Of a stretch of 36,946 nucleotides of DNA, positions 1 to 36,946 are shown piece after piece. Numbering within the stretch: position 1 is the first letter of the stretch; each line of letters starts with the position of its first letter. This DNA comes from a candidate division WOR-1 bacterium RIFCSPHIGHO2_01_FULL_53_15. GTDB taxonomy: Bacteria > Margulisbacteria > WOR-1 > O2-12-FULL-45-9 > XYB2-FULL-48-7. Where the stretch lies: NCBI GenBank assembly GCA_001772335.1, contig METM01000021.1, forward strand, positions 127,440 through 164,385, given 5' to 3'. The notes under the pieces were generated by a model. The model did not search any database. It worked only from the letters and a program-made list of their open reading frames with translations, and had not been told where the DNA came from. The position numbers and the translations under genes are program-made.

Positions 1-208
1 TCTGGACCGGATTCGTTTTTGGATCCGGATTGACTTTTCTTGCTTCGGCGATTGATTTTTCCAACATGTTTTCAATCTCCGGCTTCTTCTCCACTAGATT
101 CATGAGTTCCCGGGTTATCGGTTTATGAATGTTTGCCGCAAAACCAGTGCTTGCGGTTAGAATCAATCCTGCCAGTATTATGGCTAAACAAAATTTTGCC
201 TTTCTCAT
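1..208 (-). CDS. N-terminal part of a secreted protein, probably phosphatidylserine decarboxylase family (runs off window edge)
   Basis: Manual translation from ATG at 208 (SD AGGAG upstream): MRKAKFCLAIILAGLILTASTGFAANIHKPITRELMNLVEKKPEIENMLEKSIAEARKVNPDPKTNPVQ. Sec-type signal peptide. The SI..A..NPD..TNP.Q segment resembles, from recall, the N-terminus of signal-peptide-bearing PSD-family proteins. Catalytic part is outside the window. Confidence 0.6.
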   Translation of the reverse strand, partial: MRKAKFCLAIILAGLILTASTGFAANIHKPITRELMNLVEKKPEIENMLEKSIAEARKVNPDPKTNPVQ

Positions 209-224
209 TTTTCGTCTCCTTATT

Positions 225-1280
225 CTAACGATTTAATATTTCCTTTAGTTTATTGATATCGCCTTTAGTATACGGCAAGGCCAGCATTAAGAGAAGGCGT
301 GCCTTTGGGGAGATAAGGTCGCCAGCCAAAATAGCCCCCTCTTTTTCCAGTGTAGCCCCGCCACCCGCACCACCATAAATAGGTAAAACTGCCCCATGAT
401 AGACACGGCTGGTTATGACCACGGGGATACCTTTCTTTAAGGCGTATTTTATGGCCTCATAGGTCTTGGCATTAACATTACCAGCGCCCACGCCTTCGAC
501 CACGATTCCATTAACTCCGGAGTCTACGGCGTAGCGTAGGAGTCGGCCATCTGCTCCTGCATACTCAGAGATTAAAACAACATTCGGTAATTTTTCCGGC
601 AGGGGAAGTTTTTGCCTGCGCAAGGCATCATTAAAACGATATACCTCGCCCATAGCAATATAGCCCAAATAACCTTTTTCTCCCGAGTTAAATGTCTGCA
701 CATTGGTGGTCTGTGTCTTTCTTACATCTCGGGCGGAGCAAATATATTGATTCATGGTAACGGTTACTCCCCAGTCCTGCGCTACTTTTGAACAAACCTG
801 GGTAACAGCATTTAATATATTTGCCGGGCCGTCAGGAGAAAGCTCAGAAGCATCCCGCATCGCCCCCACAAATACCACAGGCTTATTGCTTTTAAGCGTC
901 AGTTCTAAAAAATAGGCCCCTTCGGCCATAGTATCCGTGCCATGGGTGATGACGACCCCGCTGACTTTGGGATCTTCTAAAATACCATCTACGGCTTTAC
1001 TGAGTTTTGCCCAAATATCAGGCGTTATCTGCGAGCTGTCGATATTGGAAAAATTCACCACTTTTATATTAGCTATCTTCGAAAGCCCCGGCACCGCTTC
1101 TATCAAATCTTTTCCGGATACTGCCGGTACCGCAGCGCCGGTTTTTGGGTCTACTTTTTCAGCAATCGTTCCGCCGGTAGTTACTATAGTTACATTGGGC
1201 AATTCTGCTTGGGAATAAGAAAACCCGCTAAATATAACGGCAAAAACAATCAAAAATACAATCCGCATTTTAACCTTCAT
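225..1280 (-). CDS. ansB: Secreted L-asparaginase (type II / glutaminase-asparaginase family)
   Basis: TGGTIA and HGTDTM catalytic motifs, VFVGAMR, DGPAN, N-terminal signal peptide. Confidence 0.92.
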   Translation of the reverse strand: MKVKMRIVFLIVFAVIFSGFSYSQAELPNVTIVTTGGTIAEKVDPKTGAAVPAVSGKDLIEAVPGLSKIANIKVVNFSNIDSSQITPDIWAKLSKAVDGILEDPKVSGVVITHGTDTMAEGAYFLELTLKSNKPVVFVGAMRDASELSPDGPANILNAVTQVCSKVAQDWGVTVTMNQYICSARDVRKTQTTNVQTFNSGEKGYLGYIAMGEVYRFNDALRRQKLPLPEKLPNVVLISEYAGADGRLLRYAVDSGVNGIVVEGVGAGNVNAKTYEAIKYALKKGIPVVITSRVYHGAVLPIYGGAGGGATLEKEGAILAGDLISPKARLLLMLALPYTKGDINKLKEILNR

Positions 1281-1289
1281 TTCGTCTTT

Positions 1290-1667
1290 TCACCTCTTGG
1301 TGCTTGTATAAGAAGAGAAGAGGTTCAAGTCAAGCTTCTCCGAAATATGGCGGACGGCTTTCTGCGCCCGGACGCTGTTTCCGGCTGCGTCGAGCGGAGG
1401 AGAAAACGCGGCAATACCCATGACCCCCGGAACCACGGCTATGATTCCGCCCCCGACCCCGCTCTTCCCGGGCAACCCAACATAGAACAACCACTCGCCG
1501 GTGCCATCGTAGAGGCCAGCCGTTGACATGACGGCAAGGATTCCGGGAACATAACGCGCATCCACCAATCGATCCTTCGTCCACGGGTTGACTCCGCCGT
1601 TGGCGAGCGTTGCCGCCACAAGCAGCCGGATGGCGAAACTCCCGTGCAGTGGCCGTCTATTCAGCAT
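1290..1667 (-). pseudogene. glsA: Glutaminase (GlsA) C-terminal remnant fused to an unrelated ~15-aa start
   Basis: AATLANGGVNP...GLYDGTGEW...VGLPGKSGVGGGIIAVVPG.MGIAAFSPPLDAAGNSVR is the GlsA C-terminus. Only 125 aa, and the N-terminal SxxK catalytic region is absent. Confidence 0.85.
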
Positions 1668-1672
1668 AGCAA

Positions 1673-1700
1673 ATTATATTCCCCTATGCGAAAAAATCAA
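1673..1700 (-). promoter_or_regulatory. Sigma70-type promoter upstream of the glsA remnant and asparaginase
   Basis: TTGATT-N16-TATAAT, 5 nt before the ATG at 1667. Confidence 0.5.
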
Positions 1701-1711
1701 GACATTAAAGG

Positions 1712-1840
1712 GTCGGCAACAGCAACATTTCATCGGCTTACCGGAAAGGTTTGATCGAAGTGGAAGGCAACGCCCGGCACCTGATCCAGATCGGCCGCAA
1801 GAGCTTGCTGATGCAGTTCATCACCCCATTCGGCGGTTAG
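1712..1840 (+). pseudogene. Start-less 3' gene remnant (42 codons), weakly SCP2-like
   Basis: Reads VGNSNISSAYRKGLIEVEGNARHLIQIGRKSLLMQFITPFGG*, with coding-like third-position GC. In-frame TAA just upstream, and its stop overlaps the stop of the convergent PSD gene. Confidence 0.3.
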
Positions 1841-2937
1841 CGCTTTGCCGCTATACCGATCTTTTGTTTAACTTTAATCGGTATGCCATCATCTCCGGTT
1901 TTCCTGGCGGGAAAAGGTTGGGTAAATTTAATGGTCCCGGGCTCGAAAATCAACAGGATTGAAGAACCCCCGTATTCAAAATGGCCCAGCTCCTCACCTT
2001 TTTTGATATAATTGCCAACTTTTACTTTTGGTTCAGTTACAATTGACCCAACACTCCAAAAACCAATAGGGATCATTGCCACCAAGCCAAATTCTTTAGT
2101 TTCAATGATATAACAAGACCGTTTGTGTTTTGCGAGATCCTTGTACCAGTTTACATTTTTAAAATTATAATTATAGGAACCGGCATATTCGCCTACTCCG
2201 ACAATCTTGCCGGATACGGGGGCGTGAAAGTGGTGATAGTCAGTGAACCACAACAGGATATCCAAAACCGGCCCGCCGATGAATCTGTCGGCATAGATAC
2301 TGTTGTTAAGAGCTTGCCGGATATTAATTACATCTCTTTTGATTTTAAAATTCACGTCCAGATCTTCTGCGTAGATTTGGCAGATGCTGCCGTCTGCTGG
2401 AGACACGATGACAGAAGGGTCTTTCTCTTCGTCAAGCGGTCTGGCTTGAGGCTTAACCGGTCTTAGGAAAAATTCATTAAACGTTTTAAAGCCGCCTTTA
2501 GGCACAATATAATCATCCATTTTTACCAGTGAGCTGGACATCCACTGACCCATGGTCGCGGCTGAAGCAGGGGTGCCCAAGTACTCTCCATTGGCGTTAA
2601 CAAAGGCAATGAACCATGAACTGAAAATATTATTGTTGAAGAGAATTTCTCCTGCTTCTGAATTAGCGAGCTCATCAAAAGGCATAATATACTTTGCCGG
2701 CGCCTCCGGAACAGGATTATAAACCAGCCATTCCTCAAAGAACTTTACGAAATCACCGCTGGTTTTGTTATGCCAATAGGACTTTTTATCCTGGAGCTTC
2801 AAGGACTTATCAATTTGCGCTTTCAGATCGGGCGTGCTGTCGAGCAATTCTTTCAAGTTCTGGACAATGTTTGCCTGGCCATACACGCAATTGAACGAAA
2901 AAATCAACAAAAGCAAAATGAACGCAAGCTTTTTCAT
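1837..2937 (-). CDS. Secreted phosphatidylserine-decarboxylase-family pyruvoyl enzyme
   Basis: FKTFNEFFLR, IVSPADG, DYHHFHAPVSG, KKGEELGHFEYGGSS (autocleavage site). True start MKKLAFILL at 2937 with SD GGGGAGG, followed by a signal peptide. Confidence 0.88.
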   Translation of the reverse strand: MKKLAFILLLLIFSFNCVYGQANIVQNLKELLDSTPDLKAQIDKSLKLQDKKSYWHNKTSGDFVKFFEEWLVYNPVPEAPAKYIMPFDELANSEAGEILFNNNIFSSWFIAFVNANGEYLGTPASAATMGQWMSSSLVKMDDYIVPKGGFKTFNEFFLRPVKPQARPLDEEKDPSVIVSPADGSICQIYAEDLDVNFKIKRDVINIRQALNNSIYADRFIGGPVLDILLWFTDYHHFHAPVSGKIVGVGEYAGSYNYNFKNVNWYKDLAKHKRSCYIIETKEFGLVAMIPIGFWSVGSIVTEPKVKVGNYIKKGEELGHFEYGGSSILLIFEPGTIKFTQPFPARKTGDDGIPIKVKQKIGIAAKR

Positions 2938-2950
2938 GGTTTGCCTCCCC

Positions 2951-3595
2951 TTACTTCTTTGCCGGCAATGGATCGGGATAAATAAAATTAATGAAACCCA
3001 GCGCCGCCAAAGCGACCCCATAGTTCTTTTCGATATTTAATGAAGTAATGTTATACTTCATTTCTCCCCTTTGTTTCAGCCCCCGAATGCTCAATTCATG
3101 ATTGAGAGATTTTTTTAATTGTGCAGCGGCATCCTTTTTAGCAGTTTCTGCATCAATCTTTTTCTGGCTGTAAATCCGCTCGTATTCCGCGGCGAAACCA
3201 CCAATGAATTCCCCCTTGGCGTTAATTGCCCAAACCCTGCCGATTCCTGCTGACACCGTATCGCCTTTTACTCCGCCGGCTTTTGCCAAAATTGCCTCTA
3301 AAACCGTTCCATGATGAAAATTTTGCTTAACCGATTCTATGGGAACCTCATATGACTCAGGGGGAAGAACCGAAGTGTAATACATGACATTAAAATTCTC
3401 TATGCCCGCAGCCTGAAGCGCCAGATCGTAGGAAAATGTTTCGTAGGGATCGGGCGGAATCCCCTGATCAGATTGGCCGGTGCCGGTAGTGGCAATATAG
3501 GCCGTGGGAATTCTTGGCCCAAATTCAGAAACAGCAAAAACCGAATTGGGCATCAATAAAACGATGCCCAAAACAATCATCAATGCCTTTTTCAT
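2951..3595 (-). CDS. aaxB: Pyruvoyl-dependent arginine decarboxylase (chlamydial AaxB type) with signal peptide
   Basis: G.G.SD.G.PP.PYETFSYDLAL..AGIENFNV..YTSVLP (T|S cleavage site), GGFAAEY, SLNHELSIRGL. Start MKKALMIV at 3595 with SD AAGGAGG. Confidence 0.85.
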   Translation of the reverse strand: MKKALMIVLGIVLLMPNSVFAVSEFGPRIPTAYIATTGTGQSDQGIPPDPYETFSYDLALQAAGIENFNVMYYTSVLPPESYEVPIESVKQNFHHGTVLEAILAKAGGVKGDTVSAGIGRVWAINAKGEFIGGFAAEYERIYSQKKIDAETAKKDAAAQLKKSLNHELSIRGLKQRGEMKYNITSLNIEKNYGVALAALGFINFIYPDPLPAKK

Positions 3596-3623
3596 CTTTT
3601 TTGCCTCCTTCTTTCTGGAAAAA

Positions 3624-3651
3624 ATTTTACCACTTCTCTCGAACTTGTCAA
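3624..3651 (-). promoter_or_regulatory. Sigma70 promoter of the decarboxylase cluster
   Basis: TTGACA-N16-TAAAAT with extended -10 TG, 28 nt upstream of the aaxB-like ATG. Confidence 0.7.
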
Positions 3652-3660
3652 GGATTGATG

Positions 3661-4971
3661 GGCTCTTCAGCAAACAGTGTGCCAAATTAAACCCCCTAAA
3701 TAGGCAATGGGAATAAAGGCCAGCATCATTTTTCTGATGTAGACTTGGACGTTGCGAAAACCATAGCTTTGTCGTTTGATCATTTTGATTTTGGTGTGTG
3801 CGCCTTCTGTAAACGCATTGGTAGTTTTGCTGATAAAATAATTCAAGATATACATCCGCCAGCGTTTTAAGGTATTGCCCCACTGATTAATCGCCGCGTC
3901 ATCACTGCATTCCATGTTCAAAATAATTCTGGACAACAGAGTCACCGCTTCTTCTCTGGTTTTGGCTTTGTAAAACAACCTTAACTGTTCCTTGAAATAG
4001 TAAAAGGATTTCAGCTCGGGATACCTCTTGAGGAGATCGTCCAGCGCTTGCTTCTCCCAGCCCCTAAGGTTTTCCCTGCCTTTGATAAACCACCAGCGTT
4101 TGCCGATATGCTTGCGGCCTTGCATTTCCTGCTCCAACCGCCGGGCTTCTCCAAGACGACGATTAGCGTCTTGGATAACATGAAAATGATCCACCACAAT
4201 ACTGGCCCCGGGAAGCTCTTGTTCAAGCGCCGACCTGAACAACTCCTTCATATCAATGCAAACTTCAGAAATATTGCGTTTAATGGGCTTGGGCACAGCC
4301 CTAAGCCATTGCCTCAAGCTGGCCTGGCGGTCGTCAGGCAGAATGGCCTTAAGCCTTCTCTGTGACAAATTGGTGATGGTAATGACCAGATCATTTCCTC
4401 TGAAGCTATGCTCGTCAACTCCCAATTTAATCCTCTTCAGCTTTTTTTCTTCCTGCCAGTTTGGCTCAGTATCAACCTTGGCCAGTAAATAACGCGCTTC
4501 GTGATCGCTGATCCCATTCTCCACCCGTAACTGCCGGAAACTTTTCCCCTTCAGTAAATTCAACAGTTGATATTCCGCTGTTTCCGTCTTCCGGCTCCAT
4601 TGTTTCAATCCGGGCCATTGTTCCGTAAACGGTTTGCCGCAGCGCGAGCACTGCCAACGGCTCTTTCGGCCCTTGAGATAAACAATCCTTTCTCCCCAGA
4701 GATGGTGTTTTACCAATCTCAGCCTGCCAGCCTGGTGGCAATAATCAGCTTTCTTGCCACAGCGCGGACAACACCGGTGCTTTTTCTTTAGTTCAACTTC
4801 AATTTCGATGGCCTTCGGCTGGAGGATAATTGCGCGGATCCAAAATGCTTGCAGTCCGAAAATTTTTGCGATATCATTTTTCATGTGGTAGGCTCCTCTC
4901 TTTTTTGCGAAAGATAAGGAAAACCTACCACATTTTTATCTAATTATTGGCACACTCTTTGCTATAGAGCC
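3661..4971 (-). mobile_element. Complete ISL3-family insertion sequence (1311 bp)
   Basis: Terminal IRs GGCTCTTCAGCAAACAGTGTGCCAA (3661-3685) and 4947-4971, matching 22/25. Flanking direct repeat GGATTGATG at 3652-3660 and 4972-4980. Confidence 0.95.
3667..4884 (-). CDS. ISL3 family transposase
   Basis: CPRCG/CSRCG zinc finger, LGVDEHSF, VCIDM, VVDHFHVI, TNAFTEGAHTKIKMIKRQSYGFRN. Confidence 0.95.
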   Translation of the reverse strand: MKNDIAKIFGLQAFWIRAIILQPKAIEIEVELKKKHRCCPRCGKKADYCHQAGRLRLVKHHLWGERIVYLKGRKSRWQCSRCGKPFTEQWPGLKQWSRKTETAEYQLLNLLKGKSFRQLRVENGISDHEARYLLAKVDTEPNWQEEKKLKRIKLGVDEHSFRGNDLVITITNLSQRRLKAILPDDRQASLRQWLRAVPKPIKRNISEVCIDMKELFRSALEQELPGASIVVDHFHVIQDANRRLGEARRLEQEMQGRKHIGKRWWFIKGRENLRGWEKQALDDLLKRYPELKSFYYFKEQLRLFYKAKTREEAVTLLSRIILNMECSDDAAINQWGNTLKRWRMYILNYFISKTTNAFTEGAHTKIKMIKRQSYGFRNVQVYIRKMMLAFIPIAYLGGLIWHTVC

Positions 4972-5030
4972 GGATTGATGTAAAGCAATTGTTTAATAAG
5001 GAAATGGATCCAGCCACTATTTCCGGGCAA

Positions 5031-5243
5031 TCATGACACGCTGTTGACTGCGGCCATATTTAAAAAAATAATTCCCAATATCGAATGGCGCGGGGAAGGC
5101 AGCGCCTTTAACAGTTTTTCAATTGCCTGATGAATGTGATAAATGATTACATCCGCATGGCCTTTTTGTTTGATCAACAGGCTTGCGGTGTCGGCATCAT
5201 GGGAGGCTAAAATCAGCCATTCCTTGATATCAATTTCGCTCAT
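5031..5243 (-). pseudogene. HEPN-domain protein, truncated
   Basis: EWL..A..D...A...YHIHQAIEKLLKAL is a typical HEPN N-terminal half. Similarity stops after ~48 aa. Overlaps the upstream MNT gene. Confidence 0.75.
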
Positions 5244-5541
5244 ACAATTTTTTACCCTTTGTGGTTATTTCCCGCCAGAAATTAAATCGGCTTTTCTTTT
5301 TTAAATCTTCAGAAGAGGTGACCAATAAATCAAGCCCGAAGTCGCGAGGGAAAAGTGATTTGCTGATCTCCAGGGCCAGGGCTTTCTTATCCCGATTGGA
5401 ATCATCAATGATAAGCAGATCTAAATCGCTCAGATTAGTTGCTTTGCCAAAGGCGTAACTGCCGAACAAGTAGATTTTGTTTGGGTTTGTTTTGGTTTTT
5501 ATAGTTTCAACTATTTGGCTAATTTCTTGTTGAGTTAGCAT
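5230..5541 (-). CDS. Minimal nucleotidyltransferase (MNT) antitoxin
   Basis: IYLFGSYAFG...SDLDLLII motif, 103 aa, paired with HEPN. Confidence 0.9.
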   Translation of the reverse strand: MLTQQEISQIVETIKTKTNPNKIYLFGSYAFGKATNLSDLDLLIIDDSNRDKKALALEISKSLFPRDFGLDLLVTSSEDLKKKSRFNFWREITTKGKKLYERN

Positions 5542-5585
5542 TTCTTATGGGAAATTATGCCATAACGGAGCACGGCTTGAAAGCA

Positions 5586-5636
5586 AACGGCGGCGGAAGT
5601 TTCGTCGCAGGAGGTTTCGATAGCGAGGATGAGCAC
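5586..5636 (-). pseudogene. tsaD: 5' stub of tsaD (first 17 codons)
   Basis: GTG at 5636 gives (M)LILAIETSCDETSAAV, the highly conserved TsaD N-terminus. Sequence then diverges abruptly and stops. Confidence 0.8.
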
Positions 5637-5638
5637 AA

Positions 5639-5830
5639 CTATCCGATCTCGCCGCGGCGGAACTTCTCGCAGATCTCCTTGCTCTGGGTCGGCCTGAATT
5701 TATACAAGAACTTATTCATTTCTTCGACCCAGCGCAGCCTTTGGCCGATCGACAATTTCTGAAACTCCTTGATCTGTTCGTCAGTGTAGTCATAACTGTA
5801 GCCGCCATGCTTCTTATTTGGATCTGTCAT
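5639..5830 (-). CDS. Small hypothetical protein, probable partner of the upstream nucleotidyltransferase
   Basis: 63 aa, starts 4 nt after the NTase stop, F..LS..QRL.W.EE pattern. Confidence 0.65.
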   Translation of the reverse strand: MTDPNKKHGGYSYDYTDEQIKEFQKLSIGQRLRWVEEMNKFLYKFRPTQSKEICEKFRRGEIG

Positions 5831-5834
5831 ATTA

Positions 5835-6347
5835 TTAATCCCCCGATTCTAATAAGGCCTTGATATCCGAGAGGTCCTGTTTTCTGCCGGAGAGCTCTTT
5901 GAGCTTGATCAGCATTTTCTTCGGTATCAAAAAAATTTTTGCGCCGCGGTCTGATACCTGTTTTTTGCCTCTGGCGAGCTCTTCGTAATTCAGCGGATTA
6001 TCGATCATAATGTCAACTAGGGCGTAAGGGTTGTCAGGGCGATAAAAGGTGAAGACCTTCATATTCTTGTTCTTGATCCAATCGGCTCTTTTGGCCGGAT
6101 CGGCCAGATCTTCCGCTTTGACCGGCGCCTTAGGTATAAAACCAAGTTGCCCCATTGTCTTAATCAATTTGAGCAGATTTTCGGGATTCAAATTGACCAT
6201 CAAGTCGATGTCGCCGGTTGTCCTGGGAATGCCGTAGAGGGCGACCGCTAATCCGCCGATAAGCAAATAATCAACTTTATTCTTTGCCAGCTGTTCAAAT
6301 ATATTTTCGTATAGTGTATCTTCGCCTTTTTTCCAGATCCAGATCAT
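5835..6347 (-). CDS. Nucleotidyltransferase-family protein (DUF6036/AbiEii-like, TA-associated)
   Basis: YLLIGGLAVALYG.PRTTGDIDL ... LIKLK..SGR.QD..DI..L. Confidence 0.8.
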   Translation of the reverse strand: MIWIWKKGEDTLYENIFEQLAKNKVDYLLIGGLAVALYGIPRTTGDIDLMVNLNPENLLKLIKTMGQLGFIPKAPVKAEDLADPAKRADWIKNKNMKVFTFYRPDNPYALVDIMIDNPLNYEELARGKKQVSDRGAKIFLIPKKMLIKLKELSGRKQDLSDIKALLESGD

Positions 6348-6436
6348 GAATTAATTATAACACAGTTTTTCTGCGAGAATTGAGCTTGATTGTCAACCGT
6401 TTGAGGCGTAAAATCCGATCATTCGGAGTGAGAAGA

Positions 6437-6892
6437 ATGAAACAACGCATCACCGCATCGCTGGCCTTAACTTTAGTATTGATATTCTTTGAGCAAACTG
6501 CCTTTGCCGCGGCGATCGCCACGAAGGCCGGCAAAACATTTAACATCACCCTGGCCTCAAATCCTACCACCGGTTACAGCTGGCGGATCGACGGATCGTT
6601 CGATAAGAGCATCGTTAAACTCCTGGGATCAAAATACGAGCGCCCCAAAACTTCATTGATCGGAGCCGGCGGCCGAGAGATCTGGCGCTTCAAGGCGCTC
6701 AAGCCGGGCAAGACGGCTATTAAGTTGAAATACGTCCGACCATGGGAGAAGAATACGCCGCCGGCGGAAAGACGCAGTTTCGAAGTCAAGATCAGTAAAG
6801 TTTATATCCAATCTGCAGGCGAAGGGTGCCGCTGGAAATATAATCGATCCCGGTTTCAAGGAAGAGCTCTTCCCGCCCGTAAATCTTGTTGA
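6437..6892 (+). CDS. Chagasin / I42 family cysteine protease inhibitor, secreted
   Basis: L.SNPTTGY.W, IGAGG.E.W.F.A, Y.RPWE motifs. Signal peptide from ATG 6437. Confidence 0.9.
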   Translation: MKQRITASLALTLVLIFFEQTAFAAAIATKAGKTFNITLASNPTTGYSWRIDGSFDKSIVKLLGSKYERPKTSLIGAGGREIWRFKALKPGKTAIKLKYVRPWEKNTPPAERRSFEVKISKVYIQSAGEGCRWKYNRSRFQGRALPARKSC

Positions 6893-7226
6893 AAATGAAC
6901 GAAAGAGAAGCGCCGTACGCGGTTTGATAACCATAATCGCCAAGCAGGCCCAAACTTAGAAAAACGGGGCTCCGGCCGACATCGAAAAGATAAAATTGTC
7001 CTTCGAGAAACATGATGAAAGGGTTCTCCCCCAAAAGACCTAAATCTTCCCCCGTGGTCGTTTCCAGGCCGAACCGCCCCGAGACCCGATCGTTGAAATC
7101 TTTTACCGTTTCTATCCCCAGCGCCAGGCCGCTCCGCAAGCCGCCGATAATAGCTGTGCGGTCGGCCCGGGCAGCTTGCCCGGTCAAAAATAAAACGGCA
7201 ATAAAAACTAAAAAATATTTCTTCAT
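6792..7226 (-). CDS. Small secreted, probable outer-membrane beta-barrel protein
   Basis: MKKYFLVF..AARA signal, amphipathic beta-strand patterns, C-terminal LQIGYKLY. Confidence 0.6.
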   Translation of the reverse strand: MKKYFLVFIAVLFLTGQAARADRTAIIGGLRSGLALGIETVKDFNDRVSGRFGLETTTGEDLGLLGENPFIMFLEGQFYLFDVGRSPVFLSLGLLGDYGYQTAYGASLSFIFNKIYGREELFLETGIDYISSGTLRLQIGYKLY

Positions 7227-7245
7227 TCTTTTGCCTTCCGGGAGG

Positions 7246-7779
7246 TTATTCCCCGTTATAAACTTTGATGGCCTGATCCAGATCATCAAAACTAGAATAG
7301 TTAAGGGCGGTTAAAGCGTTAAAAACCGCAGCTATGGCCAGAAGGCCCACTCCAAAATATGCTTGATTCCTATTCCCCGCATTGATACCTGCCGCGAGTG
7401 ATATTAAACCACCCCAGCCGGTGGCTGTTGTGACACTTGCCCAAACATTGCCCATAAAGATCCCGTCATCAAAAGCTCGCAGGTATCTGGCGGCCTCGGG
7501 CTTTGTATCCATGATACCGCGCAATCTGGCGTTGCTGTGCGCACTGGGAAAGAAGAATTGGATCAGACCGTTGTCATGCCCCAAACCGCGGAAAATGGTT
7601 TTATAATCTTCATCAAGCCGGAAATCATAGGTGACAATTGGAAGACCAAAAATTCGACCATCGACCGACTGCCAGGCTCCCAGGCCAAACCAGGCCCTAG
7701 TCCCCCGTTCGATCTTTTTCTCTGCCAGAACCGGTGAAACAAGCAAGATGATCATAAGCCAGCCCGCCATTATTTTCAT
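7246..7779 (-). CDS. Hypothetical exported/membrane protein
   Basis: SD GGAGG, signal peptide, two C-terminal hydrophobic helices. Confidence 0.6.
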   Translation of the reverse strand: MKIMAGWLMIILLVSPVLAEKKIERGTRAWFGLGAWQSVDGRIFGLPIVTYDFRLDEDYKTIFRGLGHDNGLIQFFFPSAHSNARLRGIMDTKPEAARYLRAFDDGIFMGNVWASVTTATGWGGLISLAAGINAGNRNQAYFGVGLLAIAAVFNALTALNYSSFDDLDQAIKVYNGE

Positions 7780-7818
7780 GATTTTTCCTCCTGGCAGTCA
7801 TATTCTCCTCCCGCCGCC

Positions 7819-8397
7819 TCAGCTTGTCAATAGGAGTTCCGCTCCGATCGTGGTCGGCCGGTCATGCCCCGGATAAACTTTCGTTTCCGGCGGCAGCCGC
7901 GAGAGTCGTTTGAGCGATTGTTTCATGTCTTCAGGCGAAGAATAGGGGAGATCGGTCCGCCCGTGCGTGCCGAAAAAAAGCGTGTCGCCACTAAAGAGGA
8001 CTTTCTCCTTTTCAATATATAAGCAGATGCCGCCCGGGGTGTGTCCCGGCGTGTGAATAACCCTAAATATTAAACCTTCAACTTTTAAGCTATCCCCGTC
8101 TTTCAGGAAGCCGTCCGGCTGCGGCGCGCCGACGATCGGCAGGCCCCAGATGTCTTGTTCGTGCATCAGAAAAGGAATATTGAGCTTGTCTTTTATTTCT
8201 CTGATGGCGCCGAGATGGTCGTAGTGGCCGTGAGTGGCAACGATAAAAAGTGGTTTAAGCTCTTTTTCTTTGACCAGACGCAGGATCTTTGCCGGATCGT
8301 CGCCCGGATCGATAACAAGCGCCGCATGATTTTTTTCGTCTTCGACGATATAACAGTTGGTTTCGAGCGGCCCGACCGGAACCGCGTGAATTAGCAT
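7819..8397 (-). CDS. MBL-fold metallo-hydrolase (glyoxalase II / YcbL-like)
   Basis: THGHYDH, HTPGHTPG, FSGDTLF, VYPGH. Confidence 0.93.
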   Translation of the reverse strand: MLIHAVPVGPLETNCYIVEDEKNHAALVIDPGDDPAKILRLVKEKELKPLFIVATHGHYDHLGAIREIKDKLNIPFLMHEQDIWGLPIVGAPQPDGFLKDGDSLKVEGLIFRVIHTPGHTPGGICLYIEKEKVLFSGDTLFFGTHGRTDLPYSSPEDMKQSLKRLSRLPPETKVYPGHDRPTTIGAELLLTS

Positions 8398-8441
8398 GCT
8401 TTATGATAACTTGGCGACGCGTTAAATACAAGCTTATAGCA

Positions 8442-8562
8442 CCTCACCCGCTGGCGTAAACCGTCCCCCCTCTCCATTTCATGGAGAGGGGAAAGACATT
8501 TTTTGTTTTCCCTTCTCCATCGCAGATGGAGAAGGGGGCAGGTTGAAAGCCAGCGGATGAGG
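8442..8562. repeat. ~121-bp palindromic miniature element (family A), intergenic copy
   Basis: Terminal IR CCTCACCCGCTGGC / GCCAGCGGATGAGG (13/14), two internal hairpins, close homolog at 12045-12187. Confidence 0.9.
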
Positions 8563-8566
8563 CGCC

Positions 8567-9229
8567 CTATGTCTTGTGGGTAATGTCGAGGTCGAGCTTT
8601 TTGAGGGAATCGTCGCGACCGAAGAGGACTAGCGTGTCGTCTTTCTCGACCACCATGCTCCAGGCGGGGATGACGAGGTTCTCGTCGCCGCGGCGCACCG
8701 CAAGCACCGTGATATTGAACTTGTTGCGCAGGTCAAGGTCGGAAAGCGGCTTGCCGACCCAGTTCTTGGGCGCCTTGGTGCCGACTATCGTGACGTTTTG
8801 CCCGATGTCAAAATAATCCATGACCCCCTGGCTGGTCAGCTGATTCACTAATTTGATCGCCGTATCCTGTTCAGGGAAAACGATCCGATCCACCCCGAGC
8901 TTGGTCAGGATCTGGCCGTGGACGGTATTATGCGCCTTGCAAATGACGGTAGGGACCCCTTTGCTTTTTAGGATCTGTGCGGCGATGATGTTGCTCTCCA
9001 TGTTCGTGCTCTCGGCTACGATAGCAGTGTCGCACTCAAATACTTTCGCGTCTTCGAGAATCGCCTCGTCGGTGATATCACCAGCGAAGGCGCGGGTCAC
9101 CTCGTCCTTGATGCCGGCGATGACCGCCGGATCCTTGTCAATGGCGATCACTTCCTGCTTCTTGTAATATAATTCCCGGGCGACTTTACTGCCAAAACGA
9201 CCGATCCCCAGCACAGCGTATTTTTTCAT
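8567..9229 (-). CDS. ktrA: TrkA/KtrA family K+ uptake regulatory (RCK) protein
   Basis: MKKYAVLGIGRFG Rossmann motif, LG.D..VFPE, C-terminal RCK_C. Start at 9229. Confidence 0.9.
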   Translation of the reverse strand: MKKYAVLGIGRFGSKVARELYYKKQEVIAIDKDPAVIAGIKDEVTRAFAGDITDEAILEDAKVFECDTAIVAESTNMESNIIAAQILKSKGVPTVICKAHNTVHGQILTKLGVDRIVFPEQDTAIKLVNQLTSQGVMDYFDIGQNVTIVGTKAPKNWVGKPLSDLDLRNKFNITVLAVRRGDENLVIPAWSMVVEKDDTLVLFGRDDSLKKLDLDITHKT

Positions 9230-9272
9230 AATGCCAGCATTATATATTAAATTGTGGTAAAATTCCAACTTA

Positions 9273-11267
9273 ATGCGCAAGAATATTTTTCGAAAGATCA
9301 AAGAGTTCACCATCGGCAAGGCGCGCAACCCTCTCGACCAGTCGGTTTTTCACAACATCTCGCTAGTCGCCTTCTTTGCCTGGGTGGGGCTGGGGGCGGA
9401 CGGCATCTCGTCATCCTCCTACGGCCCGGCTGAAGCATTTATCAACCTCGGCAAATATCATTATCTCGGCCTGTTAGTGGCGCTGGCCACGGCCGTCACC
9501 ATTTACATCATCAGCGAGAGCTATTCGCAGATCATTGAGCTTTTCCCGACCGGCGGCGGCGGCTATATCGTGGCCAGCAAGCTCCTGGGGCCGCGGATCG
9601 GCATGGTCTCGGGCTGCGCGCTTTTGATCGATTATATTTTGACGATCACGATCTCGATCGCCAGCGGCGCGGATGCCGTCTTCAGTTTCCTGCCCGCGGC
9701 CTGGCTGGGCTACAAGCTGTGGTTCGCCGTCTTTGCCGTCCTCTTCATGATCATCCTGAATCTGCGGGGGGTCAAAGAGTCGGTGACCATCCTCATGCCG
9801 ATCTTTATGGCGTTCATCCTGACTCACGCTTTTATTCTTCTTTACGCGATCTTGAGCCATGTCCTCAATTTGCCGATGGTGATCAGCGCGACTGCGGCCG
9901 ACATCAGAGAATCATCCGCCAATTTGGGCATTTTCGGCATGCTATTCCTGATGATGAGGGCTTTCAGCCTGGGGGCCGGAACCTTTACCGGCATTGAAGC
10001 GGTCAGCAATAATTTGTCCATTCTGCGGGAGCCGAAGGTCAAGACCGCGAAACAGACCATGAGATACATGTTCATTTCTTTGGCTTCGATCGTTCTTGGC
10101 CTGATGTTCGCTTACGCTTTTTACGGGGTCGAGCCGCAATACGGCAAGACGCTAAATGCCATATTATTTGAAAGGGTGGCCGGCGGCTGGGGCGATTGGG
10201 GATATTTGTTCATTCTTCTGACGCTGATCTCGGAAGCGGCGATCCTTTTTGTGGCCGCGCAGACCGGCTTCCTGGGCGGGCCGAGTGTTTTGGCCAACAT
10301 GGCGGCCGACCGCTGGATCCCAAAAAGATTCGCCCTCCTCTCCGACCGCCTGGTGACGCTGAACGGCATTCTGATCATGGGGGTGGGGGCGACGCTCGTC
10401 ATGATCGGGACGCGCGGCTCGGTCGGCCTGTTGGTGGTGCTCTACAGCATAAATGTTTTCATCACTTTCTGCCTTTCCCAGCTTGGTATGGTGCGGCACT
10501 GGCTGCAGGTCAGGCAGAACGAGGGGAAATGGCGGGGAAAATTCGCCATCAATGGTATCGGGCTGGTCCTGACGACTTTTATCCTCATCTCGGTTTCGGT
10601 CATGAAATTTCACGAGGGCGGCTGGGTCACTCTCTTTATTACTGGGCTTCTCGTCGTTTTTGCCTTGATCATAAAGGCGAGTTATGAGCGGACAGACCGG
10701 CTGATCCAAAAACTCGATTCGGTCGTGACCGAGGTCGAAGCGAGCCAGCCGGTGCCGCAGATCCCTGTCCGGCCGAAGAGTGAAAAGTTCAGCCAGCTCG
10801 ATAAAACCGCGATCATCCTGGTCAAGGATTTTACCGGCGCGGGGCTCAAGACGATCTTCAATATCTTCCCGGCCTTCGGGAACGATTATAAGAATTTCGT
10901 GTTCGTCCAGGTCGGCCTGATCGACGCGGGCGCTTTCCGAGGCACGGCCGAACTGGATAGGGTCAAGAAAAAAGTTGACAACGAATTGAACCGCTATATT
11001 CACCTGATGCAGAGGCACGGCTATCACGCCGAAGGCCACGCCCTCTTCGGGATCGACACCGGCGAAGAGATCGAGAAATTTTCGATCGAGATAATGAGGC
11101 GGTTCCCCAAAGCGACATTCTTCGGCGGGCAGATCGTCTTTGAGCGCAGTTCCATAATGTCGCGCCTGCTCCACAACTACACGCTCTTCTCCGTCCAGAA
11201 AGACCTCTTCAAGCGGGGCCTGCGCCTCTATGTCCTGCCGATCGAATTGAGCCACTCAACCCACTAA
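9273..11267 (+). CDS. APC-family permease, KimA/YdaO-like K+ transporter
   Basis: ADGISSSSYGP.E, SY.QI..LFP.GGGGY, LLIDYILT, NLRGVKES, TGIEAVSN, C-terminal soluble domain. Confidence 0.85.
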   Translation: MRKNIFRKIKEFTIGKARNPLDQSVFHNISLVAFFAWVGLGADGISSSSYGPAEAFINLGKYHYLGLLVALATAVTIYIISESYSQIIELFPTGGGGYIVASKLLGPRIGMVSGCALLIDYILTITISIASGADAVFSFLPAAWLGYKLWFAVFAVLFMIILNLRGVKESVTILMPIFMAFILTHAFILLYAILSHVLNLPMVISATAADIRESSANLGIFGMLFLMMRAFSLGAGTFTGIEAVSNNLSILREPKVKTAKQTMRYMFISLASIVLGLMFAYAFYGVEPQYGKTLNAILFERVAGGWGDWGYLFILLTLISEAAILFVAAQTGFLGGPSVLANMAADRWIPKRFALLSDRLVTLNGILIMGVGATLVMIGTRGSVGLLVVLYSINVFITFCLSQLGMVRHWLQVRQNEGKWRGKFAINGIGLVLTTFILISVSVMKFHEGGWVTLFITGLLVVFALIIKASYERTDRLIQKLDSVVTEVEASQPVPQIPVRPKSEKFSQLDKTAIILVKDFTGAGLKTIFNIFPAFGNDYKNFVFVQVGLIDAGAFRGTAELDRVKKKVDNELNRYIHLMQRHGYHAEGHALFGIDTGEEIEKFSIEIMRRFPKATFFGGQIVFERSSIMSRLLHNYTLFSVQKDLFKRGLRLYVLPIELSHSTH

Positions 11268-12419
11268 AAACTCCCCTTTCAAGAGGCATTCCTCGTATTC
11301 TTTAGCCGGATCGGAGTCGAAGACGATGCCGGAGCCAAGGCCGAGTTCGCCGGAGTAAAGGGTAAGGGGTAAGGGGTGTGGGGTAAGGAGGATGGTGCGG
11401 ATTGCCACGTTGAAGACCATGTTCCTTGCCGGCGTGATGACACCGATCGAGCCGCAGTAGATTTTCCTCTCCTCCTTTTCCAATTCCCTGATGATCTGCA
11501 TGGCGCGGATCTTGGGGGCGCCGGTCACGGAGCCGGAGGGGTAGAGATTCCGGAAAAGTTTGTAAAGTTGGATAGTCGGTTCGATCTTTGCTTCGATCGA
11601 GGATGTCATCTGGTAAAGCGTTTTGTATTTTTCTACTTCAAAGAGTTTTATTGTTTTGACCGAACCGAACCTGGCGATCCGTCCGAGATCGTTCCTCAAT
11701 AGATCGACGATCATAAGGTTTTCCGCCCGGTTCTTCATGTCAGCTTTCAACCTGTTCCTGTTGCCTTTTCCTATCCCTATCGTCCCCTTCATCGGCTTGA
11801 CGGTGATCTTATCCCCTTGTTTTTTGAAAAACAGCTCCGGGGAAAGGGAGAGGATCGAGAAACCTTTTGAATCGATAAAGGCGGAATAGGGGGTGGCTTG
11901 TCTTTTTTTCAACCGTTGATAAAGCGCGAAAGGATCGCCGGAGAAGTCAAATTTTCGTTTGAAAGTATAATTTATCTGATATGTTTCGCCGGCGGCGATG
12001 AGGCGGTGGATGCGGCGGAGGGCGGTGAGGTAATCCCTTTTTATCCTCACCCCTGCCTGCCGGCAGGCAGGCGCTCGGCGCGAACCGCCCCCCCTCTCCA
12101 TGAGATGGAGAGGGGAAAGGCCTTTTTTTGTTTTCCCTTCTCCATCGCAGATGAAGAAGGGGGCAGGTTGAAAGTCAGCGGATGAGGTAGGTTTCTTAAA
12201 CGCCCCAAAACATACCAGCGGAAAATCATAGGTCTTATTATGATGGAAAAGTTCTTCAAACGCATAGCCGGCTTCGTAGGAGAGGAAACCGGCCAGATAA
12301 TAGCCGCGGGCAATGGCTTCTTCCATTTTCTCGAAGGCCGATCTGACTTCGGAAAGCTTATGACAGCTGATTATGTCAGCGGGGGAGTCGAAAAGTTGAT
12401 CGTTAAATAAAATTCGCAT
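11256..12419 (-). CDS. pabB: Aminodeoxychorismate synthase component I, carrying in-frame repeat insertions
   Basis: GFLSYE, GETYQINYT, SLSPELF, KPMKGT, KNRAENLMIVDLLRNDLG, PSGSVTGAPK, NVAIRT. Confidence 0.9.
   Translation of the reverse strand: MRILFNDQLFDSPADIISCHKLSEVRSAFEKMEEAIARGYYLAGFLSYEAGYAFEELFHHNKTYDFPLVCFGAFKKPTSSADFQPAPFFICDGEGKTKKGLSPLHLMERGGGSRRAPACRQAGVRIKRDYLTALRRIHRLIAAGETYQINYTFKRKFDFSGDPFALYQRLKKRQATPYSAFIDSKGFSILSLSPELFFKKQGDKITVKPMKGTIGIGKGNRNRLKADMKNRAENLMIVDLLRNDLGRIARFGSVKTIKLFEVEKYKTLYQMTSSIEAKIEPTIQLYKLFRNLYPSGSVTGAPKIRAMQIIRELEKEERKIYCGSIGVITPARNMVFNVAIRTILLTPHPLPLTLYSGELGLGSGIVFDSDPAKEYEECLLKGEFLVG
12045..12187. repeat. Family A element inside pabB, with nested 20-bp palindrome
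   Basis: Aligns to 8442-8562 apart from an extra CCTGCCTGCCGGCAGGCAGG at 12052-12071. Confidence 0.9.
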
Positions 12420-12489
12420 AGCGTTCCCTTCGGTCTGGGTGGCTATGCCTGAACATGACGTTTAATTATAACATGCGGCGGCTATTATT

Positions 12490-12590
12490 CTCGAATTATT
12501 CGCGAATAATTCGAGGGATTGGAGTGGAAGATTCGAGATAAAAACTTCGTGTCTATTCGTGATGACGATTTGTGATAAAATTAGTGACTA
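12490..12590. repeat. Perfect 26-bp palindrome followed by degenerate ATTCGTGA-like repeats
   Basis: CTCGAATTATTCGCGAATAATTCGAG (12490-12515), then attcgaga, cttcgtgt, attcgtga, atttgtga, attagtga. Confidence 0.7.
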
Positions 12591-12623
12591 AAGCATGCTA
12601 TAATCCCCCCAAGAGGTGATCTC

Positions 12624-13661
12624 ATGACCAAAGAAGAAGAAAGGCACGAAGCGTACAAGCGTACGGTGGCGTTGGTGGTGGCGGTGGTCGTCATGATCCT
12701 TTCATTCCTTATCATCCGGCCATTTTTGGTCGCGATTCTTTCAGCCGCTGCCCTTTCGTACATCTTTTATCCTTTCTACCTGACTACTTTGAAATATCTG
12801 CCAAAGAAAGCTCGTGTCAAGGAGATCGGGGCGATCTTCACCTGCCTTGTCATCATTTTAATCGTGCTGGTCCCGGTCTCGTTTGTCACCACTTTCCTCT
12901 CTTATGAGATCCGGGACGGCTATTTGTTTCTGCAGGAGTTTTTTAAATCAAACCAGCCGCTTCAGAATTTGCCGCCTTTTCTTAGCCAGTGGGCAGGGTA
13001 CCTGCCGCAATTCAAGGAGATTGCCACTGAGCTTGGCACTCAGGCGCTGGGGCTGATCCAGGGGGTCTTGAAGGGGATCCCGAACGTCATCCTCTCGATC
13101 TTCATCACGATCTTCTCGATCTATTATTTCCTCAAGCACGGCAAGGACCTCTACAATTTCTTCTCCGACCTTTTCCCGCTGCCGGAGGGGCGCTACAGGC
13201 AGATGATCGCCCGCTTTGACGATCTCTCGCGCGGCATGATCATGGGGCAGGTGGCGGTGGGGATCGTTCAGGGGACGCTGGCCTGGGCCGGTTTCTATTT
13301 TCTCGGCGTGCCGAACCCCGTTCTGTGGGGTTTTGTCACCGCGATCATTTCGATCATTCCGCTGTTAGGAGCGGCGCTCGTCTGGGTCCCCATCACGGCA
13401 TATTTATTAATACTCGGGACAATAACGGGGGAATACTGGCGGCCGATAACACTGCTCGTCTACGGGACTTTTGTCATCAGTTTAATTGATAATTTCTTAA
13501 AGCCCAAGATCGTCGGCGACCGGGCCAACATCCACCCGCTGGTCATTCTTTTCGGGATATTAGGCGGGATTCAGCTCTTCGGCATACCGGGGATACTGAT
13601 CGGGCCGCTCATCCTCACGATCTTTGACGTGGTGATCGAGATCTATAAGGAAACGCTTTAA
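12624..13661 (+). CDS. AI-2E family transporter
   Basis: Multi-TM, IPLLGAALVWVP, IDNFLKPKIVG, HPL..LFG.LGG...FG..G.LIGP. Confidence 0.92.
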   Translation: MTKEEERHEAYKRTVALVVAVVVMILSFLIIRPFLVAILSAAALSYIFYPFYLTTLKYLPKKARVKEIGAIFTCLVIILIVLVPVSFVTTFLSYEIRDGYLFLQEFFKSNQPLQNLPPFLSQWAGYLPQFKEIATELGTQALGLIQGVLKGIPNVILSIFITIFSIYYFLKHGKDLYNFFSDLFPLPEGRYRQMIARFDDLSRGMIMGQVAVGIVQGTLAWAGFYFLGVPNPVLWGFVTAIISIIPLLGAALVWVPITAYLLILGTITGEYWRPITLLVYGTFVISLIDNFLKPKIVGDRANIHPLVILFGILGGIQLFGIPGILIGPLILTIFDVVIEIYKETL

Positions 13662-13837
13662 CCGCCCGGCTTGCCGCCCTGGCCCCAGTTCTCTTTGGGG
13701 ATGTCCTCAATTATTATGATGACGGCTTCGGGGGCGCATTTTAGCGTATCGCAGACGGTTTTTGTCACGTTCTGGATCAGCTTCTCTTTTGTCGCCGCAT
13801 CGCGCCCGCTCCACATCCCGATCTTGATTACCGGCAT
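13658..13837 (-). CDS. 4-oxalocrotonate tautomerase family protein (59 aa, not in ORF track)
   Basis: MPVIKIGMWSGRDAATKEKLIQNVTKTVCDTLKCAPEAVIIIIEDIPKENWGQGGKPGG, catalytic Pro1, SD AAGGAGGTG. Confidence 0.9.
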   Translation of the reverse strand: MPVIKIGMWSGRDAATKEKLIQNVTKTVCDTLKCAPEAVIIIIEDIPKENWGQGGKPGG

Positions 13838-13853
13838 AATTCACACCTCCTTA

Positions 13854-13942
13854 AACTCACCCTCACCCCTCCGCCTGCGGCGGTTTCCCCTCTCCCTCTC
13901 TTAATAAGAGAGGGAGAGGGGATTAAGGGGAGAGGGTGAGTT
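13854..13942. repeat. Palindromic element related to family A
   Basis: Terminal IR AACTCACCCTC/GAGGGTGAGTT, internal 17-bp stem at 13887-13921. Confidence 0.8.
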
Positions 13943-13986
13943 AATTCATTGTTGAATTATATCACGGGGAGTTGTAATATTTAATT

Positions 13987-14853
13987 ATGCCGGAACTGCC
14001 TGAAGTAGAAACGATAAAAAGGGGCCTTGCCAAGAATATCATCGGCAAAAAGATCATCGGCTTTGATTCCGACTGGCAGAAGATGATCAATCTGCCCCTG
14101 CCGCGGTATAAAAGGACGATTACCGGCAAGAAGATCATAGGGGTTGAGCGGCGCGCCAAGATGCTCATTATCGGCCTCTCCGACGACTGGCGCCTCTGGT
14201 TCCATCTCAAGCTGACCGGCCAACTGGTCTTTAGCGGCAAAAACAAAAAAGTTGTCGGCGGACACCCGATCAAAGAGGGCTTTGAAGCCGATCCCAACCG
14301 CTTCACCCATGCCACTTTCGATTTCTCCGACGGTTCTCATCTCTTTTTTAACGATGTCCGCAAGTTCGGCTGGGTCCGGCTCTACAAAAAGGCAGAGCTC
14401 GAAAATAAACTGGCGGCCATGAAGCTCGGCCCCGAGCCACTGGACAAAAATTTTACGCTGGATGCCTTTAAGCAAATACTGAAAAAGAAACCTAACAATA
14501 AGATCAAGGTCTTCCTGATGGACCCGCAGAATCTTGTCGGGCTGGGGAACATCTACAGTGATGAGGTCTGTTTTTTCGCGCGTGTGCGGCCAGACCGGAC
14601 GGTTAAAAGTTTAAAAGATGGCGAAATTAAACTCCTGTTTAATGGAATCAAAAAGATCCTTCCCGAAGCGATCAAATATGAGGGGACTTCATTCAGCAAT
14701 TACGTTAATGCGCTGGGCGAAGCGGGCGCCTACACAAAAAAACTTAGGATTTACCAGCGCTACGGCCAGAAATGCCTTGGTTGTCCCGGGCAGGTCAAGA
14801 GGCTGAAGCTTGGCGGCCGCACATCATCTTATTGCCCGAGCTGTCAGCAGTAA
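13987..14853 (+). CDS. mutM: Formamidopyrimidine-DNA glycosylase
   Basis: MPELPEVET, HL..TG, D.RKFG, GLGNIY.DE, C-terminal zinc finger. Confidence 0.97.
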   Translation: MPELPEVETIKRGLAKNIIGKKIIGFDSDWQKMINLPLPRYKRTITGKKIIGVERRAKMLIIGLSDDWRLWFHLKLTGQLVFSGKNKKVVGGHPIKEGFEADPNRFTHATFDFSDGSHLFFNDVRKFGWVRLYKKAELENKLAAMKLGPEPLDKNFTLDAFKQILKKKPNNKIKVFLMDPQNLVGLGNIYSDEVCFFARVRPDRTVKSLKDGEIKLLFNGIKKILPEAIKYEGTSFSNYVNALGEAGAYTKKLRIYQRYGQKCLGCPGQVKRLKLGGRTSSYCPSCQQ

Positions 14854-14854
14854 T

Positions 14855-15127
14855 ATGGTGCGATTTGCCGGTTACGCGAAAAAAAGGGAGTCGAAATGGC
14901 CCTACGCCATGATCTCACTGGCTGTCGTTCTTTTCGCGATCCTGGCCATCTCCGTTATCGCGGCCCTCGGGCAGTGGCTGGAATACCAGATAAGTAAGCC
15001 GGCCCCGCCGACCACCACGACGATCTCGCCTTCAGTTACAACTTCAACCTTGGTTGAAGAGAACGCGACGGTCTACTGCTACACAAGTGGGGGTGTCATC
15101 GCCCGGCGGAGCTTTTCGACTTACTGA
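14855..15127 (+). CDS. Small single-pass membrane hypothetical protein
   Basis: ATG 1 nt after the mutM stop, one TM helix, Pro/Thr-rich tail. Confidence 0.5.
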   Translation: MVRFAGYAKKRESKWPYAMISLAVVLFAILAISVIAALGQWLEYQISKPAPPTTTTISPSVTTSTLVEENATVYCYTSGGVIARRSFSTY

Positions 15128-15158
15128 ACTTGCGTTTGTGATAAAATTAAAGACCAAT

Positions 15159-15232
15159 GCGCCCGTAGCTCAACTGGATAGAGTATTAGCCTCCGAAGCT
15201 AAGGGTTGTGGGTTCAAATCCCGCCGGGCGCA
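15159..15232 (+). tRNA. tRNA-Arg(CCG)
   Basis: Cloverleaf GCGCCCG...CGGGCGC-A, anticodon arm TTAGC-CT-CCG-AA-GCTAA, no encoded CCA. Confidence 0.95.
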
Positions 15233-15289
15233 ATCTTTAAATTTATTTGCCCCGCGCCGACCACCTGTGATATAATTCATTTCGGTTTT

Positions 15290-16621
15290 ATGAAAAATAT
15301 CAACCAGCTCCGCTTCTTAGCCCTGCTCGCCACGCTTGGCGCTTCCATCTATGTCATCTGGCAGCTGCCGATCAACCTCGGGCTTGACCTGCAAGGCGGC
15401 ACGCGCCTGGTGCTCGAAGGGCGGGAGACGGAGAAGATAAAGGTCTCCGATGACGCCATGAGCGGCGTCGTGGCCGTCATCCGCAACCGGATCGACTCCC
15501 TCGGCGTGACCGAACCGACCATCCAACGCAAGGGCAAAGACCAGGTCATCGTGGAGCTCCCCGGCATCAAAGACCCGGAGCGGGCGATCAAGATCATCGG
15601 CGACACGGCTCTCCTTGAATTTGCCGAAGCCGAGTGGTCGCCCGGGGATTCAAGAACGGTTTCGCCGGAAAAGCTCCGGGAGTTTTACGGGCCCGACGCC
15701 CGACTGGATTTTGTTAAAGAAGCCGAGGACGGCCGGGCCGAGAGTGAGCGGCCGATCATCTTAAAGAAAACCGTGCTGACCGGCGCCGACCTCAAAGGGG
15801 CCTGGCCGGGGCTCGATTCCTACGGCAACCCGGTCGTTGACATAGAATTCAGCGGTGAAGGGGGCAAAGTTTTTGCCGAAGTCACCACCCGCTCGGTCGG
15901 CAAGCCGATCGCCATCATTCTTGACGGCAAAATAATTTCCGCTCCCAATGTCAGGGAGCCGATCCCTTCGGGCAAGGCGCAGATCTCGGGCAATTTTAAA
16001 GCCGAAGATGTCCAGGACCTGGTCATCAAGCTCAAAGCCGGCGCCCTGCCGATTCCGGTCAAACTGGTCGAGACCCGGATCGTGGGGCCATCGCTGGGCC
16101 GGGATTCTGTCGATCGCAGTAAAGTAGCCGGCATCCTTGGTTTCGCGTTCATCATCGCCTTCATGATCCTCTATTACCGTCTGCCGGGCTTTCTGGCCGT
16201 CATCGCTCTGGCCATTTATGTGCCGCTGACGCTGGCCGGCCTCGCTCTTATCCGCACGACGCTGACCCTGCCCGGCATCGCCGGCTTTCTCCTCTCGATC
16301 GGCATGGCGGTCGACGCCAACATTATTATATTTGAACGATTGAAAGAGGAGCTGCGTCTGGGCAAGACGATCAAAGCGGCGTTCGATACATCATTCCAGC
16401 GGGCCTTTGCCGCCATTCTCGACTCGAACGTCACGACGATCATCGCCGCCGCGACGCTCTTCTTTGTCGGCACCGGGACGATCAAGGGTTTTGCCGTCAC
16501 GCTGACGGTCGGCATCCTGGCTTCGATGTTCTCGGCGCTGACGCTGACGCGCATGATGATGAATATGCTCGTTGACGGCAAGGTCGTAACGAAGCCGGAC
16601 TCGAAGCTCTTGTACAAATAA
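15290..16621 (+). CDS. secD: Protein translocase subunit SecD
   Basis: LGLDLQGG, RID.LGV.EP, VGPSLG, TLPGIAG, GMAVDANI.IFER. Start ATG 15290. Confidence 0.97.
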   Translation: MKNINQLRFLALLATLGASIYVIWQLPINLGLDLQGGTRLVLEGRETEKIKVSDDAMSGVVAVIRNRIDSLGVTEPTIQRKGKDQVIVELPGIKDPERAIKIIGDTALLEFAEAEWSPGDSRTVSPEKLREFYGPDARLDFVKEAEDGRAESERPIILKKTVLTGADLKGAWPGLDSYGNPVVDIEFSGEGGKVFAEVTTRSVGKPIAIILDGKIISAPNVREPIPSGKAQISGNFKAEDVQDLVIKLKAGALPIPVKLVETRIVGPSLGRDSVDRSKVAGILGFAFIIAFMILYYRLPGFLAVIALAIYVPLTLAGLALIRTTLTLPGIAGFLLSIGMAVDANIIIFERLKEELRLGKTIKAAFDTSFQRAFAAILDSNVTTIIAAATLFFVGTGTIKGFAVTLTVGILASMFSALTLTRMMMNMLVDGKVVTKPDSKLLYK

Positions 16622-16622
16622 T

Positions 16623-17498
16623 ATGGATATTATCAAGAATTCAAGATTATGGTTCGTGTTCTCGGGGTCGCTGATCGTCCTGGCGATCGCCGCGCTCTCG
16701 TTCAACGCCTTTGTGCGCGGGAAACCCTTGAACTTCGGCATCGATTTTACCGGCGGCACGCTCCTCAATCTGCGTTTTGAGCGGCCGGTCACCGTCGCGG
16801 AGGTTCGCGGCGTCCTCCATGAATTCAAATTAGGGGAGAGCGTCATCCAGAAGTCGGGTGAGACCGACATCCTGATCAGGACCGTGCCGCTCGAAGGCGA
16901 AACACGGGCCGGTCTTATCTCAGCGCTCAACACCAAAATCGCGGCTTCGGAGATACTTGAGGCCGACATCATCGGCCCGACGGTCGGGCGTGAGTTGTCG
17001 GCCCAGGCGGTCTGGGCGCTCATTATCGCTTCGATCGGCATTATTATATATGTATCGTTCAGGTTCGAGTTCAAATACGCCGTCACGGCGCTCTTTGCCC
17101 TCTACCATGACGCCATCATCACGACCGGCCTGATCGCCCTCTTCTGGCGCACGGTCGACGTCGGCTTCGTGGCAGCAATCCTCACGATCATGGGTTATTC
17201 TATCAACGATACGATAGTAATTTATGACAGGATCAGGGAGAATCTCAAGAAACCGGGCAATGCCAAGAAAAAGTTCAGCGAAATCGTCAACGCCAGTATC
17301 TATGAGACGTTGGCCCGCTCGATCAACACCGTTCTCACCGTCATCATCATGGTGCTTCTGCTCCTTTTCCTGGGCGGCGAGCCCCTGCGCGATTTCTCGC
17401 TGACGCTCTTGATCGGTTTTTCTTTCGGCGCTTATTCATCGATCTTTGTCGCCCCGCCGCTTCTCAACGCCTGGGCGAAGCGGGAAAACAAGAAGTAA
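16623..17498 (+). CDS. secF: Protein translocase subunit SecF
   Basis: GIDFTGG, GP.VG.EL, GYSINDTIVIYDRIREN, GAYSSIFVA. Confidence 0.97.
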   Translation: MDIIKNSRLWFVFSGSLIVLAIAALSFNAFVRGKPLNFGIDFTGGTLLNLRFERPVTVAEVRGVLHEFKLGESVIQKSGETDILIRTVPLEGETRAGLISALNTKIAASEILEADIIGPTVGRELSAQAVWALIIASIGIIIYVSFRFEFKYAVTALFALYHDAIITTGLIALFWRTVDVGFVAAILTIMGYSINDTIVIYDRIRENLKKPGNAKKKFSEIVNASIYETLARSINTVLTVIIMVLLLLFLGGEPLRDFSLTLLIGFSFGAYSSIFVAPPLLNAWAKRENKK

Positions 17499-18263
17499 TT
17501 GGAATATATACTGCTCGGCCTTGTCCAGGGTTTGACTGAATTTCTGCCTGTTTCCTCGCAGGGCCACCTGTTGCTTATTTACCGCCTGTTCCATTTGACC
17601 GAAAACATCGCCTTCGATACGGTACTGCACCTGGCGACGGCGCTGGCGGCTATTGTCTATTTCCGCCGCGACATTTTTGATCTTTTTACAAGCAACAGGC
17701 GCCTCCTCTGGCTGGTTGCCGCCGCGACATTTTTTACCGGGCTGATCGGCCTAAGCTTTAAGGATTTTTTTGAATCGCTTTTCCTGGCCTTTGAATATGT
17801 CGGCCCGTTCTTTATCGTGACTGGCCTGGTCATCCTGGCCGGCGAATGGGCGGGCAAGAGCCGGCGGGGCGCGGAGAGAGCTAATTTTTTTGACGCGGCA
17901 ATTATCGGGATCGCCCAGGGGATGTCGATCGTGCCGTCGCTTTCGCGCTCCGCCATGACCATTTCATCGGCGCTGGCGCTCAACCTTGACCGCCGGTTCG
18001 CCGCCACATTCTCATTCCTTGTTTCCATACCGGCCATCCTTGGGGCGGGGTTCATCCAGTCAAAGGCGATCTTCAAAGCCGGCACGATCGGCATCGGAAT
18101 CGGTCCGTTGGCGCTCGGATTTCTGGCGGCCTTTATTTCCGGCTGGTTCGCGATCAAGATCTTCATGGGCGTCATCCAGAAGACAAGTTTGCGCGTTTTC
18201 GCGTATTATTGTATTATTCTTGGCGTGGCGGTCGTTCTTCTGACTTACTTTAAAGTTATTTAA
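17499..18263 (+). CDS. uppP: Undecaprenyl-diphosphatase
   Basis: GLVQGLTEFLPVSS.GHL, P.LSRS..TI, FSFL.SIPAI. Confidence 0.95.
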   Translation: MEYILLGLVQGLTEFLPVSSQGHLLLIYRLFHLTENIAFDTVLHLATALAAIVYFRRDIFDLFTSNRRLLWLVAAATFFTGLIGLSFKDFFESLFLAFEYVGPFFIVTGLVILAGEWAGKSRRGAERANFFDAAIIGIAQGMSIVPSLSRSAMTISSALALNLDRRFAATFSFLVSIPAILGAGFIQSKAIFKAGTIGIGIGPLALGFLAAFISGWFAIKIFMGVIQKTSLRVFAYYCIILGVAVVLLTYFKVI

Positions 18264-18283
18264 CTTTCCGCGAGGTGTTTTTG

Positions 18284-18925
18284 GTGAAAAAACTGCTTTC
18301 GTTCCTGCTCGTCTTTGTTTTCATCTTTGGTTTGGCCGCGCCGTCGTTTTCCGCCGTTCAAAAGAAAAAAGTTGTTCAAAAGAAGAGAGTTGTTAAAAAG
18401 AAAAGCTATTACCGGCGGATCGTGCGCAATTGGCCCAAGGGCGGACCCCGGCCGGTATTCCCGCAAGATTCCGGACAAAAGGCGGTCGTGGGAACGCCGC
18501 CCCCGGCGCCCAAGCCGGCGCCGCCGCAACCCGCGCCAAAGCCGCCGGCTAAAGCCGGCTTTTTCGCCGAGGGAGGAATGGCCGGCGGGGCAGTGGCGGC
18601 TGAATTGGGCTACGGCCGCAGTTTCGGCGAGAAGCTCTACTTGAGCGGCGCGGCCGGTTACGCGGTCGGCAATCAATACCGTGTCTTAGTGCTCGACCCG
18701 ATCCGCGCTTCTTTTGACTTGAAACAATTTGTTGTCGGCGCCGGCCTCAATTACGCGGCCTATTCGGACTATGTCGCGAACATTCCCGGCTTTTCCGGCA
18801 CGATCCCAAACAAGAATCTGTTCGGATTTGAGGTCTTTGCGGGCAAGCAGTTCGGCGACCTCATCGGCAAGATCGGCTACAGCACGGCGCTGGGCCTGCG
18901 GGCCGGGGCCGCCATGAATTTTTGA
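18284..18925 (+). CDS. Secreted protein: Lys/Arg-rich and Pro-rich N-terminus plus probable beta-barrel
   Basis: GTG 18284 after SD GAGGTG, signal peptide, KKKVVQKKRVVKKK, PPPAPKPAPPQPAPKPP, beta-strand-like domain ending in Phe. Confidence 0.65.
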   Translation: MKKLLSFLLVFVFIFGLAAPSFSAVQKKKVVQKKRVVKKKSYYRRIVRNWPKGGPRPVFPQDSGQKAVVGTPPPAPKPAPPQPAPKPPAKAGFFAEGGMAGGAVAAELGYGRSFGEKLYLSGAAGYAVGNQYRVLVLDPIRASFDLKQFVVGAGLNYAAYSDYVANIPGFSGTIPNKNLFGFEVFAGKQFGDLIGKIGYSTALGLRAGAAMNF

Positions 18926-18935
18926 CCAAAGGGTA

Positions 18936-18963
18936 TTGACAACATTAGATAAGGTGGTATGCT
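18936..18963 (+). promoter_or_regulatory. Sigma70 promoter of the vWA lipoprotein gene
   Basis: TTGACA-N16-TATGCT with extended -10 TG. Confidence 0.6.
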
Positions 18964-19015
18964 TACGGTTGAGGTTTAGAGTTTAAAAGAATATTTTTTT
19001 AGGAGGATGATGACA

Positions 19016-20221
19016 ATGGGTAAAAAGGTCTGGTTCGGTCTCGTCGGCTTGTTCCTGGCTTCTTTGTTCGTGGTTTCGATGTACGGGTGCGCGGCGCTGC
19101 AGCAGGCATTGAGTCGGCTTGATCCAGGGTTATTGACGTCGACCCAAGAGGTCACGACCATCAGCGGTTCGGTTTCCTATTCGGGCGGCACCGCCGAGAT
19201 CAATCTAGCAGCAGTCTTGGTTTCCGGTGAAATTAAGTCGATCACCTCTTCGAACGTCCAGGTTTATGTCGGCAAATCCGGGACGGCTACTTCGGAATGG
19301 ACAGGTGTCGACATCACCATACCCACTGGAGTTGATAAACCGCTTGATATCGCGTTCATTCTCGACAATACCGGCAGTATGGGCGGGGCGATCACCGGCT
19401 CGAAGAACAGCATCGTGGCTTTTGCCAATTCGCTGGAGGCGGGCGGCGTTGACGCTAAATTCGGTCTTGTGACTTTTGGTGACAGCGCTCTCCATCCGAC
19501 GCCCCTTGGTTTTATAACGGCTGAAGGTTTTACAGATGCCTATTCAATGGCGCGGCCAATCATGGGTCTGGGCACGGCGGCTTCGCTGGAGTCCATTCTC
19601 AGCACAGAGGTCGTGGCTGATGGCGGCGGTGACGGGCCGGAAAATCCGCTGGATGCGATCATGTATGCCTACAATAATTTTAGCTGGCGGAGCGGCGCGC
19701 AGAAGGTCTTTATCGTGATTACTGACATAAACGCCCACCAGAGCGTGGAAGCGGACACTTCCTCGGACAACAAGTGCACCACGACGGCGACCAATACCGT
19801 TACGGCTCTGGCCGGAAGAGCGGTCATTTACTCGGTCAGCCCCGATTACACTTCTTCACAGTGGCCATACGCGGATGTTCGCCGCCTGGCTGATGGCCTG
19901 GGTGAAGGGCGAGTCACGGCTGAAACGAACACCGGCGGCAAATGGATCGAGTTCAGCGGCTCTGGATTTAATCTGAACTCGCTCGGAATTTCAACTGTCC
20001 TGACCAGCTCAACTCTCCTGCGCTTCAGCTACACTTTCTCGGCCGGCACATGGTACATTCACGTCCTGATTGACACCAACGGCGACGGCACCATGGATGC
20101 CGATGCGGTCTTCACGCTGACTGTTGCAGCCGGCTCAGGTTTTACAACAAATGCGCCGCCGCAGAAACCTGTGAGCGCTTCAGGTTCGAGGAAACCATAC
20201 GTCGCGCCGCCAAACAACTAG
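19016..20221 (+). CDS. vWA-domain lipoprotein
   Basis: Lipobox-like MYGC, DIAFILDNTGSM MIDAS motif, GGGDGPE, WR.GA.KV.IVITD. SD AGGAGG best fits ATG 19016 (alternatives 19007, 19010). Confidence 0.85.
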   Translation: MGKKVWFGLVGLFLASLFVVSMYGCAALQQALSRLDPGLLTSTQEVTTISGSVSYSGGTAEINLAAVLVSGEIKSITSSNVQVYVGKSGTATSEWTGVDITIPTGVDKPLDIAFILDNTGSMGGAITGSKNSIVAFANSLEAGGVDAKFGLVTFGDSALHPTPLGFITAEGFTDAYSMARPIMGLGTAASLESILSTEVVADGGGDGPENPLDAIMYAYNNFSWRSGAQKVFIVITDINAHQSVEADTSSDNKCTTTATNTVTALAGRAVIYSVSPDYTSSQWPYADVRRLADGLGEGRVTAETNTGGKWIEFSGSGFNLNSLGISTVLTSSTLLRFSYTFSAGTWYIHVLIDTNGDGTMDADAVFTLTVAAGSGFTTNAPPQKPVSASGSRKPYVAPPNN

Positions 20222-20245
20222 CGGCGAGAACGGATAGATTGATTG

Positions 20246-20275
20246 AAGCCCCCCGGTCCCTCGGGGGGCTTTTTT
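20246..20275 (+). terminator. Rho-independent terminator
   Basis: AAGCCCCCCG-gtccct-CGGGGGGCTT followed by a T run. Confidence 0.85.
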
Positions 20276-20293
20276 ATGTTATACTCTTAAACG

Positions 20294-22477
<2,184 letters not shown>

Positions 22478-22492
<15 letters not shown>

Positions 22493-22999
22493 TTGGCCTC
22501 TTGTGCCGCAGTTAATATCTTTTTGCTCCAGAGGCAACTGCCGGACGACACCGATCTTTTCCAGCCAGTCAAATTTTCCCCAACGCGTGAAACGATAAAA
22601 TTCCTGGATGTTGGCTGAGGTTGTTCCGAGCTTTTCCAAGTGTTTTGTAGAAAGATGCTCCAGATGCGCTTCGATCTTAAATCCGGCGTTATATCGATCG
22701 ATAAACATCGCTTCGATCGTCAAAGCCGCGGCCTCAAACAGTCCGGGTGAAACGTCTTTTTTAACCAGCTCATCGACAAGCTGATAAGGAGTAATTTCGG
22801 CCTTGGGATCAAGGCCGTTCTTCGGCCAGACCAGCGTTTTCTTGCCGAAAAACACCTTCATCGCGAAATGGCCGACGCCGTGTTCGAGGATATTGTCCAA
22901 AACGCGCCTCATGGCCCCTCTCTCGGCCCGGAAGTAAAAGCGGTAAGACCTGGGTGTTATTGCGCTTTTTTCACCAAGCAGGACCCGCATGTCTTTCAT
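22478..22999 (-). CDS. Hypothetical protein (orphan-like)
   Basis: 173-aa ORF filling the gap, convergent with ftsK, no recognisable motif. Confidence 0.6.
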
Positions 23000-23049
23000 G
23001 TAAATATATCGCCAAAAAATCGCTATAATTTCAGGATATTGTTTTAAAA

Positions 23050-23111
23050 CCCCACACTGAAGTGTGGGGAATATTTTCGAGATTTGTAATTCCCCATACT
23101 TTAGTATGGGG
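23050..23111. repeat. Pair of related 20-bp hairpins (IS200/IS605-end-like or REP-like)
   Basis: CCCCACACTGAAGTGTGGGG (23050-23069) and CCCCATACTTTAGTATGGGG (23092-23111). Confidence 0.75.
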
Positions 23112-23161
23112 ATTCATAAGTAAACCTGAAGAATGGAGAAAAAATTGGTATAATTGAAGAA

Positions 23162-24025
23162 GTGGAAATATTTAATAAATTGAGATTTGGAATTTGTTTG
23201 GTTTTTGTTTCTTGGTTGTTGATTATTTTTCCAAAGGGTTCCTTTGCTGAGATTCCACAACGTATTGTTTCTGGCCTGCCATCAGTCACTGAAATGCTCT
23301 ACGCGCTTGACCTGGGCGATCGCGTGGTCGGCGTGACGACCAACTGCAACTATCCGCCCGAGGCCAAAAAGAAAGAGAAGATCGGCGGCTTTTTCCTCAA
23401 TCTGGAAAAGATCGTCTCCCTCAAACCCGACCTGGTCATAATGATCGAGGACGCGCAAAAGAGGGATATTGCAAGGTTTAAAAAGTTCGGCCTGCCGGTT
23501 TATACGATCAACCCGCGCAATGTGGCTGATGTGATGGCTGAGCTTGTTAAATTGGGGAAACTGACGGGGCAGGAGAGTCAGGCGCAAGCGTTGGTAGAAA
23601 AAATGAAGAGCCGGTTGGCCGCCGTCCAGCCCAAGGGCTTTAGTCTTGAACTGATCTTGAGAAAGCGGCCGAAGGCGCTGACGATCGTCGGCAATAACCC
23701 GCTCATCGTGGTTGGCGGCGGCGCCTTTATTGATGATATAATGAAGCAAGCCGGGGTGGAGAATATTGCCGGGGGATCCAGGGCGGTTTATCCGCAGTTC
23801 AGCTTTGAAACCTTGCTCAAAGAAGATCCGGAATATCTCATTATTCCAAAAGGGGTCGTTCGGGAGGCAGAGATCAGCCGGGATCAACGCTGGCAAAAGC
23901 TTTCCGCGGTCAAGGAAAAGAAAATATTGATCATTGACGCCGATATCCTCTCGCGGCCCGGGCCGCGGGTGGTCGACGCAGTCGAAGAGATCGCTCATTT
24001 TATTTATGGCAAAAAAGATCAATAA
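23162..24025 (+). CDS. btuF: Cobalamin/Fe-chelate ABC transporter substrate-binding protein (BtuF-like)
   Basis: RIVS..PS.TEML.AL, VVGVT..CNYP, E.I.SLKPDLV, RPGPRV. Confidence 0.85.
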   Translation: MEIFNKLRFGICLVFVSWLLIIFPKGSFAEIPQRIVSGLPSVTEMLYALDLGDRVVGVTTNCNYPPEAKKKEKIGGFFLNLEKIVSLKPDLVIMIEDAQKRDIARFKKFGLPVYTINPRNVADVMAELVKLGKLTGQESQAQALVEKMKSRLAAVQPKGFSLELILRKRPKALTIVGNNPLIVVGGGAFIDDIMKQAGVENIAGGSRAVYPQFSFETLLKEDPEYLIIPKGVVREAEISRDQRWQKLSAVKEKKILIIDADILSRPGPRVVDAVEEIAHFIYGKKDQ

Positions 24026-24989
24026 GAAGACAGGGTTCGCGGTTTTCATCATCCTATTTGCCGTCGTTTTAGCGGTCATGTTCGTCTCTTTGTTTCTCGG
24101 CTCGGTCATGATCTCGCCGGCCGAATTATTCAAAAGCGAGATTCTCTGGCAGATACGACTGCCGCGCGTCAGCCTGGCGGCGCTCCTTGGCCTGATGCTT
24201 GCTATTTCCGGCGTGATACTGCAGGGTATATTAAGAAACCCTCTGGCCGATCCCTATGTGCTGGGCATCTCGGCCGGCGGGGCTATCGGCGCGGCAGTCG
24301 CCCTGGCCGCCGGAGCGCAAGTTGTTATCCTCGGCATGAGCTCGGTTCCCGTCATGGCCTTTGTCACCTCGCTCGCCGCTGTTTTTATCGTCTACAAATT
24401 AGCGCAGGTCGCTGGCAAGACCTCGCCGGAAACGCTGATTCTCGCCGGCGTCGCGCTCTCCGCCTTCTGCGCCGCCATTCTTTCGCTCATCATCATCCTA
24501 ACCGGCAATCTGCAGTCGATCTATTTCTGGCTGTTAGGTTCGCTCTCTTCGGCGACCTGGTCGAATGTCCTGACGGTCATCCCTTATGCCGTCTTCGGCT
24601 CCGCCGTCGCTTATTTCTTTTCCAAGGAGTTGAACGCGCTTTTATTGGGGGAGGAGATGGCGCAGACGTTAGGGGTTGATGTTGAGCGGATCAGGTTGTT
24701 CCTGATCGGGACGGCTTCGCTCATGACGGCGGCGGCGGTCTCCGTTTCCGGCCTGATCGGTTTTGTCGGCCTCATCATCCCGCATTTTATCAGATTATTG
24801 GTCGGCCCGAACCACCGTTATCTTATCCCGATCTCCGCGCTCTCGGGTATGCTTTTGATGGTCGCGGCCGACACGATCGCCCGCACCGTTCTGTCGCCCA
24901 CGGAGATTCCCATCGGCATAATTATGTCCCTGGTCGGCGCGCCTTTCTTCCTGTATCTTCTGCGCCGCAGAAGAGTTGAGGGCAAATGA
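24006..24989 (+). CDS. btuC: FecCD/BtuC-family permease
   Basis: IRLPR, QG.LRNPLADPY.LG.S.G, LGEE.A..LGV, G.IGFVGL.IPH. Start ATG 24006. Confidence 0.88.
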   Translation: MAKKINKKTGFAVFIILFAVVLAVMFVSLFLGSVMISPAELFKSEILWQIRLPRVSLAALLGLMLAISGVILQGILRNPLADPYVLGISAGGAIGAAVALAAGAQVVILGMSSVPVMAFVTSLAAVFIVYKLAQVAGKTSPETLILAGVALSAFCAAILSLIIILTGNLQSIYFWLLGSLSSATWSNVLTVIPYAVFGSAVAYFFSKELNALLLGEEMAQTLGVDVERIRLFLIGTASLMTAAAVSVSGLIGFVGLIIPHFIRLLVGPNHRYLIPISALSGMLLMVAADTIARTVLSPTEIPIGIIMSLVGAPFFLYLLRRRRVEGK

Positions 24990-25759
24990 GCAGCTTAAAG
25001 ATCGAGAACCTGGTCTGCGGCTATGACTCAAGAAAACCGGTCATCAAGGACATCTCTTTTTCGGTTGATGACGGGCAGTTCGTCGGGATCGTCGGCCCCA
25101 ACGGCGCCGGCAAAACCACCCTCCTGCGCGCCGTCGTCGGGCTCTTAAAGGTCCAGCACGGCTCGATCGCCATCAGCAACCACAAGATCGAACATCTCGA
25201 CCGGCGCGAACTGGCCCGCCGAATCGCTTTCGTGCCGCAACTCATGGAGCCGGTTGACGGCTTTTCCGTCGAGGATCTCGTTATGCTTGGCCGCACACCG
25301 TATCTTGAGCGTTTCTCTTTTGAGCAGAACGATGATTACGACGCCGTTAAATGGGCGATCGATGAGCTCAAGATCAGCGAGCTCAAGGACCGCCAGACGA
25401 CGGAGCTCTCGGGCGGCGAGTTCCAGCGGGTGGCGATAGCCAGAGCGCTGGCGCAGGAGCCCAAGGTCATGCTGTTAGACGAGCCGACCGCGCATCTCGA
25501 TATCCGCTACCAGGTCAATATCTGCAAGCTGCTGCGCAAACTGCGCAGCCACCGCTCGATCGTGGCGACTTTCCATGATCTCAACCTGGCCTCGCGCTTC
25601 TGCTCGCGGCTGGTCCTCATGAAGGCCGGGGAGCTGATCGCCGAAGGGTCGCCCGACGAGGTGGTGACGCCCGAAAATATCTGGAAGGCCTACCGGATCA
25701 AGGTTTCCGTTAAAAAGAACCCGACGACGCAGAAAGCCCGCTATGTCCTTCTGCCTTAA
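24986..25759 (+). CDS. btuD: ABC transporter ATPase (BtuD/FecE-like)
   Basis: GPNGAGKTT, LSGGEFQRV, LLDEPTAHLD, HDLNLA. Confidence 0.88.
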   Translation: MSSLKIENLVCGYDSRKPVIKDISFSVDDGQFVGIVGPNGAGKTTLLRAVVGLLKVQHGSIAISNHKIEHLDRRELARRIAFVPQLMEPVDGFSVEDLVMLGRTPYLERFSFEQNDDYDAVKWAIDELKISELKDRQTTELSGGEFQRVAIARALAQEPKVMLLDEPTAHLDIRYQVNICKLLRKLRSHRSIVATFHDLNLASRFCSRLVLMKAGELIAEGSPDEVVTPENIWKAYRIKVSVKKNPTTQKARYVLLP

Positions 25760-28031
25760 ACATAAGAACGACCTGCTGGCCGTCTGCTTGTTCCTCATTC
25801 TTGTCCTGATCTTCTTTGCCCGCTTCCTGACCGGCGAGCAGATCATCGCCTTCAAAGATCTCTCGCGCTATTTTTATCCGTTAAGATACCTGATGGTCGA
25901 GCAGGTCAAGTCAGGCCACCTGCCGCTCTGGAACCCCTATATTTTTTGCGGCTTTCCGCTCCTGGCGACGCTTCAGGTCTGTTTCTTTTATCCGCTGACG
26001 ATCATTTATTATCTTTTGCCGTTCAACCTGGCTTTTAATTGGTATATTATTCTCCATTATTTCCTGGCCGCCTGTTTTATGTACGCCATGCTCCGCCATT
26101 TCCGGCTGGGCTGGCACGCTTCTTTCCTCGGCGGGCTGGTCTTTGCCTTTTCCGGTTATCTTCTCTCCGTCTCCAACATGAACACATCTCTTTCTTCAGT
26201 TATCTGGCTGCCGTTAGTGGTAATGGTGTGGGATAAGGCGGTGAATGTAGGGACGGGGCTTGTCCCCGTCCGAAAGAGCGGACGACCACAAGAGTCGTCC
26301 CTACATTTCGTTTTGTTCACCGTATTACTCGCGCTCATGTTCCTCGGCGGAGAACCGACGATTTTCTATGTAACACTTTGGTTCTTGTTTTTCTACTTGC
26401 TGACGTTCTCCGAAAAGAGACTGAAAAGCGTCGCAACATTGGCCGGCGCTGCAATTCTGGCCTTAGGCCTGGCGGCGGTCCAGCTGATCCCGTTTATGGA
26501 ACTCGCGCGGCTCTCCGACAGAGTGGCGCGCACAAGCTACGATATCGTCAGTTTTCGCTCATTCCCGCCGCGGGAGCTTCTGACTTTCATCTTCCCGTAT
26601 TTTTTCGGCAACCCGGCCCAATTTGGGGGATTTACGGAAACCCTGCTGGGGAAGACCTACCAGGACTGGCTGGTCTCGCCTTATCTGGGGATCCTGCCGC
26701 TGATTTTCACTCTCTTTGCAAAACGAAATAAGCTGACCGTCTTCCTCTGGTCGGCCGCCGCGGTTGCGCTGCTCCTGGCTTTCGGCCGCTACACTCCGAT
26801 CTATAAGTTCATTTATTATGTCCCGGGATTTTCCATGATCCGCTACCCGGTCAAATATCTTTTCCTGACGTCTTTTTGCCTGACTTTTCTGGCCGCCCTG
26901 GGGTTTGAACAATTGCTCAAGTGGAGAGATGAAAATAGAGAGAAATATCGGCGGCTCCTGCAAGTCTTTGTCTCTCTTGCTCTATGCCTGGCCGCTTTAT
27001 CTATCTTTTGTTTTTTCTTCTTGGCCGCGATCATCGGCTTTTTCTCCGGGCTGTATGCGGCCAGCATCCCCAAGGTCTTTTTTGAGATACTGGCCGGAAT
27101 CATCAGATTCAATCTGCAGAGTCTTTATAATTTGACCGGCTATATTTTTATTTTTTGCGTTCTGCTGGCCGCCGCTTATAGGGAACGGATCAGCAAGCGC
27201 GTTCTCGCCTCTGCCTTTATACTGGTTGCCGCGGCTGATCTCATCGCCAACGGGACGATGATCATGGTGGCGGCGCCTGCCGAAGTTTTTTCAGCCATAC
27301 CGCCCAATTATACATATTTATTAAAGAGCGGCGGTTTCAACCGTTTCTTTTATACGCCCAAAATGGTCGACGCGAACCGGGTGATCGTTGGCGAAACCTT
27401 TGGGGCCGCGCTCTGGGACGCCAAGGATAATTTCGCCGCCAACTGGCCGGTGACATACCAGTTGTTCGACTTTTACGGCTATGAATCGATCCTGCCCTCT
27501 AAACTTGATTCTTTCTACCGGGAGGCGTTCACGCCGGACAAGCTCAAGCGGAATTTCCCGGCGCTGGCTTTATTCAACGTCAAGTATGTCGTCTCGGACG
27601 AGCCGCTCGCTTTGGCCGGACTCAAGCTTTTGCGCCACAAGTATAAATACGGCCGCAATCTTTATTTATACGAGAACAGAAGAGCCAGGCCGCGGGCGTA
27701 TTTTCTCGATGACGGCGGGGCGGCCGATTTCACGTTCTATCGGCCTGGGTACATGGCGATGAAAACCGTGTCTTCAAAGCCGGGCAGGTTATTCTTGAGC
27801 GAGGCCTATTATCCCGGCTGGCGGGCTTATGTTGACGGCGTTGAAACGAATATTAGCCCGGCGCAGGAATTGTTTTCGGCGGTCGATCTGCCAGCGGGCA
27901 GGCACGAGGTTAAATTTATTTATGACCCGCTGAGCTTGAAGCTGGGGGCGGGGATTTCAATAGTTTGTTTCTTGTTTCTTGGTTATTGGTTATTGAGAGG
28001 TTGGGGCGGCCAACGGGAATTGAACCCGTAA
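25743..28031 (+). CDS. YfhO family membrane protein (putative GT-C glycosyltransferase)
   Basis: PLWNPY.F.G.P.LA, FYP, many TMs, C-terminal YYPGWRAYVDG...LP.G.H.V.F.Y.P. Confidence 0.88.
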   Translation: MSFCLKHKNDLLAVCLFLILVLIFFARFLTGEQIIAFKDLSRYFYPLRYLMVEQVKSGHLPLWNPYIFCGFPLLATLQVCFFYPLTIIYYLLPFNLAFNWYIILHYFLAACFMYAMLRHFRLGWHASFLGGLVFAFSGYLLSVSNMNTSLSSVIWLPLVVMVWDKAVNVGTGLVPVRKSGRPQESSLHFVLFTVLLALMFLGGEPTIFYVTLWFLFFYLLTFSEKRLKSVATLAGAAILALGLAAVQLIPFMELARLSDRVARTSYDIVSFRSFPPRELLTFIFPYFFGNPAQFGGFTETLLGKTYQDWLVSPYLGILPLIFTLFAKRNKLTVFLWSAAAVALLLAFGRYTPIYKFIYYVPGFSMIRYPVKYLFLTSFCLTFLAALGFEQLLKWRDENREKYRRLLQVFVSLALCLAALSIFCFFFLAAIIGFFSGLYAASIPKVFFEILAGIIRFNLQSLYNLTGYIFIFCVLLAAAYRERISKRVLASAFILVAAADLIANGTMIMVAAPAEVFSAIPPNYTYLLKSGGFNRFFYTPKMVDANRVIVGETFGAALWDAKDNFAANWPVTYQLFDFYGYESILPSKLDSFYREAFTPDKLKRNFPALALFNVKYVVSDEPLALAGLKLLRHKYKYGRNLYLYENRRARPRAYFLDDGGAADFTFYRPGYMAMKTVSSKPGRLFLSEAYYPGWRAYVDGVETNISPAQELFSAVDLPAGRHEVKFIYDPLSLKLGAGISIVCFLFLGYWLLRGWGGQRELNP
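26244..26307. repeat. GTAG-family REP doublet (REPIN-like) inside yfhO
   Basis: GTAGGGACGGGGCTTGTCCCCGTCC and inverted GGACGACCACAAGAGTCGTCCCTAC, outer IR AATGTAGGGACG/CGTCCCTACATT. Confidence 0.85.
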
Positions 28032-28076
28032 TAACAGATCCACAATCTGCTGTGTTACCACTACACCATGGCCGCC
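28002..28076 (-). tRNA. tRNA-His(GTG)
   Basis: G-1, GCGGCCA/TGGCCGC stem, C73, encoded CCA, anticodon GTG. Confidence 0.93.
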
Positions 28077-28111
28077 GCGAAGAAGAAAATGCGCAGGGAA
28101 AGTGAAAGAGC

Positions 28112-28183
28112 TGCGCCATGAAGGACTTGAACCTTCAACCAACTGATTAAGAGTCAGCTGCTCTACCATTGAGCTAATGGCGC
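28112..28183 (-). tRNA. tRNA-Lys(CTT)
   Basis: Cloverleaf, anticodon arm GCTGA-CT-CTT-AA-TCAGT. Confidence 0.93.
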
Positions 28184-28213
28184 AGCCCTTTCTTTCATAT
28201 TTTATCATAAAAC

Positions 28214-28295
28214 TGGGCGAGAGAGGACTCGAACCTCCAAGCCTTGCGGCACACGGTCCTAAGCCGTGCGCGTCTGCCAGTTCCGCCACTCGCCC
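28214..28295 (-). tRNA. tRNA-Leu(TAG)
   Basis: Long variable arm, CACGG-CT-TAG-GA-CCGTG. Confidence 0.93.
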
Positions 28296-28307
28296 TCAGA
28301 TGGAGTT

Positions 28308-28381
28308 CGGGCCCGAGAGGAATCGAACCTCCGACCTACGGATTAGAAATCCGTTGCTCTATCCAACTGAGCTACGGGCCC
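28308..28381 (-). tRNA. tRNA-Arg(TCT)
   Basis: ACGGA-TT-TCT-AA-TCCGT. Confidence 0.93.
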
Positions 28382-28410
28382 ATTAAAAGCATCTCGACAA
28401 GCTCGATACA

Positions 28411-28483
28411 AGCGGGAGACCGGATTCGAACCGGCGACATCCACCTTGGAAGGGTGGCGCTCTACCAGCTGAGCTACTCCCGC
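28411..28483 (-). tRNA. tRNA-Gly(TCC)
   Basis: CCACC-CT-TCC-AA-GGTGG. Confidence 0.93.
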
Positions 28484-28486
28484 GTC

Positions 28487-28560
<74 letters not shown>

Positions 28561-28630
28561 CACTTCGACTCGCTTCGCTCGCTCAGTACTAGTCCCGAGC
28601 GAACGCAGTGAGTCGAGGGACTACACCCCG
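28561..28630. repeat. 60-bp hairpin element flanked by a 10-bp duplication of the tRNA-Pro 5' end
   Basis: TCGACTCGCTTCGCTCGCTC...GAGCGAACGCAGTGAGTCGA imperfect palindrome, CTACACCCCG at 28551-28560 and 28621-28630. Confidence 0.8.
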
Positions 28631-28648
28631 CTATCTCGACGAAATAAA

Positions 28649-28677
28649 AGTTTAACACGGGCAATATTGGTAGTCAA
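28649..28677 (-). promoter_or_regulatory. Sigma70 promoter of the tRNA operon
   Basis: TTGACT-N17-TAAACT. Confidence 0.65.
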
Positions 28678-28705
28678 ACCGGGCGGAAACTGATAAAATA
28701 TCCAC

Positions 28706-29608
28706 GTGGACAACAAAAAGGCGCTCGGCGCGGCGCTTTTAATAGCGGTCGCCATTTTTTTCGCCGAATTGATCGGCGGCTTTCTCTCGAACAGCCTGGC
28801 GCTCCTCTCCGACGCCGGCCACGTGATGACGGACGCGCTGGCGTTGACGCTGGCGCTGCTGGCGTCGATCTTTGCCGCTCTGCCGGCGACCCGGCGGCAA
28901 ACTTTCGGCTTCTATCGTCTTGAGATACTCTCCGCGCTCATCAACGGTTCGCTCCTGACCATCGTCGCGGTCTATGTCTTCTACGAAGCGGTCCAGCGCC
29001 TGCTCAATCCCGAGCCGGTCGGCGGCACGCTGATGCTGGTCGTGGCGACAATCGGTTTCCTCGCCAACCTCGGCGGCGCCGTCATCCTGGCCAAGGCCTC
29101 GCGGGAAAATCTCAATGTCCGCGGCGCGTTCATCCATGTCCTCTCCGACGCGGCCTCATCGGTGGGGGTCATCATCGGCGGCGTCCTCATCCAGTTTTTC
29201 GGCTGGTATTATGCCGACCCGATCATCGGCATCTTGATCGGACTTCTGATCCTGCGCGGGGCTTATCAACTCATCATGGAGTCGGCCAATGTCCTGCTCG
29301 AGGCGACGCCGATAGGAGTTAAACTCGACGATGTCGTTACCGCCATCTGTTCGGTCAAAGGGGTCAAAAACATCCACGATCTCCACGTCTGGTCGATCAC
29401 TTCGGGGATGAACACCATTGCCGCCCACATCCTGATCGAAGAGGGGGAGACCGCGAGGACCAATGAGATACTCGAGGCGGTCAGGGCAGCGCTCAAAACA
29501 AAATTCAATATCACGCACTCGACTTTCCAGACCGAATGCGAGGACTGCTCGGATGAGCTTTTCTGCACACTCGAACCCCATAAGAAGGCGCATCATCACG
29601 AGCATTGA
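28706..29608 (+). CDS. czcD: Cation diffusion facilitator (Zn/Co/Cd; CzcD/ZitB-like)
   Basis: SLALLSDAGH..TD, TFG..R.E.L.A..NG, N.RGAF.HV..D, HDLHVWSIT, His-rich tail. Confidence 0.92.
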   Translation: MDNKKALGAALLIAVAIFFAELIGGFLSNSLALLSDAGHVMTDALALTLALLASIFAALPATRRQTFGFYRLEILSALINGSLLTIVAVYVFYEAVQRLLNPEPVGGTLMLVVATIGFLANLGGAVILAKASRENLNVRGAFIHVLSDAASSVGVIIGGVLIQFFGWYYADPIIGILIGLLILRGAYQLIMESANVLLEATPIGVKLDDVVTAICSVKGVKNIHDLHVWSITSGMNTIAAHILIEEGETARTNEILEAVRAALKTKFNITHSTFQTECEDCSDELFCTLEPHKKAHHHEH

Positions 29609-29615
29609 ATCCGGC

Positions 29616-29643
29616 TTGACAGGGCGGGGACGTCCTGTATAAT
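29616..29643 (+). promoter_or_regulatory. Sigma70 promoter
   Basis: TTGACA-N16-TATAAT. Confidence 0.65.
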
Positions 29644-29668
29644 TTCAGTCAAAAGGGGGAAAACGAAT

Positions 29669-30316
29669 ATGGAGAAGATGATTGTTATCAGTTTGTTGGT
29701 TGGTTTGCTGATTGGTTCGACGGCGGTATTGCCGGTTATGGCGCTGACCCAGGAGGAGTCGAATATTGTTTTTAGTCTCGCCCAGAGGAAATCCTATCGT
29801 CTTGGCCTGCGCGGCGGCATAATCTCTCCGACCGACACGATCAATGTCGATAAAAATTCAACCTTTGACCTGGGGTTGGAATTTGACGCTAAATTGAATG
29901 AAAACCTTGACACCGGCCCCCGCTTCGGCCTTATCTCGAAAAAACTGCAGAACACCGGCGGCACCGTCAACGCCAACTACACCGCCATCAAGTTCGGTTT
30001 CGGCGGCCGCATCTACACCATGTACTGGGGTGAATACGGCAGTACCCACGGCTTCTTCAATTTATACCTCGCGCTTGAGGGCGATTACTACACCGTCAGC
30101 AAGACCTCCGATATTACCAGTCTGGCCACCAACCCTTCGAGTTTTGCCGGGGTCGGCGGCTATGGCGGGGTGGGTATCGAGTTGGCTTTCGGTCCGAACA
30201 CCGGCGGCTTTGTCGAAGCCGGGTATAACAAGACAAGTATCAGGTCTTCCAGCAACGAAGAATTCCCGCTCGATGGCTATGTCGTGGCGGCAGGGACGAG
30301 GTTGGCGTTCTTCTAA
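29669..30316 (+). CDS. Outer-membrane beta-barrel protein (8-stranded OMP-like)
   Basis: Signal peptide, alternating beta-strand patterns, C-terminal Phe. Confidence 0.7.
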   Translation: MEKMIVISLLVGLLIGSTAVLPVMALTQEESNIVFSLAQRKSYRLGLRGGIISPTDTINVDKNSTFDLGLEFDAKLNENLDTGPRFGLISKKLQNTGGTVNANYTAIKFGFGGRIYTMYWGEYGSTHGFFNLYLALEGDYYTVSKTSDITSLATNPSSFAGVGGYGGVGIELAFGPNTGGFVEAGYNKTSIRSSSNEEFPLDGYVVAAGTRLAFF

Positions 30317-30317
30317 A

Positions 30318-31154
30318 TTGAACCGTGTAGTCAAAAAAGAGAAGCTTAACGAAACTGTCTCCCGCATTGTTCTTGACGCTCCGCTGATAGCCAAAGCGGC
30401 GAAAGCCGGCCAGTTCGTCGTTGTTATGCCGACAGAAAACGCCGAGAGGATCCCTCTCACGATCGCCGATTTTGACACTGCGGCCGGCGCGATCTCCATT
30501 ATTTTCCAAATTGTCGGCGCCACAACGAGAGTGCTCGATTCGCTCAAAGTCGGAGCGGAAATAGCTCACCTGCTGGGCCCTTTGGGGACGCCCTCCCAGG
30601 TTGAAAATTTCGGCACGGTCGCGGTCATTGGTGGCGGGGTGGGGATAGCCGAGATCTATCCCCTGGTCAAGGCGCTAAAAAAAGCCGGGAACGAAGTTAT
30701 CACGATCATTGGTGCAAGGTGCGAAGATCTATTAATTTACGTCTCCGAACTCCGAACTCACAACTCCGAACTTAAAATTACGACCGACGACGGCACCTGC
30801 GGCCGCAAGGGTTTTGTTTCCGATGAGCTAAAAGATCTTATCGCCGGCGGCAAAAAGTTCGACCGGGTGATCGCTGTCGGTCCCGTGCCGATGATGAGGG
30901 CCTGCTGTGACATGACGAGGCCGCACGGAATTAAAACGATCGTCTCGCTAAATCCGCTGATGCTTGACGCCACCGGCATGTGCGGCATCTGCCGCGTGAC
31001 GGTCAACGGCGAAACGAAGCTCGGCTGTGTCGACGGCCCTGAGTTTGACGGCCATCAGGTTGATTTTGAGGAGTTGACCAGCCGGCTCAAGATGTATCGG
31101 GATGTTGAGAAAAGAGCGTATGACCATGTTTGCAGGTTGTTAGAACATGGCTGA
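30318..31154 (+). CDS. nfnA: NfnA/SudB-like FAD/NAD-binding [2Fe-2S] subunit
   Basis: AGQFV, ERIPLTIAD, GPLG.P, GGGVGIA, M.DATGMCGICRV, CVDGPEFDGH. Probable TTG start at 30318. Confidence 0.9.
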   Translation: MNRVVKKEKLNETVSRIVLDAPLIAKAAKAGQFVVVMPTENAERIPLTIADFDTAAGAISIIFQIVGATTRVLDSLKVGAEIAHLLGPLGTPSQVENFGTVAVIGGGVGIAEIYPLVKALKKAGNEVITIIGARCEDLLIYVSELRTHNSELKITTDDGTCGRKGFVSDELKDLIAGGKKFDRVIAVGPVPMMRACCDMTRPHGIKTIVSLNPLMLDATGMCGICRVTVNGETKLGCVDGPEFDGHQVDFEELTSRLKMYRDVEKRAYDHVCRLLEHG

Positions 31155-32544
31155 AAAGAAACCAAGGATAAAAATGACGGAGCGGCCGGCCGCGGAGCGG
31201 ATCCGCGACTTTGAGGAAGCGCCGCTCGGCTACACCGTTGAGCAGGCGATCGAAGAGGCCAAGCGCTGTCTGCTGTGCAAGGACGCCAAATGCGTGGCCG
31301 GCTGTCCCGTCGAGGTCGATATCCCCGGTTTCTTAAGATTCATCGCGCAGGGCGATTTTGACGCGGCGGTCAAAAAAATCAAGGAGACGAATTCACTGCC
31401 CGCCATCTGCGGCCGGGTCTGTCCCCAGGAAGAGCAGTGCGAGCTGAAGTGCATTATCGGCATTAAAGGCGAACCGGTGGGGATAGGGAATTTGGAGAGA
31501 TTTGCGGCGGATTGGGAAAGGGAGAATCAGCCCTCACCCGCCAGCGCAAAAGCTCGCCCCCCTCTCCCAGAGGGAGAGGGTAAAAAGGTTGCAGTCGTCG
31601 GCTCCGGGCCGGCGGGGCTGACCTGCGCCGGGGACCTGGCTCAGCTTGGTTATCAGGTGACGGTCTTTGAGACGCTCCACGTCGCGGGAGGGGTGCTCAC
31701 ATACGGCATTCCCGAATTCCGCCTGCCGAAAAAGATCGTCGATCTCGAAATTGATTACGTCAAAAGCTTAGGGGTCGATGTCCGGCTGGATGTCCTGATC
31801 GGCAATACTTACACGATCGAAGATCTGCTCAAGGAATTCAAGGCCGTTTTTATCGGCTCGGGGGCAGGCGCGCCGAGGTTCATGGGGATCCCCGGCGAAA
31901 ACCTCGACGGGGTTTACTCCGCCAACGAATTCCTCTTCCGCGTCAACATGATGAAGGCCTGGAAATTCCCGGAATATCTGACACCGGTCAAGCTTGGCAA
32001 GAAGGCGGCGGTGATTGGCGGCGGCAATGTCGCCATGGACGCGGCCAGGGTTTCTCTGCGGCTGGGCGCCGACGAGGTCTATATTATTTACCGGCGGACG
32101 GAGAAAGAGATGCCGGCCCGGCGTGAAGAGATCAAGCGCGCCGAGGAAGAAGGGATCATCTTTAAATATCTGACCCTGCCGGTCAGGTATCACTTTGGCG
32201 GTCACGGCTGGGTCGGCGAAGTTGAATGTCTCGAGATGGAATTAGGCGAGCCGGACGCCACCGGTCGCAGGCGACCGATGGAAATCAAAAATTCAAACTT
32301 CAAAATCCAAATTGATTCAGCCATTGTCGCGATCGGCAACTCTCCCAATCCGCTCGTGCCTCTCCGAACTCCATTACTCCGAACTGAAAAATGGGGTGGC
32401 GTCATTGTGACGCCGGAAGGCCTGACTTCCATCCCCGGGGTATACGCCGGCGGCGACATCGTTCGCGGAGCGGCAACCGTGATTTCCGCCATGGGCGACG
32501 GCAAGAAAGCGGCCAGGGCAATTGACGCTTTCCTTCGCGGATAG
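31147..32544 (+). CDS. nfnB: NfnB/SudA-like (homotetrameric GltA/GltD-type) NADPH-dependent oxidoreductase
   Basis: EA.RCL.C...C..GCP, CGRVCPQE.QCE, GSGPAGL, GGGNVAMDAAR, AGGDIV.GAATVI.AM. Confidence 0.9.
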   Translation: MAEKKPRIKMTERPAAERIRDFEEAPLGYTVEQAIEEAKRCLLCKDAKCVAGCPVEVDIPGFLRFIAQGDFDAAVKKIKETNSLPAICGRVCPQEEQCELKCIIGIKGEPVGIGNLERFAADWERENQPSPASAKARPPLPEGEGKKVAVVGSGPAGLTCAGDLAQLGYQVTVFETLHVAGGVLTYGIPEFRLPKKIVDLEIDYVKSLGVDVRLDVLIGNTYTIEDLLKEFKAVFIGSGAGAPRFMGIPGENLDGVYSANEFLFRVNMMKAWKFPEYLTPVKLGKKAAVIGGGNVAMDAARVSLRLGADEVYIIYRRTEKEMPARREEIKRAEEEGIIFKYLTLPVRYHFGGHGWVGEVECLEMELGEPDATGRRRPMEIKNSNFKIQIDSAIVAIGNSPNPLVPLRTPLLRTEKWGGVIVTPEGLTSIPGVYAGGDIVRGAATVISAMGDGKKAARAIDAFLRG

Positions 32545-32564
32545 GATTATGTATAATTTCGGGC

Positions 32565-34157
32565 ATGAAGATCGCCCTCGGCCAGATCAACCCAATCGTC
32601 GGGGATCTGAAGTATAATAGCGCCAAGATCATCGACCTGATCGAGGAGGCGCGCCACGAGAAAGCCGACCTCGTTGTCTTCCCCGAACTTTGTGTCACCG
32701 GCTACCCCCCGGAAGATCTTGTCCTCAAGCCGAAGTTCATCGCCGAGAATCTGGCCGCGGTCGAGCGCATCGTCAAAGCGTCGAAAAATATCGCGGTTTA
32801 CCTCGGCTTTGTTAATCTCGCCAAAGATCACCTCTATAACGCCGGCGCTTTTATCGTCGATGGCAAGGTCAAAGAGGTCTATCACAAGATGAATCTCCCC
32901 AACTACGCCGTCTTTGACGAGAAAAGATATTTCAAAGAAGGGGAAAAGGGGTCGGTCGTCAATTACAAAGGGACGAAGATCGGCCTCGGCATCTGCGAGG
33001 ATGTCTGGGTCGAGCATGGGCCGTACCAGGCCGAAGTTAAAAGCGGCGCGCGGCTCATTCTGAACATCAACGCCTCGCCTTATCACATCGGCAAGGTCAA
33101 AGAACGGGAGGCGATGCTCAAAGCGCGCGCCAAGCAGAACAAGGCCTACTTTGTCTATGTCAACCTGGTCGGCGGGCAGGATGAATTGATCTTCGACGGC
33201 GGCAGTATGGTTATTGACCCGAAAGGCAACCTAATTGCCGCCTGCGGCCAGTATCGCGAAGAGCTCCTTTTTGTCGATCTCGAAAAAGACCAGCTGGCGG
33301 ATTGGCGCTGGCTGGATGAGCCGGCCGAGGTTTATCAGGCGCTCGTCCTCTGCGTCAAGGATTATGTCGTCAAAAACGGGTTCAACGACGTCCTGATCGG
33401 CGTCTCGGGGGGGATCGATTCGGCGCTGACGCTGGCGGTCGCGGTTGACGCCCTCGGCCAGGAGCGCGTCCACGCCGTCTTTATGCCTTCGCAATATTCC
33501 GCCGAACAGAGTTTCCGTGACGCGAAACAGGTGGCGGAGAATCTGGGCGTTGAGTTCGCCGTCATTCCGATCAACGATCTGTTTACCCGATACCTCGAGA
33601 CCTTGACGCCTCATTTCAAAGGCAAACCCGCCAACACCGCCGAGGAGAATTTGCAGGCGCGCATCCGGGGCAGTTGCCTCATGGCGCTCTCGAACAAGTT
33701 CGGCTGGCTGGTCCTCTCCACTGGGAATAAATCGGAGCTCTCGACCGGCTACTGCACTCTCTACGGCGACATGGTCGGCGGCTTTGGCGTCCTCAAGGAT
33801 GTGCCCAAGACACTCGTCTATCGTCTGGCCGTCTGGCGAAACGTGAAAAAGAGCGTTATCCCTGAGTCAATCATCAAGCGGCCGCCGACGGCGGAGCTCA
33901 AGCCCGACCAGACCGACCAGGATGTCCTGCCGCCCTACGCTCTCCTTGACCCGATCATGCGGGCCTATGTCGAAGAGAACAAGAGCATCAGGGAGATCAT
34001 CGAGAGCGGTTATGAGGCGAAAACTGTTGAAAAGATTGCCGCGATGATCGATAATTCCGAGTATAAACGGCGGCAGGCGCCGCCCGGCCCGCGGATCTCG
34101 GCGCGGGCATTCGGCAAGGACTGGCGGTTGCCGATCACCAACCGCTTCAAGGAGTGA
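32565..34157 (+). CDS. nadE: Glutamine-dependent NAD+ synthetase
   Basis: Nitrilase domain (FPEL, K..LPNY..FDE.RYF, ICED), SGGIDS, EN.QARIRG, GNKSE. Confidence 0.96.
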   Translation: MKIALGQINPIVGDLKYNSAKIIDLIEEARHEKADLVVFPELCVTGYPPEDLVLKPKFIAENLAAVERIVKASKNIAVYLGFVNLAKDHLYNAGAFIVDGKVKEVYHKMNLPNYAVFDEKRYFKEGEKGSVVNYKGTKIGLGICEDVWVEHGPYQAEVKSGARLILNINASPYHIGKVKEREAMLKARAKQNKAYFVYVNLVGGQDELIFDGGSMVIDPKGNLIAACGQYREELLFVDLEKDQLADWRWLDEPAEVYQALVLCVKDYVVKNGFNDVLIGVSGGIDSALTLAVAVDALGQERVHAVFMPSQYSAEQSFRDAKQVAENLGVEFAVIPINDLFTRYLETLTPHFKGKPANTAEENLQARIRGSCLMALSNKFGWLVLSTGNKSELSTGYCTLYGDMVGGFGVLKDVPKTLVYRLAVWRNVKKSVIPESIIKRPPTAELKPDQTDQDVLPPYALLDPIMRAYVEENKSIREIIESGYEAKTVEKIAAMIDNSEYKRRQAPPGPRISARAFGKDWRLPITNRFKE

Positions 34158-34163
34158 GCGAAA

Positions 34164-35789
34164 ATGCCTATCAGGATCCGGCTGGCTGTCAATATTCTGG
34201 CCTCTTTGTTTGTCATAATCACCATCTCAACCGCGGCTTTCTGGTTCATCGTTAACATAGGCGAGCGGGCGGCCCACGAAGATAACCTCAAAAACATTCT
34301 TTACATCATCGGGCTGGAAGAAAAAGGCATTGAGAAGATAACCAAGGACTACGGCGATTGGGACGACATGCTGGCCTGGATGGATAACCGCGACCCGGCC
34401 TTCATCAAGAAGCAGGTGACCGATTTTGCTCCGGCGACCTTTGACCTCCAGTTTGCCTTCATCACCGACATGAAAGGCAATGTCGTCTACCAGTACGGCG
34501 GCTACCCGGAGTTCCGCGGCAATATTTTGACGCTGCCGATCGTGAGAGAAGGGCTCAAATATAAGACGGTCACCGGCCTGATGGCGACTGCGCGCGGCCC
34601 GGCCATGGTTTCGGCTCTGCCGGTCGAGGATTCGGTCGACAAAAAGCCGCAGAACGGGCTGATCTTGTACGGGCGCCTGATCGACAACGACTTTGCCGCT
34701 TCGCTCAAGCAGGCCTCCGGTTTTGACATCACTTTCTATGCCGGGGACGACCCCTTCGCGTCGACCGTCTCGGGCGAAGCAAGATTGACCGCCGATCTTT
34801 CGCAAAAGCTTTATGCCGCGGGGGAAAAGACGATCGAGCTGCGTCCGCCGCACGTCACTATTTACAGCCCGCTTGTTGACGTCAGCAGCGGTCGCGTCAT
34901 TGCGGCTCTCAAGATCGAGCGTGACAGGACGGCGCTTTTTCTCTCCGCCGGCGCCGTCCTTGTTGTCGCCACCGTTATCCTGATCGTCGTCTTTTTCATC
35001 AGCTGGACTTTTTCCGCCGGCCTCGTGGGCCGGCTCCTCACGCTGCAGTCGGCGATCGCGCTCCTCGAACAGGGCAAGTACCCGGCGCCGCTCCCGGCGC
35101 GCGAGGCGGACGAGCTCGGCCGCCTGACCAACGCTTTTAATAACTTAATCATCGAGCTCAAGGACTCGCGCGAAAAACTGGAGGCGGACCTCGTCGAGCG
35201 GACCGAATTGTTCGAGAATTCGCCGATTTCTCTCTGGGCAGAGGATCTTTCGGAACTGAAAAGATATTTTGACAGTCGTCGAACCGCGGGCGCTGATGAT
35301 TTCCGCGCGTTCTTCGATGCGCATCCGGAAGAATTGAATAAATGCGCCGCGCTCATCAAGGTCGTGAACGTCAACCAGGCGACGCTTGATCTTTTCAAAG
35401 CCAAAAGCAAAGACGACTTCCTGGCCGGCCTGCCCGCGATCATCGCCGAAGAATCTTATGGCGTCTTCAAGGCTGGGCTGGTGGCAATTGCTGAAGGCAA
35501 AGAGGAATTCAGCGGCGAAGGGACCATGCTGGCCCGGACGGGCGAAAAACTAGATGTTCTCGTTAAGCTGCGCGTCCTGCCGGCCGGGGGCGGCCCAAAT
35601 CTGCGCGCGCTTTTTTCGGTCGTTAACCTGACGGGATTAAAGCGGACGGAAGCCGAGCTGCAAAAGCGGGTCAAAGAACTCAAGGAATTCTCCGACCTGG
35701 CCGTCGGCCGCGAGCTGAAGATGGAAGAGCTTGAAAAGACGGTCAAACTGCTCAAACAGCAGATCGAGGATGCGCGTTCCCGGCAATAA
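34164..35789 (+). CDS. Membrane sensor: CHASE4-like + HAMP + PAS, no kinase domain
   Basis: DYGDWDD (CHASE4-like), two TMs, DELG.L..AFN (HAMP), LFENSPISLW.ED (PAS), terminal VGRELKMEEL coiled coil. Confidence 0.8.
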   Translation: MPIRIRLAVNILASLFVIITISTAAFWFIVNIGERAAHEDNLKNILYIIGLEEKGIEKITKDYGDWDDMLAWMDNRDPAFIKKQVTDFAPATFDLQFAFITDMKGNVVYQYGGYPEFRGNILTLPIVREGLKYKTVTGLMATARGPAMVSALPVEDSVDKKPQNGLILYGRLIDNDFAASLKQASGFDITFYAGDDPFASTVSGEARLTADLSQKLYAAGEKTIELRPPHVTIYSPLVDVSSGRVIAALKIERDRTALFLSAGAVLVVATVILIVVFFISWTFSAGLVGRLLTLQSAIALLEQGKYPAPLPAREADELGRLTNAFNNLIIELKDSREKLEADLVERTELFENSPISLWAEDLSELKRYFDSRRTAGADDFRAFFDAHPEELNKCAALIKVVNVNQATLDLFKAKSKDDFLAGLPAIIAEESYGVFKAGLVAIAEGKEEFSGEGTMLARTGEKLDVLVKLRVLPAGGGPNLRALFSVVNLTGLKRTEAELQKRVKELKEFSDLAVGRELKMEELEKTVKLLKQQIEDARSRQ

Positions 35790-35791
35790 AA

Positions 35792-36946
35792 ATGGAAACC
35801 GGGAAAATACGGCTTTATCTCCGCCTCAAATGGGTAATCATTGGCGTGGTTCTGGGAGTCACCATTTTCGAGAACCTGATCGCCTTTACCCCCCTCTCAA
35901 CCGGCGTCACGCTGACGGCCGTGCTCCTGGCGGCGGCCGGCGCTCTTCGGCTGCGCCGGGCGCTTGAGAAGGACCGGGCGACAAATTTTCTCGTCCACCT
36001 CGCGCTCGCCTTTGATTTTTTCCTTATTATCCTGGCCATTTATGTCGGCGGCAGCCTCGAAAGCATGTGGTATTTCCTGCTGGTCTTCATCCCGTTCATC
36101 GCCGGCTATATTTTTGGCGCCCGGACCTCTTTGTTTTACGCGGCAGCTTCGCTGGCCCTGGTCATGGCCGTCGTTCTGCTGGAATACTTTAATGTCATCC
36201 CGCATTTTGACGCTTTCACTCCGCCGGAAACCTATTGGCGAAGATATGAATACATCATTGATTACCTGTTGGGGCTTTTCCTGCTTTATTTTGTGGGGGC
36301 GTTGGCCAGCGCCTATCTGACCAAACTGCTCGAACAAAGGACGCGGGAAGTTCAGGGCTACACTCAGCAGCTTGAAGCAAGCGTCGCCCGGAGCCGGGCT
36401 TCGGAAGCAGAAGCGCAGCGGGCGAAAGAGGAGCTGGAAATACGAGTGCGGGAAAGGACCCGGGAGCTGGAGGGAATCAGGGAGAATCTCGAGAAAAATG
36501 TTGAAGCGAGGACAGGGGAGCTTGAGGCCGCCCGCCGGGCCGCCCTCCACATGCTCAAAGACCTCAAAGAAGATATGGTCAAGCTCGAGGCGGTCGACCG
36601 CCTGAAAACGGAGTTCCTCTCAATGGTCAGCCACGAATTGCGCACGCCGCTGACGCCGATCAAGGGCTATCTCTCGCTCCTGCTGGCCAACAAGATGGGC
36701 GAGGTGAGCGGCCAGCAGAAAGACGCGCTCGTCATCCTCGCTCGCCAGAGCGACCACCTGCAGGACCTGATCGAGAGCTTGCTCGACATCTCGCGCCTCG
36801 AGCTCGGCAAGCCGATCCCGATCTCCAAAGAGCCGCTCTCGGTCAAAAAAGTGATCGATGAAGTGGTCGAGGCGGTGAGGATCATGGCCGAGAGCCGCGG
36901 TTTGAGCGTCAATGTCGAGGCGGCAGAAAATATCCCGACGATCATC
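35792..36946 (+). CDS. Membrane sensor histidine kinase (truncated by window edge)
   Basis: Manual translation from ATG 35792: multi-TM N-terminus, coiled coil, DRLKTEFLSMVSHELRTPLT H-box, LI.SLLDISR. Confidence 0.9.
   Translation, partial: METGKIRLYLRLKWVIIGVVLGVTIFENLIAFTPLSTGVTLTAVLLAAAGALRLRRALEKDRATNFLVHLALAFDFFLIILAIYVGGSLESMWYFLLVFIPFIAGYIFGARTSLFYAAASLALVMAVVLLEYFNVIPHFDAFTPPETYWRRYEYIIDYLLGLFLLYFVGALASAYLTKLLEQRTREVQGYTQQLEASVARSRASEAEAQRAKEELEIRVRERTRELEGIRENLEKNVEARTGELEAARRAALHMLKDLKEDMVKLEAVDRLKTEFLSMVSHELRTPLTPIKGYLSLLLANKMGEVSGQQKDALVILARQSDHLQDLIESLLDISRLELGKPIPISKEPLSVKKVIDEVVEAVRIMAESRGLSVNVEAAENIPTII

Follow-up and report, generated by a model that had tools for sequence, protein, structure and literature searches.

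The left end of the DNA analysed (a stretch of 36,946 nucleotides, here the window) carries a gene run that we lean towards reading as a horizontally acquired island encoding Sec-exported, cofactor-independent enzymes, which would break down free amino acids once outside the cytoplasm; the substrates, the export and the role are those that we infer. The prediction that these are exported, self-maturing, amino-acid-degrading enzymes is well supported. The host is a groundwater bacterium with a genome of about 1.6 Mb, represented by a MAG that is 85% complete, and absences from it are provisional.

The same-strand run reported by the first-pass annotation is real, every gene in it being encoded on the minus strand. 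From right to left, the run comprises an ArgDC-like gene (2951..3595, PF01862) for a predicted exported pyruvoyl decarboxylase of 214 aa with the PvlArgDC fold; PSD1 (1837..2937, PF02666), a predicted exported PSD-superfamily decarboxylase of 366 aa that resembles PsiD and Ao-ADC1; a non-functional glutaminase remnant, C-terminal third only (1290..1667, partial PF04960); a type II (periplasmic-type) L-asparaginase of 351 aa with a leader (225..1280, PF00710 and PF17763); and PSD2 (2..208, PF02666), also a predicted exported PSD-superfamily decarboxylase, of 425 aa, with its first 69 codons in the window. The ArgDC-like ORF spans 2951-3601, with the true ATG at 3595. PSD2 starts at 208 and extends 1,070 nt beyond the left window edge (rest at L002:13931-15208), and an outer-membrane barrel gene comes after it in the run. 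Successive intergenic gaps are 13, 169, 9 and 16 nt, then 19 nt to the following gene. Contigs of four further DNA runs span the gene junctions with 0 differences. Between the insertion sequence and the ArgDC-like gene, a sigma-70-like promoter match on the minus strand (3624..3651; TTGACA, 16 nt, TAAAAT, with TG) agrees at 11/12 positions, but is weak, since chance alone would give 10.1 such sites in the region, which has 9.

Leaders were called by hydropathy: within residues 1-45, the highest-scoring window of 10 residues had to average 2.2 or more on the Kyte-Doolittle scale and be preceded by one or more K/R. Five consecutive intact genes of the run were all flagged, compared with 198 of 942 ORFs of at least 200 aa (21%) across the genome, which bears out the earlier claim of Sec-type leaders on every non-remnant gene. 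These leaders run from 1-4 K/R through a hydrophobic core of 10-15 residues (mean Kyte-Doolittle 2.6-3.65) to small-x-small sites; in the ArgDC-like protein the core occupies residues 4-15 and a VFA site ends at residue 21. The glutaminase remnant was not flagged, its best 12-residue stretch averaging 2.07.

Island GC was 0.39-0.47 compared with 0.54 genome-wide. The island is flanked by toxin-antitoxin genes and an ISL3-family transposase at its border (3667..4884, minus strand; PF01610 at 194 bits plus an ISL3 zinc ribbon), and of the 146 genomes of the phylum only one had an ArgDC-like gene. Because low GC, flanking genes and distribution coincide, we attribute the cluster to horizontal transfer: it forms an island of about 10 kb, low in GC, mosaic in make-up and unique in the phylum. 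The transposase is single-copy in the assembly. Contigs from other runs span the IS/ArgDC junction, and separate contigs terminate at 3667 and 3705. The island stretch was present in both groundwater and soil metagenome runs.

To what extent these genes belong together was assessed from their neighbourhoods in 28 ArgDC-like and 49 PSD1 loci. A PSD2 orthologue lay within 10 kb of the ArgDC-like gene in 5/28 loci, from three different lineages, and two of these were fusions. The ArgDC-like gene is nevertheless independent of PSD2, because the other 23 loci had no PSD2 nearby and only one of five such genomes searched whole had an orthologue elsewhere. An asparaginase joined the pair at a single locus (1/28), L019, where ArgDC-like, PSD2 and leader-bearing asparaginase genes fit into 6 kb; the locus is from an unrelated phylum, and its gene order is unlike that of the island. 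PSD1 loci never contained an ArgDC-like or asparaginase gene (0/49) and contained a PSD2 orthologue only once (1/49), with unrelated neighbours; 28 of the 49 were shorter than 8 kb, so power was limited. The outer-membrane barrel recurred in 0/79 loci, and leader-bearing, secreted C69 dipeptidases were nearby in 4/28 ArgDC-like loci. The proposed five-gene recurring system was thus not upheld by the neighbourhood check; what recurred was ArgDC-like with PSD2. This pair is the conserved functional core, to which PSD1, the asparaginase gene and the glutaminase remnant have been added in mosaic fashion.

Insertion-sequence activity could also have assembled unrelated accessory genes by chance, sharing export signals and no joint function. 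The transposase, the toxin-antitoxin genes and the remnant fit such an assembly, as do the solitary PSD1 of other loci, the differing gene order at L019 and the uniqueness of the island within the phylum. The remnant itself has a GC of 0.595, unlike the value of about 0.45 in its neighbours, and matched only positions 186-286 of 286 in PF04960 and 211-316 of 319 in its best NCBIfam match, glutaminase A; no further glutaminase fragments were found in the host genome, and no relative above 47% identity within the phylum. Chance assembly is nonetheless unlikely, as the genes share one strand, four gene pairs are separated by gaps of 9-19 nt, all five intact genes carry leaders against the 21% baseline, the ArgDC-like and PSD2 pairing recurs and is fused elsewhere, and the asparaginase accompanies that pair again within 6 kb in the unrelated phylum of L019.

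PSD1 and PSD2 matched PF02666 at 134.8 and 130.8 bits, the latter with the full 425 aa. PSD1 has the motifs SPADG at 179, DYHHFH at 233 and GGSS at 323, and an excerpt of PMC11929908 gives GGSS as the cleavage motif of PsiD. In PSD2, residues D216, H277/H280 and G375-S376 were invariant or nearly so in the homologue alignment. E. coli Psd has in common with both proteins the PF02666 catalytic core, the Asp/His/Ser motifs and pyruvoyl formation, and they could on that account be true phosphatidylserine decarboxylases acting on the outer membrane face or on foreign membranes. A secreted soluble PSD has reportedly been described in Toxoplasma, and no canonical PSD was found elsewhere in the host genome.

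We consider such a lipid function improbable. None of 14 genomes of the host's own family had a PSD gene, and the lineage therefore manages without PSD; the host genome has just one CDP-alcohol phosphatidyltransferase. The two proteins scored 129 and 78 bits against the NCBIfam PSD equivalog, far under its cut-off of 371, and their motif is of the PsiD type, GGSS/GGSD, compared with LGST in E. coli Psd; relative to that enzyme they have some 150-190 extra aa, which form an N-terminal helical domain. Full-length matches were instead obtained to two other PSD-superfamily enzymes, PsiD (the Psilocybe L-tryptophan decarboxylase) and Ao-ADC1 (the Aspergillus oryzae arginine decarboxylase), with which PSD1 and PSD2 have in common an N-terminal helical region, the PF02666 catalytic domain and a GGS(S) self-cleavage motif, at an identity of 17-19%. 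The PSD1/PSD2 family profile matched PsiD at 5e-35; its positions 17-353 aligned with Ao-ADC1 (9jer), but only its positions 143-329 with E. coli PSD. Likewise, Foldseek aligned the AF2 model of PSD2 (pLDDT 89.6) with PsiD and the A. oryzae enzyme over 391-425 columns and with E. coli PSD over only 261-273, so that likeness to the latter is confined to the catalytic core. PSD2 retains FLNV, a stretch lining the pocket in PsiD, and relatives include fusions with NRPS condensation domains. Ao-ADC1 is without PSD activity according to passages of a review (PMC12904898). Both reference enzymes are fungal, and the term signal peptide has 0 occurrences in PMC11929908 and PMC12904898, whereas PSD1 and PSD2 have predicted Sec leaders. 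Sequence and modelled structure together suggest that PSD1 and PSD2 are soluble amino-acid decarboxylases of the PsiD/Ao-ADC1 type, with putative substrates, rather than lipid enzymes, and this type strengthens the earlier reading of them as amino-acid decarboxylases.

The ArgDC-like protein matched PF01862 at 94.6 bits over profile positions 1-161 of 161. Its AF2 model (pLDDT 88.8) superposed on M. jannaschii PvlArgDC (PDB 1mt1, 1n2m, 2qqc, 2qqd) with a target-normalised TM of 0.81 and an rmsd of 3.3 Å at 23% identity. Residues D57, N69, T74-S75 and E137 were invariant in 35/35 homologues and align to the catalytic Mj D35, N47, S52-S53 and E109. The M. jannaschii enzyme is cytoplasmic, leaderless and 165 aa long, whereas the ArgDC-like protein has a leader, resembles characterised PvlArgDC enzymes in sequence at only about 23%, and belongs to a distinct clade whose members are 60-84% identical across phyla and almost always have a leader. 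The label "AaxB-type" given to it earlier is loose: the protein scored only 42 bits against NCBIfam arginine-decarboxylase equivalogs with cut-offs of 107 and 207. With the PSD proteins also below their cut-off, none of these decarboxylases takes a curated functional name. AaxB, of the chlamydial AaxABC arginine:agmatine exchange, is likewise a PF01862-fold pyruvoyl enzyme that cleaves itself before Ser, at Ser53 (PMC2720952). An outer-membrane channel gene in the cluster and horizontal acquisition are also common to AaxABC and the island, although the island barrel is of the non-recurring Phenol_MetA_deg type. The partner of AaxB is AaxC, a cytoplasmic-membrane antiporter (PMC2720952); the ArgDC-like protein, unlike AaxB, has a predicted Sec leader, and neither the island nor the 28 related loci contain an APC antiporter.

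Were the ArgDC-like protein to make agmatine from external arginine, uptake could feed the host's own agmatinase and AdoMet decarboxylase, and the enzyme would supply polyamines. The agmatinase gene (TIGR01230, 215.7 bits; cut-off 174.3) is indeed adjacent, on contig C22, to a gene resembling AdoMet decarboxylase, the genome has neither another PF01862 gene nor an agmatine deiminase, and its only Orn/Arg-type PLP decarboxylases are LysA and one unassigned protein of 380 aa. That protein may, however, be a native source of diamine, the 14 other genomes of the family have no ArgDC-like gene, no agmatine transporter was identified, and PSD1, PSD2 and the asparaginase are left unexplained; we therefore give polyamine supply little credence.

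Leaders were widespread among relatives, in 116/120 ArgDC-like homologues and 111/120 PSD2 homologues by the hydropathy rule, the misses being truncated gene calls or borderline scores, and in 10/10 PSD2 homologues fetched. PSD2 homologues at about 70% identity numbered at least 3,736. The PSD1 family (213 matches) was more mixed: 70 of the 120 members listed had a leader by the same rule, as did 8/8 relatives fetched at 54-81% identity and neither of two at 43-44% (P0329, P0344). Two natural fusions join ArgDC-like to PSD2, a 622-aa single ORF in L008 and a 624-aa protein (P0130). The ArgDC-like part retains its leader in these, and the PSD2 part starts about 3 residues or less from its predicted mature N-terminus, with no second leader. 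In other PSD2 relatives the fusion partner is an NlpE N-terminal domain. Because the leaders are conserved and the fusion keeps one and drops the other, the enzymes are very likely exported. A public PSD2 gene call begins, leaderless, at Met48 (P0121), and in L034 an N-terminal region of 250 aa, including a hydrophobic segment that probably spans the membrane, precedes the ArgDC-like domain, but uncleaved anchors or wrong start codons, holding the enzymes at or inside the cytoplasmic membrane, are very improbable given small-x-small leaders conserved across phyla, highly conserved residues directly after them, the deletion of exactly the PSD2 leader in the fusion, and neighbouring C69 peptidases whose leaders end immediately ahead of the N-terminal catalytic Cys.

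As claimed, positions 1-3651 hold no antiporter, and beyond the left edge the contig carries PSD2 and the outer-membrane barrel, together with TsaD and a toxin-antitoxin pair. None of 13 polytopic membrane proteins among 433 ORFs in the 28 related loci was an APC-type Arg/agmatine antiporter. The window does contain an APC-superfamily permease (64 bits; 9273-11267); its gene is on the opposite strand, next to a TrkA-like one, and is not part of the low-GC island. At L019, the ArgDC-like, C69 peptidase, PSD2 and asparaginase genes lie directly downstream of a true aspartate 4-decarboxylase and Asp:Ala antiporter pair (AsdA-AspT); part of the chemistry may thus feed a classical antiport system there, and "antiporter-free" is no general rule. 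No Asp-Al_Ex gene was found in the 85% of the host genome available. The suggestion of a single conserved antiporter-free exported system is therefore only partly supported: the leaders and the lack of APC antiporters in 28 loci agree with it, and L019 and the non-recurrence of the five-gene set do not.

In the mechanism that we propose for the exported amino-acid-degrading enzymes, the decarboxylases would leave the cytoplasm as unfolded chains, and self-cleavage at T74-S75, GGSS and GGSD after export would give each of the three its own pyruvoyl group. The presence of all these motifs agrees with the earlier prediction of cofactor-independent or self-maturing enzymes. In the periplasm they would convert amino acids to amines and CO2, consuming one proton per turnover, and the asparaginase would release ammonia and aspartate; the outer-membrane beta-barrel may provide a route of substrate entry. 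Proton consumption with ammonia release in the periplasm (pH conditioning) and release of assimilable nitrogen, singly or together, are tentative roles of equal weight, and some other function is slightly less probable; these results contain no pointers to acid stress. Two of the island enzymes fall into large families of predicted exported decarboxylases that have been overlooked and currently bear lipid or arginine enzyme labels.

The asparaginase is ordinary alone and unusual only in its gene company. It matched PF00710 at 206 bits and PF17763 at 103 bits (N- and C-terminal domains), carries TGGT at 35 and HGTDT at 113, and scored 296.7 against TIGR00520 asnASE_II, slightly below the cut-off of 314.3. 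Type II domains and a leader are common to it, E. coli-type AnsB and M. tuberculosis AnsA, with no notable difference. In M. tuberculosis, the ammonia released by a secreted asparaginase provides for both nitrogen assimilation and resistance to acid (PMC3930563). Three further genomes in the phylum carry orthologues of the island gene at about 70% identity, and the L019 orthologue is 67.6% identical.

The gene run occupies the left end of the window (G000:C21:127440-164385, from a source assembly of 1.56 Mb that is 85% complete) and is read from the minus strand. In transcription order, 1-4884 opens with an ISL3 transposase (3667-4884), followed by a 214-aa PF01862 (PvlArgDC) protein, here ArgDC-like (ATG at 3595, stop at 2951), and a 366-aa PF02666 (PS_Dcarbxylase) protein, PSD1 (2937-1837). 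Next come a glutaminase remnant (1667-1290) of 125 codons, matching only profile positions 186-286 of 286, a 351-aa type II asparaginase (1280-225) and the first 69 codons (208-2) of PSD2, a second PF02666 protein whose 425 aa continue left of the window. An outer-membrane barrel of the Phenol_MetA_deg family (252 aa, 34.6 bits) begins 19 nt after PSD2 in the same run, and beyond it the contig carries a nucleotidyltransferase/HEPN pair and then TsaD. Successive genes from ArgDC-like to the barrel, the remnant included, are separated by 13, 169, 9, 16 and 19 nt. Contigs from four other DNA runs bridged the gene junctions with zero differences, and these together with the Pfam matches confirmed the gene families and order listed in the first-pass annotation. 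A promoter and terminator scan of the region gave site counts at chance level, with one 11-of-12 promoter match before ArgDC-like. In two runs, separate contigs ended at 3667 and 3705 and continued into unrelated sequence; a likely explanation is that the end of the ISL3 element is repeated in other contexts.

ArgDC-like matched PF01862 over the entire profile (positions 1-161 of 161) at 94.6 bits, against a gathering score of 22.7. Its AF2 model (pLDDT 88.8) aligned with 1n2m and 2qqd at target-normalised TM scores of 0.76-0.81 and rmsd of 3.2-3.5 Å; for M. jannaschii PvlArgDC the values were TM 0.81 and rmsd 3.3 Å, at 23% identity. Residues D57, N69, T74|S75 and E137 were invariant in 35/35 homologues and align with D35, N47, S52|S53 and E109 of the M. 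jannaschii (Mj) enzyme. Of these Mj residues, N47, S53 and E109 appear in the titles of PDB entries; D35 is the counterpart of D57. ArgDC-like therewith keeps the predicted self-cleavage serine and the Mj-type residues of PvlArgDC. The NCBIfam arginine-decarboxylase equivalogs were missed (42.7 bits vs 207; 42.1 vs 106.95), and arginine would be a sensible candidate for its substrate. The protein belongs to a separate clade of at least 267 members that maintains 60-84% identity across lineages labelled Desulfovibrionaceae, Omnitrophota, Chlorobium, Thermotogae, Bipolaricaulia, Zixibacteria and Micrarchaeota. Pseudodesulfovibrio, Desulfovibrio aminophilus and Salidesulfovibrio onnuriiensis are among its labelled carriers and include candidates for culture.

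PSD1 and PSD2 share ~32% identity, and both possess the Asp/His/Ser motif set of PF02666 and a Gly-Ser cleavage site, GGSS at 323 in PSD1 and GGSD at 374 in PSD2. These sites are of the PsiD type and unlike that of E. coli PSD, the two motifs being given as GGSS and LGST in PMC11929908. A profile built from 51 members of the PSD1/PSD2 family detected both PsiD (5e-35) and E. coli PSD (2e-33). On Ao-ADC1 (9jer), an arginine decarboxylase of Aspergillus oryzae, profile positions 17-353 aligned with residues 82-462; because coverage starts at profile position 17, the match takes in the N-terminal domain. In Foldseek, the PSD2 AF2 model (pLDDT 89.6) aligned with PsiD/Ao-ADC1 over 391-425 columns (TM 0.61-0.66, target-normalised) but with E. 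coli PSD over only 261-273 columns. The family matches at full length the PsiD/Ao-ADC1 layout of an N-terminal helical region and a C-terminal PSD-type catalytic domain; Ao-ADC1, according to a review (PMC12904898), consists of an N-terminal helix region joined to a PF02666 catalytic domain and lacks PSD activity. An FLNV stretch common to PSD2 and PsiD was the sole shared feature seen in the pocket comparison.

Several further results bear on the substrate of these two proteins. Both missed the NCBIfam PSD equivalog (PSD1 129.3 and PSD2 78.5, against a best-model cut-off of 371). Among distant PSD2 relatives, the fusion partners were NRPS condensation domains, a nucleoside hydrolase and an ILEI domain, and the condensation-domain fusions offer indirect support for a free amino acid, not phosphatidylserine, as substrate. 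The window's genome, at 85% completeness, showed one CDP-alcohol phosphatidyltransferase only, within a 190-aa ORF, and PF02666 genes were found in 0/14 other genomes of the same family; within that scope, nothing in these counts points to a phosphatidylserine pathway that PSD1 and PSD2 could serve. We conclude that both are predicted soluble amino-acid decarboxylases and not lipid enzymes. PSD2-like proteins number at least 3,736 at ~70% identity across distant phyla.

The asparaginase retains its N- and C-terminal domains, the TGGT and HGTDT motifs and an N-terminal leader, and scored 296.7 against TIGR00520, just below the cut-off of 314.3. By these features it is predicted to be an ordinary type II (AnsB-type) enzyme.

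Sec-type leaders had been claimed for the run, and the claim was supported in all intact proteins by a hydropathy rule (K/R-rich start, 10-15-residue hydrophobic core, small-x-small sites) and, for the decarboxylases, also by leaders on homologues. All five intact proteins passed the rule, with core mean Kyte-Doolittle values of 2.6-3.65, and the glutaminase remnant was not flagged. The rule is passed by 198/942 (21%) of the genome's ORFs of at least 200 aa, a baseline that makes five consecutive leader-bearing genes unusual. Leaders were present in 13/13 ArgDC-like homologues inspected and in 116/120 by the hydropathy rule; for PSD2 the counts were 10/10 and 111/120, and all nine misses were gene calls starting inside or past the leader. 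PSD1 relatives passed in 70 of 120 cases: every one of eight fetched relatives at 54-81% identity had a leader, and two at 43-44% identity (labelled Actinobacteria and Lacinutrix) were leaderless. A secreted PSD has reportedly been seen in Toxoplasma.

Natural fusions also point to export. In a Thermodesulfovibrionales MAG, a single 622-aa ORF (L008:4287-6155) contains both ArgDC-like and PSD2 domains, and the same fusion occurs in P0130, a 624-aa metagenomic protein with 9 member sequences. In these two fusions the ArgDC-like half retains its leader, while the PSD2 half starts ~3 residues or less from its predicted mature N-terminus. The fusion at L010:9998-11868, also from a Thermodesulfovibrionales MAG, is interrupted by frame breaks that may be assembly errors. 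Such a chain would hold two different self-cleaving pyruvoyl enzymes within one exported polypeptide. In other PSD2 relatives, the PSD2-like part is joined to an NlpE N-terminal domain. The comparative evidence from homologue leaders and fusions is stronger than the hydropathy calls alone, and we regard export of the enzymes as well supported rather than proven. At L034:9221-10579, ~250 residues with a hydrophobic, probably membrane-spanning stretch precede the ArgDC-like domain, which looks like a membrane-anchored variant and not one with a cleaved leader; upstream of it is a gene resembling M14 carboxypeptidases.

Taken jointly, these results allow a tentative reading, to which we give appreciable but minority weight: that ArgDC-like, PSD2 and the leader-bearing PSD1 members are widespread, unrecognised extracytoplasmic pyruvoyl decarboxylases, antiporter-free, Sec-exportable through their self-made cofactor, amine-making and proton-consuming, with ArgDC-like and PSD2 as a two-enzyme unit, and that thousands of 'phosphatidylserine decarboxylase' entries are misnamed. 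The two-enzyme unit is suggested by the natural fusions. Carriers would be bacteria of many phyla, plus archaea if MAG binning is right; their labels include Desulfovibrionaceae, Omnitrophota, Chlorobium, Atribacteria and Methanotrichaceae.

Fold, catalytic motifs, conserved leaders, fusions and patchy distribution are observed, and from them we infer how the enzymes might work. They would cross the membrane unfolded through Sec, and in the periplasm the decarboxylases would fold and self-cut, forming pyruvoyl groups. Free amino acids would enter via outer-membrane channels and be decarboxylated in the periplasm, and the asparaginase would give aspartate and ammonia. One proton would be consumed per decarboxylation, and amide hydrolysis would release base. 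A membrane potential could not be built without an antiporter, so the pay-off is likely to be pH conditioning of the periplasm and surroundings, and/or nitrogen release with amine production. PMC3930563 ascribes to a secreted M. tuberculosis asparaginase roles in nitrogen assimilation and acid resistance. Uptake of agmatine feeding polyamine synthesis is a minor alternative pay-off, consistent with the agmatinase and AdoMet decarboxylase-like gene of the host. Another contig of the genome, C7, encodes a PLP decarboxylase (380 aa, Orn/Arg/DAP fold; L090:1165-2307, minus strand) that scored below every NCBIfam cut-off; it may serve as the native ornithine/arginine decarboxylase, feeding the agmatinase/AdoMet decarboxylase pair on contig C22.

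An antiporter-free system had been proposed from the visible part of the run, with the suggestion that the sequence beyond the left edge be read for transporters. Reading that part of the contig yielded PSD2, the barrel, the nucleotidyltransferase/HEPN pair and TsaD, and no inner-membrane transporter was found in the ~10-kb island, including the contig left of the window. Among 433 ORFs in the 28 ArgDC-like loci with a complete gene, 13 had six or more hydrophobic segments, and none of these 13 was an APC-family transporter. The classical systems (AaxABC, Adi, Gad) pair a cytoplasmic decarboxylase with an antiporter gene, a combination that the island lacks: its decarboxylase bears a leader, no inner-membrane transporter lies in the island, and the polytopic membrane ORFs of the 28 related loci include no APC-family member. 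The only APC-like gene in the genome is 5.6 kb off on the opposite strand. At 8567-11267 of the window, a TrkA-like gene is divergently paired with this 664-aa APC-superfamily permease, the genome's only AA_permease_2 match. The permease (9273-11267) is unlikely to be a cognate antiporter: its match is weak (64 bits), it has no NCBIfam match, and it lies beside the TrkA-like gene, on the other strand and outside the low-GC island.

The first-pass annotation had also suggested a check on whether the gene combination recurs. A scan of 185,579 species genomes for ArgDC-like neighbourhoods gave 30 loci. PSD2 orthologues (63-77% identity) were present in the flanks of five (L008 and L010, both fused, L009, L016 and L019); in five ArgDC-like genomes with no PSD2 nearby, an orthologue was found elsewhere in only one. 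L009 also has a third PSD-like gene, which is leader-bearing. Leader-bearing C69 dipeptidases lay near ArgDC-like in four loci (L014, L016, L017, L019), and further neighbours included beta-lactamase-family hydrolases (2 loci), an M14 carboxypeptidase, a PAD-type arginine deiminase and solute-binding proteins, along with many unrelated genes. The deiminase, a 713-aa PAD + PAD_M protein (PF03068, 421 bits; L026:920-3061, Gastranaerophilales MAG) directly upstream of ArgDC-like, is predicted to be a second arginine-directed enzyme beside it. An asparaginase orthologue (67.6% identity, with leader) was near ArgDC-like only in L019, an Omnitrophota MAG. The order there (L019:6473-15967) is aspartate 4-decarboxylase (782 bits), Asp:Ala antiporter (597 bits, above cut-off), ArgDC-like, C69, PSD2, a small exported ORF and asparaginase, and a periplasmic asparaginase could supply aspartate to the antiport system.

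PSD1 neighbourhoods were surveyed in 49 metagenome loci, 21 of them at least 8 kb long. ArgDC-like was found in 0/49 and asparaginase in 0/49, a PSD2 orthologue adjoined PSD1 in 1/49 (L040), and the remaining neighbours were unrelated housekeeping genes; PSD1 was rejected as a conserved system member on this survey. A tblastn search for the barrel and glutaminase gave no match in the 30 ArgDC-like and 49 PSD1 loci. The locus surveys favour an ArgDC-like/PSD2 link and not a conserved five-gene system. The earlier interpretation is thus supported in part: its observation stands and the ArgDC-like/PSD2 pairing recurs, but the five-gene set does not. A functional link between ArgDC-like and PSD2 is supported by these gene contexts, which also share, more loosely, exported enzymes that break down peptides and amino acids.

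The nearest known systems are AaxABC (PMC2720952), whose AaxB is described there as acting on imported arginine, archaeal PvlArgDC, PsiD/Ao-ADC1, AnsB-type asparaginases and AsdA-AspT. Every enzyme family in the run is already known. What appears new is the compartment, predicted from the Sec leaders that proteins of two pyruvoyl decarboxylase folds conserve, together with the size and conservation of the putatively exported clades and the occasional ArgDC-like/PSD2 fusion. Both folds make their own cofactor, and the two families with predicted leaders are large and strongly conserved. Searches of full texts, covering main texts and few subscription journals, turned up no publication that describes an exported PvlArgDC or a pyruvoyl decarboxylase in the periplasm. 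To our knowledge, every pyruvoyl arginine decarboxylase characterised so far is described as an intracellular enzyme, as are PsiD and Ao-ADC1, the characterised amino-acid decarboxylases of the PSD superfamily, and we know of no decarboxylation-based acid resistance or energy conservation that does not require an antiporter. Periplasmic activity, if real, would explain how a decarboxylase can function in a compartment that receives no PLP. It would also give anoxic habitats a further, extracellular source of biogenic amines, and a large set of proteins now annotated as 'phosphatidylserine decarboxylase' would have to be renamed.

GC content was 0.39-0.47 across ~C21:124,000-134,000, compared with 0.54 genome-wide and 0.595 in the remnant alone. 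Among the 146 species genomes of the phylum, the window's genome was the sole carrier of ArgDC-like, long PSD forms occurred in it and one other only, and asparaginase orthologues (~70% identity) were found in three others. The distribution was similarly sparse in the phylum of G146 (labelled Desulfovibrionaceae, the source of L014), where 4/401 sampled genomes carried ArgDC-like. On composition and gene content, the island is best described as a mosaic of foreign genes edged by an IS element and toxin-antitoxin pairs. A decayed native gene was ruled out as the source of the glutaminase remnant, with 0/14 family genomes matching and a phylum maximum of 47% identity. The stretch was present in groundwater and soil metagenome runs, and no RNA run was among those listed as containing it.

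Toxin-antitoxin pairs (nucleotidyltransferase/HEPN-type, AbiEii-like) flank the island on both sides, at window 5031-6347 and, on the contig left of the window, L002:11766-12727. On that left part, L002 ~8500-8800 (C21 ~120.9-121.2 kb) is a masked stretch (X in translations) within two large overlapping ORFs of no obvious family. Window 6380-6892 (plus strand) encodes a peptidase inhibitor of the chagasin family (I42, 106 bits) whose N-terminus is hydrophobic; after it come two small ORFs on the minus strand (6792-7289 and 7246-7779), both leader-bearing and matching no family.

Follow-up and report, generated by a model that had tools for sequence, protein, structure and literature searches.

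To our knowledge, all characterized pyruvoyl-dependent arginine decarboxylases (PvlArgDC), namely archaeal PdaD and chlamydial AaxB, are cytoplasmic, where they serve polyamine synthesis or arginine:agmatine exchange. The M. jannaschii enzyme (PdaD; PDB 1mt1, 1n2m and 2qqd) is cytoplasmic and biosynthetic. According to its published description, AaxB from C. pneumoniae (CPn1032) is a 195-aa protein that cleaves at Ser53, has Gly115 and Trp128, shows an optimum at pH 3.4 with a Km of about 5 mM, and acts inside the cell between the outer-membrane porin AaxA and the inner-membrane antiporter AaxC (PMC2720952). Arginine decarboxylation outside the cytoplasm has a functional precedent in E. coli SpeA, which is described as “mostly periplasmic” and acting on external arginine, conversion before uptake having been proposed long ago (PMC11968103); unlike the protein described here, SpeA uses a PLP cofactor, has an unrelated fold and is not homologous. 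More distantly, the pyruvoyl-dependent histidine decarboxylase HdcA (Lactobacillus 30a, 1pya) resembles the protein described here in fold (Foldseek probability 0.99, E 0.12) and in serinolysis mechanism, but belongs to another Pfam family, acts on another substrate and is cytoplasmic.

The 36,946-nt stretch of WOR-1 DNA analyzed here (the window) carries at positions 2951..3595 an open reading frame of 214 codons plus stop with a PF01862 match, for which the preliminary description gave no strand and which lies on the minus strand. We consider it probable, from sequence comparison and structure prediction, that its product is a PvlArgDC proenzyme of the AaxB-like branch with a cleavable Sec leader, which would decarboxylate arginine in the periplasm and belong to a module of exported enzymes gained by horizontal transfer. 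The likeness to AaxB extends to the Pfam family (PF01862 in both), the predicted mature length (∼193 aa against 195 aa) and the cleavage site (mature residues 53/54 against Ser53), whereas the predicted Sec leader sets the protein apart from cytoplasmic AaxB. The gene context also differs from AaxABC: no antiporter gene is adjacent, and the partners are exported enzymes related to phosphatidylserine decarboxylase (PSD) and PsiD, together with an asparaginase; with respect to the porin, an outer-membrane channel (PF13557) is present in the cluster.

Family membership, predicted fold and closest leaderless relatives

By profile, predicted fold and catalytic residues the protein is a member of the pyruvoyl arginine decarboxylase family. 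Pfam PF01862 matched residues 29-202 over its entire length (model positions 1-161 of 161; E 7.7e-27; 94.6 bits, gathering cut-off 22.7), far above chance. The NCBIfam equivalogs were missed (NF009064: 42.7 bits vs 207; TIGR00286: 42.1 bits vs 106.95), which marks the protein as a divergent branch to which the NCBIfam standard does not grant functional equivalence to characterized enzymes. Among PDB sequences, M. jannaschii PvlArgDC was the only true relative (E 4e-4), and in the sequence alignment its residues D35, N47, S53 and E109 fall on D57, N69, S75 and E137; the aspartate at D57 (Asp35 equivalent) we take to be arginine-binding. Over 116 aligned sequences S75 and N69 were invariant and E137 was conserved in at least 90%, and the D-N-T-S-E pattern occurred in 16 of 16 close family rows and in all eight full-length near representatives examined (P0122-P0129). 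An AlphaFold model built from the 116 aligned sequences had a mean pLDDT of 96.2, with residues 2-20 forming a separate helix, and M. jannaschii PvlArgDC accounted for each of the 12 top-ranking PDB chains in Foldseek (E 8e-12 to 3e-4; best matches 2qqd and 1n2m with E 8e-12, TM 0.82 and 23% identity). The fold, the cleavage serine and the Asp35/Asn47/Glu109 equivalents are thus common to both proteins, while the M. jannaschii enzyme differs in its 23% identity, in being leaderless, in its length of 165 aa and in a Ser-Ser rather than Thr-Ser site.

The proposed Thr-Ser cleavage site was borne out by alignment: T74-S75 (codons at 3376..3371) coincides with Ser52-Ser53 of the M. jannaschii enzyme and takes mature numbers 53/54 once the predicted leader is removed. 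On alignments to the M. jannaschii enzyme and to the leaderless relative P0409, cleavage there would give a beta chain of residues 22-74 ending at T74 (3374..3532, minus strand) and an alpha chain of residues 75-214 (2954..3373, minus strand), in which S75 would become the pyruvoyl group and which includes E137, the equivalent of M. jannaschii Glu109. The peptides quoted in the preliminary description, comprising the leader MKKALMIVLGIVLLMPNSVFA and the mature segments FGPRIPTAY, TGTGQSDQGIPPDPYETFSYDLAL, AGIENFNV and YYTSVLP, were all present in the 214-aa translation.

The preliminary description had further called the enzyme Chlamydia-like, a claim that stood in part. The nearest leaderless relatives of the protein are the AaxB-like proteins, 49% identical over residues 24-213, although the comparison with AaxB itself runs through unnamed proteins. 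Leaderless proteins found with P0156 as query are 193-204 aa long, and 7 of the 12 inspected have T52-S53 and G115 at exactly the published AaxB positions. The chlamydial name itself could not be attached: among the 120 matches listed of 610 in the P0156 search no chlamydial name occurred (the names given were Candidatus Avelusimicrobium, Elusimicrobiaceae and Lichenicola), so the label “chlamydial” rests on published landmarks and general background. The 49% identity is seen with leaderless P0409 (194 aa), whose sequence from residue 2 to the C-terminal end aligns with residues 24-213 of the protein; the leader is therefore a clean N-terminal addition.

Gene cluster, proposed mechanism and substrate

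Reading along the minus strand, a promoter-like site is followed by the decarboxylase gene, a first PSD/PsiD-like gene, a glutaminase fragment, an asparaginase gene, a second PSD/PsiD-like gene and, outside the window, the PF13557 outer-membrane channel gene. The first PSD/PsiD-like pyruvoyl enzyme (1837..2937, minus strand; 366 aa; PF02666, E 3.9e-39) has its own leader and a GGSS motif; its start lies 13 nt past the decarboxylase stop, the gap contains GGAGG, and the two genes probably share an operon. The glutaminase match (1290..1667, minus strand) covers only C-terminal model positions 186-286 of 286 and is probably a gene remnant. Beyond it lie a type II asparaginase with an N-terminal leader (225..1280, minus strand; open reading frame and domain match) and the leader-bearing N terminus of the second PSD/PsiD-like enzyme (1..208, minus strand; 425 aa, GGS motif), which runs off the start of the window. 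Among solved structures, this second enzyme was related to E. coli PSD (E 1e-14) and to PsiD-like tryptophan decarboxylases (E 6e-11 to 4e-8). A leader-like N terminus was present on every intact gene of the cluster (both PSD-like enzymes, asparaginase and channel). The domain search returned no antiporter gene in the window's own operon; the APC-family permease at a distance of 5.7 kb is on the opposite strand and outside the low-GC island described below.

A scan of one genome per species yielded 29 loci with 58-74% identity, and PSD-like genes were adjacent to or fused with the decarboxylase gene in four of them (L004, L005 with two copies, L006 and L015). At L004 a single open reading frame of 622 aa combines a leader, PvlArgDC and an orthologue of PSD-like enzyme 2, the PSD-like half being 77% identical to the window enzyme from residue 24 of the latter, exactly where its leader ends; L006 has the same fusion junction, with a frame break further on. 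A search for longer proteins returned 12 at E ≤1e-3 among 4,202 candidates, of which four (610-624 aa) were fusions of PF01862 and PF02666, each with a single N-terminal leader and with the partner's leader absent. One of the four came from Sulfurovum sp. NBC37-1, and fusion behind a single leader is seen in Sulfurovum and Thermodesulfovibrionales. One leader for both domains argues for a functional link between PvlArgDC and the PSD-like enzyme and for activity of both in one extracytoplasmic compartment.

Other neighbors varied. Two open reading frames per side were compared at 28 loci (107 in total) and were mostly unrelated, and a universal conserved partner was accordingly rejected. Peptidase C69 occurred in three loci, PF00144-family hydrolases in two, and a protein-arginine deiminase and an M14 carboxypeptidase in one each. 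No amino-acid permease domain, and thus no AaxC-like antiporter, was found among these 107 open reading frames. The Omnitrophota locus L015 encodes an aspartate-decarboxylase-like aminotransferase together with an Asp-Al_Ex exchanger, as well as an asparaginase that shares 68% identity with that of the window.

The mechanism we propose for the exported decarboxylase begins with passage of the unfolded chain out of the cytoplasm through Sec and a signal peptidase I cut after VFA21. The mature chain of ∼193 aa would then fold outside the cytoplasm and split itself between T74 and S75, whereby S75 would turn into the pyruvoyl cofactor that heads the alpha chain. A self-made cofactor would suit an enzyme that folds outside the cell, because PLP is hard to load there. 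The active enzyme would convert periplasmic L-arginine to agmatine and CO2 with the use of one proton per turnover, and would belong to a module of exported amino-acid-converting enzymes comprising the decarboxylase, the two PSD/PsiD-like enzymes, the type II asparaginase and the outer-membrane channel. The most probable role is conversion of external amino acids before uptake, a periplasmic proton sink, or both, and this is the least certain step of the scheme. The acid optimum of AaxB (pH 3.4) would fit a proton-sink role. On the other hand, an energy gain from decarboxylation outside the membrane is not obvious, and this counts against periplasmic arginine decarboxylation as the main reading.

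Elsewhere in the host genome (1.56 Mb, 85% complete), where the decarboxylase is present in single copy, a leaderless AdoMet_dc-family gene lies directly upstream of an arginase-family (agmatinase-like) gene. Biosynthesis need therefore not be the task of the exported enzyme, and cytoplasmic polyamine synthesis is probably independent of it. Searches of this 85% complete genome for agmatine deiminase and spermidine synthase gave no match, and the result for the deiminase likewise counts against the main reading.

Arginine is inferred as the substrate from the 49% identity to uncharacterized AaxB-like proteins and from the conserved aspartate. The strongest alternative, which we nevertheless judge unlikely, accepts fold, export and self-cleavage as described but assigns the enzyme a substrate other than free L-arginine: either another amino acid or a moiety of an envelope molecule with free amine and carboxylate, processed in tandem with the PSD/PsiD-like partner. 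The wide margin by which the NCBIfam equivalog cut-offs were missed is consistent with such a substrate, as are the secreted-type peptidases near some loci (C69 in three, the PF00144 family in two, M14 in one) and the repeated adjacency or fusion to the PSD family, among whose solved relatives are decarboxylases of lipids (PSD) and of free amino acids (PsiD-like tryptophan decarboxylases). Against it, every motif region is common to the AaxB-like clade at 49% identity, and the Asp35 equivalent is retained, a position that His occupies in a leaderless group further removed. Pyruvoyl chemistry, moreover, requires a free alpha-amine and alpha-carboxylate, which leaves few possible substrates.

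The N-terminal leader and the translation start

Export of the decarboxylase hinges on its N terminus, where residues 1-21 (3533..3595, minus strand) have the makeup of a Sec-type signal peptide: an n-region (MKK), a hydrophobic core and a c-region ending in VFA, with a predicted cut before V22. Leaders were called with our own rule-based heuristic rather than a dedicated signal-peptide predictor, and the rule for the core was a 10-residue window with a Kyte-Doolittle mean of ≥1.9. The window protein (P0001) scored 3.41 for this window and had a net charge of +2 and the -3/-1 site VFA|VSE. A search for homologues of near-equal length returned 343 proteins at E ≤1e-3 among 1,046 candidates, of which 120 were listed (209-251 aa, 63-100% identical to the query). 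The leader analysis set (n = 120) comprised P0001 and 119 listed homologues; P0002, a shorter call of the same gene, was left out. Among these listed matches, a hydrophobic core was present in 119 of 120 proteins, a net positive n-region in 115, a small-residue -3/-1 pattern between the core and the conserved mature start in 119, and a loose lipobox pattern in 17. The median distance from the leader start to the conserved R-I-P anchor was 31 residues across the same 120 proteins, for which mean pairwise identity was 0.25 in leader columns vs 0.72 in mature columns. What close homologues from many phyla share in the predicted leader is thus its character rather than its sequence.

A different reading of the same N terminus, quite improbable in our estimation, would have it act as an uncleaved signal anchor that holds the enzyme on the outside of the cytoplasmic membrane. 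The heuristic is blind to the difference between cleaved and uncleaved leaders, and relatives with a transmembrane N terminus do occur. Besides the fusions, the other 8 of the 12 long proteins were forms of 387-479 aa, and the two full-length ones inspected (P0416 and P0128) begin with a transmembrane helix and contain an additional domain of ∼200 aa; relatives of 437-479 aa have such a helix and extra domain before PvlArgDC. Against an anchor, small -3/-1 residues stand right after the core and just before the conserved mature start (119 of 120 among the matches listed), some members have a lipobox-like pattern instead, and the core is short (∼12 residues), as in cleaved leaders.

Export with leader cleavage further depends on translation from the first ATG, which the preliminary description had supported by a Shine-Dalgarno sequence and a promoter. 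Both were located, the former as AAGGAGG (3604..3610, minus strand) 8 nt 5′ of the ATG at 3595, read from the sequence, and the latter as a consensus match (3624..3651, minus strand) consisting of TTGACA, a 16-nt spacer and a TG-extended TAAAAT. The promoter-like site, on the same strand as the gene, had 11 of 12 matches and the top score of a sigma-70-like scan of window positions 1..5200; the scan returned 10 sites where shuffling predicts 7.5, and taken by itself the promoter match therefore carries little weight. Translation from M15, which would yield a cytoplasmic protein and leave the hydrophobic stretch as untranslated 5′ sequence, is very improbable indeed: an in-frame ATG does exist at codon 15, the public gene call of the identical product (P0002) begins at M6, and a hairpin followed by a T-run lies within the leader-coding region, but inspection of the sequence found no Shine-Dalgarno before the in-frame ATGs at codons 6 and 15, whereas AAGGAGG precedes M1, the frame is open, the leader traits recur in 119 of 120 homologues (among the matches listed) despite 25% identity, and the same leader is kept in the fusion proteins.

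Phylogeny, distribution and implications of the putatively exported clade

To place the leader on the family phylogeny, as the preliminary description had suggested, an exhaustive search of representatives was used (315 representatives at E ≤1e-3). A quick tree of the mature domain only was started from 166 rows (150 of the 315 representatives plus 16 close family members), of which 61 with <150 of 179 core columns were dropped and 105 near full-length rows were kept. The window protein and 33 other rows formed a clade with 99% SH-aLRT support, and 27 of these 34 rows had leaders (20 Sec-like, 3 lipoprotein-like and 4 twin-arginine-like). The seven leaderless rows included one junk long branch and two N-terminally incomplete long forms. 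Outside the clade, 62 of 71 rows were leaderless. Some relatives therefore appear to carry lipoprotein or twin-arginine-like leaders in place of a Sec leader; for the four twin-arginine-like leaders the label rests on motif inspection, Pfam TAT_signal giving no significant match (best E 0.26). The exported PvlArgDC form a large cross-phylum clade with predicted export signals, in agreement with the secreted subfamily envisaged in the preliminary description and with the leader traits in 119 of 120 of the listed matches.

A second, careful tree of 72 hand-chosen rows, including 11 of the full-length leaderless proteins found with P0156, was left unrooted. It reproduced the split between the query's group and the mostly leaderless rest (100/99). 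The leaderless AaxB-like rows formed a clade (100/100) and, together with the rows bearing twin-arginine-like leaders and some further leaderless rows, a larger clade (97/96) that lies among Sec-leader rows, where the backbone is weak (36-56). In both trees the AaxB-like clade was the closest leaderless neighbor of the query. An AU test did not reject a topology in which the 20 Sec and lipoprotein rows are monophyletic (p 0.242). On this unrooted tree the AaxB-like proteins may have arisen within the exported forms or be their sister group.

The 29 loci came from Desulfobacterota, Thermodesulfovibrionales, Omnitrophota, Thermotogae, Bipolaricaulia, a Micrarchaeota-labelled MAG, Gastranaerophilales, Bacteroidetes, Chlorobium, Zixibacteria and records labelled only Pseudomonadota, Proteobacteria or “bacterium”; cultured carriers among the matches listed include Desulfovibrio aminophilus and Salidesulfovibrio onnuriiensis. 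In the 40 relatives that were searched, neither the decarboxylase nor the PSD-like partner had a match. The gene lies inside a stretch of ∼10 kb with 39-48% GC between flanks of 51-59%, one 1-kb bin of the stretch, over the glutaminase fragment, having 51% GC. Directly upstream of the gene and within this low-GC island, the domain search identified an ISL3-family transposase (3667..4884, minus strand), and nucleotidyltransferase/HEPN pairs are close to both ends. The simplest reading of this pattern is that the island was acquired horizontally.

No paper describing an exported pyruvoyl arginine decarboxylase was found in the full-text literature, the coverage of which excludes most subscription journals. 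Proteins of the exported clade are already in public databases as pyruvoyl-dependent arginine decarboxylase, and the fusions as phosphatidylserine decarboxylase. A broader and more tentative proposal, possible but in our view doubtful, is that exported PvlArgDC and exported PSD/PsiD-like enzymes constitute an undescribed two-enzyme pyruvoyl module that acts outside the cytoplasm independently of any external cofactor and has spread horizontally among anaerobes and small-genome bacteria, and that the cytoplasmic AaxB of Chlamydia and its kin descends from this exported lineage by loss of the leader. The descent of AaxB would be consistent with the position of the AaxB-like clade inside a group with Sec and twin-arginine-like branches in the 72-row tree, but that tree is unrooted and a separate clade of Sec-leader forms is not rejected (AU p 0.24).

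Pyruvoyl arginine decarboxylase chemistry thus probably also runs outside the cytoplasm, and an export-signal-bearing clade that spans several phyla would make the periplasm a site of amino-acid decarboxylation, a compartment to which pyruvoyl enzymes are well suited because their cofactor is made from their own polypeptide. The recurrent fusion with PSD/PsiD-like proteins flags a second family of exported pyruvoyl enzymes. Activity of the clade would mean that in anoxic sediments, groundwater and gut-like habitats agmatine, and perhaps further amines, arise extracellularly by a simple proton-consuming reaction at the cell surface, and the chlamydial AaxB system would have a testable origin.

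A low-GC island around the decarboxylase cluster

The cluster that contains the decarboxylase shares a low-GC island with an ISL3 transposase. The island extends from about L002:9000, in an adjoining region of the host genome, to about window position 7000; GC content is 39 to 48% in all but one of the 1-kb bins of the island and 51 to 59% in its flanks. Nucleotidyltransferase/HEPN-type gene pairs occur close to both ends. The 40 related genomes searched yielded no match to the decarboxylase or to PSD-like enzyme 2, one of its two PF02666 neighbors. A glutaminase fragment (window 1290-1667, minus strand) matches Pfam model positions 186 to 286 of 286 only, no N-terminal part of a glutaminase was found upstream of it, and it is probably a leftover of a former cluster gene. 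At the island edge sits a gene for a chagasin-family peptidase inhibitor with a leader-like N-terminus (window 6380-6892, plus strand; PF09394, E = 1e-30). A 10-bp hairpin with a T-run after it (window 3546-3571, minus strand) was flagged as terminator-like and falls inside the decarboxylase leader-coding region (about codons 9 to 20 with the T-run counted); such sites were not in excess (5 found versus 6.5 expected from shuffles).

PSD-like paralogues and natural fusions

Both PF02666 paralogues of the cluster are predicted to be exported (paralogue 1, window 1837-2937; paralogue 2, i.e., PSD-like enzyme 2, window 1-208 and onward to L002:11371-12648; both minus strand), and they share 32% identity. 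The best PDB-sequence match of PSD-like enzyme 2 was Escherichia coli PSD (E ∼1e-14), with weaker matches to PsiD-like L-tryptophan decarboxylases (E = 6e-11 to 4e-8). The two paralogues may be soluble amino-acid decarboxylases, not lipid enzymes. In other genomes, a leader, PvlArgDC and a PSD/PsiD-like domain form natural in-frame fusions (L004:4287-6155 and L006:7977-9317, both plus strand; the frame of the latter breaks past ∼446 amino acids [aa]). Homologues P0412-P0415 are of the same type, fusion length being 610 to 624 aa, and the junction does not include the PSD/PsiD-like partner's own leader. One of the fusions belongs to Sulfurovum sp. NBC37-1 and carries the annotation phosphatidylserine decarboxylase.

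Variant homologues and their neighborhoods

Twin-arginine-like leaders (R-R-x-F/V-L/V) were seen in a sister subclade of PvlArgDC homologues (P0132, P0184, P0192 and P0195), and the Pfam TAT_signal model gave no significant match to these four leaders. Longer forms of 387 to 479 aa also exist (P0124-P0128 and P0416-P0420); P0124 appears N-terminally truncated, and the full-length ones inspected (P0126, P0128 and P0416) carry an N-terminal transmembrane helix and a ∼200-aa domain, with no Pfam match, preceding the PvlArgDC domain. At one Omnitrophota locus (L015:4473-13964), a predicted exported PvlArgDC is clustered with genes for an aspartate-decarboxylase-like aminotransferase, an Asp-Al_Ex exchanger, a peptidase C69, a PSD-like protein and an asparaginase 68% identical to that of the window. 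In a Gastranaerophilales MAG, another predicted exported PvlArgDC lies directly downstream of a eukaryote-type protein-arginine deiminase (L022:920-3061, plus strand; PF03068, E = 5e-126).

Other genes of the host genome

At a distance of 5.7 kb from the decarboxylase, DNA of native GC carries genes for a TrkA-domain protein and an APC-family amino-acid permease, the latter of 664 aa (window 8567-11267, in part on the opposite strand). These genes do not belong to the decarboxylase operon. Elsewhere in the host genome, on contig C22, an arginase-family (agmatinase-like) gene is directly downstream of a leaderless AdoMet_dc-family gene. This pair (L032:1483-2961, minus strand) may provide a cytoplasmic route, consisting of a SpeD-type arginine decarboxylase and an agmatinase, in the same genome as the predicted exported PvlArgDC.
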